Shown: positions 1 to 64,000 of the stretch, one piece after another
Numbering within the stretch: the first letter of the stretch is position 1
Layout: each line of letters begins with the position of its first letter
Assembly (NCBI GenBank): GCA_964247055.1
Contig: OZ176056.1
Location: 3,162,001-3,226,000, forward strand
DNA length: 64,000 nucleotides
Reading direction: 5' to 3'
DNA from: Paragordius varius
Lineage: Eukaryota > Animalia > Nematomorpha
Translations under genes and position numbers: made by a program
The notes under the pieces: generated by a model
Told to the model about the DNA's origin: nothing
What the model saw: the letters and a program-made list of their open reading frames with translations, nothing else
Database searches by the model: none

Positions 1-122
1 ATCCTCTAAAGGACGGTTTTAATGCAGGTTAAGACTCATTCTCATAACATAATGCTTATGGTTATTTTCATGTTATTACTTCTCAATTTATGAATAATAT
101 CGCGTCTGGATATAGAAATTTT

Positions 123-300
123 GCATGGAGTTTAAATTGATTTATTTTAATGTACTATTAATAGTTGAATCCTAATTTAAGAGAAAAAAATGTATGGCAT
201 CAAACTGATTGCTTCTCAAAATAGAGAAAATAACCTACTTTTGTATGGAGGTTTTATTGATTCATTTTAGATTATTATTAATAGTTGAATCCTAATTAAA
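123..300. repeat. Diverged direct duplication, ~58-bp units 120 bp apart
   Basis: gcatggag..tattaatagttgaatcctaatt at ~123-178 recurs as gtatggag..tattaatagttgaatcctaatt at ~243-298. Confidence 0.7.
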
Positions 301-545
301 ATAGTTAAAATAATTAAAATGCTATATAAGTGTTTAATAGTTTGCGAATTACTTTATTGAATTGTCAGCTTTCCGCTCTAGCACTAGGTCAAACTATGTC
401 AACGAATTGTCAGTGATACTAAATTTGGAATTTATCACAACGGTTAAATTTGTGTTTCAATGCATTAATTTAATAAACGCATCATTTTTTAAAAAAATTA
501 TATATTTTGCACTAATTTTAGCAATATTTAGGGTACTTCATGCTA

Positions 546-720
546 TTAAGGCATGATGGAAACGGTATAATACTTTGTATTATCCATTTTTCTATTAAAG
601 ATGCTGAACATTTTAATATCCTCGGAACTTTAAGTTGATGTGATAATGTTCAGCATCATCGAGTATAGAAAAAATGTGATAATAGATTCTTATTTTTATA
701 CCGTTTCCATCATGCTTCAA
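546..720. mobile_element. ~170-bp foldback/palindromic element (MITE-like)
   Basis: Outer arms GCATGATGGAAACGGTATAA (551-570) and TTATACCGTTTCCATCATGC (696-715); inner arms GATGCTGAACATT and AATGTTCAGCATC. Confidence 0.75.
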
Positions 721-1039
721 AATAAAATAAGTACGCTTCAACAAAATTTTACTAATATTTTATATTTGAAAAAGCATTTGAGATTATTTATTTATGATGC
801 CATCTAGCACCGAGGTGTCCAACACAAATTTTAAGAGCCACATTTTTTAACTTGAATATTTATTGTATCATGCGCATAAAAAAGAAAGTATTTTTAAATT
901 TGGCCCAATCCTAAACATATTGATATTTATTTTAAATGGCGGGGGTATAAAAGGTCCATAAAGTTATGAATATTATTAATTTAATTAGTTGATGTTTAAA
1001 ATATTATCAAAATGTTAAAACGTTGCCCTCTAAAATTAA

Positions 1040-1617
1040 CACTTCAATTCAAGTTGGGGTATCTAAATACCCCAGACTAAATTTGAGTAAGGATTTTTAA
1101 AAAACTACTTAAGGAAACGGTCCCAATTTAAATTTATCCTTCTATCCTGATAAAATTTATATAAATATGCCAAAATATCTAAATAAAATTTTGTTTTGAA
1201 AAAAAATTCCATGTCAAACTACTTGGCCGCCATTTTTATTTTACAAAAATTTTGCAAAATATCGTGTTTATTTAATTCTAACGTTAAAATTAAAGCTAAT
1301 TTTTTATTTTAATAACTTCTAACATTGATAGATATAGAAAAGCTGTTTAGTTTGAATTATTTTTTAATTTACCATTGCACACATGTCACGTTGACTAAAT
1401 TTTTACCTTTCGGTTTTAGCTTAAAAAAAATATATCAAGTATTTTTGAATAAAATTTTTTATATATTTGGGTTTATTAATGTTATATAAGTGCAAAATTT
1501 TGCCATGGTTTCGATTCATTCCATATTTTTAAAATAAGTCAATTATGAACAGGCCTGGGGTATTTAAATACCCCAATATGAATCGAAGGGCTAAAATGAA
1601 TGTGTTGTATCCAAGTG
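1040..1617. mobile_element. piggyBac-like MITE, copy 1
   Basis: TTAA on both flanks, termini CACTT..AAGTG, internal IR CTTCRATTCAARTTGGGGT / ACCCCAATWTGAATCGAAG; aligns along its whole length with 6473-7048. Confidence 0.85.
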
Positions 1618-1989
1618 TTAAATATAGACTGGGTTTTTGACAAAGAATATGAAATTTTACATCAAAAAATTCTGTTTAGCAATCAGAGGTGATATATTAA
1701 CGGAGGCCATATCCAAAAATTATATCACGATTAAGATTCGGTTCTCAAATGTAATATATTTTAATTGATATTATTTGGGATGGAGCATTTAGCTAATGCG
1801 GGTGCAAATTTTAGACTGGGAACAGTAATCAAAAAAGTAATAATAATTTTTTATTCTCATTCTCTAAAAATAAACGAACCATACAAATTTGCTGGTTGTA
1901 GATAATATTTAGGATATTTTACCCTAAGTTCACCTAATAGGAGGCAAAATTGAAACATACATGTTGTTACCATAATATTATTAAAACGC

Positions 1990-4353
1990 ATGCTTTCGAA
2001 AACGAACTTTCAAAATTCTGGCATGGAAACAAAAGTGCTAAATAAAAATGTTAATTGTATAATTTTAATGGGCATACCTGGATCAGGCAAAACTACTCTT
2101 GCTAAAACAATTGTCACTCGTATAAATGATAGTAACAATTTTGAAATCAAGCATCTTGAGTTTGATAAATATCTGAACCATGAAGGATATAAACCTACGC
2201 TTAAAATTTTTATGGATATTATAATGTATGTTATTAATATGTTTGCAAGCGATCAGAAAGATAATTATATACACACAAAATATTTCGACAACCCGTTTAT
2301 TAATACCTTAATTGCCGACACAAGATGTTTGTATTTAATTATAGATGAAAATTTTGCTCTGATGTCTATGAGAACCAATATACTATTAAAACTTATTGAT
2401 GTTCAACGATTACACAAAGGTTTATTATATAAAATTTATTTAATTACATTTCTAAAATTATACTAGTTTATATAATCTTAGTAAGTTTACAATATACCAT
2501 TTTAGTTTAAACTCTTACACCGTGGTTTTTTACTATATATTCACACCAATTTAATTAAATATATGAGTTTTATGAATAGATTCGAAATATTTTTCGCAAT
2601 GATGTTGTTTATATATCGTTTAAATATGTTTGTCATTTAACTCATTAGGTTAGCCCTTAACAATTTTGGATGCTCTTTATTTTTAAAGTTTGCGATTAAA
2701 TGTTTTTATCTCTATTATATAGCTTCTTTAATATCTATTGACACCATTTTGATTAAAAACTATTTCAATATAAGTAATTGTAACATTTAAATATGAATTT
2801 CTTGATTTATTAATTGCAATTTTTCACTGAATTATATTATATAGTGTGAGAAAAATTATTCCTTAACGAAAATTGTTTAAAAAAATTTTTGAATAAAAAA
2901 GTATATAATAACTAACAAAGATTTTATGCAAAATATTGATAAAATAGATAAGATTCAATTAATTATTATGTTTAAAGCCAATAAAAACATCTATTACCGA
3001 TTTTTAAATATGGAATTTTCAGGAACACGTCAGACAAACTTACTAGTTTTCGGGTATTATAAAACCCTCATCATGAGCCAGAAATAATGAAAAAATATTA
3101 TTTTTTTATTAATTATTGAAATTCAAATATCTTGAGAATCTAAATTATAATATATTAATGAATAAAATTTAATATAAAAACAGTATAGTTAAATACTGAC
3201 ATTATTAAGAACTCTCACATTTTTATTTGATCAATGAGTTTAAATTAAACATATAAGTAGCACAATTTTTATCACATTAATACATTCATATATAATAAAA
3301 TTAAAAATTTATTTAATATTATTCGATTATGAAAACCTACACAATGAAATAGTTTTATAGAATGTTAATTTTTTATACTATTTAGAGTTCGAATTCACCC
3401 TTTAACAATTCAAATTCCCCCTCGAACAATTCAAATTCACCCTAAAAATAAATTATGTGTTTTCGAACTAATATAACTCATCATTAATATGATATATATT
3501 TATGGCATAGTGTATTATTTTTTCAGTATTATATTAATTTAAAACCAAATTTTAATTTTTAAGAATATATAAAAATATAGGTAATTTTTAATCTTAAAAA
3601 ACATATAATTAATTTAAGGGTAAATTTGAATTGTTTAAAGGTGAATTAGAATTGCAAATGGTAGATTTAAACTAACTTAGATACTTTACTTTAGATATCA
3701 ACTTAAACATTGTATTTGTACAAATCGAATGTTCTTTGGAATGCGCTATGCCCCGTGTAAGCCGTCGAAATCAAACTCAAATGCGCAATTCACCTCAAAT
3801 CGTAACTGAAACCACTATTGCTAAAATGTATGCAAATTTAACTGACCTTAAAAAGAAAGTGGGTAGGAATATGACAGTGCTTGAAAAATGGATAATCCAA
3901 CATACTATATACTTTCAAAACGATGACATTCTTGATTTGGTGAAATCAACTGAGGAATTTCAATCACGAGCTAAAAATCTTTGGGCCATGTGCCTTCAAC
4001 ATTTGTGCCCTATCAAAGATTTAATGACAATTTTAGCAACTCAAAAAGCGGAAACTAGTGAAAGATTTAGCCAGGCCGAAATGGATAGACAAATAAATTT
4101 GACGAATATTACACATGGCGTTGATAGGGTTTTACGAGGATTGATACATAGGCAAAAAAATACGGTATTCGATTATGCCAAAGCAAATTTGACCAAAAAA
4201 TTGATAATACAAAAAATCCGCATGGGACAAATAACCATCAGGAAAATTGATGAATTAACCGACACTAAGGAAGGATATGCAGTGTTTGATAATGTTAAGA
4301 ATAAAGATTACCCGCAAGAAACTTATTTCTGGAAATGTTTTCATGAAAAATAA
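1990..4353 (+). CDS. PSTK: O-phosphoseryl-tRNA(Sec) kinase (L-seryl-tRNA(Sec) kinase), 2 exons, ~362 aa
   Basis: Exons 1990-2419 (donor GTTTAT, phase 1) and 3695-4353 (acceptor TTTAG, phase 1) join in frame (1089 nt). P-loop GIPGSGKT; LIIDENFALMSMR matches the PSTK DDNF..SMR motif; VQIECSLECAMPRVSRRN matches CPLETCLQRN; DRQINLTNITHGVDRVLR matches the PSTK C-terminal DRIIC.TN..H..D..LR motif. Confidence 0.88.
3376..3663. mobile_element. 21-bp-array MITE (TACCATTTAC family), in PSTK intron
   Basis: Degenerate TACCATTTAC..GTAAATGGTA termini, subterminal AACAATTCAAATTCACCCT units, shared ~200-bp core. Confidence 0.85.
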
Positions 4354-4933
4354 ACTTGGGTTTTTAAATCCTCTAGATATTTGGTCAGCTGTGAAGAGCA
4401 AAGTAGGTAATTTTTAAAATATTAGATTTTTATATGAAATGATATAAAAAGGTAAACTATTTTCTTTTCATGATGGTAATTTTTGTAATTATATGACTAT
4501 CCACCCACCCGGTTTCCAGAATGAAATTGTCATTTATTCAAACAATTTTTTATTATATATATAAATAACTATATTATATCAGAGTTGAATCATGCTTAAA
4601 AACAACCTTTAATGATATTTATAATTTCAAATAATTTTTTTTTCTAAAAAAATTAAAATAAATCCCAATTTTTGCTAAAAATTGATAAAAATTTGTTAGA
4701 ATCTGAAAAAAAATTGACTTGCACGCCATCAAGATTTTTTTGATTTTTGCTAAATCTTTTACAATACTATAACAAAAAAAACTGACCTTTTATTTTTTTA
4801 AAAGGCAAGGTCATTCGATAATAATACTTACCAAGTTTGCACATTTTATTAATCATTTTAATATTTCAATGTAAATTATTATGATACTAATCAATATTTA
4901 AATAATTTCTTTTATGGTAAAAATTTCGTAAAT

Positions 4934-7879
4934 ATGTTAATTTACCATACAATTTTTTATATCCTTAATTATTTTCCCGTTCTTAGAGGCGATATATTAC
5001 ATAATATAAGCTTTATCCCGCAGTTTCCTTGGTCAGGCCTGATCTCACTCAACAATTTTCCTAATTCATTTAACATTAACAATAATAATTTTTATCCTGA
5101 TAATCCTACCGTGTTTAGATTTGTACTGGAACGTAATCCCCTCTTCAGAACTAATGTTAGCCAAAAAAATTTGACTCAAGAATGTCACAATATATCTGAC
5201 ATTAGTTCATTTATGTATGTTGGTCAAGTCCATATATATTCACCCGTTATATTGAATTTAAGGATGAATAATAATTATAGTTTATCAAACACTACATTGC
5301 CTTGTTTTAGTTATAACAATAATACAACTTTTAGTAGAAATACCAGCAGTAATAATAATTTGACAGTCAAAATTTTACCAGTCACTGCTCATATCATGGG
5401 ACCTTACATTGTAAGTAATGCCCTAAAAAACAATTTCTATAGTAGCTGTTAGAATAATAGGAAATATTATTAGACTTATATCGTCCTTTAATTGTATTAG
5501 AGGGGAAATTTATAGGGATTTATGATAACTAAATATTTGTTTGCTTTTATCAAGCGATTCCTCCTTTTATGCCCCAATTAAAACATTTTTAAGCCTATAT
5601 TATGACTCCACTATATACGGTTCAAATTCACCCTCGAACAAATCTCACCCTTAAAATAAATTATGTGTTTTCGAACTAATATAACTCATTATTAATATAA
5701 AAAATATCTTTATGACATAGTTTATTATTTTTTCAATATTATTTTAATTTAAAACAAAATTTTATTTTTTAAAAATATACTAAAATATAGGTAATTAATC
5801 TTAAAAAACATGTTATTTATTTGAGGGTGAATTTGAATTGTTCAAGGGTGAAATTGAATTGTTTAAGGGTGGATTTGAATTGAAAATGGTATATCATTTT
5901 TGTCAATTAACCATAGAAATATACCATATTTTGATTATTTTAAAAGAAATATTTTAAATAAATTGAATGTGAAGAAATCTATGAATAAATTGAACTATGA
6001 TGTTAGTTTCGGATAATTTTGAGATTTATGGGAAAGGTAAAATAAATTTGTTGGATTTAAAATGTTTAAGAAGTAGTTTTGAATGATTCTATATAACTCC
6101 TAATCTCGCCTCCTATTCTGTCCATATATTTAATGCGCATTGTTGTTTGATTAATCCTGTAACTGTAGGCACCCAAAGTTAATTATTGTCAAGAATTTTT
6201 CTATCCATTAATATTTCGTAATATATTATAATATATATATATATATATATATTGAGATATGTACCCGGAAAAATTAAATTATAAAGTTCTGATCATTACT
6301 ATATCTTTCCTTCATCCAATGTTTTTAACAATAACATAGTTACCAGTGTATTATGGTGAATGGGTTGTTTTAACAAATTTTCCTTTATGAATACACCTAC
6401 ATGACAGTTTTTTTAGTAGAAAAAAATGTTACGAATACTAATTACCCTATTTTGTTTCGTTAATTTTTTTAACACTTCGATTCAAATTGGGTCTAAATAC
6501 CCCAGACTAAATTAAAATTAATATTTTTAAAAAACTACTGAAGGAAACGGTCCCAATTCAAATTTATGCTTCTATCCTGATAAATATTATATAAATATGC
6601 CAAAATATCTAGATAAAATTTTGTTTTGAAAAAAAGCTCCATCTCAAACTACTTCGACGCCATTTTTATTTAACAAAATTTTTGCAAAATATCGTCTTTA
6701 TTTAATTTTAAGGATAAAACTAAAGCTAATTTTTTATATAAATTACATCTAACATTGATAGAAATAGAAAAAGCTGTTTAGTTTGTATAATTTTCAATTT
6801 TACAATTTGACACATGTCACGTTGACGAAATTTTCACCTTTCGGTTTTAGTTTAAAATAAGTAATATCAAGTATTTTTGAATAAATTTTTTTATATATTT
6901 CGGTTTATTAATGTTAGATAAGTGCAAAACTTTGCCATGGTTTCGATTCCTCCTATATTTTTTAAAGAAATTAATTCTAAACAGGCCTGGGGTATCTAAC
7001 TACCCCAATTTGAATCGAAGACTAAAATGAGTGTGTTGTATCCAAGTGTTAATAATGGTCTGACTGCTTTCCGCACGTGTTTATCTGGACATCATTATTA
7101 AGTAGGTTTGAAGGCTTAATTTAATAAGTCGCATATGTCCTGTCATCGCCTTCATTATATTTATTGGGGCGATCAGTGGTATTTTCCATTATAGTGAGAA
7201 TTTATAGGAGATGGTATAAGTTTTTGGTTGGTTGTGTGTCTAAAGAAATTCTTTTTAATCTCTTACTTTTTCCCGATTTATATATTGGAAATATTATTTT
7301 TCTGATTTCTGACTTATAGATTTTAGCGCGCTGGTAAAGGCACTTTTTTTGACTGTGTTTTCGCACGCCTTTGTCACCGCATTGATTTCTAACGATAATA
7401 TCGTTCCAATACTAATAAACTGCGGTATTGATATCTTCTATGTGGTTGTTTAGTTGAAGGATTATGTAATTAACAGTACATTTAAACTTAAAAATAGGTG
7501 ATCTTCTTAATCATATTTGAAAATTTTTTAACTTTTAAGACCTTACTTAAATTGTTGGTTGTGGAAAAAATCGAAGCTTTTTAAGAGAAGCCTTTTCGTT
7601 ACAATCGTCTATATATGGATTGAATATTTATAATTTTTGCCATGGCTTTGAAGAACAAACTTTGATTTTAATTAATTTTGTATTCTTCATCACCTTACCC
7701 TTTAGTTTTTATATCAATTGTTGTTCCCATATATCTAGGGTTTTGATTTATTATGTTGAGTCATAAAATTAAATTAGTCAATATTTTCGTTAATTATAGT
7801 CAATAATGATTTGATAAATTAAAAAAGATTTCTAACAAATGCATTTCAAATATTTTACAAATCAGCTTATAAATACTCT

Positions 7880-7914
<35 letters not shown>

Positions 7915-10900
7915 TAGAATGCCTTATTTTATGACGCGGATACCAAAACACATTTTGAGCTAAAACCTTTGTATCATGGACACATTTATAAACTATCTGC
8001 CATATCTATGTCTTTGGAAAAGAATGATTGTAATCACACTGTTTACAACTCCTCTAATTCAAATTCGAATCTATCAAGTACGTTTTTTTTATAAATATAT
8101 AGTCATCTAATATATTCAGGGGTCAACCGTGGTGCGCCCCTTGAAAAACTTGCAATTCAAAAATATGTGGTCATAAAATCTTTGTGAATTTGATATTTCT
8201 TAAACAAATTTTCAGAAGGATTTTATCCAATTAATAACAAACTAGAATTGCATTTTATAGTCTTAAGTTTCCGTTTATGAATGCTTAATATACCATTTAC
8301 AATTTTAATTCACCCTCAAATAAAATATATATTTTTTAAGATTAAAAAATACCTATATTTTTATATATTCTGTGTTTTAAATTAATATAATATACTGAAT
8401 AATAAACTATGCCATAATGATATATTTTATATTAATAATGAGTTATATTAGTTCAAAAACACATAATTTTTTTTTAGGATGAATTTGAATTGTTCAAGGG
8501 GGAATTTGAATTGTAAATGGTATATATATATTAATTTTAATATGGCCCACGAAGCCATTTGAGTTGATCTACTTTTAAACTTTTTTTAAATGAAAAATTT
8601 TTTAGTTGTAATGAAATTGAAATCTTGGAAAACGGTTGCCATTTCACGCAATCGTAGACAAAGTATGTTACCAACCTATTACATAGAAACGAGTATACAT
8701 TATGCACGGGGGGATTTATTTTTAAATCCTCAATACATATTCCATTTGATTTCACAGGTATATTTTTACTAAATTTTTCAATTTTGCAACAATTTATTAA
8801 CTTTGTGCTGTGATTTTTACATAATTTCTTTGGTTTTATTTAAATATTTTAAATATTCATCTTTTTTCCACCATAAAATTTGATGCAATTTCAGTGATAT
8901 TTTGCATTTTTTTCATGTTTTAAATCTCGTCTTGATTTGAATATTAATATTTATGTAACAATATATTTCAAAAACTATTTTTGTTAGGTCAATTACATAC
9001 TACGTAAGGCAAATGTTGGAGCCATATTTCAACTTGTGATTGCCGATTTTTACCATTACCAGGTTTTGGGCGCAATAAATTATATATAATATAAAGATGG
9101 TGTTTTCCATTTAACACAAAAATACTGATAATATATCTGTGTTTAATATTGATTAATTTTAACGTTTTCAAATGTTTTTTTTTTCAATTTTACCTTTTAG
9201 TATCAATACATAGATCCTGGAAATCTTACTAAAACCTTTGACCGTTTTGCTAAGCACGCTTACAAATATTTTTGGTCGTTTGATCTCTCTATACTTTTCA
9301 GCAGGTATTTTTTTATCAAATTAATAAATTTTTTTGAATAATATAGTTTTGCAATCTGGTTTTATATTAATTTTGTATATCGAATTAATTTCGAAAATTA
9401 TATATAAAATTACCTGTAAATTCAAAATTCTTTATTGAAATGCCCAATAAAGTTTTTTCCGAACACACTTTTTTACCATTTTACACTATATAGCGAAATT
9501 TTTTGGATAAAATTTCATTTTAGGTTTTTTGAATGAATGGTTATGGTAAATTAAAATATTATGCGAAATTTCGGTTATTTTTTCAAAAATGTTTGACTAA
9601 AAGAGGTTTTTAAATAATAAATTTTATTTATACATATCTATTTATTTTTCCTAACTAAATCACCCTTTCAATTAAAAAGGGGGCTAAGTTTTATTTTTAA
9701 ACGTTTTATGAGCATGCATACTCCTTTAAAATTTAGTAATAACTCATATCATTCACACAATTTGTTGATACAACAATACATTTTTTGACAATATGAAAAA
9801 AATATATATTTACATGGGTCAATGTTAGGTATTTTATCTATCCTACAGTTAATTTTCCAAATATTATATCTTTTAAATGAATTATATCGCTTACTGAGGG
9901 CCCATAAATACTTTGCAATTAAATGCCAAAAAATTTTAAGTTTGATTCAAAGTGAGTTTGATAACTGTTGGTTTTAAATGAAACAGTGTTAATTTATAAA
10001 AGAACTTTGAATTATTCAATAAAAAAAAACTTGTTAAATTTGAAAGTTTTGCTTTTGAATTTAAATTAAGAAGATATACTAAACATATTTATTTAACCTT
10101 TAGATCGATCAATGCCTACAATGATAATTTTGATCGTAAGTACATTTTATTCATAAATATGTCTTTTATTTATCGATCGATATTCATTAGAATATGTCAT
10201 TAAAATTTTTAGTTATATAATGTAAAAAATAAAATTTCTCCTATTAGAACCATGTATAAAATTAATACCTATTAATTATCTTTTGAATTATAAATATGGC
10301 TGTAATAAAATTCGAACCTTTTCATATTACCCTCAGATATTATTTTAACATATATAATAATTTGGCTTGTTAAAGTTTTAGTTTTAAAATTTTAACCTAA
10401 ACTAATTTCATCTTATAAGTTTTAAAATATATCATTTACTGTTCAATTGAACAATTCAAATTCATCCTAAAAATAAATTATGTGTTTTTGAACTAATATA
10501 ACTCATTATTTATATGAAATATATCTTAATCGCATAGTTAATTATTTTTCAGTATTATTATAATTTAAAACAAAATTTTATTTATTATAAATATGTAAAA
10601 ATATAGGTAATTTTCTTAAAAATCATATAATTTATTTAAGGGTGAATTTGAATTGTTCAAGGGTGAATATGAATTGTTTAAGGGTGGATTTGAATACTAA
10701 ATGGCATATTAAGTAATTCAAAATATTTTTTAAATGGGCTTTCAAATGGTTACTATTAAGCCTTTTTATATAACATTACTTTCTGGCCATCATACATTTA
10801 TATATTTTGAAAAATTGAAATTATACGGACAAAACGTAAAAATATAGAGTCAAATATTTTTTTCCAAAAGGCAACCAGACTTTTTCAAACCTTAATTTTA

Positions 10901-12445
10901 CCTCTATAAGCTATTCAATAACGATGGTAAAATATCAAATTGATTGTTTTAGTAATATATATATCTTATAATGACTTTGCAATATTAAATAAAGAGTTAT
11001 ATTTAAATAGATGAAGATTTAATTAGAAAAAAATATTTGTCCTTATATTTTTACGTTTTGTCCGTATAATTTCAATTTTTACTGCATATTTTAAAACTTT
11101 ATTATATTTTATAATTTTTCTTTGTAGTTGGAGGTTTAAGTGGAGGGTTATTTTGTACCCATCACTATTTTATGATCATAAGAGATTTTGGATTCACGGA
11201 CGCATACGTTATTGCTCACGAGTTGGGACACTTGTAATGATTATTTTATCAAATTACTTTTTTTTATTAAATTTTAATCACTTTGAACTTGAACGTTTAA
11301 AAAAAGTATTATTTTATTTATTTTTTTGATATATTTTATTTAATTTCAAACATGTATTTACATATTATACCATTTACAATTTAAATTCAGCCTTAAACAA
11401 TTCAAATTCCTAAAAATAAATTATGTGTTTTCGTACTAATATAAAATATATCTTTATGGCATAGTTTATTTTTAATTATAAACAAAATTTTATTTTTTTA
11501 AAAAATATATAAAAATATTAAAAAAACATATAATTTATTTGAGGGTAAATTTGAATTGTTCGAGGGTAAAATTAAATTGTTTAAGGGTGAATTTGAATTG
11601 TAAATGGTATATTATACAGTAAAACAACTTGAGATACGGACAAAACGTAAAAAATATATAAAGACAAATATTTTTTTACAAATAGTCTGCTGTTTTATAA
11701 CCAATATAATATTTTATTGTTATAAATTGTAAGAAGGCATATAATAAAAATATATATATTAGTGATTAAATATTTTTATAGGAATTATGGTTAAAAACGT
11801 GTAGGGTAGTTTTTTTAAAAAACATAATTTTTGTCTATTTTTACGTTTTATCCGTATAATTTCAATCTGTTTAGTATAATTTTAAGGATTTTACAAAATT
11901 ACAACCTAAAAGTTTTTTTTTGTTAAAATATAAAATATTTTTTAGATTTGGATGTGCCCACGATTTTAATACGACGTGTGCTTCGGAAAAGGCCCGTGGT
12001 TTAATGCATTACGACGTTTCGCTCAAACAATTGGATAAATGGTCAAATTGCTGTCGCACTGAACTCATTAATTTTATAAAGTTTTTTTTTCATTTAAATT
12101 ATTGTTGATATTGAATTATAAAAATTATATATTTTTTCGACATTATTTGTGGAAAAAACATATATTTATCATAAAAAAGATGACTGTTTATTTGAAATTA
12201 TACTGTTATATACAGTTACATATAGTTAAAACTTTTTAAAATAAACAGTTTATTTTATTTCAAAGATTTTTAACATTCGCCCAAACAATTATACTGCTAC
12301 CTGTTTACATTTATATGGATTCATTAGATTAACAACGTTAATAAAATGATATGAGCTGTTTCGATTTTTAATATCCATATAACTTCCTTCAATATTAACC
12401 CCCAAAAAATTTAAGCACTGTAAGAATACTGCATTTTACTATCAG

Positions 12446-12506
<61 letters not shown>

Positions 12507-15500
12507 ATTTATAGTTCAAAATCACCCTTAAATAATTTAAATTGACTCACGAACAATTCAATTTCACCCTAAAATAATTTGTGTTTTTTAAAATTAAAAA
12601 TTACCTTTATTTGATAATATATTTAATAAATATGAAATTCTATTTAAAATTAAAACAATACTGAAAAAATAATAAACTATGTCCTAAAAATATATTTCAT
12701 ATTAATGATGATGGTATATTATACCGAAAACACAAAACTTTTTTTAGGGTGAATTTGAATTGTTCAAGGATGAATATGTATTTAAGGGTGAATTTGAATT
12801 GTAAATGGTTAATAAATATTATATAGTTCAAACAAAAGTGCATGTTTAAAGGATTTACCCTTACGACCCTATTTTCCCCCAATCCATTTACCTGGGGACG
12901 AGATAGATGATATACTGTGTCAAAGGCCTTTAGAACCCCAAGCTACAACATTATTTAGCGTAAAAACTTATATGCACCTTCTTTTTATTCTAAAAAAATT
13001 TTGATTTTATTGAATATATATAAAAAAAATATAGATAATTATTGTATATAAAATGCTTTAGTTTAGTATATTTCATAGAATTATTCAGTAATCCAGTTTC
13101 TATCAATAAACTAAATTATGGAGTATATAAATCAGATACCACTTTGATTGCTCTCAAGAAGAGTTGAATAAAATAGGGGTTTTATACGCGGAAACAATAT
13201 GTAGTTATTATAATAATATAAGCGACTTTTATTAGATATATTAAACAAACTTTGTCTAGTGCCAATTTGATCTTTTCTTTACCCTATGCTAGGGTTATCG
13301 CTTAAAACTTTTATAAAAGTTTTTAATATTGTTGCAATTATTTTTTATCGAAAAAAACTGTTTTTATTTTAAATTACCAGCATGAGTTAAACATTAACGG
13401 GAATATTAAAATACTATTAAATTTGATACATGTATATATGTATGATATATAAATTTAATTTTACAAAATTGAAACCGGATTAAATAACATAAATCCAGAC
13501 ACCTAAAAACTTTCCGTAAAAAATTGTAAATTATTTGATTTATAGTTCTTTTATCTTTTTTACGTACTAATATATACCATTTACATTTCGAATTCACCCT
13601 TGAACAATTCAAATTCACCCTAAAAATAAATTATGTGTTTTCGAACTAGTATAACTTATATTTATATAAAATATATCGTTATGGCATAATTTATTATTGT
13701 TCCAGTATTATTTTAATTTAAAACAAAAAATTTTCTAAAAAAATATATTAAAATATAAGTAATTTTAATTTTAAAAAAATATGTTATTATTTGAGGGTGA
13801 ATTTGAATTGTTCAAGGGTTAATTTGAATTGTAAATGGTATATATATATATAAAAATTTGTGTTGTATAAAATTTTTTTTAACTAAAATATTATATATAT
13901 CAGCTTTTTGCGCCATTTTTGGTTTTTAACATTTTTCCTGTTTTTCCTACAGGTCCCCTTTTTTCACTATTTGTTATTTTTTTCCTAAATCCCTAAATTA
14001 TATACCATATTTTACAAAAAATTAAATTTTATTTAACTGCTATTCAAATTACCATTTGCAGTTTACGCTAAAAATTAGGTGTATGTGTTTTAAGATTAAA
14101 AATTACTAATAGTTTTTTATATTTTTATAAAAAGATATAATTTGTTTAAAATTTAAATAATTCTGAAAAAATAATAGAACTATGCCCCATTAAGATAAAT
14201 TTCATATTAATGAGTTATATTACTGCTAATTTATTTTTAGGGCTAATTGAATTGTTTGAGGGTAAATTTAAATTGTTTGAGGGTTTGAATTGTTCGAGGG
14301 TAAGTTCAAATTCTTCGAGGGTGAATTTAAATTGTTCGAGGGGGAATTTGAATTGTTCAGGGGTGAATTTGAATTGTAAATGGTATATTATAAAATATTT
14401 TTTTGCATATTACCCTTGGCTTTTATAGGTGTCAAATTGTACCAATTTATACTGTTTGGGAACTAATAATAGCATATATTTCCAAGCAACTATGGCCACG
14501 TGGAATGGCGTTCCCTGTAGAATTATTAAACGTTCACGTAATAATCAACACCATTTAACTCCCAACTTTGAGAAAAGGGTAAATTTTTAATATTTTTTAT
14601 AAAATTTGAGAAATTATATATAAAATGTACTAACTAATAATAAAAAGAGAAAATATTTTTTTACTATAATCATACCCTTCTAAATGTTTATTAATTTAAT
14701 ATATATATCGATATAAACTTATTATCGATTTAATTTGCGAAATGGTACTTAATTATATAATTAAAAATTGTGATTTTATAGTTTGTGTCAGGAAAAATCA
14801 AGGTTATGGCGGCTGTTTTTAAGGCAAAAAAATATATTTGTCTTTTCTTATTTTTACGTTTTGTGTTTCTCCTTGTAGATACAATTTGCGCTTTGATTTA
14901 CAATATGAATAAGGATATATTGCAAGAAAGTTATTAATTATTTCCAAATAGCTCATAGCATTATTATTGGCTAATAATAGTAAAAAGTGTGAAAAAATAA
15001 CTATAAGTCAATATGCTATTTGGCAATACTTAATAACTTTCTAGCAATGTATACATCTTACTCATAATGTAATATCCCATTAATTTTATAATGAATAATT
15101 TTAATTTTTTCTATACACGCACGCCATTTTTAAAATTTTTGGCTTTTTAGGTATGTTTTAATGGTGAATGCAGGATTCGCCAAGATGTAATCTTAGAATT
15201 GGGAATAGGTTGGGCGTCCTGGTCCCGTTGGAGTCCTTGTAATAAAGGGAGACGGTTTAGGGAACGAGAATGTCAATCTATGCAGTATGTAATAACTTTT
15301 ATATAGATATTTGGATTTTTTTCCATTCACAAATTGTGCATTTTATAAAACTTATTGACTGATTTCAACAATTTATCTAGAACACTTTCTTAAATTTGAT
15401 CATTATAAACTTTTTTATGAGATAACTAATCATCAAATACCTATAAACAGTTGAGAACCACAACGCAATGGTGGCTGATTTTTTTGGGATATCTCTTTTT

Positions 15501-17988
15501 TAGGTTTTAAATAGCTTTTATGGTTGTGTTTGGTTGTTTTTCACTTCAAAATTGATCCGTAGTCTTATTTCCATTCTGTAAAGAAATGATTATTATTTGG
15601 CGCTTATAATATTTTTGTCTCGTTATAGCTTTTCTCATGGTAGATGAGTTAATTGATCAGTTTGTTTTTTTTTAAAACTCTAACCCATTGTTGTCTGATT
15701 CCGTTGTAATACGAAATAAGTCCAATTCAGTGTAATTTTTTACCACCTCACCGTTTTAAATCTAATTTGTTTTTACCATTTCCCGTTCGCTTTAAGATCG
15801 ACAGGAAATCGGGGCTTCAAGGACTTTGGTTTTTGCGTGGTGTGATATCCCTAGAAGTTAAGTTGTGATGGGGTTTTCCTCGATAAACCTAATTCATGTT
15901 TAATTTTTTATAAGGCTTTTTAGTCCAACATTCTTACATGTAATAGTAGATTTGAAATAAACTTCTCACGAAACGTCGGTTCCTAAAAAGCCATTTTAAT
16001 TAACAACGGATCTTTTAAATTATTTAATATCGCTTTTTTAACAATCTTATGTCTTTGTTAGATTCAAACCACATTTATTATTTAACCTACCTTTTCTAAA
16101 CGGCTTAAAACGTTATTTAATAATAAAAGTATTGCATAGTCTACCCAAGTTTCCGCTGGCAGATCTTAACGACTTGTAATGATTGGTTTTATGCCTTATA
16201 ACTCCTACAGCTGAAATTAAATAATGATATTGATACTCGATTTATCATACAAAATGTTATATAATCATTAAAAGACGGGGTAAATCAATCTAGGGGTCCT
16301 TTTATCAACGGTTATGGCTGAAACTCATTTTATAATCTAATTTGTAATAAAACATGAACACTAAATTACATTTTGAAAAAAGGTTTTCTTTTCAGATGTC
16401 GTGTAAGACCAAATAATTATGACACTCTTGCAAAGAGCTGTATTTGTTTATGTACTTACTGGTAAATGATAAAAAGAAACCGATGCAAGTAAGAACTTAA
16501 ATATTTTAAACCGGTTGGATAAGGATACTATATGTTAGGTCCGAACCATTTGTGAGTTACCCTCTGAGTTTGAAATGTCTAATAGAGGTATAGTTTGTCA
16601 ATAAAAGAATGCGCAATCTTAACATTGGATTTTTTTTAATTTTACGAATACGGCAAATGTGACTGAGTTGTTTAGAATTAGTCGCGGGGTTTATGAAGAA
16701 TCATTAACTTTGAGGCAATTTTTTCCCAGCGGGGTTCAATATTGGCGAATGCGCACCGAGATTGAAAAATATATTTTATGAATCCAACTGAGATTTTTGT
16801 AAGAGCATTTTTTCGTTAACGTGTAGGCCTATTTAACTTTACAAATAGATTTTTTATGATGTATCAAATCTGATTCCGACATTTTTTGAGTCGTCGTTAA
16901 CTTCCGTCTTGAAAAATATTGGATTTGAAACAATCTTTCAAAAAAGTGTATGATTTAAATAAAAATGGCAAATAATTTATCCATTTACAAATGTGACCGA
17001 GCCAAGTTTTTGCTATTTAACTGCGCTCTCAAAAATAGGTTTTTTGCAAAAAAATTGAAACAATTTTTCGATAAACATATCTATTTCTAAAATTAAGTAT
17101 ATTTCTAGCGTACGGTGAGTGTTTGTAAAATGCATCTTAAAATAAATTGTATAAGACCCATTTTTGGGATTCCCATAATACCATTCATATACATTCCCTA
17201 TATTAATCTTGATCGGAAGTTATTATTTTATAACTCTTGTATTGGTTTTAGCTAATATGTAAATAAATATAGCGCAAAATAAAATTTTTGCCCAATCAAT
17301 TTTAACTTAAATAAATTGTTGAATATGAATAACTTTAACTTGAAAAAGGGACGACAGTTTTATTATAATCAATGTCACAATAATATGTAATGTGAAACCA
17401 CCCCGTAAAACAGTGGTTCCCAAAAGGGGATCTAGAAAAATTTAAAGGGGGGGGCGCGAAAAATTTGGAGAATTTAATGAAAAAATAAAACTAGAAACAA
17501 ATTGAAAGATTTCGGGTGCCAATCATCAAGATTTATTACCGCTATGGAAAAAATATTTTAAATAATGCAGGGATCTAATTGATTAGGATTTTCACATTTT
17601 TATATTGGATTTTTTGAGAGGGGGCGCAAGAATTTTTATTTTCAATTTAGTGGAGCCAAAAAAAGTGGGAACCACTGCCGTAAAGTGATAGTTAAAAACA
17701 TTCTTTTTAGTAAAAAATCTTATCAGCTTCTATTAATTTTCTTAAATTTTTACTTATTTATATTATGCCGATAATCATCGTTTGAATAAATATAAGTCTG
17801 ACACGGCCGCTAGTAATATTAAATTTTTTTAATAAAATCATTTTATTTTAATGTTTGTAAAAAGAAATTTTTCCAAATTCTGAAAATCAAAATTATATTT
17901 AAAGCGATACGGAATTTTCAATTATTTTTATTTGTGTTTTAGATTTGAATATTGCACAGGTGAATTTGTTACCTCGATTGGATGTTAA
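4934..17988 (+). CDS. Secreted ADAMTS-type (M12B/reprolysin) zinc metalloprotease with a single TSP1 repeat, 12 exons, ~567 aa
   Basis: Phase-consistent exons: 4934-5410, 7918-8077, 8606-8757, 8988-9062, 9201-9304, 10104-10135, 11128-11233, 11946-12080, 12827-12959, 14429-14578, 15151-15284, 17943-17988 (1704 nt). Signal-peptide-like N-terminus, prodomain, furin site RNRR, YYIETSI strand, zinc motif HELGHLFGCAHD, Met-turn GLMHY, SACLKDLP..LPGDE linker, disintegrin-like CTNLYC..VCFNGEC, TSP1 GWASWSRWSPC..RFRERECQS..YCTGEFVTSIGC-stop. The last exon is the least certain. Confidence 0.85.
5608..5891. mobile_element. 21-bp-array MITE
   Basis: Family core and right-end array ending AAATGGTA; left end degenerate. 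Confidence 0.85.
5990..7460 (-). pseudogene. Possible heavily decayed non-LTR retrotransposon fragment, interrupted by a MITE
   Basis: Minus-strand translation with stops and frameshifts gives weak LINE-ORF2-like pieces (NHIEDINTAV..WNDII; KHW.K..IVMIR). Recognised by eye only. Confidence 0.3.
6473..7048. mobile_element. piggyBac-like MITE, copy 2
   Basis: Same termini, TTAA flanks and interior as 1040-1617. Confidence 0.85.
8291..8522. mobile_element. 21-bp-array MITE (reverse orientation)
   Basis: TA|TACCATTTAC..GTAAATGGTA|TA with family core. Confidence 0.9.
10430..10706. mobile_element. 21-bp-array MITE
   Basis: Family core and arrays; termini slightly degenerate. Confidence 0.85.
10808..11084. 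mobile_element. CAGTAAAAA-family MITE
   Basis: Same TIR; interior matches 48368-48638 in reverse orientation. Confidence 0.85.
11368..11609. mobile_element. 21-bp-array MITE
   Basis: TA|TACCATTTAC..GTAAATGGTA|TA; abuts a CAGTA MITE at 11617. Confidence 0.9.
11617..11875. mobile_element. CAGTAAAAA-family MITE (diverged)
   Basis: TA|CAGTAAAA start, ACGGACAAAACGTAAAA, and reciprocal TTTTACGTTTTATCCGTATAATTTCA. Confidence 0.75.
12503..12810. mobile_element. 21-bp-array MITE at the end of a (TA)n tract
   Basis: Family termini and core; left flank is (TA)n at ~12450-12502. Confidence 0.9.
13575..13840. mobile_element. 21-bp-array MITE
   Basis: TA|TACCATTTAC..GTAAATGGTA|TA with family core. Confidence 0.9.
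14050..14385. mobile_element. 21-bp-array MITE with ~7 units at the right end
   Basis: Left end almost lacks units; right end (14240-14385) is a long AGGGTGAATTTGAATTGTTC array. Confidence 0.85.
14901..15069. mobile_element. TA-flanked MITE, CAGTATGAGTAAG family
   Basis: Inverted termini CAATATGAATAAGGATATATTGCAAGAAAG / CTTTCTAGCAATGTATACATCTTACTCATAATG; shares interior (ATTATTATTGGCTAATAA..GTAAAAAGTGT) with 42795-42964. Confidence 0.75.
17411..17677. mobile_element. hAT (Buster/Charlie-like) MITE
   Basis: TIR CAGTGGTTCCCA / TGGGAACCACTG; 8-bp TSD CCGTAAAA / CCGTAAAG with central TA. Confidence 0.92.
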
Positions 17989-18181
17989 AAGACAGTAACA
18001 ATTCAAATATTATCACATTACATTAGCAATTACCTTGTAAAAAGACATATATGTACCATCAAATAAATTTGGATAAATGTAACACAATGCCACTTAATTT
18101 AAGGACATTCATCAAAAAAAATTTGAATTATCTTGTTTATTCGTAGTAATTTTCCGTTTAAACTGTTTGCCAGTAATCGAA

Positions 18182-18493
18182 ATGTTTCAAATAAAACACC
18201 ACCTTACATTGATAACAATCATTGGGCTTGCAATTATTATTCCTTTACAAATTTCAACTAACCATGCATTATTCATTAGTCCAATATTGAAGCAATCTTT
18301 TAACGACAAAAATAAAAATAATCAAACTTTGAAGGCATTTAACCCAGTTAGCAATCCAAAATTTTATCAATTTTTGTATTTGATTGCAAAAAATGAAACA
18401 TCATCCATTAGTACAAGACGAGGTTTTCCATTCGATTATGGGTATCAACTAACAGGAAAAGGCAATATTGTCAAATTTTCCAAGCCATTTTAA
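18182..18493 (+). CDS. Small putative secreted protein / candidate neuropeptide precursor (103 aa)
   Basis: Uninterrupted ORF from ATG 18182. Hydrophobic N-terminus (LTLITIIGLAIIIPL) ends in a small-residue site (NHA|L); a dibasic RR precedes GFPFDYGYQLTGKGNIVKFSKPF. No homologue recognised; could instead be an alternative terminal exon of the upstream protease. Confidence 0.5.
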   Translation: MFQIKHHLTLITIIGLAIIIPLQISTNHALFISPILKQSFNDKNKNNQTLKAFNPVSNPKFYQFLYLIAKNETSSISTRRGFPFDYGYQLTGKGNIVKFSKPF

Positions 18494-19289
18494 ACTTTTT
18501 TTTAATGGTTTATAAAGCTTAAATTTTACCTTACTAGTCATAACTAAAACCTTTATAGCAAAATTGTTTTATTATCGCTGTATTTATAGTAGATTAATTT
18601 GCATTGTAATGTGTTTTTACAATATGAATAAATGATTTTTTTACTTCCTTGTCAAATTAAGCCTGCAGTTTGCGGTATATGCCATAAAATCTAAAGGTTA
18701 TGATAAAAGTTTGCGGTTATGTAAAATATTTTTTGAAAAAATAAAAACTAGTTTTTTGGAAATTATTTTTTATTTAAATCACTTAATTTAAGGGATAATA
18801 TACCCTAGATGTATATCTGTTTAACATCTAATTATATTTTTCACCTATATTAGTTAAAAAAACCGGGGTTTAAATTAGGATTCTACTTGTAAATGTAATT
18901 AGATTTACCATTAATGTTTTAAACGCCATGTCTAGAATATTATCAAATTATAGGTTAACCTTTTTTTAACCATAAAAAATGTTAATTTTTGTAGAATTTA
19001 TTTTTTAGTATAAAACCCCAAATATGTATTGTAATGGAATAATTGTCGTAAAAAGGTTTTGGATATTGTTTTTGTGTTATAACAGTAGACTTGATTTCAT
19101 GAAGATGGAGCATTTTTTATTTTACAAAACTAATAAACTAATTCTTATGGTCATCATACTATTTAATTAATAAAGTCCTCATTTTAGAAGGTACCTTTCG
19201 ACAAACTACTAAGATGTGGGGTTTTTTAAGCCTTCATATTTAGCAAATATAAGAATTATTGTTATCTTTTATCAATACTAATAGAAATA

Positions 19290-19561
19290 TACCATTTACA
19301 GTTCAAAATCACCCTTGAACAATTCAAATTCACCCTAAAATAAATTTTTTTTAAATTAAAAATTACCCATATTTATAAAAAATAAAATTGTCTAAAATTA
19401 ATATAATACTGAAAAAATAATAAACTATGCCATAAGAATATATTTTATATTAATGATAAGTTATATTAGCCCGAAAACACTTAATTTATTTTTAGGGTGA
19501 ATTCGAATTGTTAGAGTGTGAATTCGAATTGTTCAAGGGTGAATTTGGATTGTAAATGGTA
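19290..19561. mobile_element. 21-bp-array MITE
   Basis: TA|TACCATTTAC..GTAAATGGTA|TA with family core. Confidence 0.9.
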
Positions 19562-19954
19562 TATAATTGCAATTCTAAACAATATAAAAATAAATCAAAA
19601 GAGTAATTTTATTTTATATATCAAAAAACATGCTCGTTTCAAAACCATGTTTTCCCTCACTTATGTCATGATAGGGTAGTGTCCGCTTTATAACTGTTTT
19701 AGTAGAAAAGACTTATGAAAGCATAATTTGTTGGACAAAGTTTTTTTTTGTTTTTTACGATCCAGACAGTGAAAAAAATAGCTGTTTTTAGGGTTGAAAT
19801 TATGAGACATTCACAGTTATGGTGTATTACCCCAACGCCCTAATCACTTTTAACATATTGTACATAAAGGTTAACAAGCTCTTGATATACGATTCCCAAA
19901 TATTACAGTTTATGGTGTTAAAGGTAAGAAGTACAGTCAAATTATGTCTAAAAG

Positions 19955-20250
19955 CAGGGGTGTCCAACACAAGGCCCGCGGGACGCATGCAGGCCTCTGA
20001 AATTTTATGTGTAACCCGCGAAAATTTTGGAACACCCATAATTTGCCAAAATATTCTCACAAATATTATTATTGATATTTCGCAAACAATGTTTCTAAAT
20101 AAGTCTACCTAATTGGCAAGAATTAGAAATAATTGTTGAATTTTGTTTGCATTTTACAGTTTAATGTTTGAAATCCAATAAATTATTATTTATCAAGGTC
20201 CAAATAAATTTCGAATGTGGCCTACGATTCCATTTTTGTTGGTGTCCTCT
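19955..20250. mobile_element. Degenerate hAT-like MITE (CAGGGGTGTCCAAC end)
   Basis: Clear left end CAGGGGTGTCCAACACAAGGCCCGCGGG; right end degenerate (GGCCTACG..TGTTGGTGTCCTCT); no clean TSD. Confidence 0.5.
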
Positions 20251-20676
20251 CTTAAAAAATGTTATACCAGAGTAATTTATATCGTAGAGTTTTGAATTAA
20301 TATAAATACTGCAAGGATTTAGAATTTCATTATTGTTAATTATTTGTATACCTAATATGACTATGTGGGTTGGTTAAAAAAAGTTATTTTCATGTGTGAA
20401 GATTATTCTTTAGTTTTGACCAATATAAATACATAGACAATAGGAATACAACTGATTAGATAAAAATACAAATTGTTAAAAGAACAAGAGAAAATAGAAA
20501 ACTCATAGGTAAAGTTGATCAAAAATCACACAAGAAAGTTAAAAAGTTAAATAATTGGTTGACATGGCAACTATATTTAATATATCATTAAATTATTTAT
20601 TCAACTTGATATAATTTTTAGCATCCCAATCAAACTCAATTTTATGTGTATATTTTGTATTAAGGAATTCGAGTTG

Positions 20677-20718
<42 letters not shown>

Positions 20719-21058
20719 TATGAGATAATTTCGATATAACAAATCAATTTTTTAGATGTGTGCAATATTGTTTCAATATATATGTAAATATTATATATAT
20801 AAAATAAAAAGATAATTAACTTATTTTATTTCGCTAGAATTGGTTAAAATTGTTTAGTATAGTTATATTAATTAGATATGCACGCGTGTATCGATACCAA
20901 TTTAAAAAATATTGGGGACAAATTTTTTAGTGTATACGTCAAACATGCTTAGTTAAATGATTATTTAGGCGTCTTCTTAGCTTCCAATCGTTAAAATGTA
21001 AATCTTTCCACACTAAATTACAAAAATAATTATGACGTAAAAACCTTGAAACATTAAA

Positions 21059-21772
21059 CTAAGAAGATGATGCCGATATACAAGGACAACAACATAAGAA
21101 GGAATGAAAACAGGCTTGGAGAGAGGAATGCAACAAAGGTGAATTGAGGCGGCCATTACTGTGGGGCGTTGAACCGTTTGATGGGTGAGCAGACGATCTA
21201 TTACTCAATGATGACGTGTGACGTGACCAAAACCCGGTGCGTTTCTTCTTTTTCTCATCTTGCGTATTTGGTTCGGGTAAAGTTTCTCGCACTACTAAAT
21301 GCATCACAGACGTTTTTCCCAAAGGCAAGAGCAGGGCCCCCAAAATCACATTACCGTGCAAAAATCTGCCCTGGTATATTAATTTTAAAAATTTAGCACT
21401 ATTAACACCTTCAAGTTTCCGAGCCGCATCCCATTCTTGATAGACATGTTCCGTGACATAATTTGCCGTATGAATCGGAGAAAATAAAAAATCTCGTTTG
21501 TTTCCATCTATAAGAATGAGCCGAAGATTAATTAGGTTATTTGGAATGGGAGTAGGTTTATTAAAACTGGTATTATTGCAGTCATTATCGTCAATAACTT
21601 CTTGATGCAAAATTTGCGGTATATTTTTAATGCTTTCGTCAGTTTTAATTTCGGTTCTAGAGCTCTTTTTTCTTTTGCTCTGTGAACCTCGAGAATTTTG
21701 CGAAGATGCACATGAAGATGATTTTGAATCTCTGGAATTCACAACATCATTAGTGTTTATATCAGTATTCAT
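21059..21772 (-). CDS. UBL3: Ubiquitin-like protein 3 (membrane-anchored ubiquitin-fold protein) with N- and C-terminal extensions, intronless, 237 aa
   Basis: INLRLILIDG..RDFLFSP and LKLIYQGRFLHGNVILGALLLPLGKTSVMHLVVRETLPEPN are near-identical to the UBL3 core; Cys-rich tail CCCPCISASSS. Confidence 0.95.
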   Translation of the reverse strand: MNTDINTNDVVNSRDSKSSSCASSQNSRGSQSKRKKSSRTEIKTDESIKNIPQILHQEVIDDNDCNNTSFNKPTPIPNNLINLRLILIDGNKRDFLFSPIHTANYVTEHVYQEWDAARKLEGVNSAKFLKLIYQGRFLHGNVILGALLLPLGKTSVMHLVVRETLPEPNTQDEKKKKRTGFWSRHTSSLSNRSSAHPSNGSTPHSNGRLNSPLLHSSLQACFHSFLCCCPCISASSS

Positions 21773-23443
21773 TTAGACAATTCGAAACATTAATTATTGG
21801 AATTGCCAATCGGTTCCAAACAATGATTGGCGATAATCATATGAAATTATGTTATAATGAAAAATACTATGATGAAACTGAAATTACGAATGAGGTAAAT
21901 AATTTTACAAAAATAAAAACCAATATTTATATACTCAAATGCAATATAAACTAATATAAGTATTTTGTTATTTGATATATTGTATATTACCTTCCTTATT
22001 AAAATTATAAAAATAATCATGGTTATTTAAAAAAATATATTTTTACACATGGATTATTTTTATTATTTCAAAATTTTTTGTTATATTGGTAATTTAAAAC
22101 ACCTAAAAATGTTTTATAAGACAAAAAGAGAGCTAGCTATAATAAATTTAACATAAATGTCAGGACATACAAATTATAAATATTCCAAATTGAAATTTAT
22201 TAAATTTTCTATAATTTTTTCATTTTATTTCCAACATAATTTTTTAAATTTTTTTCATCAAATATCAATTTTATATATTTTAACAGCAAAATGACTAACT
22301 AATATGTGCCGATTCCTCCAAGTTATAACTTATTTCATACACAGTGCTCTAAATCGATGGTATAATTCCGATAAAAATATGGAAAATATATTGGGATTCT
22401 CATGTTGTTATTTGTTTTGACCATTACCAGAAATTCACCAAAATTATTACGACTTTTGTGGTAATTAGCTATATCGAATGGCTAATTTGTGCACAATATG
22501 CTAAATAATTTTTGGTAAAAGCTAAATTTATTCCAAAAAATATAAAAAATGTATGATAGGAATCATATCAAATTTTAAGTGTGCTTCGAAACTGTTAATT
22601 GTTAATTTGGCAAATATTCTTAAATGAGATTGAGCAATAAAATTTTTATATGCTCAATGACAAAAAAGTTTTATACTGAAATGAATTTTCTTATAATAGT
22701 TTTTTCGTTTCCACCATGTTTTCAAAATACAAACTCGCTTGAATAATATTTTACTCTAAAATAAATTTTTATCAAAATAATCTAATCTTTCATAAAAACC
22801 TTTCTTTGGTGTCAAAATTTTACATATATTAAGGAATTTTTTTATTTTACAATAGGCATTTACGCGTTTAAGATATCCTCCCCATTTTAGAAAGTTTAAA
22901 AATGTAAAACTTTCCCACTATAAATTAATAATTAAATTGTTTGGCTTTTTAAACATTTTTTTATATTCATTAATTTTTCAGGAAATAGCCTATATCACCC
23001 TAAGAATAATTAACAAAATGTGAACAAATTTTTCTCTATTGCGGATCAGTTATCACAAAAGTGGTTTAAATTTCTTACTTTAAGGGCCAAATTTAAAAGC
23101 ACCATGAGATAATAATTGGGATACATTTTTCTTTCCGATATTGGTGAACACTGTACAAAATTATATAAATTGTTGTTAAACATTAACACTTATAAAAAAT
23201 CGAATAACTAAATCTTGCATGTACCTTTTACAGATTGTTATTATGCATAGATTAAAAGATATTGTATGAAATAGCAATAATATTTGGTGACAGATAATAA
23301 TTTTTATTACAGCCCGTTACTTAGAAATATAATTTGGCTTTATAGAAAATAAATTACAATAAAAAATCTCTATCAAATACATCGAGACTCGGTGTTTTAC
23401 CTTCTTTTTTATCGGTGCACGCAAAAATTATTTTGATATAAAC

Positions 23444-24247
23444 CAGGGCTTGGAACCGGAACCCGGTACCTGGGATTTTAACAAGAACCGGTTCCATTGG
23501 GATGGTACCAACGCGGTTTCCGTTCCACTTCTCCGAGAACCACCCCGGTACCGATTCCAAAATTTCAGGAATCACCTTTGTTCTATCTATAAACTTTTTG
23601 GAACCAACCCGGTTCCGGTTCCACCCCCTTAATTACAGGTTCCCATAATATTTTTATTATAAAAATTATTTAAATTTGATTGTACCACTATATATTGCAT
23701 ACGTCAAACTTTAAACCTAAAATAAGCGCCTAATTTTGTATTAGCGGTATCTGAATTTTAGGCGATTCTACTCTTCTAAAAAAACTAATAGTCATAACTC
23801 GAGTTTGTTTATAATACATATGTTCGTATATATAGGTCTCCGTTAAAAGAAGTTTTTTCACCCTTAATTTTCTAGTTTCAGACTTGAGAAGCAGTTTGAC
23901 GAGCGAATTGCTTGGTCCTATAATTTTTTAAAGTTAAATAAAGATTTTTTAGATGCCATACATAATTTATCACTCATTATATACCTTCGTACTTATACAT
24001 TTTCCTATTATATTTAAATAATTTGTTTCATTTATTATGCTACACTAATTATCCTTCACTATACATTTGGCAATTTATAATAAATTATTTGATTTATAAT
24101 TGTTAATATTTTGGTTGTCATATTTTAATAATAATTTTGTAAATCATTTAATAAAAAGTCAGGAACCGAAAATGGAACTGGTTCCGGAACCGCTAAATTT
24201 TAAGGAACCCACGCGGTTCCGGTTCCAATTGTTCAAAAACCGACCTG
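23444..24247. mobile_element. hAT-like non-autonomous element with GGAACC/GGTTCC subterminal repeats
   Basis: CAGG..CCTG termini; 8-bp TSD ATATAAAC / TTATAAAC; clusters of GGAACCGG/CCGGTTCC at both ends. Confidence 0.8.
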
Positions 24248-25653
24248 TTATAAACACATTTTTAGGGTGAACCCATTTTATGCTGAAAATTGAGGTTTTC
24301 TATCCAAATATACAAAAATAAAATTGTCGCACTATGTATGTATTTATAGGTAAACGTTATAATGCAAAAACTTTTTTATGTAACTGTATAACCAATGCGG
24401 ATATAATTATAGGCTGCATATACATACAAGATTCAAGTCAAAAAAGTTGTGTACAGTCAGATTCAAAAACAGGATATATCTAGGGATGTGCTTTAATAAA
24501 ACCATGTATAAAATTAAAACGTTTATCATGCAATTGTCGCTTTTTTTAATTTTTAGCCATGTCCCTCTACACACCTGCTCTTTACCTTTCATTAACATCA
24601 TCTCCAGTGATTGTAGTTTATATAAAATAAACTACTTTATTTTGTGAAATTTTGATAGCTTATCTTATGATCATAGAGCATAGACCTTTAGTCAATTGAA
24701 CTTAGGTTTTTTCAATATTAACTTTGAAGTCGATACATTTTAACTTAGCAATATGTGATTTCTGTTTGTATTTTTGTATTATAAAGTAAGCGCTAAAATA
24801 ATTTATTTTATTTTGTTAACATTTCTAAACTCTGTGACTTTTTACCCTAATACTCAAAATTTTCATTGTTATGCGCATTTAAAGCTTCATAATAAAGTTT
24901 GGCAATATTCTTCTTATAAATACGCTTCTCAACGATCAATATAATGTTAACCACAAATTTAAACATAAAATGCAAAATAAATTTAAAATAGTGTCTTAAA
25001 GAAACAAAATCAGGTGGATCGCATATATCAATCAGAAAAAGCTATATCGGAGTCCTGAAGTGGGTCAAATATGATGTGGAAATTTGGTATAAATTAATAA
25101 TATTATGCGCAATCTTGTCTTGTTTGCGTTTATAAATAACTCATTCCACCGATTGCATGAGATTATTGAAATATGTATTGTTATATTGCTTTAAATTTCG
25201 AATAAAACATTAAGGCATTGAGTTTTACTGAAAAAAGATAATAAACATTCGCTAAATTACTTTTTATTTTATTAGATAATTAAATGACCAGTAAGCCACA
25301 AAAATCACATTCCCTCAAAAAAATTCTTAATTTTATCTATGTTTACTAATTTTTCGAGCTAAACCATAAGTTAAAATATTTTTATGAAAAATGCGAATGT
25401 TAATATGTATAATAATTATAATTTATTGCCGAGATTTTACTAATAATAATGATATAAGATTTATACATATTATTTAATGTGAATATGAGTATAAAATGGT
25501 GAATCAATAAAAAATGGAATAAATTGACTATTAATTTGGTGGTGGTTGGAATCCATCTTTTCCAGGAGTCATATTCTAAATTTACTAACTTTTTATCTTG
25601 TTTCTTACTGTTCAAATCCTACTTAACTTTTTTTCTAAAACTTTTTTGGTTAT

Positions 25654-28600
25654 TTAAAGTAAGGAATAGCCATTTATGTGATTGTACTTAAAATTAAAAC
25701 TGGCAGCTAAGTCTGATTGTTGGTCCGTTTGAATTCGTCGTGTAACATTGTATTGAGTTATCAAAACCATATCTTCATAAGCAAAATTATAAAATGTATC
25801 CAATGTTGGACATTCAATCTCCAATATTTGATGATTATTTGTTAGAGTCATAGTTGATTTAAAATTTTGCCCATTTACCTGTGCTAGGTTGGGAACGTTT
25901 CGATTGATAAGACATGTGAAATCAGTTTGAATGCCCTTCCCATTTTTAATGTTAACATCTATAGAATTAATAATGTTCCACGCTGCTAGAGATGTACCAT
26001 AAGATTGATGTTGTGGTGGATTCTGGTTACGATTGGTTTTAGAAAATTTTAGATTTACTTTATTAACAATCATCATTTTTTTCTTATTAACTCCAATACT
26101 AAGTAGTGTATGCGTTGTTAAACCCAACAATTTTGATACGGCAGAATTTTTGGAATGGTATATGAATGTGGTTTGGGGATTTGTCCTGCCCTCCAAAAAG
26201 GTTTCAAGGTGATGACCCCATTTATCAAATATATATGTTTCTTTTAGTGTTTCATCCAATACCATGTATGTGCTACTGGGAGTTTTACGATCCATTACAT
26301 TTGAGTCATGTATTTCTGAGGTTATTGCGGGTGAATTTATATAAAATACTCTGTCATGATTTTTGAACCATGGAATACGATTTATAAAGATGGTTTGAGG
26401 TTGAAACCGTATTTCCTCTCTAATGTCTCCTTTAACATTATCCATTATTATAAGTTGGGAATCATCTGGGGTAATGTGTAATTTAATTTGATTATTAGTA
26501 TCATTTACTTGACTTTTAAATGTTATTTTATGGACCAGTGTAAGTCGTTGAATATGTTTTACGTATTGATAAATGTAACCATACTCTATGCTGGAAACTG
26601 CAATATACAGAATATCCAACTCTTTTGCCAGTGCAAAACTATCTATTTTTAGGTTGAAAATATCAGTATTCTCAGCAAACATTTGATTGTAAGTTTGTGT
26701 CTTTATAATCTCGTCGATTGATATAAGGGGGACAGCTATTCGATTTACCAAATTTAGTTCATATATTACGCTGCGGTTTGATAAAATCATTAATGATGGC
26801 TCATTATGACAGTATATAAGGTTTGTTGTGGGTCCAATCAAATTCATCTAAAAATTAATTAAAAAAGTAAATATTCAGTAAATTGTATCAGCTAAATAAA
26901 TGAGTATAAATTAAGATTATAATAATTTTTACCTTGCTAAATGGAATTATGATATCGGGAACGATAGGGTCAATACCGGTTTTAAAGCCATTATCAATTA
27001 TCGTTTTAACTTTCAAGTTTTTCAAATTTATATGTTTCAAAATATTTGTTGAATGTTTCATAGGGTCGATCGCAACGTAATAAAGTACGCTTTCTGACGG
27101 ATCAATGGCCATTTCTATAAGAATAATATGCACATAAATAATGAGAAAAAACGTAAAATTATACAAACAAATGTTTTTTTTTCAAAAGTACAAACCATAC
27201 TTTTTTAAACTTTATTTTTTCTATTTAATATACGTATTTGATCGTGTTACAACAGTCATTTCTATTTCATACTTTAAAACAATGAAATTTAAAAAAAAAC
27301 AAGTTCAAAAAACAGCGGTTTTTTTATATTAAAAATTGTTTTTATGTTTACACGTGTTGTCCGTAAAATTTAAATTTTTATTATTGTAATTCTAATTCAG
27401 CTAAAATTAAATGAATTATTGGGCAAATTTTCGATTGCTACAAGTAATCTTTGTCAAATGTAAAAAATAAAATTAAAATATAAACTAATAAAGCATAAAT
27501 TCTCCAGGTTAATGTCGTATATTTTTAGAAAGATTAAAAAAATTTACCTGTAGGAATAAGCTTGGATTCCGTCAATATCGGTGTTTTAGCCATTTGTGGT
27601 ATATTAAATGCTGCCAAACTTGGTGACACGTCTTTAACATTAACCCTAAGAATCATATTTTGGTTTGGAAGTGAGACATACAAGTTGTATGCAGTAGTAG
27701 GGACATCTAACATTCGACCATGGATAACATAGGCATTGGGTAGTTGCTTAAATTTAGTGTTATATTTTTGATCCTCGCTATTTTTCAAATAATCTTGCAA
27801 GTTTATAAGCGGATTTTTTACGATAATCTTGGGTAGGGGTTGATTCTTAGAAGAAGTTTTTAGGGAATCATATGTGTTGAGAGTGTTTGTGACATATTTT
27901 ATACGATAAATTATGCCATTTTTCGTAAGCGCAAATGCCCCATACTGTATTAATGGGTGCTTACTACCAACATATGGTGGAATGTATGGTTTTGATGTTG
28001 AAATCAGAATAGATTCTAAGGTTTGACCTGTAAAATTGACAATTATAAATTAAAATTTGGTTTATTCCTAGCTTTCAACAGCTAAAAAATACAATAAGAA
28101 ACATGATCAAGTGTTATTACCGAATCCTTTATCCAATAGGATTGGAATTGATTTCTTATCTCTTTTCATGACATAATTCATATCTAGGAAATGTATATCA
28201 CCGGTGCCTTTGTAAAGAATATCTAGAGAAAGAGGGAGAAACAAAAATATAGTTTTGCAAATTTTATAATACACACATGCAAAAAAGTAAGGATTCTAAA
28301 ATTATTTTCAGTATTTGATTTAACATACTTTGATAGGGATCTAATCTGTGGAATAGATTAACATTCCAAGCACTATCTCCCAATATCTGTGTTATTGGCA
28401 AATTTTGTCCAGCAATAGGCAATTTAAAAGTTTGAATTAACCGTTTTTCACAGTTTTTATAGTAGATAAATTCCAAGGAAACTAAAATGTCATAAAATAA
28501 CAATTATTACGGTATATGAGGAAATTTTTTTTATTATTTTTTTAAAAAAAAATGATAAAATCTACCATAAGCCATGGCCATGCCATAGACAGCTTGTTTG

Positions 28601-29040
28601 TAAGCATTTTTACGATCCCATAAAAATTCGATTAAAACGGATTTTTTCGATGCTAAATCGCTTTCAACCGATGATTGATACCGTGTACCTTGAATATCAA
28701 TCTAGAAAAATAAAAGTTTTATATTTAATGTTTACATATATTATGATTTTATGGATTTTTTTATATAAAAAAAAGATTGTATTACTTGAATATTTAGCCT
28801 TTTTATATAAGTGTAAGGGTTGCCTTCCGGTATTGTAACATTTAGACTTATGCTCGTTTTATAGGCCGAGTCATATATGCTTGAATGTACAAGGCTAACA
28901 TTTGTTCCTGGGATGGGCATGTTCAAATTTATAGCCTATAAATACAGTAAAAATTGTAAACTATACAGACCAAACGTTAAAAGACAAAAGAAATTTTCAA
29001 AAGATAACCAACTATACTTTTTTACACCCTATTTTTTCCT

Positions 29041-29111
<71 letters not shown>

Positions 29112-32100
29112 TTAACTACAATCGTAAAATATATAAATTGTGTTTCCATAAAAATATATATTATCGTATGTTTACTCGATTTTTTGGATCATTCTTTACA
29201 TATTGATTCATATTGTCGCCTTTAAAAGTATCAATGGTCATATCTTGTCGTGGATAGATATTAGGGATTGTTGAGATACTAATCGATGGCACAAATATAT
29301 TTGTGGAAGAATTATCACAGAAAGTATTAGGCAATGGTTCTGATTGTCGCCGTACAGAAAATGCATCTTTTTCCAATTTTTTATTATAAGTATTCAAAGT
29401 TTGATAAGTTTCATTGTGTTTGTCTAGGGGTAGGGTTGATTGAAGCATAAGAGTTATATCGTGCGGTAGAACTAAAAAGTCATTGGTGGGCACGTAAACT
29501 GTAAACTTTGTGCGTTGAAATGGTTCTTTATACGCGGTCAAGGTGACATAATTCCCTCCATTCACTAGCATGTCAAATCTAAAAAACATAATATTATTAG
29601 ATAATACATATGGCTAGCCTCTATTTTATATAAAAAAGGTAATTGGTATAAGGTATGAAGGTATTATGTTTACGGTATAACAAGCCGAAACATCTAAAAA
29701 GATAAAAAATAAAAATTGTGCTTGAAATGTTGTGATGGAAGTTACTGTAAACATAATAATAAAAATGAAAAACGCGGAAATCACAAAAACAATGCAGAAA
29801 CTAAGACTACGCGGTAAAATTATTAAGCAGACATTATCTGTTTTATTTATAAGGCAAAATTCGTTAAAATTAAGATAAGAAAAGTATATGAAGGAAAAAA
29901 CTGTAAACGCATTTTTCTTAAATTATTAACGGTTAATATTAACTATATCATTGCAAAAATATAAACGGGTAAAGCTTACTCTCCATTAAATCGTGTCAAA
30001 GTATATCCAAATTTCATGTTATTTTCTACACTGATACGGACACCCACTATAATTTGCCCAAAGGAATCAATGATTCGGCCTTTGACCACAGATACGGTGC
30101 TGTATAATTGAAAATAATGTTTGAATTAATTTATTTTAAGTAACATTTTTCAAAGATTAACCATAAAAATTGTTACAGCTTTTTTATGGATGCTTAAATA
30201 AATAATAATTAAATGTTAATCCATAAAATTTAGTCATTTTAACAATATCAATCCAATTATGCTATATGTATTCGAATCTCTACATCTGTTTTAAAAATTT
30301 TTGGAATATTGATAAAATATTTTACTAACTACATTTCACTTACTGTTCATCAAAGGCTTCAGATTGGGCATGGACTTGTACACCGCCCTCTTCTATAAGG
30401 AACCGTACTCTGTCCATAAACGAAGAAACCGGTTTTATGGATTGTTTTGACAATAGAATATCGATGGGGTCTGCACTCGATTTACATAATATGTTGTTGC
30501 GACAAAATTGAGTTTTACAGCATTCAGAATCCTGACAATCAATTAAACCATCTATAAAAAGGTTGGGGAAAAAGGTGTTATAAACCAGAATTTCTAAATA
30601 CAGTATGTTCCTAGCTTTTCACAAATTATTGCCAGATACCTTAATCAGTAAAAGGCAATTTTATTGGTTTCAAGTTATTTTTTATACTTTTTATTGCTAT
30701 TATTAGCCAATAATTTTCCTTGGTGTCTATGCTATATGGAAATATTTATGAAAGGCTGTCAATGTATTCTTACTCATACTGTACTTTTGTACCAAATTAT
30801 TTTAAATAACTACCATTATCATTATCGATTCCATCAGTACACATAGTTTCATACGGTGTTCCACAATCCACACCTCTCCACCCATATTTACAATGGCATT
30901 TCCATGTATCTGCCTCACTGTTTATAGGAACCATTTGTGATGATATATTCTGACTATGCATATTTTGCTTCCAAACATAAAATCCTGTTCCACCATTTTG
31001 TGTAGTTAAAGAACTAGTAAGAGAGTCCGAAGATTGTCTAGTAGAACCTGATGATAAAGTTCTTCCTTCAGGGCCAGAGGAGGCAAGAGATGAACCTTGT
31101 TGGCTATTAGCAGCATTCAATAAACAAATCCCATTGTGATTACATTGATTGGGACATCCTTGTATATCACACGTCATCCCATTCCAACCCGTATTACAGT
31201 GACACCGACCCTCGTGACAAATCCCATGATTTGAACAAACCATAGATGTCTCCTCAGAATTTGCGCCACAACCGCCATTTTTTTCATTCGCTGTTTCTTT
31301 GGCTTGCTTTTTTATTGTCAATAATTTTGTCGTAGAACTATTTTGTTTATTTTGTGAGATCGTTTGTGATGGTATGACGTTGAAGAAAGCGGTTACATTA
31401 AATCCGGCTAGAAATTATAAATAATAGGTGTTATTGATTGATTTAATAAGTGACTTTAAAGAGCTAAATTATACAAAATGACCACACTTACATGTTACAT
31501 ATTCGATAGAGCTATCTGCCATCCTAAGAATATAAGAATTCGTTGCATATTCACAGTTCGGACCGGAAAAACCGGGAGCACATAGGCATTTTCGGATTAA
31601 ATCTTGACCATTTGGAGACCGAGATAAGGCACAGGCACCGTTTCCCGAACAATTTTTAGGTTTGCAGTAATCGACTAAATTTATAAAATGATGTAAACCA
31701 TAATTCTTGAAATTTTATCGACCTATAATATTTGAATGAAAAATAATGGTCAAGAAAAGTATTTTTACAGATAATTAGTTTATAACAAAAGTTTGGTTTA
31801 CAGATAAAAGCTTCGACTTATATAAAAAGTAAGCGCAATAGGTTAAGATCTATAATTTAGTAACTGTTAATTTAACCACTCCATAATAATAAAATATTTT
31901 TTGAAAAAATCATATAAGGTGTTTTACCATTCCCACAATCCCAACCAAACCACCCATCAAAGCATTGACAAAAACCGTTTTCACAACTTCCTTGATTTTT
32001 ACAATTTTGAGGACATATGGACCCATTTTGAGTAGGGTTTGCTGTAAAACTTGGATAGATTATAAAATCCAAATTGACATTATCATCAAAAAGATTTAAT

Positions 32101-35100
32101 TGCTGGCTTGTATTCAAAACCTTTGAATCAAGGGTTTTAGATTTGGATGAAATGGAATCAATGAGATAAAAGACCAAGTATAAATTTTTAGGGCGAATTG
32201 CTTCTGTAGTATTGTATGGGTATTGATAAAGCGTAACCTAAAATTCACAATTTATAAATAATGGGAGGAAAAGTAAGGTAGCTAAGTTTAATATTATTAA
32301 ATAATGTTTCTGTACATTCAAGTCAAATAATTATTATTAAATTGTATTTTTATGATATCATCAAAGTTATTCAATTTATGAGACAAATGTTGTCACATAT
32401 GGAAAAATTTATGGTTTGTATAAAATCAGCCTTTTACTTTTTACGTTTTGTCTTTCCTCTAAATTTTTACTTGTAAATATTATTTTGTAAAATTTAAATT
32501 TTAACATACTCTACCTGTTGCCAAAAATTATTTGTTGCCATTTGTTGATTAGTTATGTGGAGAAATGTATCATATTGGGTAGGAGTAGGAATTGAATCAG
32601 CACGAACATATATCCCTAAATAATATTATATTTAAATTAGCATTTTTTATAAAGGCTTGCATTATTTAATTTATATTTTTGGTACTTTTTCTCTGTATAT
32701 TCCTTTAAAACTAGAAAGCATAATAAATGAACTTTATAATATTATATGCATAAAAATCATTATACCCAAATCAAAGGAGGAATCCAATAACGAAATTGGT
32801 AATTGTTGGCGAGATTGTTTGCTAACGATCGATAAATTAGCCAAGAGTACAAAAGGTGTACCCATTTTTATGTAGGGGGCCAATATTTTAGTTGTGGTTA
32901 TATCGGGAGAGGAAGAACCTATATCTACCCTGTATATTTGGATATTATTGCGTCTCAAGAGAATTTTATGTGGAGTGACAAGTCTCAAATGGGCTGGAAT
33001 TTCGCCTAGTGCTTGTCCAACAAGATTTTTTGTGTCCAAATTATATGGTTTAGAGTTATGAAACGTATGTAATAATAATGATTGTGTTGGCATGGTATTT
33101 AAGATTTCTTGTTCTTGTAGTTCTTGAGATTCTTGTATGATCGGATAATAATTTGGAAGAAACGTATTATAAAATTGAGTTAAATTTGAGTTTTCAGATC
33201 TTAAATGACCCGTTCTCCACCAATTTTGATCCGAGTGTTTATTATTTGGGAAGGATGTGTTGTAAATTGGCATTGAGTTTAAATTTTGGCTTTTACTATT
33301 TTTACCGCCCTTCCAGGGATGCCATTTGGATTTGCCAAAACTTACCGCTAATAACCAATAAAAAATTATTGATATTTCACTCAAAATATTTAATATTTTT
33401 TATGGAAAATAATCAAATTCTTACCTAATAAATAACTTATAAAGAAGAGGCTTAGGAGTGAACACACAAATAGCACAAGTGACATTTTACGCCAATTACA
33501 TTCATACGTCTTTTCAGCTTGCGAGAATGGCCATTGAATTGCATAACTCCAATCTTTGTCTTTTAATCTAAATGTAAATAAGTTTTTACTTATTATACTA
33601 AACACATAAAAATTATTTAACATTATTCCAATAAAAATAATATATATATGGTTTGCAAAATTAGACAATTTATTGCGAAAATGCTTTTTGAGATTGAATA
33701 AGTATAAATGAATATTGGTAAACATGGCACATTTTAGGATTAAATGGCAGTTTTAGGTCCCCAAACTCCATTTTAAGGCAGTAAAATATTTGTCTCCTAT
33801 TTTTTTTAATTAAAATTCTTCTTCGGAAAATATATATTTACGAGTCAGTATATCAATATGGTGAGTCCCCCACAAAAATGGCTTAAATTTTGTAAGATAA
33901 TTATTTTATGAGGAGGTTGACAAAGATAAATGATGCAATCTGAATATAATTATTTTTTTAGGATTTTTTTATTTTTGATGGAAATTTAATATAAACTACG
34001 ATTTCTTTTTTTAGGCATATGAGTATATTTGATATTTAAGCCATAAAATGGCATTCTTTCAAAAATATATATACTATGCATTTTAGTAAATTTTTTATTA
34101 TGGTATCTCCCCCATATGTAAGTGAATAAAAATGGTCTAGAAGAAAATAGCCTTATAGTACAATATGTACAGATCAGTGCACTTTTGATGTATTAAAATT
34201 ATAGTATTTATTATATATGGTTCTATATCATTATTAAATATATTATATTGGATGACGCTTTTTTGTAAAGCCAACACAATATATAAATGGAAGTCAATAT
34301 GGATTTTGTGTTTTAATTAATGCCAAAAAAGAACAAAAAAATGTTTCTAAGAAAGATAAAAAAATCAAGATAAGAATTTCACCAAATTTTTCTCCTATTT
34401 ATATAACAAGTGGCCGCATAAATTAAACTTTTTAGTGAGTGATAAAAAAATTTTCAAGCAAAAATAAAATACTTTTGTTTTTTATTGAGCAAACTGCTAT
34501 CTGTAGTTGAACTGTTGGTAGATCCGTCATTCATCCTCATTTTCGTTTTATTTTCAGTTTTAATTGGGGTTAAATCTCCATTTTTATGTTGTTTGTTGTT
34601 CATAAACCACGCCAAGGGTGACTTGATTTTCGCCCAAAAGCTTGGGTGCGAGTTGGTTTGAGAAGCTGATCGAAGCGTTATAGCTGATAGGAGAGGTATA
34701 GGGGGATAATTTGATGAATTGCTATCAAAGTATCTCATATTATTTATATTATCTGTCACATTAGCTGTCATCGGGTTGTTTAATGTTTGTTGGTTATAAT
34801 TAGGGTTATTCTTATTCTGGTGATGATACAAATAAAAATTTAGTAGTCTCGGGTCGTAATATGGTAGAAGGGGTGGACTTTGCGGATCTAATACCCCCTG
34901 GTCATCGTATATGGCTGTTGTCCCACTCAAAGGCAAGGTATCTTGTGCAATGTGTGAAAAATTGTTGATATTTGTACTTTTTGTTCGCTGATTATTTGTC
35001 TGATTATTTGAATTATTAGTATTAGAACTGCCTGTAGATGTTTCATTACGGTTATTTTGGGCATACAGATAAGGTGAAAATGAGTTATGATGATGATCTA

Positions 35101-36604
35101 GACCTGGTGCTGCAAAATAATTGTATTGTAGTGGATAATAGGGATTTGTACCGCCATATACAAATTGTTCTCCCGCTTCAGAGGAGTTATTACCAAAAAT
35201 GTCACCCATGGAACGTCTGCAGTTTTGACTAACAGTTCCTTGGTTGACCGATTGCGTATTACCATAAAAATTTTGCTGTTGGCAAGTAGACCCTAGAAGA
35301 ACAGATAAGTTTTTTGGCGGGCCTCTGGTATCAAGTGTATGTAAAAAATTATTGATATTTGTCCTGGGATTGTTATTGGTATGTTTTGCAATCATAGAGT
35401 GTCTGTGGAAGCCGTTAGACATATTATCTCTTGTTCTGTCATACAAAGTGTCACCAAGTGTCGCGTTTCCCGCCAAATTTTGTTTGCCTTTAGATGAATC
35501 ACTGAAATCTTGAAAATTATGATGCTGTGGAATGTTCAAATGTTGTTTTTGTTGTTCATATTGATTCTGAAGTAAATCCATAGGGTCGGCATATGTATGA
35601 GATGGGATTCTGCATATAAAGCAAAAAACGAAACATTAAAAATAAATTTTTGATTAGATTTCAATAAATTAAATAAATGCCTAAATTGGTGATAATTACT
35701 AGGAATTGAATTAAATATAACCATTTAAAATGAAAATGATAAGTATATATGTATATTGGTATTTGCTAAGGAATAGTGTACAGGAGGAATATATACATCC
35801 GTTGTTAATTAATTTTTTTTGTTCCTCCGTTATATTTTTGCTTGTGTTTTATCCTGTTTAACTTTTTATCGTTTTAATATGGAATTTCATGGAATAAAGG
35901 AAGTAAGATTAGAGACCGTTATGTTATGTTTTACTTTATTTCCAATTAGTGCGCAGCTACTGAGTTCAAAATACTCCTTTATATTTTTCAAAAAAAAAAG
36001 TTATCTTTAAAGGCGTTTCAATACCTTTTTGTTTGAAATTTGATGTTCACCACATTTTGTTACGAAATAAAACGTATAAATTTAAAAAACACACCAACTT
36101 GAATTTAAAAAAACTTCCGGTAGCCCGGATTTTGTAGAATTCATACAGATTTTTAAAAATTTATAGCCTCTTTTATCATTTTAATATTTTTTATCTTTGC
36201 GTTTTTTTTCATTCTGGTTATAAATATTAGTTAATTAAATTGATAGCTAGACTTTTGTTCTGCCTTTAAAATTAATTTGAATTTGAAATTCACGTTTTAA
36301 AAAAATCTCTCCAGGTGTAAGAAAAAATCTATAATATATCTTTTTAAAAAAATATCAAATCTATACAAAAAAGTATCAAATTCTGAACTAAGTTAAACAA
36401 TATAATATAATATAATATTTAAATAATTTTTGAAAAATATATAAAGGTAATATATATTAAAATTGAAACATAATGAGAATATCAAGAGTTATCGGAAGTA
36501 TTTTATGTGTTTAATAATTTTTTCCTAATGTAAATATTGACAAAATTATCAATTTTAAATTATTATATATAATTATATATTTTTGGTGATTCCATATTGT
36601 TTTC

Positions 36605-36650
<46 letters not shown>

Positions 36651-36780
36651 TGGTTGAAAATTGATACTTACCATGCTATTTTCAATAAATTTAAGTAAAC
36701 GCTAAAACCAAATGAAATGAATAGCCAACTTTATTTGTTTAAATTACATAAAAAATTTATAGATTTTTGGCGCGAATGAA

Positions 36781-36820
<40 letters not shown>

Positions 36821-37479
36821 TATAATAAGGGTTTATTCGAATGTTCCTACAAAAAAATGGTTAATCAAGTTTTTTGCATTTGCATTTACCTGTGATATTT
36901 ATAATTATTTTGTGGTTTTTTAATGTTCTGATAAGGTTTTTGATGAAAAGCGAAATAATTGGTGAATGGCCTGCTAAAATCTTTGGTAAAATTTTGAACA
37001 GTTCTAGAATCTTCTGCTGGCTTTAGAACTTTGCAGTTTTCTGCATGTGTTGTCGCTATTCCATTCTCCTGGTATTTATCACTATCCTCGTCAAAACTAA
37101 TAAAATTTTCATTTTTAAAACTACAAAATGGCGGTTGTTCTTTCCTATCAAGAAGAAGCATATTTTTATTGGATTCCGAAATAGATTTAAAATGATTAGT
37201 TGCGTTCTCATTATTATTACGGTTGTTTAAAATGTAACAGTATAAATGTTCCGATGAGGGTTCCTGGCCCATACCACTTGAATTTGCGGGCAGTTGGCCT
37301 ACAAACTGAGAAGAACCTTGCAGTTTTCTTTTTGAATTCGTAGCGGATGAATTAATTATCCAGGGAAATTTTGTTTCAAAATTATTATTTGAATTAATCA
37401 AGTTTTTGGGGGGAGGGGGAGGTGCCGGTTTACATGCTAAGAAATGTTCCATTTCTTCCCAATTAATCTTTGAATCCAT
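25654..37479 (-). CDS. TENM: Teneurin (Ten-m/Odz family type II membrane protein), 18 exons, ~2247 aa, C-terminally truncated
   Basis: Phase-consistent exons (minus): 37479-36890, 35609-34473, 33567-33425, 33347-32766, 32615-32515, 32237-31928, 31674-31492, 31407-30814, 30551-30344, 30099-29980, 29578-29200, 28935-28786, 28701-28566, 28481-28329, 28222-28121, 28027-27548, 27114-26933, 26847-25654 (6744 nt). Polyproline intracellular domain, TM segment CNWRKMSLVLFVCSLLSLFFISYLL, GIYVRADSIPTPTQYD motif, EGF repeats, CTDGIDNDNDGLIDCQDSECC, VKGRIIDSFG..VGVRIS..FDMLVNGG, FLWDRKNAYKQAVYG, ILYKGTG, NHL-like region and the first YD-shell strands. Confidence 0.92.
29043..29108. repeat. (TA)n microsatellite, longest in window
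   Basis: ~66 bp pure AT dinucleotide in a teneurin intron. Other tracts at ~6231, 7882, 12450, 20681, 36607, 36785, 40285 and 42728. Confidence 0.95.
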
Positions 37480-40400
37480 TTTGATTTTTTGGTGACAAAA
37501 AAATATTTGAAACGATTGAAAATTTGAAGTTTATGTTTTTTTGGTTAATGTAAAAAATAAATTAGATTAGGTGTATCAGTAAGTCAGTAATAGAGGAGTG
37601 AGTATATTAAATTTTCTTTATGTTCCTGGATTTTAAATGGCCAATTTGTAAGTTTTTTGAAGTATAAATGAATGAGAATTGAAAGATGAAAGATTTTAAT
37701 AAAGTTGTTTCGTCTCCTGAATATCAATAGGTTTAAATTTGTTAAACAATATTTGAATTAGTTTTTTTGGTTCCAATTTTTTGATAAAAGAATATCAAAT
37801 AAAATTTAAAATGATATCCACCTAGCCAATTATGTTTTTAAAAAATTATAACTTCCAATTGTTTAAAAGAATAATCATTTAAAAATTCTGAGATTTTTTA
37901 GACAAATAAATTTTAGAAGTACAGAAAAATGGAGATTAATGGTTTTATTTTTGATAGCTGAGAAAAGAATGTATTAATATTTATAGGATAGAATTCAAAA
38001 TGACACAAGAAAATTAATTTTTATTCTTCCAGGATTTTTTAAATAAGCAAATATTCTGAATAATATGTTTCGTATAAATAAAGATGGTATACTTTAATAA
38101 GAAAAAAATTATAATTATATGTATTTGCTGTCCAGCAATACAGTGTCTCTTTATTATAAATAGCTAAAAGGAAATTTTGGTTAAATAAAGATGAAGAATG
38201 GAATAGAATGGGATTTAAAGATTAAATTTTTTTCTATTCAAGGAAAATAGTTAAATAGCTACTAAAGCTCAATCTTATATCCAAATTAGTATATGAAATT
38301 TCGAATAGTAATAGGAATAGAAATCGATATTATTTAACCAAAAAGAGAATTTAAGCAAGAATTCAGGAGAGAGAAAAAATGTGATTGATTCTAAGATATG
38401 CAAATGTATATCACACATAAACACAAAAAATTAATTTTTTTGTTTAGACTCTGTAAGATTTGTATTAGTATGAGGAAAAACTTCAAAAATATTTTCTGCG
38501 TGTCTTTCTATGAGTGATATATATGTAAGAAAATGACACTTTGATTAAATATTATAAAATATATTAACTGTATATATCACAAAAATGTTTTGTTATATAA
38601 AGGAAGTTGAAAATGTATTATAAAGTCCAAAGAGAATACATCATAAAATATTGATGATAAAATATTACATTATGTTTATAATTTACATATATTGAGGTGT
38701 AATAAATATACATTTCTATAAATGATAAATATCAATTCTTTCCTCTATATAAAAGTTAAGGAACATCATATCTTTTTTTACACCTGAGATATAGGTATAA
38801 ATATAATTTAACCAATTATATATAATTATCATTTTTTTGTTCTGTTGATAATGGATGATACAATAATGTTAAAAGGTGGTCTTGTCTAAAGATGTTAGAA
38901 TAAAATAATTTATGCATAATTTTTTCCAAAATATAAAAAAGTCATTTATAGAAACCCTACTATTGCTTTTTTATAAGGCTTAAACCTTGATTTTTGCCTT
39001 TTTAAAGATGGTTTTTATGTAATTATAAATATATTATATAATCATAAAAATATTTTTTTTATTATAATTAGCCATTTCGTGTTCAAAGATCAGGTGTGGT
39101 TAGGCATTAAAAAAGTAAAATTTTATTTTTGCATTTTCAATATTTTTTGTCAACATATTAAATAAATTTATATGTATATTATGGTATTTTATTTGAGATA
39201 TTTAACACCAAGGTGTGTAGCTATAAGATTTTACCATTAGATTAGATTTTTTTGCCAATATTATAAATAAAGATTATTATCAAATATATACTTTATTTAT
39301 TATTATTATTCATATTTCAAGTGCAAATTTATTAATCTTAGGTAAATAACGGTTTACCTATATATATATACTTTACTTTTAATATTTGTTTAAGGAGTCT
39401 AATAGAGTTTTAAACATAAATTATTTATAAAGCTCTTATATTTGACCACACACTAATTTTAAAGTTTTTTTAAAAGTTTTGACAGAATAAATAATTTAGA
39501 ACATAAAAGTATAATTGTGATAGAGAGTTACATTAATATACAGTATGTGAGGAAAGTCAATTAAAACTTCAGTAAGATAATTATTATGTAATTGTTGCAA
39601 TTTTTACACTAGAAAAACTTTTGACGTTGTCTTAAGTGCTTTTAATATTTATTATAGTGTTTTTTATAAAAATTTGACGCCATAATTTTTGCCTAGTTTT
39701 GGCAAACAGGTGATATACGAAAAAAATAGTTTAATTACAGCATACCAATGAAAAGTTAAAACCACTGTACGTAACCATTAGTTTAAAAATTATAATTACA
39801 GCTATATAGTGTTTGGAGGTATGGTAGGCGGCATCATGTAAATTTCAAAGATGTGCGTCAATTTAAGGTCTTAAAAAATATCGGGGATATATAACTTATA
39901 GGCAAACATATTTTGAATTTTAAGTTTTATCGAAAACAATGGCCTGATAGCAATTGTATTGGATAAAACAAAAAATTGGGATAATTTTGAAATCGTCTGC
40001 CATGGTAATACCGTTAATATAATTACCATTTTTAGTTTGTTTGCAACATAAGGTTTATTTACTATAAATTTTTCAAAATTGGAAAAATATCTTTGATGTA
40101 TAGTGAGAAGGCCTTGATGTCAAAATTCTGACAAATTTACTTACTTTAAAACGTAAAACGCACATAGGAAACATAATTATTTATTCTATTTTGTCACCAA
40201 AAAATGGTGTGTGATTTATATTTTTAATGCCAAAAATAAAATAAATGATGATTAAATATCCATAAATTTAAAAGGATTAATGTAATATATATATATATAT
40301 ATATAATATTTTTAGACATTACCGGTAATAACTTAGTTTTTCTATCCAACTTGCGTCCTAATTTTTATATGTTTTATACATATAGCATAATAAAAATAAT

Positions 40401-42794
40401 GGAAGAAACAGGAATAGGAATTGTAAATTAGCCTCAAAAAGTAAAAATCATAAACGTAATTTGTATTGGCTATAACGGAAACACTTAAAAGCTTTTTCAG
40501 GCCGTATGTAATAATATACCTAAAAGTAATGTTCTGCATTACATATATTTCATCTTAAAATTATTTCTCTAACATTAATAATATTAATGCGTTTATTGTA
40601 AATTACATATTATGGGAACTTTTTGTTAGTTAAGAAAGTTAACTTATGGATAAAAGATTGGGTATTAACCCCGATTAAATTTTTCATTATTAAAACTAAT
40701 GGTTAATAAGAATGATAAATTTATATATACCACTTTTTAGTTTGGTTATATGAGTTGTTTTATTTTAGTTTTAACGACAAATTTACATATTTATATAAAT
40801 TATTTTCTCATAAAGTCAAAATTTAATTAATTCAATTAAACAACGGATAAACCGCACTTTAATCGCATATTTTTTTTTCTTTTAAGACTCTTTAATTCGA
40901 TTTAGGGAAAGTCGTCGGCAAATTACCTATTTTTAATCTTTCAAAAAATTTAATTTTTTAAATTTTTTTTGATTTTTGAAAAGAGACAATAAACTTGAAT
41001 ATTATTATTAATTTTGAAGGTGAAAAAAATTTAATAAATATCAAAAATTAAAATTATGCAGTTAATAAGGTGAAAATCCTGGTCAGGTGCATTCCAATAC
41101 AGTAAAGTGAGTACATATATTTTATTTTAGTATAAAAATTGTCTAATAACTACGACGTTTCTAGTTAGTTGAAAAGTGTAAAAAAAATGATAATAGGATT
41201 AACATTTCACACTAAATTAAACATTGATGACAGGGGGTTTATATCTATATATATAATATAGAAAGGTAAATTGCTATATCTCAAATTATATACATGAGGT
41301 TATATATGCATAAGTTTGAAATTATACAGTGTGAGTTTATATTGCGTTTTTTTGTAACATCTTTAAATTTATTTTCATTTAAGAGATTTTAAAATATGTT
41401 TTTAAAATATATTTTCGCCGTTTAACAAATAAATTTTCAGGATTCTATTTTAAAAACCTAAAGTACTGATATATATAAGTCCGATAGATATCAATAGATT
41501 AATTTATGATATGATATGGTAGGTTAGATTTAATCTGGAAAATTAACACCTTGCGGTACTCGATAGCCTATTCTATTTTCTATTGTTTCAAAAAATTATC
41601 AATCCATATTTTATAGCATATCAATTAAATTATTTTGATTGAATATATTATGTATTATATACATTTTGATAGCCGTTGATTGAATTTTATCGAAAATTAA
41701 TAGGTGTCAAAACATATTATTATCATCTTTTTTAGTCTATTTAAATATTTTTTATAAAAATAATCTGTCGGTAAAAATATGGCACAGATGACTTTTTAAG
41801 CAATATTTATATATATGCAGGTGTTAGATTTTGACTAGAAATCATAAATCAAATAAATCCTAATGATAATTATAAGCCTTTTTTCATTTTATATGTTAAA
41901 AAGATTTTCGCTTGTCTAAAACTTCAAGGTGACTCAAAAAATGTTACGGTTTGGAGAAAAAATTTGCGGTGGAAATTTTGTTTTATTTTTAATTAAAACT
42001 TTAGCTGCTGTTGTGCTGTCAAAAAACTTAAATTAAAAAGTTAATTTTATTAAAAATTTAAATATATTTAATTATCACATAATTTTACCTATTTTGACTT
42101 TGAGTTCCCATCCTGCTTGGGTTTTCATACTGATGAGTTTGTTGGAGTATTGTTGAATGATTTGGGTTATAACCCAAAGACGATATATCATTAAAGTCTT
42201 TTAACATAAATAATCGATCCATAATATCTGATTCTTGAGGAATTTGATTCGACATTTTTTTTTCGTTTTTTTTATTAAGCTTATATCATAACATTCTTCA
42301 TTCTGTTTAATCTAAAATATGGAATGAAATGGAATTATTATTACATATATATATTAGTTTGATTGTGGTTTTTAACTGTAAAACTTTATTTATATATGGT
42401 ATTTTAATCCATTTTCCATATTATTATAAAACTAATACCCTTTAAACTACATAATTCTCTTGATTAAAAATTTCTATAAAAAACCATATTAAATATTTAA
42501 ACTAAACTTCTGTAATTTTAAAACTTTATGGGAATTTCAAACATGCACATCATAGGATATTTTAAATTATAAATCATTATGGTGTCTCAACTAGGTCAAT
42601 TTGTTACATCTAAAACTTAAAGAAAAGAAAATATTTTATGACATGGCCACTTTCAAAAAGGTAAAAACATCCCGCTGTGAATATTTGAACAAAAAAAATT
42701 ATAAGGAGTTTGACAAATTGTTTAATATATAGATATATATATATATATATATAAATATTTTTTTATAATTATAAAGTTATAATATAATTAATTA

Positions 42795-42964
42795 CAGTAT
42801 GAGTAAGTATGTATATTGCTAGAAAGTTAATAATAAAATTATTGTTTAATAGGATATATGCAGCAAAGAGAATTATTATTGGCTAATAAAAGTAAAAAGT
42901 GTAAAAATTAACTATAAACCAATAATTATAATGCCCCCTTTGCAATGTATACTTACTCATACTA
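42795..42964. mobile_element. TA-flanked MITE, CAGTATGAGTAAG family
   Basis: CAGTATGAGTAAGTATGTATATTGC / GCAATGTATACTTACTCATACT termini; homologous to 14901-15069. Confidence 0.75.
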
Positions 42965-44544
42965 ATACGCCAAAATTTATAGTAAACATTTCAAGACAGA
43001 TAAAACAAATAAATTTGTCACCAAAATACCAAACACTAGCATTAAAAGTCCGAAATTCGTATTTTAAAATAATTATTCTTCTATGGAATTTTCCAAAAAA
43101 TAGATATTGGAATAAATAACCATCTTTCCTTAATATTAAATTTGTATAAATTTTATTCAAATATTTAATAATTCGGCACGATAATATGAAAAGGAAAAAC
43201 ACACCACAAAAAAAGGCAAAAATGCAAATTTTTACCGCTAATTTTATATGTATGTATATGTATATTGATTTAATACTTATTATAATAATTGGATATTTAT
43301 TAAAAAAATTATGCCTTTTCTAGTAAAAAACCAAAAAAATTTTCTTGGACTTTTTATTACAGTTAAATAAACCGCGAAAAAAAGGATGAAAATATATTAA
43401 AAAACAAAAAACTTGAACAAATGTGTTCCGCTATAAGAATCATCTCCTAGATGCACATATTTTTGGGCAAGATTTTGACTTTAAAAACGACATTATAAAG
43501 AAAAACTACTTTGAAAATCACCATTTTCTTTTAATGAATAATATATTAATTTGGAATTTGTTTGAATTACTTTTTTACATATAAATAATTACAAATTTTT
43601 ATGTTTTTACGTTAATTTTTTACAAAAAATTAGCGGAGATTTATGCATTGAAAAAAAGGGAGTTAAAAGATTAAGATGTGTGTCTTATAATGGCAAAAAC
43701 TTTCAAAAGAATTTTTTTATTTTGGATAAAAGTTTTTTTGACGACTTAAAAATTGTTTGTAAAAATGAAACATATTTATTTATCATAGATTTCCTCGTTG
43801 TTTAATATAACGATTCATTTTTTAGAAAAAAAATTCTTATAAAAAAATGTTGAAACATATTTTGATAATCCCTTAATTTTTAGATCATAAAATGATTCAA
43901 AAATTATAGGCTGTCAGATTTGGAAAAAATTTTATGCAATGGCTAAGTTATTCAAAATCAAAAAAATGTTAATTTTGATTTTAGAAGTGTAGTTTAAACC
44001 AGGGGTGTCCTTACGCGGCCGCGAAAAATAAGAAATCCTTATAAAACCCAAGTAAAATTGAAATTTCTTAAAACTAATTTCCAGAATAATTTCTAATATT
44101 GCAACAACGAACTAGAAGAAAATGTCATACTATGTTTGAATTTATTTTACTTGTCTTATGTAATTTAAAATCCAATAAAATATTTATTTATTTATGCAAA
44201 TCAATCCCATGTATATGTCAAATGCCGGCAGCCGGAATTATTGAATTAAATTTTACCGTTCTTTTAAACAATAATTAGTTCAAATTAATTTTATATTTTT
44301 TCCACATATATTTCTTTATTGTTCACATTTAATTTTCTGAGAATATCTAGGGTATTTTTACAGTGAGGGGCGTAAGTTTAAAAACTAATTTAACAAATTT
44401 AATTAACCATTATTGGTGGACGGACTCTTTTCGCAGTTTTAAATTTTTAAAATATTTTAAGTATTATATTATAAAAATTATAAAAATTGATAATTATTTG
44501 ACAGATATATATAATTTAAAGAAAGTATTTAATTTTATATGATA

Positions 44545-44897
44545 TACCATTTACAATTCATATTCACCCTTAAACAATTCAAATTCACCCTTAAACAATT
44601 CAAATTCACCCTCGAACAATTCAAATTCACCCTCATATAAAATATATGTTTATTAATATTAAAAATTACCAATATTTTTATATATTTTTAAAAAATAAAA
44701 ATTTTGTTTTAAATTAAAATAATATTGAAAAAATATTCAACTATAACATAGACATATATTTCATATTAATAATGAGGTATATTAGTTCGAAAATACATAG
44801 TTTATTTTTAGGGTGATTTGAATTGTTCTAAGGTGAATTTGAATTGTTCAAGGGTGAACTTAAATTGTTCAAGGGTGAATTTGAAGTGTAAATGGTA
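44545..44897. mobile_element. 21-bp-array MITE with 4 units at each end
   Basis: Well-preserved arrays and termini; adjacent to a second copy. Confidence 0.92.
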
Positions 44898-44904
44898 TAG
44901 TATA

Positions 44905-45167
44905 TACCATTTACATTTCAAATTCCCCCTCCAAAAATAAATTATGTGTTTGGCTAATATAACTCATCATTAATATGAACAATATTTTTACGACATAGTT
45001 TATAATTTTTTCAGCATTATATTAATTTTAAACAGAATTTCATATTAAAAATATTATATAATAAAGGTAATATTTAATCATAGATAAACATATAATTTAT
45101 TTGAGGGCGAATTCGAATTGTTTCAGGGTAAAATGAATTGTTTAAAGGTGAATTTGAACTGATGGTA
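44905..45167. mobile_element. 21-bp-array MITE, opposite orientation, 7 bp from previous copy
   Basis: TACCATTTAC start and family core. Confidence 0.88.
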
Positions 45168-45622
45168 TATTTATTAATTTATTAAACTATAATCAGACTA
45201 AGCCTTACGTATTATAAAAAATTATATAAGAATTTAAGTATTATAGGAAACAAACAGTCTTTACAATAAAAATCATACTTTTTAATGTAAACTATAATAG
45301 AAAATTACGAAACCTACCCACTAGAATAATTTATAATTTAACTAAAGTTTTCGAACATTTTTTTGTTAATTCAGTTCTCTAGAGATTTCGACACCAAAAA
45401 AATATGGAATATTAATTTATTCTTTTTAATATTATTGATAAACCAACAACCTTTTTTGCCAAAATTTTAAAATTAAGAGATTAAAATTGAATTAATTACA
45501 TGACATTAACTAAGATGGGTTAAATAAATATGTCTATAACTGATAAGATTAACCAAAACTAAAAAAACACCCTAGTTTTAATTGAAGTTTTAAAAAAAAA
45601 CTAAGTAAAATATGTTGTAGAA

Positions 45623-46298
45623 TGGGGGTGTCCAACATAAATGGCTTTGTGTGTCGCATTTTCAAGATTTTATTCATTTGAAATATGTGATTTGGTATAA
45701 TTTTTGTTTATTAAAAAATTTTAGATTTTCAATGGTTGTAACTCTTTTTTTTAATTAGTATATAAGATCATCCTACATATTAAAATTCTTTTAAAATGTC
45801 GTAAAATAATTTTTGCAGTCATTACACATAGGGGTGATTTCAATACAAGGGGTGCGCAAATTAACAGATTTTTTATTTTTTGGGGTTAAAATTTAAAGGC
45901 CTTTGGTCTTTAGATTGGGCATCTAAATAATTTACTATTGAACCTAGAGCGATTCAAATTTAGAATCTTATCATAGCCTGGAATTTTTAATATAATTTTG
46001 ACAATTAAATAAAGGACTTTTCCATTATTTTTTTTCTGTAATAGAATCATATATACTACCATTAAAATTTTTAAATAGACTCCAGACCTAGACCTAGACC
46101 AATCCAAATTATAAAATGTTTACCACAAAAATTTAAATAAAGAAAAATAAACAAAAAATAAAAGATTATTTATTGAAAGATAATCGGATATATTAGTTAT
46201 GATTGAATTCCAAATATTTTATTTTTTGACAAAATTTGTTTAAATTTTTTCGCATGCCTCAGTGAAAGAGCTGGTGGGCCGCATATGGGACATCCCTG
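45623..46298. mobile_element. Degenerate hAT-like element ends
   Basis: GGGGGTGTCCAAC at 45624 and GGGCCGCATATGGGACATCCCTG ending 46298; TSDs do not match, so the pairing is uncertain. A related orphan left end lies at 44000. Confidence 0.35.
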
Positions 46299-46321
46299 GC
46301 TTCTGTAATTTTTGGTAATTA

Positions 46322-46521
46322 TACCATTTACAGTTCAAATTTACCATAAAAAATGTGTTTTTAAGATTAAAAATTACCTATATTTTAAAATATTTTTTAA
46401 AAATGATTATGTTTAAAATTAATATAATACTAACTAATAAATATCTATGCCATATGGATAATTATGAATGATGAGTTACCAAATTAATTATTTTTAGGGT
46501 GAATTTGAATCGTAAATGGTA
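46322..46521. mobile_element. 21-bp-array MITE (short, one unit per end)
   Basis: TA|TACCATTTAC..GTAAATGGTA|TA with family core. Confidence 0.85.
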
Positions 46522-48367
46522 TATTATAGAAAAGATAAATTTCCAAACCAATGTGCCATACCTCTAATTTCATAATAAAATTAGTTAATCAACTATTGAA
46601 GGCGCCAATAACTAAATGGAAGTCAATTGCTTATAAATAATTAAAAAGTTTGTATTTGATAATTAATTTATAACATTTTTTAAAGAACTGATGTAACTAT
46701 TTTTTATATATAGTTTTATTTTATGTAGTTATATAAATTTAATTTCGTATAAAAAAATAATTTCACATGCAGATAAAAAAATATTTAAAAATTTATCAAT
46801 AATTACCATTTTTAACTGTTGGTTAATTTTTATTATACTAAAAACAATATACCAGCATCTTTAAATTAAAATATATTGAACTTAAAATTTATAAATTAAC
46901 ATAGTATTGGTTTGAAACTTACAGGATTTATATCCTAAAATAATATTTGGAAAAAAATTATATAAATCAGGTGTTTGCACATTTTAAGCCTTTATCTCGT
47001 TTTTATGGCGTTATATATTTCAAATAAATTCCTCGTTATTGCCCAATAATTTCCAATGATAACAAAGTCCATAAAATTTAAAATTGACTTCTTTTTTTAT
47101 AATAAAGTATTAAATTTTGAGCAAATAAATGTTTTATGCATTTCTCTTTTAACAATTTTTCACTATTGAAGTATCTTAGCTATTGTTATAATAATAATAT
47201 TATCGAAAAATTATACATGATGGTAAAAACGATACATCTCAGTATACTATTCTGCTACCGATACTTAACATTTACATAATATAAATAAAATAAAAATAAA
47301 TCAATATTGACCTTTTCTCGTAAAGCATTTGACACATTCAATCAATCCATAATTTTTACAATCAATTATATGTAAATGTTAAGTATAATTCTTAGGTTAA
47401 TTCTTTTGTTTTCAAATGTAATTTCATAAAAATTTTATCAGTAGAAGTAATTATTTAAGAACGCCTGAGGACGATTCAATAAAAAAGAGAAATTTTGATA
47501 TATTTTTTTTCGATAATTATTTAAATTAAACCCAGTGTTCCGCGGCACCCAAATTGAAAAAATATTTTTTCGAAAAATTATCTTTTGAATAATATATATT
47601 ATCAAGACAACCCATTAAATTATAATTTGGACATTTTATACATTATCTTTATCGATGGGGGGATAATGTCAGAACCATTTTATGAAAATCTGTTTAAAAA
47701 ATCATATTTATAAAATCATAGCAAAGTGTAACTAAACTTTGACACCCTGAAAAAATACTGATTTCACAAATATATATGATGTTAAATTTGTAATTTTCCA
47801 AAGAAAACACTTAAAGATACCAATAAATATATAAATACATATTTAAATTTTATAGCCCCTTAATATATTAGACATAAGGTTTTAAAAAACGGTAAATTTT
47901 GGAAAACTTAAAAAATTCTTAAATCTAATGGGTAAGTAAATTTAAAGAAGACAAAAGCTATAACTCCAGTTGATTTCATGACTAATTTTGAAATAAAATT
48001 TTTGCTTCAATCTTTAGAGAAATATTTTTATTAATAAACTTTGTTCTTATATGATAAAAACGAATATAAATTTAGCTTAAGAGCCAAGTTTTATCATTTA
48101 TATTAGTGGTAGTTACCAAAAAAAAATTATAAAGGCCCGCAAGAAATAATTAATATTGTCTCAAAGACCGCGCACAATACAAGGGCCGATTAAAATTTTA
48201 TAGCTGCTTGACAGTTTAATTTCCACTGATATATAATCACAATAAATTTCCATAAACCCAATTTTTTCAATTTATGACGACAGATATTGAATCATTTAAT
48301 ATATCCTATTTTTACAGTTTAACCTAAAAAATTCCCCAAAAATCAAAAATTAAATTTAACAATTTTA

Positions 48368-48638
48368 CAGTAAAAACTGAAATTATACGGACAAAACGTA
48401 AAAATATAAAGACAAATATTTTTCTAAAACTTGATTTATTACAATATAACTCATTATTTTAAATGGTAAAGGGTGAAATAGTGATATATATTACTAACAC
48501 AATCAATTCTATATTTTACAATTATAACTAAGTTGCTTATATGGGAAACATTAGGGTTTTAAAAGTATGGTTGTCTTTAAGAAAAAAATATTTGTCTTTA
48601 TATTTTACGTTTTGTCCGTATAATTTCAATTTTTACTG
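48368..48638. mobile_element. Tc1/mariner(pogo)-like MITE, CAGTAAAAA family, best-preserved copy
   Basis: ~55-bp TIR CAGTAAAAAYTGAAATTATACGGACAAAACGTAAAAATATAAAGACAAATATTTT with TA on both flanks. Confidence 0.9.
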
Positions 48639-48944
48639 TACATTATAAATATTTTTGGAAAATTAAGTATTATTCCTATTATTCTCGAGGGAATATTAAA
48701 ATATTTATTAAGTTTTAAAAAAATTGTGTAACGATTGCATTTGCCTCCAATTAGTAGACTGACTTAATTTTATATTCATAATATTCGATTTTTTAGTTCC
48801 TATCCAGACAAATAATTATTATCGATTTCAATATTTGGTTATAAAAAATTATAACATAATCATGAAAAATTATAATTGGTGACAAAAGGGGTTAAAAGGA
48901 AATACAATTTGGCTGTTTTAAAATTATTTTTTAAAATGAATATA

Positions 48945-49175
48945 TACCATTTGCACTTTAAATTCCCCCTTGAACAATTTGAATTCACCCTAAAATAAAT
49001 TATGTGTTTTGTAAGTGTGAAAATTACCTATATTTTTATATATTTTTAAAAAATAAAATTTTGTTTAAAATTAAAATTATACTGAAAAATAAATAAACTA
49101 AGCCATTCATAAAGATATATTTCATTTTAATAATAAGTTATATTAAACATATAATATTAATTTGAATTGTAAATA
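48945..49175. mobile_element. 21-bp-array MITE (right end degenerate)
   Basis: Left terminus, two units and family core. Confidence 0.75.
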
Positions 49176-52100
49176 TTTTTACGACCATAAAAAAATAAAT
49201 TAGATTAAAATAAATCTTATGTACAATGTTAAATATCATCTACTTGAAACGGAATAGTTTGAATTGGTTAAGATATTAGATTTAAATTATTTTGCCAAAA
49301 ATATTTTTTGCCAAAAATTAGAAAAATTCAATAATTATGTCAAGTTTCATCATTAAGGTGACACAAAAAAATTTGAAAAATAGAAATTAATAAATTCAAA
49401 AAAAATTGAATTTGAACTTTACCGATATATATCAAAAAGTTTTTATAAAATAATTGTTAAAAAGTTTTTTTAGATATCTCTGTATCACTATGTCAATTAA
49501 AATTTTTCTGGGTTAATTAAATTATTGTTTAAAATTTTTTTTTTAAAAGATAATACTTGCTAATTTTAAAATTAGATCAACCATTTAAAAAAATATTTCT
49601 TGAGATAATTTTATTTTATTAATTTAAATAATAGGATTCTCACATTAATTAACACCTGAAATTATACATTTTTAATCTCTATTGGTCATTATTTCACGCA
49701 AAAAATATATAATTATCAAAATACAGGGAAAATATAAATCTCTTGATATTTTTTTAATTAAATAAAATAAATCAATAAATAAATAATTAAAAAAATTATA
49801 ATTTTTTAATTAACGAAATAACTCATGCATGCATAAATTATCGCATTATGATTGAAAAAAATTCCTAAAAATCACGTAAAAAATATTTTTTGATATTTAA
49901 ATCCGGATGTAGCACAGTATAAAAATTGTATTGTTTTCTAAGTTGATTGGAAATTTTGCCTTTTAAATTATTATTTTATTAAATTTTTTTAAATATTTTA
50001 AATATCTTAAAATTAATTTTTATTAAGATTCAGGAGAAAATTTTTGTTGAAATTCGAATAGATAAAAAATTATTAGGGAATCAAATCATAATTTACTGAA
50101 AAATTATATATATATATATAAATTTATATTAAATAAAAGTCATATACCCCTCTAAAAAAGATTTTTAACTAATATTGAATTTTAAAATCATAAAAAAAAT
50201 TTAAAAAAAGATAATTTTTATTTTATCTAATAAATTAAACAGATATACTTGTTAAATGTTAGAATATACTGATAAAAGCCCGCCTTGATTAAACCAAAAA
50301 GTTTAATAATAAAAAAAATTTTAAATTTAAAAGCTTAAAAATATATATTTTTAAGTTGATAAAAAAAATATTATTTCGATTTTATTTTTATAGTGTGTGT
50401 GGAAATTTCACATTCAACTTTTATGAAAAAAAAACTATCAATGCTTACATGAGTTAGTTATAAAAATTTAATTAATTTTTTTTGTTTTAAGCTTTAAAAA
50501 ATTTATGGTTTTTCTCAAATTTTTATAGTTTTTAAAGTCTGTGAATGGTTATCAAAAATATTAGAAATTTACAAATAATACTCTTTTAATCCAAAAACCT
50601 AAAACCAAAACCAAAAATTTTTTTTTTATTTGAAAAAAAATTAATTAAAATACTCTGATCAAATATTGACAGAAAATTAAATGAAATTATCATTGGGACA
50701 AAAAGAGTGTATGATGTGACAAGTCTATAATAACTAAAAGTGTTTTAAAAGACGTATTAATTAGTATTAGAAAATCCATAAATATAATATTTGGACCTAA
50801 AAAACATATTTTTAGCTTAAAAATTTCCTATATTTTGGGCTAATAATACAAAATTTCTTGTGCTTAATGGAAAATATTTTGAGATATTTCAAAAATTAAT
50901 TGTCCAAATAAATTAACTAACTTAAATTGATTTTCACTAAAAACTAAAAAATACTACTAAAGTAAATTTAAAATAAGCTTTTAAAATATATTAGGGTTAA
51001 AATATCATCAAATAGCAAGGACCTTGAAAATGAAACTGTTTGACCACTATAAAAACGGTAGAACTTTTGTATATTTAATATTAAAAGATATTTTTATAGA
51101 AAAGCCGGAAAACTTTTTTTACTTTTCTGATTCCAGGAACCATTTAAATTAATATTTAAAATAATTTGGAAAATTAGTTAATTCTTCTGATTCTTTAAGC
51201 CATTTTAACTCTCATGTTAATATATAAATACGGGTAGTTATACGTTGTAAAAAAGTTTGAAATATAACACTTTTTAAGAGTGTTGGGAAAATTCTCGAAA
51301 TCCCTTGGTGGTTATAATATAAAAATATATAGACCTTGTTTGAAAAACTTTTTCCTGTATTTTGAATATTAATGATTCCTGAACAGATTTATGTAAAGTG
51401 TGAGAAGATATGAGTTTATTGGAATGAAAAATCTAGATTCATATATAACAAGATATTTATGTTATACAAGAGTTACTTTAAATATTTTTTTGGCATATAT
51501 GCCAAATATAAGGTTATATAGGCTTTAGCAAAGTTGTTTTATAAATACAGGGGTCTCTAGAGACCTTTCAGAGAATTTAGATTTTATTATTGTGTTGTAA
51601 CAAATTTGTAAATTCATAAAACATTTATTTATGCATATTTTGAGAATTTATTTTTTTTCTTTCAAAAAAGTTTTTCAGGACAAAAATGCATCATTTTAAA
51701 CAACATTTTCTGGTCATTATCAGAAGCTATATGTAAAAATAAATTGAGAAATCTTAAAGATTAATTATATTACCTAATTTTAAGCTAAAATTGTTAAAAT
51801 AAATATATAGCTTGAAAAGTTAATGCCCCTTATTAGTGGATCTCTAACTTCTTAAATCAAGAATAGAAAAATTCTGTATTTGCCAGGCCATGCTATTAAA
51901 TATTCATTAAATTAATTTCGAAAAAGTTAACTGTCCAATAGTTATCCTTTCTACATATTATCTATAGTATTTTGTGAAAAAAATCTTATAAAATATCAGA
52001 TATAGTTGTTTCAGAGTTTTAAAAGTTCTAATGATATAAAAAGTTAGTGAACTTTTTTTGACCAAAATACTGTACATGAATATTCATTTCTAGCAAACAA

Positions 52101-55100
52101 TTATATTCTATAGAAATTAAGGTTTAAAGAAATATTTATCGATTAAAAAACAGTTATTTGGTTTAATTAGGACATATTATAAATTTTTTAAATAGATATA
52201 TATATATATATATATTATACTTGTAACTTTTTGGATATCAGAATCAAATCTTGAATTTTGGTTATTCTAATATCTTAAAGTAAAAATTAATTTAAAATTT
52301 ACAAAAAAAATTAATAAAAAATTAAAGGAAAAAACTTTCGAATATAAAATGATTTTATAAAGGTAAATTATTAATAATTTTAAACAAATATTTGTTGTCA
52401 TTTGCACTGTGTAGATTCTGTAATCCTTTATTCAAACAAATGATAATAAACAAAATAAAGTAATAATAATTATTTTAGTTACTCGGGATTTTATTAAATT
52501 TATAAAAAATATATGTAATTGTGAAAATCAATTATAATTATATTTTATTAAAGAATGTAACATATAAAAAAATTACATTATTTTTACTTTGACATAATTA
52601 TACATTGGTTTACTTTTTTTTGCTTCTAATTTAATTAAAAAACTTGAATAAAAACTTTAAATTCAATAGAATGACATAGCATAATATATATAAAAGAGAA
52701 TTTTAAAACAAAAATTTAAATTAAAACAAAAAATCTACCTTGAATTGAATATTGAATTGAAATAAAATATATTACGAATTTTGTGTTTTACTTTTCAAAA
52801 TTATATCAATTATAAAATCGAAAAAAAAAGTTAGGCGACATACTATAAAGCATAAAATTTAATAATATGTGTAAATAGCTAAAAATAAAGTTTCAGATCA
52901 GTGCATTATCGGATAGCGTGCTTCAGAATTTGTTAAATATAGCTCACAAAAAATTGTCACGAGTGTCACACTATATTAGTTATAATTTTTTTATATAATT
53001 TAGGATGATAAATAAATATATATTTCGAGGAATTGAAAGAAGGGGAAATATAAATCAAACTGTAAAATCAGATTTAGAAAGATGTGTTAATGTTAATAAT
53101 CTAATACAGGTAACTAAATAAAGGTATAAAAGAGGTGTTTTTTTCTTAAAGATCAAAATGTCAAATAGCGTTTGAAAATGACATTTGTAATGCATAGAAA
53201 AAATCTTGTTTAAGCAAAATATGATAATTTTATGTAATAATCAACATATTTAAATAATTATATATATATATATATATAATAATATGAACGAACTTTATTT
53301 AATATTTTAATTTTGTAAATGAATAATGGATGATAATTGAATTGAATTGTTAAATAAAATATTGATTCTGTGATGACACACGTTCAACTAACTCTAAAGG
53401 TTTTTTTATATAAATGCTTTGAATAAAAAATCAGGTAAGTACAACACACAATTTTATATAAAATATAAAAAAGGAAGGAAAAGAACACCTTGATTTTATT
53501 TTGATAAAATATATATTATAAATCATTGGAAAATAAATATTTTTACTCAAAAATTCCAGCATTATTGGTGAATCAAAAAATAAAATTTGGCCTAAAAATG
53601 CGTTACAACTAACTATATTGAAACAATGTTTTAGCTATTAAAAAATTATTGAAGCATAGATTTAGATTTATATTTGTATTCCTATCACGGCAAATATACT
53701 TTTTTCCCATAAACAAAAAAAGTAATCTCAATTCCAATGGATAGAAAATAAAGCAAACTTAATAAATTTTATAACGACAGTTAATAAAAAAAAGTTTTAT
53801 TGACTTATTGAATTATGTGGAAATTTGTTTTATATCAAAAAAATCTCGTAATTTTATTATGAATGCCAACTGAAAAATATATATAAATAATTTAATTAAA
53901 TATGTCTAAAAAATTCGTCAGAAAAGACATAGATAGTTATTTTTTAGTTGGAAATGATTTTTTTCTTATAAATCATAAAAAAAAATTTTTCATCATTAAT
54001 TTTTATAGATATATATTTTTTAACTTATAAAATATGCACATAATTATCAATAAATCAAATATCAATTATATAATATTACCAAGATTAAAATTCTAGGGTT
54101 TCTATAAAATTCAAGAATTTTTTCCAAAAATGCATTAACAAAGATTGGTAATTTCCGTTATATGCTCATAAATCCTATTAGAAAAATGGCTAAAATGTGT
54201 AAAAATAGTTCGTTCAAAAAAAAATTTTTCCAATGCAAATTTTTAGCTTCAACGCCCATGTAATTTAAAACTGTCACCTAAAAATAATAGAAATTTTCAA
54301 AAAAATATTAGAAAAAAGATCATTTTTCCAGTTTTTTGCTTAATTTATATAAATTCACCTTAAAGTTTTTTTCTTTAGAGTCTATTTTAAAAATAAAAAT
54401 CATCAATATTTCAATGTGTCACAGTTTATTTTATGAAGTTGGGTTAGGTTATAAGAATAATTTTTTAAGTTAACCCAAAAAATTTAATTTATCAAATGTA
54501 AAACTCTAATTTTAATGTATTTAAATATATGGAAGGTTAGATTTTGGGTATTTTTTATCCCAGCGCTGCTTAATAATCTATATTATTATAAAAAAAAAAT
54601 TTTCTTAGAATTATTGACATGGCATTATGGTTATTCGATAAAATTTTTAAAAATTTGCTGACAAAACGTAATTAAAAATAATTATTTGAAAATAATTTCA
54701 TCCATTTATAACCAAAATAATTATTTACCGGCTTATTGCGTTTGATTTGATTAATTTTTTCCATTTTTAAATATATTTATAATGCGCCTAAAAGCTTCTA
54801 AAATGCATACTTTTTCTCCATTAGTAATATTCTAATTTCTGAATTTTTATCGCTCTAAGGTTTAAGAATTATTTTTCCAAAGAATTTTAATTTCTAACAT
54901 TTTTATTTTATTTTAATCCAATAAATGGTGACATTATACATTATGACAATATAATAGTTATTTCTTTGTATTCCATTTTTATAAACCTTCATTTTATAAA
55001 AAATGCGCATTTTTTACTTAATAACAGAATCTATAGAAATCAAAAAAGTAGTTTTTCCTATATTTTTTTAAATCTCGATTGTTACTTTAAAAAATGGGAT

Positions 55101-57796
55101 TGTGTTAAATTTTACGCTTTATTGCGGACAAAAAAATTTATTTAATTATAGTAGTATTTATTTTTTTTTATTTTTTTTAATAATTTCAAAAAATAATGAA
55201 GTATTGTTGATTGTTGTTAAAAAATAATTATTCCAATCTTTCTTTATATTAAATAATTCCAGGTAGAAAGAAATATAATTGGTTATAATAGTATTTAAAT
55301 TGGTGAGGTAAAAAAAAACTAATAAAGTAATATTTTTAATTTAAGTTAAAAATAAGCAATATTTTTTCTAACTTAATAAAAAACTATAATTTCTTAATTT
55401 TATACCTTTATTGAACACACAAAAAATAAAATTCAAGTGATAAAATATTAACAAAGAATTTTACAGTAATGTTTTGTGTTAAAAAGATACAGAAAACGCG
55501 ACAATAGTATATTTTTTAGTGTCACAAAATTAAAAAATGAAATAAAAATATATAATTCAAAAGAATTCATTTTTTTATACATTTTATGATTTTTAAAAAA
55601 TTTTCCTTTATCTTAGGTAAACAATGGAAAAAAAATTTCTTTTAGAGGTGAAAAATGCTTAAAAAAATCTTTTCTATATATATATAGAGACCGCAAAATT
55701 CACACTGCATTGTTAATTTTTTTTTGTACATACAAAAGTTCATTTTAAAATTCATTGATTGACAATAAAAATATAATTCTCAATAAAAAAATAATTTTTA
55801 TCAAACCTAACTTATTTTTTTATTAACACAATCAAAAAAATTTTAATTTTTTCAAATAAAATCTCAGAATTTCAAGAACAAAAAAATGTGTTTTTAGATG
55901 ACCGATTATATTATTATGATTATATAATAAGTTAATTTTTTAAAAAATGTCTAATAAAAAAATTTGTCAACTTTATGAAAAAAAAGTTAATTATCTCATT
56001 ATAATTTAATTGTTGTTAAATAAATATTTGAGGTCATAAATGTCACGCTATAATGATGACGAAGTATTTTTTGAAAATTGCAAATTTAAAGTAAAATTTA
56101 AATTTGTTAAAATTATATTCTGTTTGTCTTTGAGATTATATTTTTATTCTCAGTATTTTATAATTACTTTGTGTAAACCAGAGATTATAGTGTAATAATA
56201 TAATTAAAATTTTATTTCTTCTAGATATGGTATAATGATGATTTCTAAGGAAATTTTCCAGTATATTCCTATATAAGTTGATTGAAGAAAAATCTTTTAT
56301 CAAATGTTTGAACATGATTAAATCATTTATTAGCCCTGTGTTTATTAGTCATACCCCTTAAATTTAGGGAATTTTGCAAAATCTAGAAAAAGTTCAGCTC
56401 TATAAATAACATATTTGTTGAAATTATATTTTTTTACAAAGGCATTAGTGAGCACATTTTAAATGTTGACACTGGGTTAGACTTTGTTTAAAAAATGCAT
56501 CCATATAAGATATCTAAAGTTATCCAGAAAAGATCAGACTCATTATAATGTCCATTTACATTTAAATTTTAAATCCACCGATCATATTCAAAGTCATTCT
56601 TTAATTCAATCCTATTTGGCCCTAGAAACAATGTTAAAAAAACGAGAAGCTTGTACATGTCTAAAAATTATTTTTGGACAACGTGGTTGTTTATATTCCA
56701 TGAGCATTTATAGTGCTTTTAATATTTCCTTGACTTATCTAGTTTTTAAAATATTTTCCAGACTCATACTTTATATAAATATGCCCATTTAAGATTATGC
56801 GATATATTTGCTAAAATATGGATGATGATTTAATTAAATAATCTTAAAGGGTTAAAGACTATGCTACAAATTAGTTATAATAAATAAAAATAAGTAGTTG
56901 AATCGCTATATTATGTTAAAACTTGTTACGTCATTAGAATTGCATTTTCCAGTTTGATGCAGGAAACAATTTAATTTGTCATAGCGACACTAAAAAGCAA
57001 CGGTATCCATGCGGCCCCCAAAAAATTGGAAATATATAATTAGCATAAATATGGGCACAAAATTTTGGCAAACTTTGTAATTATTTAACAACTTTTCTTA
57101 ATAAATCTATCCGATTGACAACGAACTACAAAAATAACTTTTAAATTGTGTTTGCATTATACAGTCATATATTTTAAATCTAATAAAATATTTAATAATG
57201 CCCTATATTTGACGTCCCATTGGGTTATTCAAAAGCGGTCCGCAAGACTTATAAAAATATTTTTAGGGCATGTAATATTGAATAACAGAAGCAAGACGAT
57301 TACACAGTTTACAAATCCGGATATAATATATAATCTTGATAGAAAAATAAACTGAGATTTTACTTTTTAACACAGTATGGTGAGATACCACTTTTAGAGC
57401 AAAAACTCCATATCGAAAAATCGCAAAATCTGCCCATATCATGCCAAATAAATTTTTTGGATAAGTTAATCGATAATTTTTTTTATTATGATTATAATTT
57501 AAGCGCCTTTTTAAGACACCTCCTAAGTAGATACCCTAAAATACGCGCCTTTAAATACAAAATGTCTATTAATCAACTTGGTAAAATATTAACAACATTT
57601 TTTACTCGGTGACACATTTTTTTGAATCTAATTCTACCCATTGTAAACTCATGTTTTTTGCAGGCATCAACATTTTAAATATATTAAATCTATTTTATAT
57701 AATAATTATAATTTTTAAATATATTTATATATGATAAATAATTTATTATATACAAACAAGTCAAATAATCATATATTCTATCACATTTTAGTTTAC

Positions 57797-60700
57797 TCAA
57801 TTCCATTCACCATCACACATACAATTGTCCCCAAAATTTTTATACCATATGGCATCAATGAAAGTCGGTTTATTTCTCCCGCGAAAATATAATTCATTTG
57901 TCGCATTTACTAAGGTTTGATGACAATCAATAACAGATGGCGATTTATACTTAGGGCCCTGACATAAAAGGCAAATATTTGAATTGTTAATAAATGTATA
58001 ATTTATGGAATCCAAATTCAAACAATCGCCTTTGGTTAACGGTTTTGTTGTCTCAGAATTTTTAACAAGACTATGTGCAAAAAGTGTATTAATAGGACAC
58101 AAAGCAGAAAACTGAGGTATCGCGTTAAAATATTGACGATATTCAGGTAGGGACTCAAATTTTGGTCGATAAATTTTCATAAAATTTTCCAATTCACCTG
58201 TGTATGTAGAAAAAAATATTAATCATTAATAAAAAGCATAAAAATTATTATGAAAAAGGCTAAAACATAATGTTAAAAAACAAATTTTAGCCAAAACAGA
58301 AAAAATAACAAAATATTACGTGAAATTTCAAACGATTCTAATATCGTTTATTGTTTTTAACTCAAAAATGGAGGACATGGAAATTACATAAATTACACCT
58401 ATTAAAGCCGGTGTCCATGTATTTTGTTGGATGAAATCGCCCTTAAAACTATACGTCTTTAACATGGCTTGTTCCAAATGTTCTATGTGATCGCTTGAAT
58501 TTAAGGTGCTATTTTTTTCTTTAGAGCAGCTTACTAAAGTCATACAATCTCGGTGTAAAATCATGCAAAATTTGAACAGGATTTGATTTTGGATACATAT
58601 TTCTTCCCACCTCCCCAAATTTTCTTGAGTTAATATTAATACGTTAGAATTATTTTTAGGGTCTGATATCAATTTCATTCTTTGTAATACGGAATTTATG
58701 ACTAAATCAAGTGCTAAAAGGTAGGAGGCTAAGCTTAAAAACAATTCATTTATTTCAGACGTCTCATGAAGCAGTAATATAGATCTTAGAGTGCTATTTT
58801 CTAACAATTTCAACATTGCTAAATCTAAATTATGTTTCCTTTCCCGATTATTAGACTCCGAATTTTGATAATTTTTATCATTGGGTGGTTGGTAATTTTG
58901 ATTGAAAGTATTGACCATATCAACATCATCCATAAAATGGGTAGTCTCAAATATACCATATTCAGTTGTGGGGAAGAAGTCACCATAAGTCGATAATATG
59001 TAATGTTGAATAAAGGACAGAAGACGATTCTAAAATAATAATAACAATATTTAATATGCGACCTTGGAAAAAATTAATTTTATAATTTGATTTGTAACTA
59101 AAATATCAAAATAATAAAAAGTTAAGAGAAAACTAAATTTTTGGATATTTTTATCTGAAGTAAAAAAAATTAGTACATTAGGTCATAAAATACTAATAAA
59201 ATAGAGACGGCTATTATATTTTATGATATACCATATAAAATTCAAATTCACCCTTAAACAATTCAAATTCACCCTTGAACAATTTAAATTCACCCTCAAT
59301 TAAAATATATGTTTTTTAATATAAAAATTACCTCTATATTATTATATTTTTAAAAAATAAAAATTTTGATTCAAATTAAAATAATACTAAGAAAATAATA
59401 AACTATGCCATAAAGATATATTTCATATTAATAATGAGTTATATTAGTTCGAAAACACACAATTTATTTTTAGGGTGAATTTGAACTGTAAATGGTATAT
59501 ATAACCTTAAAATTTTTATAGCAAACCAACCGCTTTTGGACTAGCAAATAAAACATAAAATTTTTACGGTAAAAACAAAAAAAAAGTTTTACTTTACTCC
59601 CAGTCGACAAATTTATAATGTTTGAGACTTTGGGAACTTCTCGACCTCTCAACAAATCATCAGGAGAAGAGACATTATTTGTATAAAACTTAGGAAGCAA
59701 GGCAAATAAGATAAAAGCGAATGGAACTATACATTGATAACTTAAATCTAGAAACCATTCTAACATTCCTAAACCAGATTGACCAATTAATGAAAAATTA
59801 TTTTTTGCATCTTTAGATGATTCATTGTTGCCCACAAAAGTATTATCATTTAAAGCTATTATTGGTTTATAATTGCAATTCATTTCGGCCGTTAGGTATG
59901 GCAAAATGGGATTTAAAATCAGTTTGGATTCAAAAGTGCCGGTTAAAGTATCTCCTCCCCAAGTTGTTAAATAATGAAACAAATCTTGATTTCTACAGGC
60001 ATGCTTTAACACATCTAAATGTGCATTAGAGATAAGTTAAATCCAATGTAATAAATTTAAAACTAGCGGATGGAAAATATTTAATTTAAATAACCTATTT
60101 GAAAAGAGCAAAAGCATATATGAATTTGAAATAAAAAGCAATATATTATGTAATTATTCTACGGTTTAAATCAAATTTTGATAATTATATCCCCTAAAAA
60201 TTCCTTTCAAATATTACACAATATTATGCAATAAACATCGTCTATCCCTTAACTGTTAAAGTAAAATAGTTTATCGAAAAAATTTCTTTAACACAAAAAT
60301 CTCAATTAAATTACCCTTAAATTATACCATTTACAGTTCATATTCACCCTTGAACAATTTAAATTCACCCTAAAACATATAATGTTTTTTTAAAGTTAAA
60401 AATATATTTTTTTATATTCTAAAAAATCAAATTTTGGTTAAAATTAATAAAATACTGAAAAAATAATAAATAAACTATGCCATAAATGATGAGTTATATT
60501 AGCTAAAAAACACATAATTTATTTTTAGGGTGAATTTGATTTGTTCAAGGGTGAATTTAAATTGTAAATGGTATAATTTAAGGGTAAATTGAATTGCTCG
60601 AAGGTGAATTTGAATTGTTCGAGGGTGAAATTGAATTGATGGTATATTTAAAAGCTACACTTTACTTAAGAGAGATATTAAAAAGATCATAATTCTAATA

Positions 60701-63700
60701 TAATATAAATAAATTTCTCCATACTTTTAAGCCTTTCAACGCGGGCATATTCAACCCTAGGACCACAAATAGTACGTAACCAGCAGTCAAATAAAGGCTG
60801 AATGCAATGCAAATTAAGACGCAATCTTAACTGAGATTTTACCACGGTCCATTGATTGTATAGGTGAGCATCGGAAAACAGCGTTTTTTTGTCAAAGATT
60901 TCATAGGCCATGGTTGACCAATAACTAAAGTAATAATTAATTTTTTATAAGTAAACTATAGTTTAAAAAAAGTTTTTGCTTAGGGTCGAATAAAATTTAA
61001 TATGTGGTTTGTATTATTTAAAATCGGTTTTTCAAGAAATCACCTGAGCTTTATAAAAGCTAAACTAAAATATATGATATTCCAATAAATGATTATTACA
61101 ATTTTTCTATGCCATATTTGATTATATCCATAATACATATAAATTAATATAAAAACCATTTTTAATTAGAGTATAATTTAATTTAGCTGTTTTAAAAAAT
61201 TTTTTATCTAGATAGTTTGGGTAAAACCAAAAAAATATAATTCCAGTTCACAATTTATTTATGCCATCATAATTAAAGATTTAGACTATAGTTTAAATAA
61301 CGTGTTTGGTTTTTGTAAAAAAAATAATTTTGTTTTTTAAAAATGGTTGTTAAAATAAAAAAACTGTTTGGGAAAAATTTTAATTTTATTAGTTCCGATT
61401 CCATTGATATTTGGTTTAGTTTGATTTTATCACATTTTTTGACAAAATATTTTAATTGAATTTTATAACGGTCAACATTTTGAACAAATATATTGGGAAT
61501 TTTCTTTAAAAAATCCATAAAAAGATATGATTTTTAATTAAATTAAGTAAATATAGGGTTAACAATGATTGATTATTATTTAGAAAACATTTTATATTTA
61601 GAGTTTTATGGGATTCTGTAAAAAACGCCATTGATAAAAATATAAACAAAAAAATGAAAAAAAACCAATAAAAAAGCTTACCACATAGCCTGATAAATCA
61701 AGCGTAAATAAGGGATATGGTAGGGTATGCTTTTAAGTTTATCTCGTTTGATATTGTTTAACAGCAATTTTACTTTTCTATTGTCATCGAATAAGTTAAG
61801 TATAATCTCATTATCAAATTCATGATTTGAAGCTAAAAATGCATCAGTAAACCCCGTGAGAGCGTTAAAAAAGGTGATAGAACGCATTTTAAAATCCATT
61901 TTTTCAGCATTTTCTACCGTAACATTTCTATTCTCAACATTCATTTGATTTATTGGTGTAATAGGTATACTACGTAAAATATTATCAAAAATATCTGTCA
62001 ACGTTTCCAAGACCCTAGGAGAATTGTGTTTGATCAATGCATTAATCAGCATATATTGATAAATCGTGTTTGAGGTATCATTTGAAACATTGTTAATATT
62101 ATTATTCAGTTTTGATTGATTGTACAATGTTTGAAAACGGTCTGAAAAAACAAACGAAACAAAACATTTCTTATATGATAAATTATAAAGTAAATCACTC
62201 ATTAAATATTAATAATAACTAGAACTGCTTAATAAATTTAATATTAACAGTTATAACCAGATACTCCATAAATGGAAAAATTAAAAATATTTTCATAAAT
62301 ACTCACTGTGTTTTTGGTTATTCCATAACTTTTTAAAAATTTTAAAATTTAACATTTTTATTACAATTATTTTATACAATATAAATATTAAATATAAAAT
62401 AAGATTTTTAGACATGTCCAAAATTTTTAAAGATATATAAAATATAATGTTTTAATCAAAACATAAATTGAATAAATAATTTAATCAATTTTTTTTACAA
62501 ATTATCCCAAAAAAATAATTGTAAATCTCACAAATTGTTCAAAATTCAATTATAATTTTCAAGTTATTTATCCAATAAAAATAATTACCTATAAATGGTA
62601 ATATATCAAAAGTATATTTCGGATTCGATTTAGAATCTTGATTATCCGTAATAGTAAGGGTACTTTCTTTACAATTTATTGAAAGTTTGGAGGGATCAAT
62701 ATCTATAAATACATGTAACATTAAAAAAAGAATAATAAATTAAAAGTAAAAATATTTGCAAAAAACTAAATAATAAAAAATAATAATAATTATTTTAAAC
62801 CCGTAATTATTTTATCCTATACGATTAGGATTTTAGAGCAGTAAAAAACAAATAAAATAAATAATATTTAAAGAGAAAATTATATTATTCAATTCTTAAT
62901 TTTTACATAATATAGGAATACAATAGTAAAATATAAATGTCTTTAGGTGTTTTTACATCTCTATTTTATATATCAGAAAGAAATAAAATCCAGGTAAAAA
63001 TGTAGTTTTTCCAAACAAAAATATTTTCCCTTTTGATATTTTAATTTGATTTTAACTGTAAAATATGAAGTTATGAATATTTATCTGATCTGAATATACC
63101 CCAAATTTTTAGGAATATACAATTTTTATCGAAATTAATTAATTTTCTCCTCAAAATGGTTTCATTGTGCAGTTGTTTTTTTGTAAAATGGTTTAATTGA
63201 AACTCGTCGGCTTTTATATATGTTAATATTTTACATCAAACCTTTTTAAACATTATTAAAATAATAAATATATTTATATTTTATTTGAAAACTTTATAAA
63301 AAATCGCAAAATATAATCATACTTTCATCTAAATCCAAAAAAGTTTCTCCAATTATTTTGGCAGAACAAGGGTGACATTTTAAGCATTGAATATGCGTTT
63401 TATCCGTTTTACCATTATTCAAAGACTTATCAAAAGGTGTTGAGATATTTCTAAGATTAAAACAATTGGTTTTATCAATGCTGGTTTCATCAATGGAATC
63501 AAGATATATGGTGGTGGAAATGTCAAATATAAAAAGTTTGATTGACTTTTTGGAGTCTCTAAAAGTATTCAAAGAGTAATATAAAAATCTTTGAGTATGA
63601 AATACTTTATAATTTTTGCTAAAAATCAAAAAATAGAGTTAAATTTTGGTTCAATGCTTATAAAAATTATTTAGTTATCCAAAATAATACAATCGTAGCG

Positions 63701-64000
63701 TTTGTAAAAAAATAGCATAATCAATTAACATTAAAATTAAATTTAATAAAAATATGAAAATTTTACATTGCTTAATTATTTGTTTTCATAAATCATAAAA
63801 AATAAATTTAGGATTATTCATTTAACTTATTTTATTTTATCATTTAATATATTTCTTTTTTACATTAAATTATATACATATTCCAGATAAATTAAAAAAA
63901 CCAAAAAAAATTACTTTTTATTTTTTGCCGTTAAGGAAACAAGTGTAGCTACTTTAAATCGTAATTCGACATTTGGTTGACAATTATTTTTACAAGCGGG
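57797..64000 (-). CDS. MED16: Multi-exon gene, 5' end outside window; probable divergent Mediator subunit 16
   Basis: Phase-consistent exons (minus): 64000-63915, 63618-63323, 62702-62589, 62141-61682, 60924-60725, 60014-59593, 59029-58399, 58197-57797. C-terminus IWYKNFGDNCMCDGEW resembles the MED16 end (W...W..NCLCGGLW); LGMLEWFLDL resembles LQQLLQWVGDF; VERLKNVLK..KLILNP resembles GDRLTEIC..EFVLD. The gene itself is well supported; the identity is tentative. Confidence 0.55.
59229..59497. mobile_element. 21-bp-array MITE in MED16-like intron
   Basis: Family termini, three left units and core. Confidence 0.9.
60325..60644. mobile_element. 21-bp-array MITE (60325-60573) plus an extra right-end array (to 60644)
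   Basis: Complete copy followed directly by a second set of units ending GATGGTA. Confidence 0.85.

Follow-up and report, generated by a model that had tools for sequence, protein, structure and literature searches.

The Teneurin-Like Locus

The window, which is the whole stretch of 64,000 nucleotides analysed here, contains a large teneurin-like gene on the minus strand and, downstream of it, a single-exon UBL3 gene (Table 1). The teneurin-like gene was rebuilt from the window as a chain of 18 exons, which runs from the ATG at 37479 to the TAA at 25654 and encodes 2,247 amino acids in 6,744 nt. All of the introns are GT-AG, the exon phases agree, and no internal stops were found, which bears out the phase-consistent 18-exon chain proposed in an earlier note on this DNA. 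The last exon is an open frame of 397 codons (25654-26847, minus strand), located directly after a TTTTAG acceptor (AG), and is the longest open frame of the window. The joined 2,247-aa model was used for the analysis of length, phase, hydropathy, and motif counts, while the exons were searched one at a time.

Table 1. Features of the teneurin-like gene and of its 3' flank, in window coordinates.
Feature	Coordinates	Strand	Basis or content
Whole teneurin-like gene	25654..37479	-	18-exon model, 6,744 nt coding, 2,247 aa
Exons 1-2, N-terminal cytoplasmic part, poly-proline stretch	34473..37479 (37479-36890, 35609-34473)	-	ORFs, sequence
Exon 3, single transmembrane helix (predicted)	33425..33567	-	Top hydropathy peak of the model, residues about 605-625
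Exons 6-8, teneurin-type EGF repeats	30814..32237 (32237-31928, 31674-31492, 31407-30814)	-	Pfam
Exon 9 and end of exon 8, cysteine-rich region	30344..30551	-	Regex match, model residue 1205
Exons 10-11, TTR domain and lineage-specific insert	29200..30099 (30099-29980, 29578-29200)	-	Pfam, PDB
Exons 12-15, FN-plug-like region, ILYKG at its end	28121..28935 (28935-28786, 28701-28566, 28481-28329, 28222-28121)	-	PDB matches of exon 13
Exons 16-17 and exon 18 codons 1-202, ~455 aa at the NHL propeller position	26242..28027	-	Position
C-terminal tail, 195 aa from ETYIFD, two loose YD-like motifs	25657..26241	-	Open frame, GC gradient, motif test
TAA stop	25654..25656	-	Sequence and identical short-read contig 25558-25909
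Poly(A)-signal-like hexamers, ATTAAA 25478 and AATAAA 25427	25422..25478	-	Pattern scan
Downstream non-coding DNA, 26% GC	21773..25653	-	ORF and Pfam scans
UBL3 (ubiquitin-like 3), single exon, 237 aa	21059..21772	-	Pfam Rad60-SLD_2, 1.6e-22; homologues named UBL3

Teneurin Identity of the N-Terminal Part

The beginning of the protein fits a type II topology, with one strong hydropathy peak (residues 605-625) preceded by ~600 aa that lack a signal-like start, and the Pfam Ten_N model found no match on the cytoplasmic part encoded by exons 1-2. The teneurin-type EGF repeats, of which the gene has only about four, were recognised in exons 6-8 by the Pfam model EGF_Teneurin (7e-12, 45.6 bits, against a cut-off of 24.3), together with a partial match to EGF_TEN (1e-10) and a match to EGF_2. 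At residue 1205, the model has an exact regular-expression match to the cysteine-rich consensus reported by Tucker et al. for all teneurins (PMC3278476), ExxCx(D/N)xxDx(D/E)xDxxxDCxxx(D/E)CCxxxxCxxxxxC.

The TTR domain is recognised by the Pfam model TTR_TEN1-4 on two adjacent exons, with 37.5 and 33.8 bits (cut-off 27), and the best 13 PDB matches of the second of these exons are all teneurins. These two matches, both at the teneurin-like locus, are the only ones to TTR_TEN1-4 in the whole 110.6-Mb assembly of a genome that is very rich in AT, which indicates that this is the single teneurin gene of the genome. In exon 13, which carries a FLWDRKNAY-type motif, 13 of the 13 PDB matches are teneurin chains, with E values of 0.45-1.4, and are colinear with the TTR match. 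The Pfam FN-plug model had no match on the exons of the gene, and the TTR/FN exon had none in a word-index search.

Teneurin identity holds for the N-terminal two thirds of the protein, in which the recognisable parts are limited to the EGF repeats, the cysteine-rich motif, the TTR domain and, weakly, the FN-plug.

The Region after the FN-Plug

The FN-plug-like region ends in ILYKG at residue 1597. The ~455 aa after this motif form a segment of the size of a propeller, and from ETYIFD, located at residue 2053, 195 residues run to the stop. In the mouse Ten3 chain 6FAY_A, ~1,630 residues follow the FIWDK-type motif, versus ~700 in this model, and only 195 aa are present where about 1,150 would be expected. 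The presumed NHL propeller and the presumed start of the YD shell are both placed here by their position, not by significant similarity, and the phrase "otherwise intact teneurin" in the earlier note is too strong for this reason.

Neither the Pfam FN-plug and TEN_NHL models nor the PDB and NCBIfam searches returned anything for exon 12 or exons 14-18, and TEN_NHL matched neither the genome nor the exons of the gene. An exhaustive HMMER search of 1.84 billion representative proteins recovered zero relatives of the last exon, which also had no paralogous match within the genome. When the last exon was compared as a whole by language-model features, its family-bearing atlas neighbours were all NHL-repeat clusters, at 0.86-0.89, which is below the level of evidence, and this NHL-like similarity is a lead only. 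A Ty3 peptidase match on exon 17 (E 3e-4, below the cut-off) was judged to be due to chance.

The tail was searched in a similar way. The last exon and the tail had no YD or RHS match in Pfam or NCBIfam at E values of up to 10, the atlas neighbours of the tail included no RHS family and nothing YD-like, the ETYIFD segment recovered only unrelated chains from the PDB, such as Mre11/Rad32, and the last 100 aa had no PDB matches. The ectodomain contains two instances of a loose YD-type pattern, which are 23 residues apart (2055 and 2078; shuffle P ~0.001, for a pattern picked post hoc). The strands said in the earlier note to match the first residues of the YD shell are thus reduced to these two loose, post hoc motifs, and have no support from Pfam, NCBIfam, the PDB, or the language-model features. 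Structure prediction, which the note had recommended, was uninformative, with AlphaFold2, run without an alignment, returning a pLDDT of ~32 for both the last exon and its 200-aa tail.

These results bear on the possibility that the assignment of the whole region after the FN-plug is wrong, in which case the last ~650 aa would be a shrunken and rewritten remnant of both the propeller and the barrel, or a lineage-specific replacement domain, and the protein would be a remodelled teneurin derivative, rather than a teneurin truncated where the shell begins. Such a reading would account for the lack of significant NHL or YD similarity in exons 16-18, and the atlas similarity below the level of evidence and the unusable AlphaFold2 folding are also in line with it. 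It is nonetheless considered unlikely, given that the successive parts of the protein, that is, the TTR domain, the FIWDK-type motif, ILYKG, the ~455 aa, and the two YD-like motifs, are colinear and canonically spaced, that YD-like motifs occur at this point only, and that NHL clusters make up all of the family-bearing neighbours of exon 18.

The Stop Codon and the Downstream DNA

The end of the exon chain at the TAA, as given in the earlier note, was reproduced, and the read support that the note had sought in its vicinity was found in independent short-read contigs from the same species. These contigs, which cover 24696-25539 and 25558-25909, are identical to the window, with zero differences and even depth, which makes an indel or an assembly error at the stop unlikely. 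The sample contains two haplotypes, which are about 8% apart at the locus; the second haplotype has two gaps somewhere in 25558-25909, and the contig of the sister taxon ends short of the stop.

Given the local non-coding composition, an open frame over the last 188 codons would arise by chance with a probability of ~3e-7, and the codon positions of the tail have a coding-like gradient (GC1>GC2>GC3). Predicted poly(A)-like signals were found by the pattern scan at 175 and 226 nt past the stop. A short intron across the TAA was also considered and rejected, as the sole GT..AG pairs that span it (47 and 53 nt) meet a new stop within 3-8 codons, when read by eye. The locus was recovered in DNA contigs only, and two runs presumed to be RNA contained none of the gene, yielding nothing but the intronic repeat and a single piece of 29 bases.

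The DNA between the stop and UBL3 extends over 3.9 kb, with a GC content of 26%, and its longest open frame, of 92 codons, lies inside a GC-rich palindromic repeat; the ORFs of this segment have no Pfam match. On the minus strand of positions 1-25653, no open frame exceeds 100 codons, except for that of UBL3, and, UBL3 aside, these frames have neither a YD motif nor a Pfam match. The earlier account of this flank, as non-coding DNA followed by UBL3, with no YD-like minus-strand ORF downstream, is thus sustained. As for the "hAT MITE" included in the same account, only a short GC-rich palindromic element was seen, at about 23445-23629.

For UBL3 itself, a word-index search for a syntenic relative returned distant UBL3s only, none of them close, and the top match is a moth UBL3 that consists of tandem repeats, which inflates its score.

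The Search for the Barrel

The canonical YD shell is a spiralling beta-barrel formed by YD repeats, with a length of about 750 aa. Seven HMMs, which represent the YD shell, the RHS/YD repeats, the Rhs core, the ABD, and Tox-GHH, were used to search the 110-Mb assembly in six frames, and no candidates were recovered by TEN_YD-shell, RHS_repeat, Rhs_assc_core, Teneurin_ABD, or Tox-GHH. The single genome match of YD_repeat_2x (C3:4897349-4897429, E 0.46) lies inside an EMP70/TM9SF gene and was attributed to chance, and the gene fission that the earlier note had put forward as an alternative found no support.

As a control of the method, the same six-frame search recovered genes that are both split and diverged, including the TTR exons described above and the 7tm_2 and SUEL lectin domains of a latrophilin-type gene, which is found on another contig (C3:10.482-10.490 Mb) and has the order SUEL-lectin, HRM, GAIN, and 7tm_2. 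The absence of HMM matches is only moderate evidence, however, because the TEN_NHL and FN-plug models miss the corresponding regions of the teneurin-like gene itself, and the Teneurin_ABD and Tox-GHH models had no match in any control genome either.

The barrel may, alternatively, have been missed, either because exon 17 or 18 splices to distant exons or because the barrel is a separate gene, produced by fission, and too diverged or unassembled to be found by the HMMs. The proteome is extremely diverged, as reflected in the zero matches of the last exon among 1.84 billion proteins, the NHL and FN-plug models fail on the gene's own regions, and the 3' end of the gene is predicted from DNA alone, all of which leave some room for this explanation. 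Against this, the seven HMMs found no credible match in 110 Mb, no paralogue of the last exon turned up in the genome, positions 1-25653 have no coding capacity for ~900 aa, and the 195-codon tail is kept open up to a stop that the reads support, with poly(A)-like signals after it. A barrel that is encoded elsewhere is therefore regarded as improbable.

Selection on the Retained Exons

A total of 25 coding differences were listed from the second haplotype and the sister taxon, 17 of which are synonymous and eight non-synonymous, where 21% would be expected to be synonymous. This corresponds to a crude dN/dS of 0.13 (binomial P = 6e-7), and the excess of synonymous changes indicates that the gene is under selection, rather than decaying. 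The comparison of dN/dS across the retained exons, which had been suggested in the earlier note, thus points to purifying selection, as estimated from one haplotype and one sister taxon. In the last 100 codons, three differences are synonymous and three are non-synonymous.

An artefact or a dying gene, whether the cause is a deletion or error in the assembly, a null allele carried by the haplotype that was sequenced, or pseudogenisation, is highly improbable, as the Illumina-type contigs match the window exactly over the stop and the 3' flank, with even depth, 18 of the 18 exons are intact, and synonymous changes are strongly in excess, even though the haplotypes are ~8% apart, the second has two unplaced gaps near the stop, and the gene is known here from DNA alone.

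A Probable Teneurin without a Barrel

The locus probably encodes a true barrel-less teneurin, which would be under selection, would represent the sole teneurin of the genome, and would end at the TAA at 25654. The loss of the toxin-derived half, as the earlier note had interpreted the locus, is supported at the DNA level by the read-backed stop, the non-coding DNA downstream, the lack of a YD-shell, RHS, Rhs-core, ABD, or Tox-GHH signal in the assembly, and purifying selection.

In the predicted protein, a long cytoplasmic tail and a single transmembrane helix would precede a small number of EGF repeats, the cysteine-rich motif, and the TTR domain. After these would come a diverged FN-plug-like segment, the ~455 aa located where other teneurins have the NHL propeller, and the 195-aa tail, in which a trace of the first YD strands may survive. 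Approximately 900 canonical residues, which comprise the greater part of the YD shell, together with the internal linker, the ABD, and Tox-GHH/TCAP, would have been lost in this lineage. A role in adhesion or recognition at the cell surface may have been kept through the part of the protein that extends from the EGF repeats to the TTR domain, the FN-plug, and the propeller. A barrel-less protein would no longer be able to enclose a toxin-like C-terminus, and would offer no YD-shell surface for the lectin domain of latrophilin, which docks there in vertebrates (PMC6978801). The FN-plug and the propeller are normally packed against the barrel and, once this had been lost, may have been free to diverge past recognition.

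Comparison with Known Systems

The canonical bilaterian teneurins (Ten-m/Odz), such as TEN-1 of C. elegans, Ten-a and Ten-m of Drosophila, and TENM1-4 of the vertebrates, share with the protein described here the type II topology, the teneurin-type EGF repeats, the exact cysteine-rich consensus, the TTR domain, a weakly matched FN-plug motif, and the order of these parts. The gene is also single copy, as reported for the non-arthropod protostomes (PMC6428715). In comparison with the canonical teneurins, by contrast, the protein is ~900 residues shorter after the FN-plug, its propeller region is unrecognisable, it has about four EGF repeats, and the YD shell, internal linker, ABD, and Tox-GHH/TCAP were not detected. 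The reviews describe teneurins of ~2,800 aa in every bilaterian examined, with no grossly truncated genes (PMC3278476, PMC6428715), and a barrel-less sole teneurin is unusual for a bilaterian. No literature that links the Nematomorpha with teneurins was found in the library searched.

A parallel is found in the short splice isoform of the chicken teneurin-2, which is truncated between EGF repeats 7 and 8 (cited in PMC3278476), and likewise lacks the YD-repeat half. The chicken gene, however, produces the full protein as well, through another transcript, and the short isoform ends before the cysteine-rich region, whereas here it is the genome itself that has no detected barrel, and the TTR domain, the FN-plug-like part, and the propeller-sized region are kept. 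Beyond this chicken isoform, there is no evidence of grossly truncated teneurins in other species, according to the same review (PMC3278476).

The only derived family described in the reviews is that of the teneurin-related immense proteins (TRIPs) of the hemichordates and cephalochordates (PMC6428715), which are also lineage-specific derivatives of a teneurin, with a teneurin part that has drifted. The TRIPs are extra paralogues that have been extended at the C-terminus by more than 4,000 residues, in contrast with the present case, in which the C-terminal half would have been lost from the sole copy.

The C-terminal superfold of the teneurins has a common ancestry with the bacterial FN-plug/NHL/YD-shell superfold proteins and the TcB/TcC toxins (PMC5851990, PMC6978801). 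Of this superfold, the FN-plug-like part and, possibly, an NHL-like part remain here, while the closed YD shell around a C-terminal payload, which defines the bacterial proteins, is missing.

Significance

The FN-plug/NHL/YD-shell superfold is treated as a signature of the teneurins, in which the C-terminal exon encodes TCAP. The chances appear to be about even that, in one bilaterian lineage (apparently the horsehair worms or a group closely related to them), the only teneurin has shed the whole YD barrel, along with the ABD and Tox-GHH/TCAP, while the part from the EGF repeats through the TTR domain and the FN-plug to the propeller was kept under selection, and a latrophilin-type receptor was kept as well. 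The docking surface for latrophilin is absent from this teneurin, yet the latrophilin-type gene is present on another contig.

If this is true, the locus would represent a natural deletion experiment, in which the N-terminal module of the ectodomain has a function that is independent of the barrel. It would show that there are teneurin functions that do without the barrel and that latrophilin can be uncoupled from teneurin, and would provide, in turn, a test case for the teneurin-independent function of latrophilin in the invertebrates.

Repetitive sequences within and downstream of the teneurin gene

The introns of the teneurin gene harbor several repetitive tracts (see the table), including a repeat in intron 16 whose word depth reaches 6,400-36,500 in the contigs of the short-read DNA run X1, in comparison with approximately 100 in the flanking single-copy DNA. 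When the whole window was compared with the longer contigs from two presumed RNA runs, these contigs touched only this repeat, at 27263-27297. The intron 11 microsatellite is an apparent cut point of the reads. Downstream of the gene, the element that the earlier note had named a hAT MITE was seen here as a GC-rich palindrome alone. The P-loop NTPase ORF is located in gene-poor DNA, downstream of UBL3.

Features of the window and of the whole assembly (G000)
Feature	Position	Strand	Details
P-loop NTPase ORF	1990-2466	+	weak nSTAND3/AAA matches
Short GC-rich palindromic element	23445-23629		GGAACCGGAACC-type arms, 87% complementary
Partial second copy of the palindromic element	24194-24227
Very high-copy repeat	27158-27551		teneurin intron 16; from contig word depth
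Long (AT)n/(TA)n microsatellite	29032-29121		teneurin intron 11
Long (AT)n/(TA)n microsatellite	~36640-36830		teneurin intron 1
EMP70/TM9SF (nonaspanin) gene	G000:C3:4896800-4899700		locus L006
Latrophilin-type adhesion GPCR gene	G000:C3:10481892-10489782	+	loci L004, L005

A second haplotype

The X1 sample contains a second haplotype, which diverges from the assembly by approximately 8% (window 25558-25909 and 27813-28152). The majority of the second-haplotype alleles listed are also found in X5, a run labelled as another organism. This sharing points to a species complex, to introgression or to a mislabelled run.

The YD half and the partner of teneurin

The sole match in the genome to YD_repeat_2x, one of the HMMs searched for the missing YD half, falls inside the nonaspanin gene and was rejected as spurious. 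Latrophilin is the usual partner of teneurin, and the pieces of the latrophilin-type gene are ordered as SUEL lectin, HRM, GAIN and 7tm_2. This partner gene has been kept in the genome, even though the teneurin described here would lack the YD-shell docking surface.
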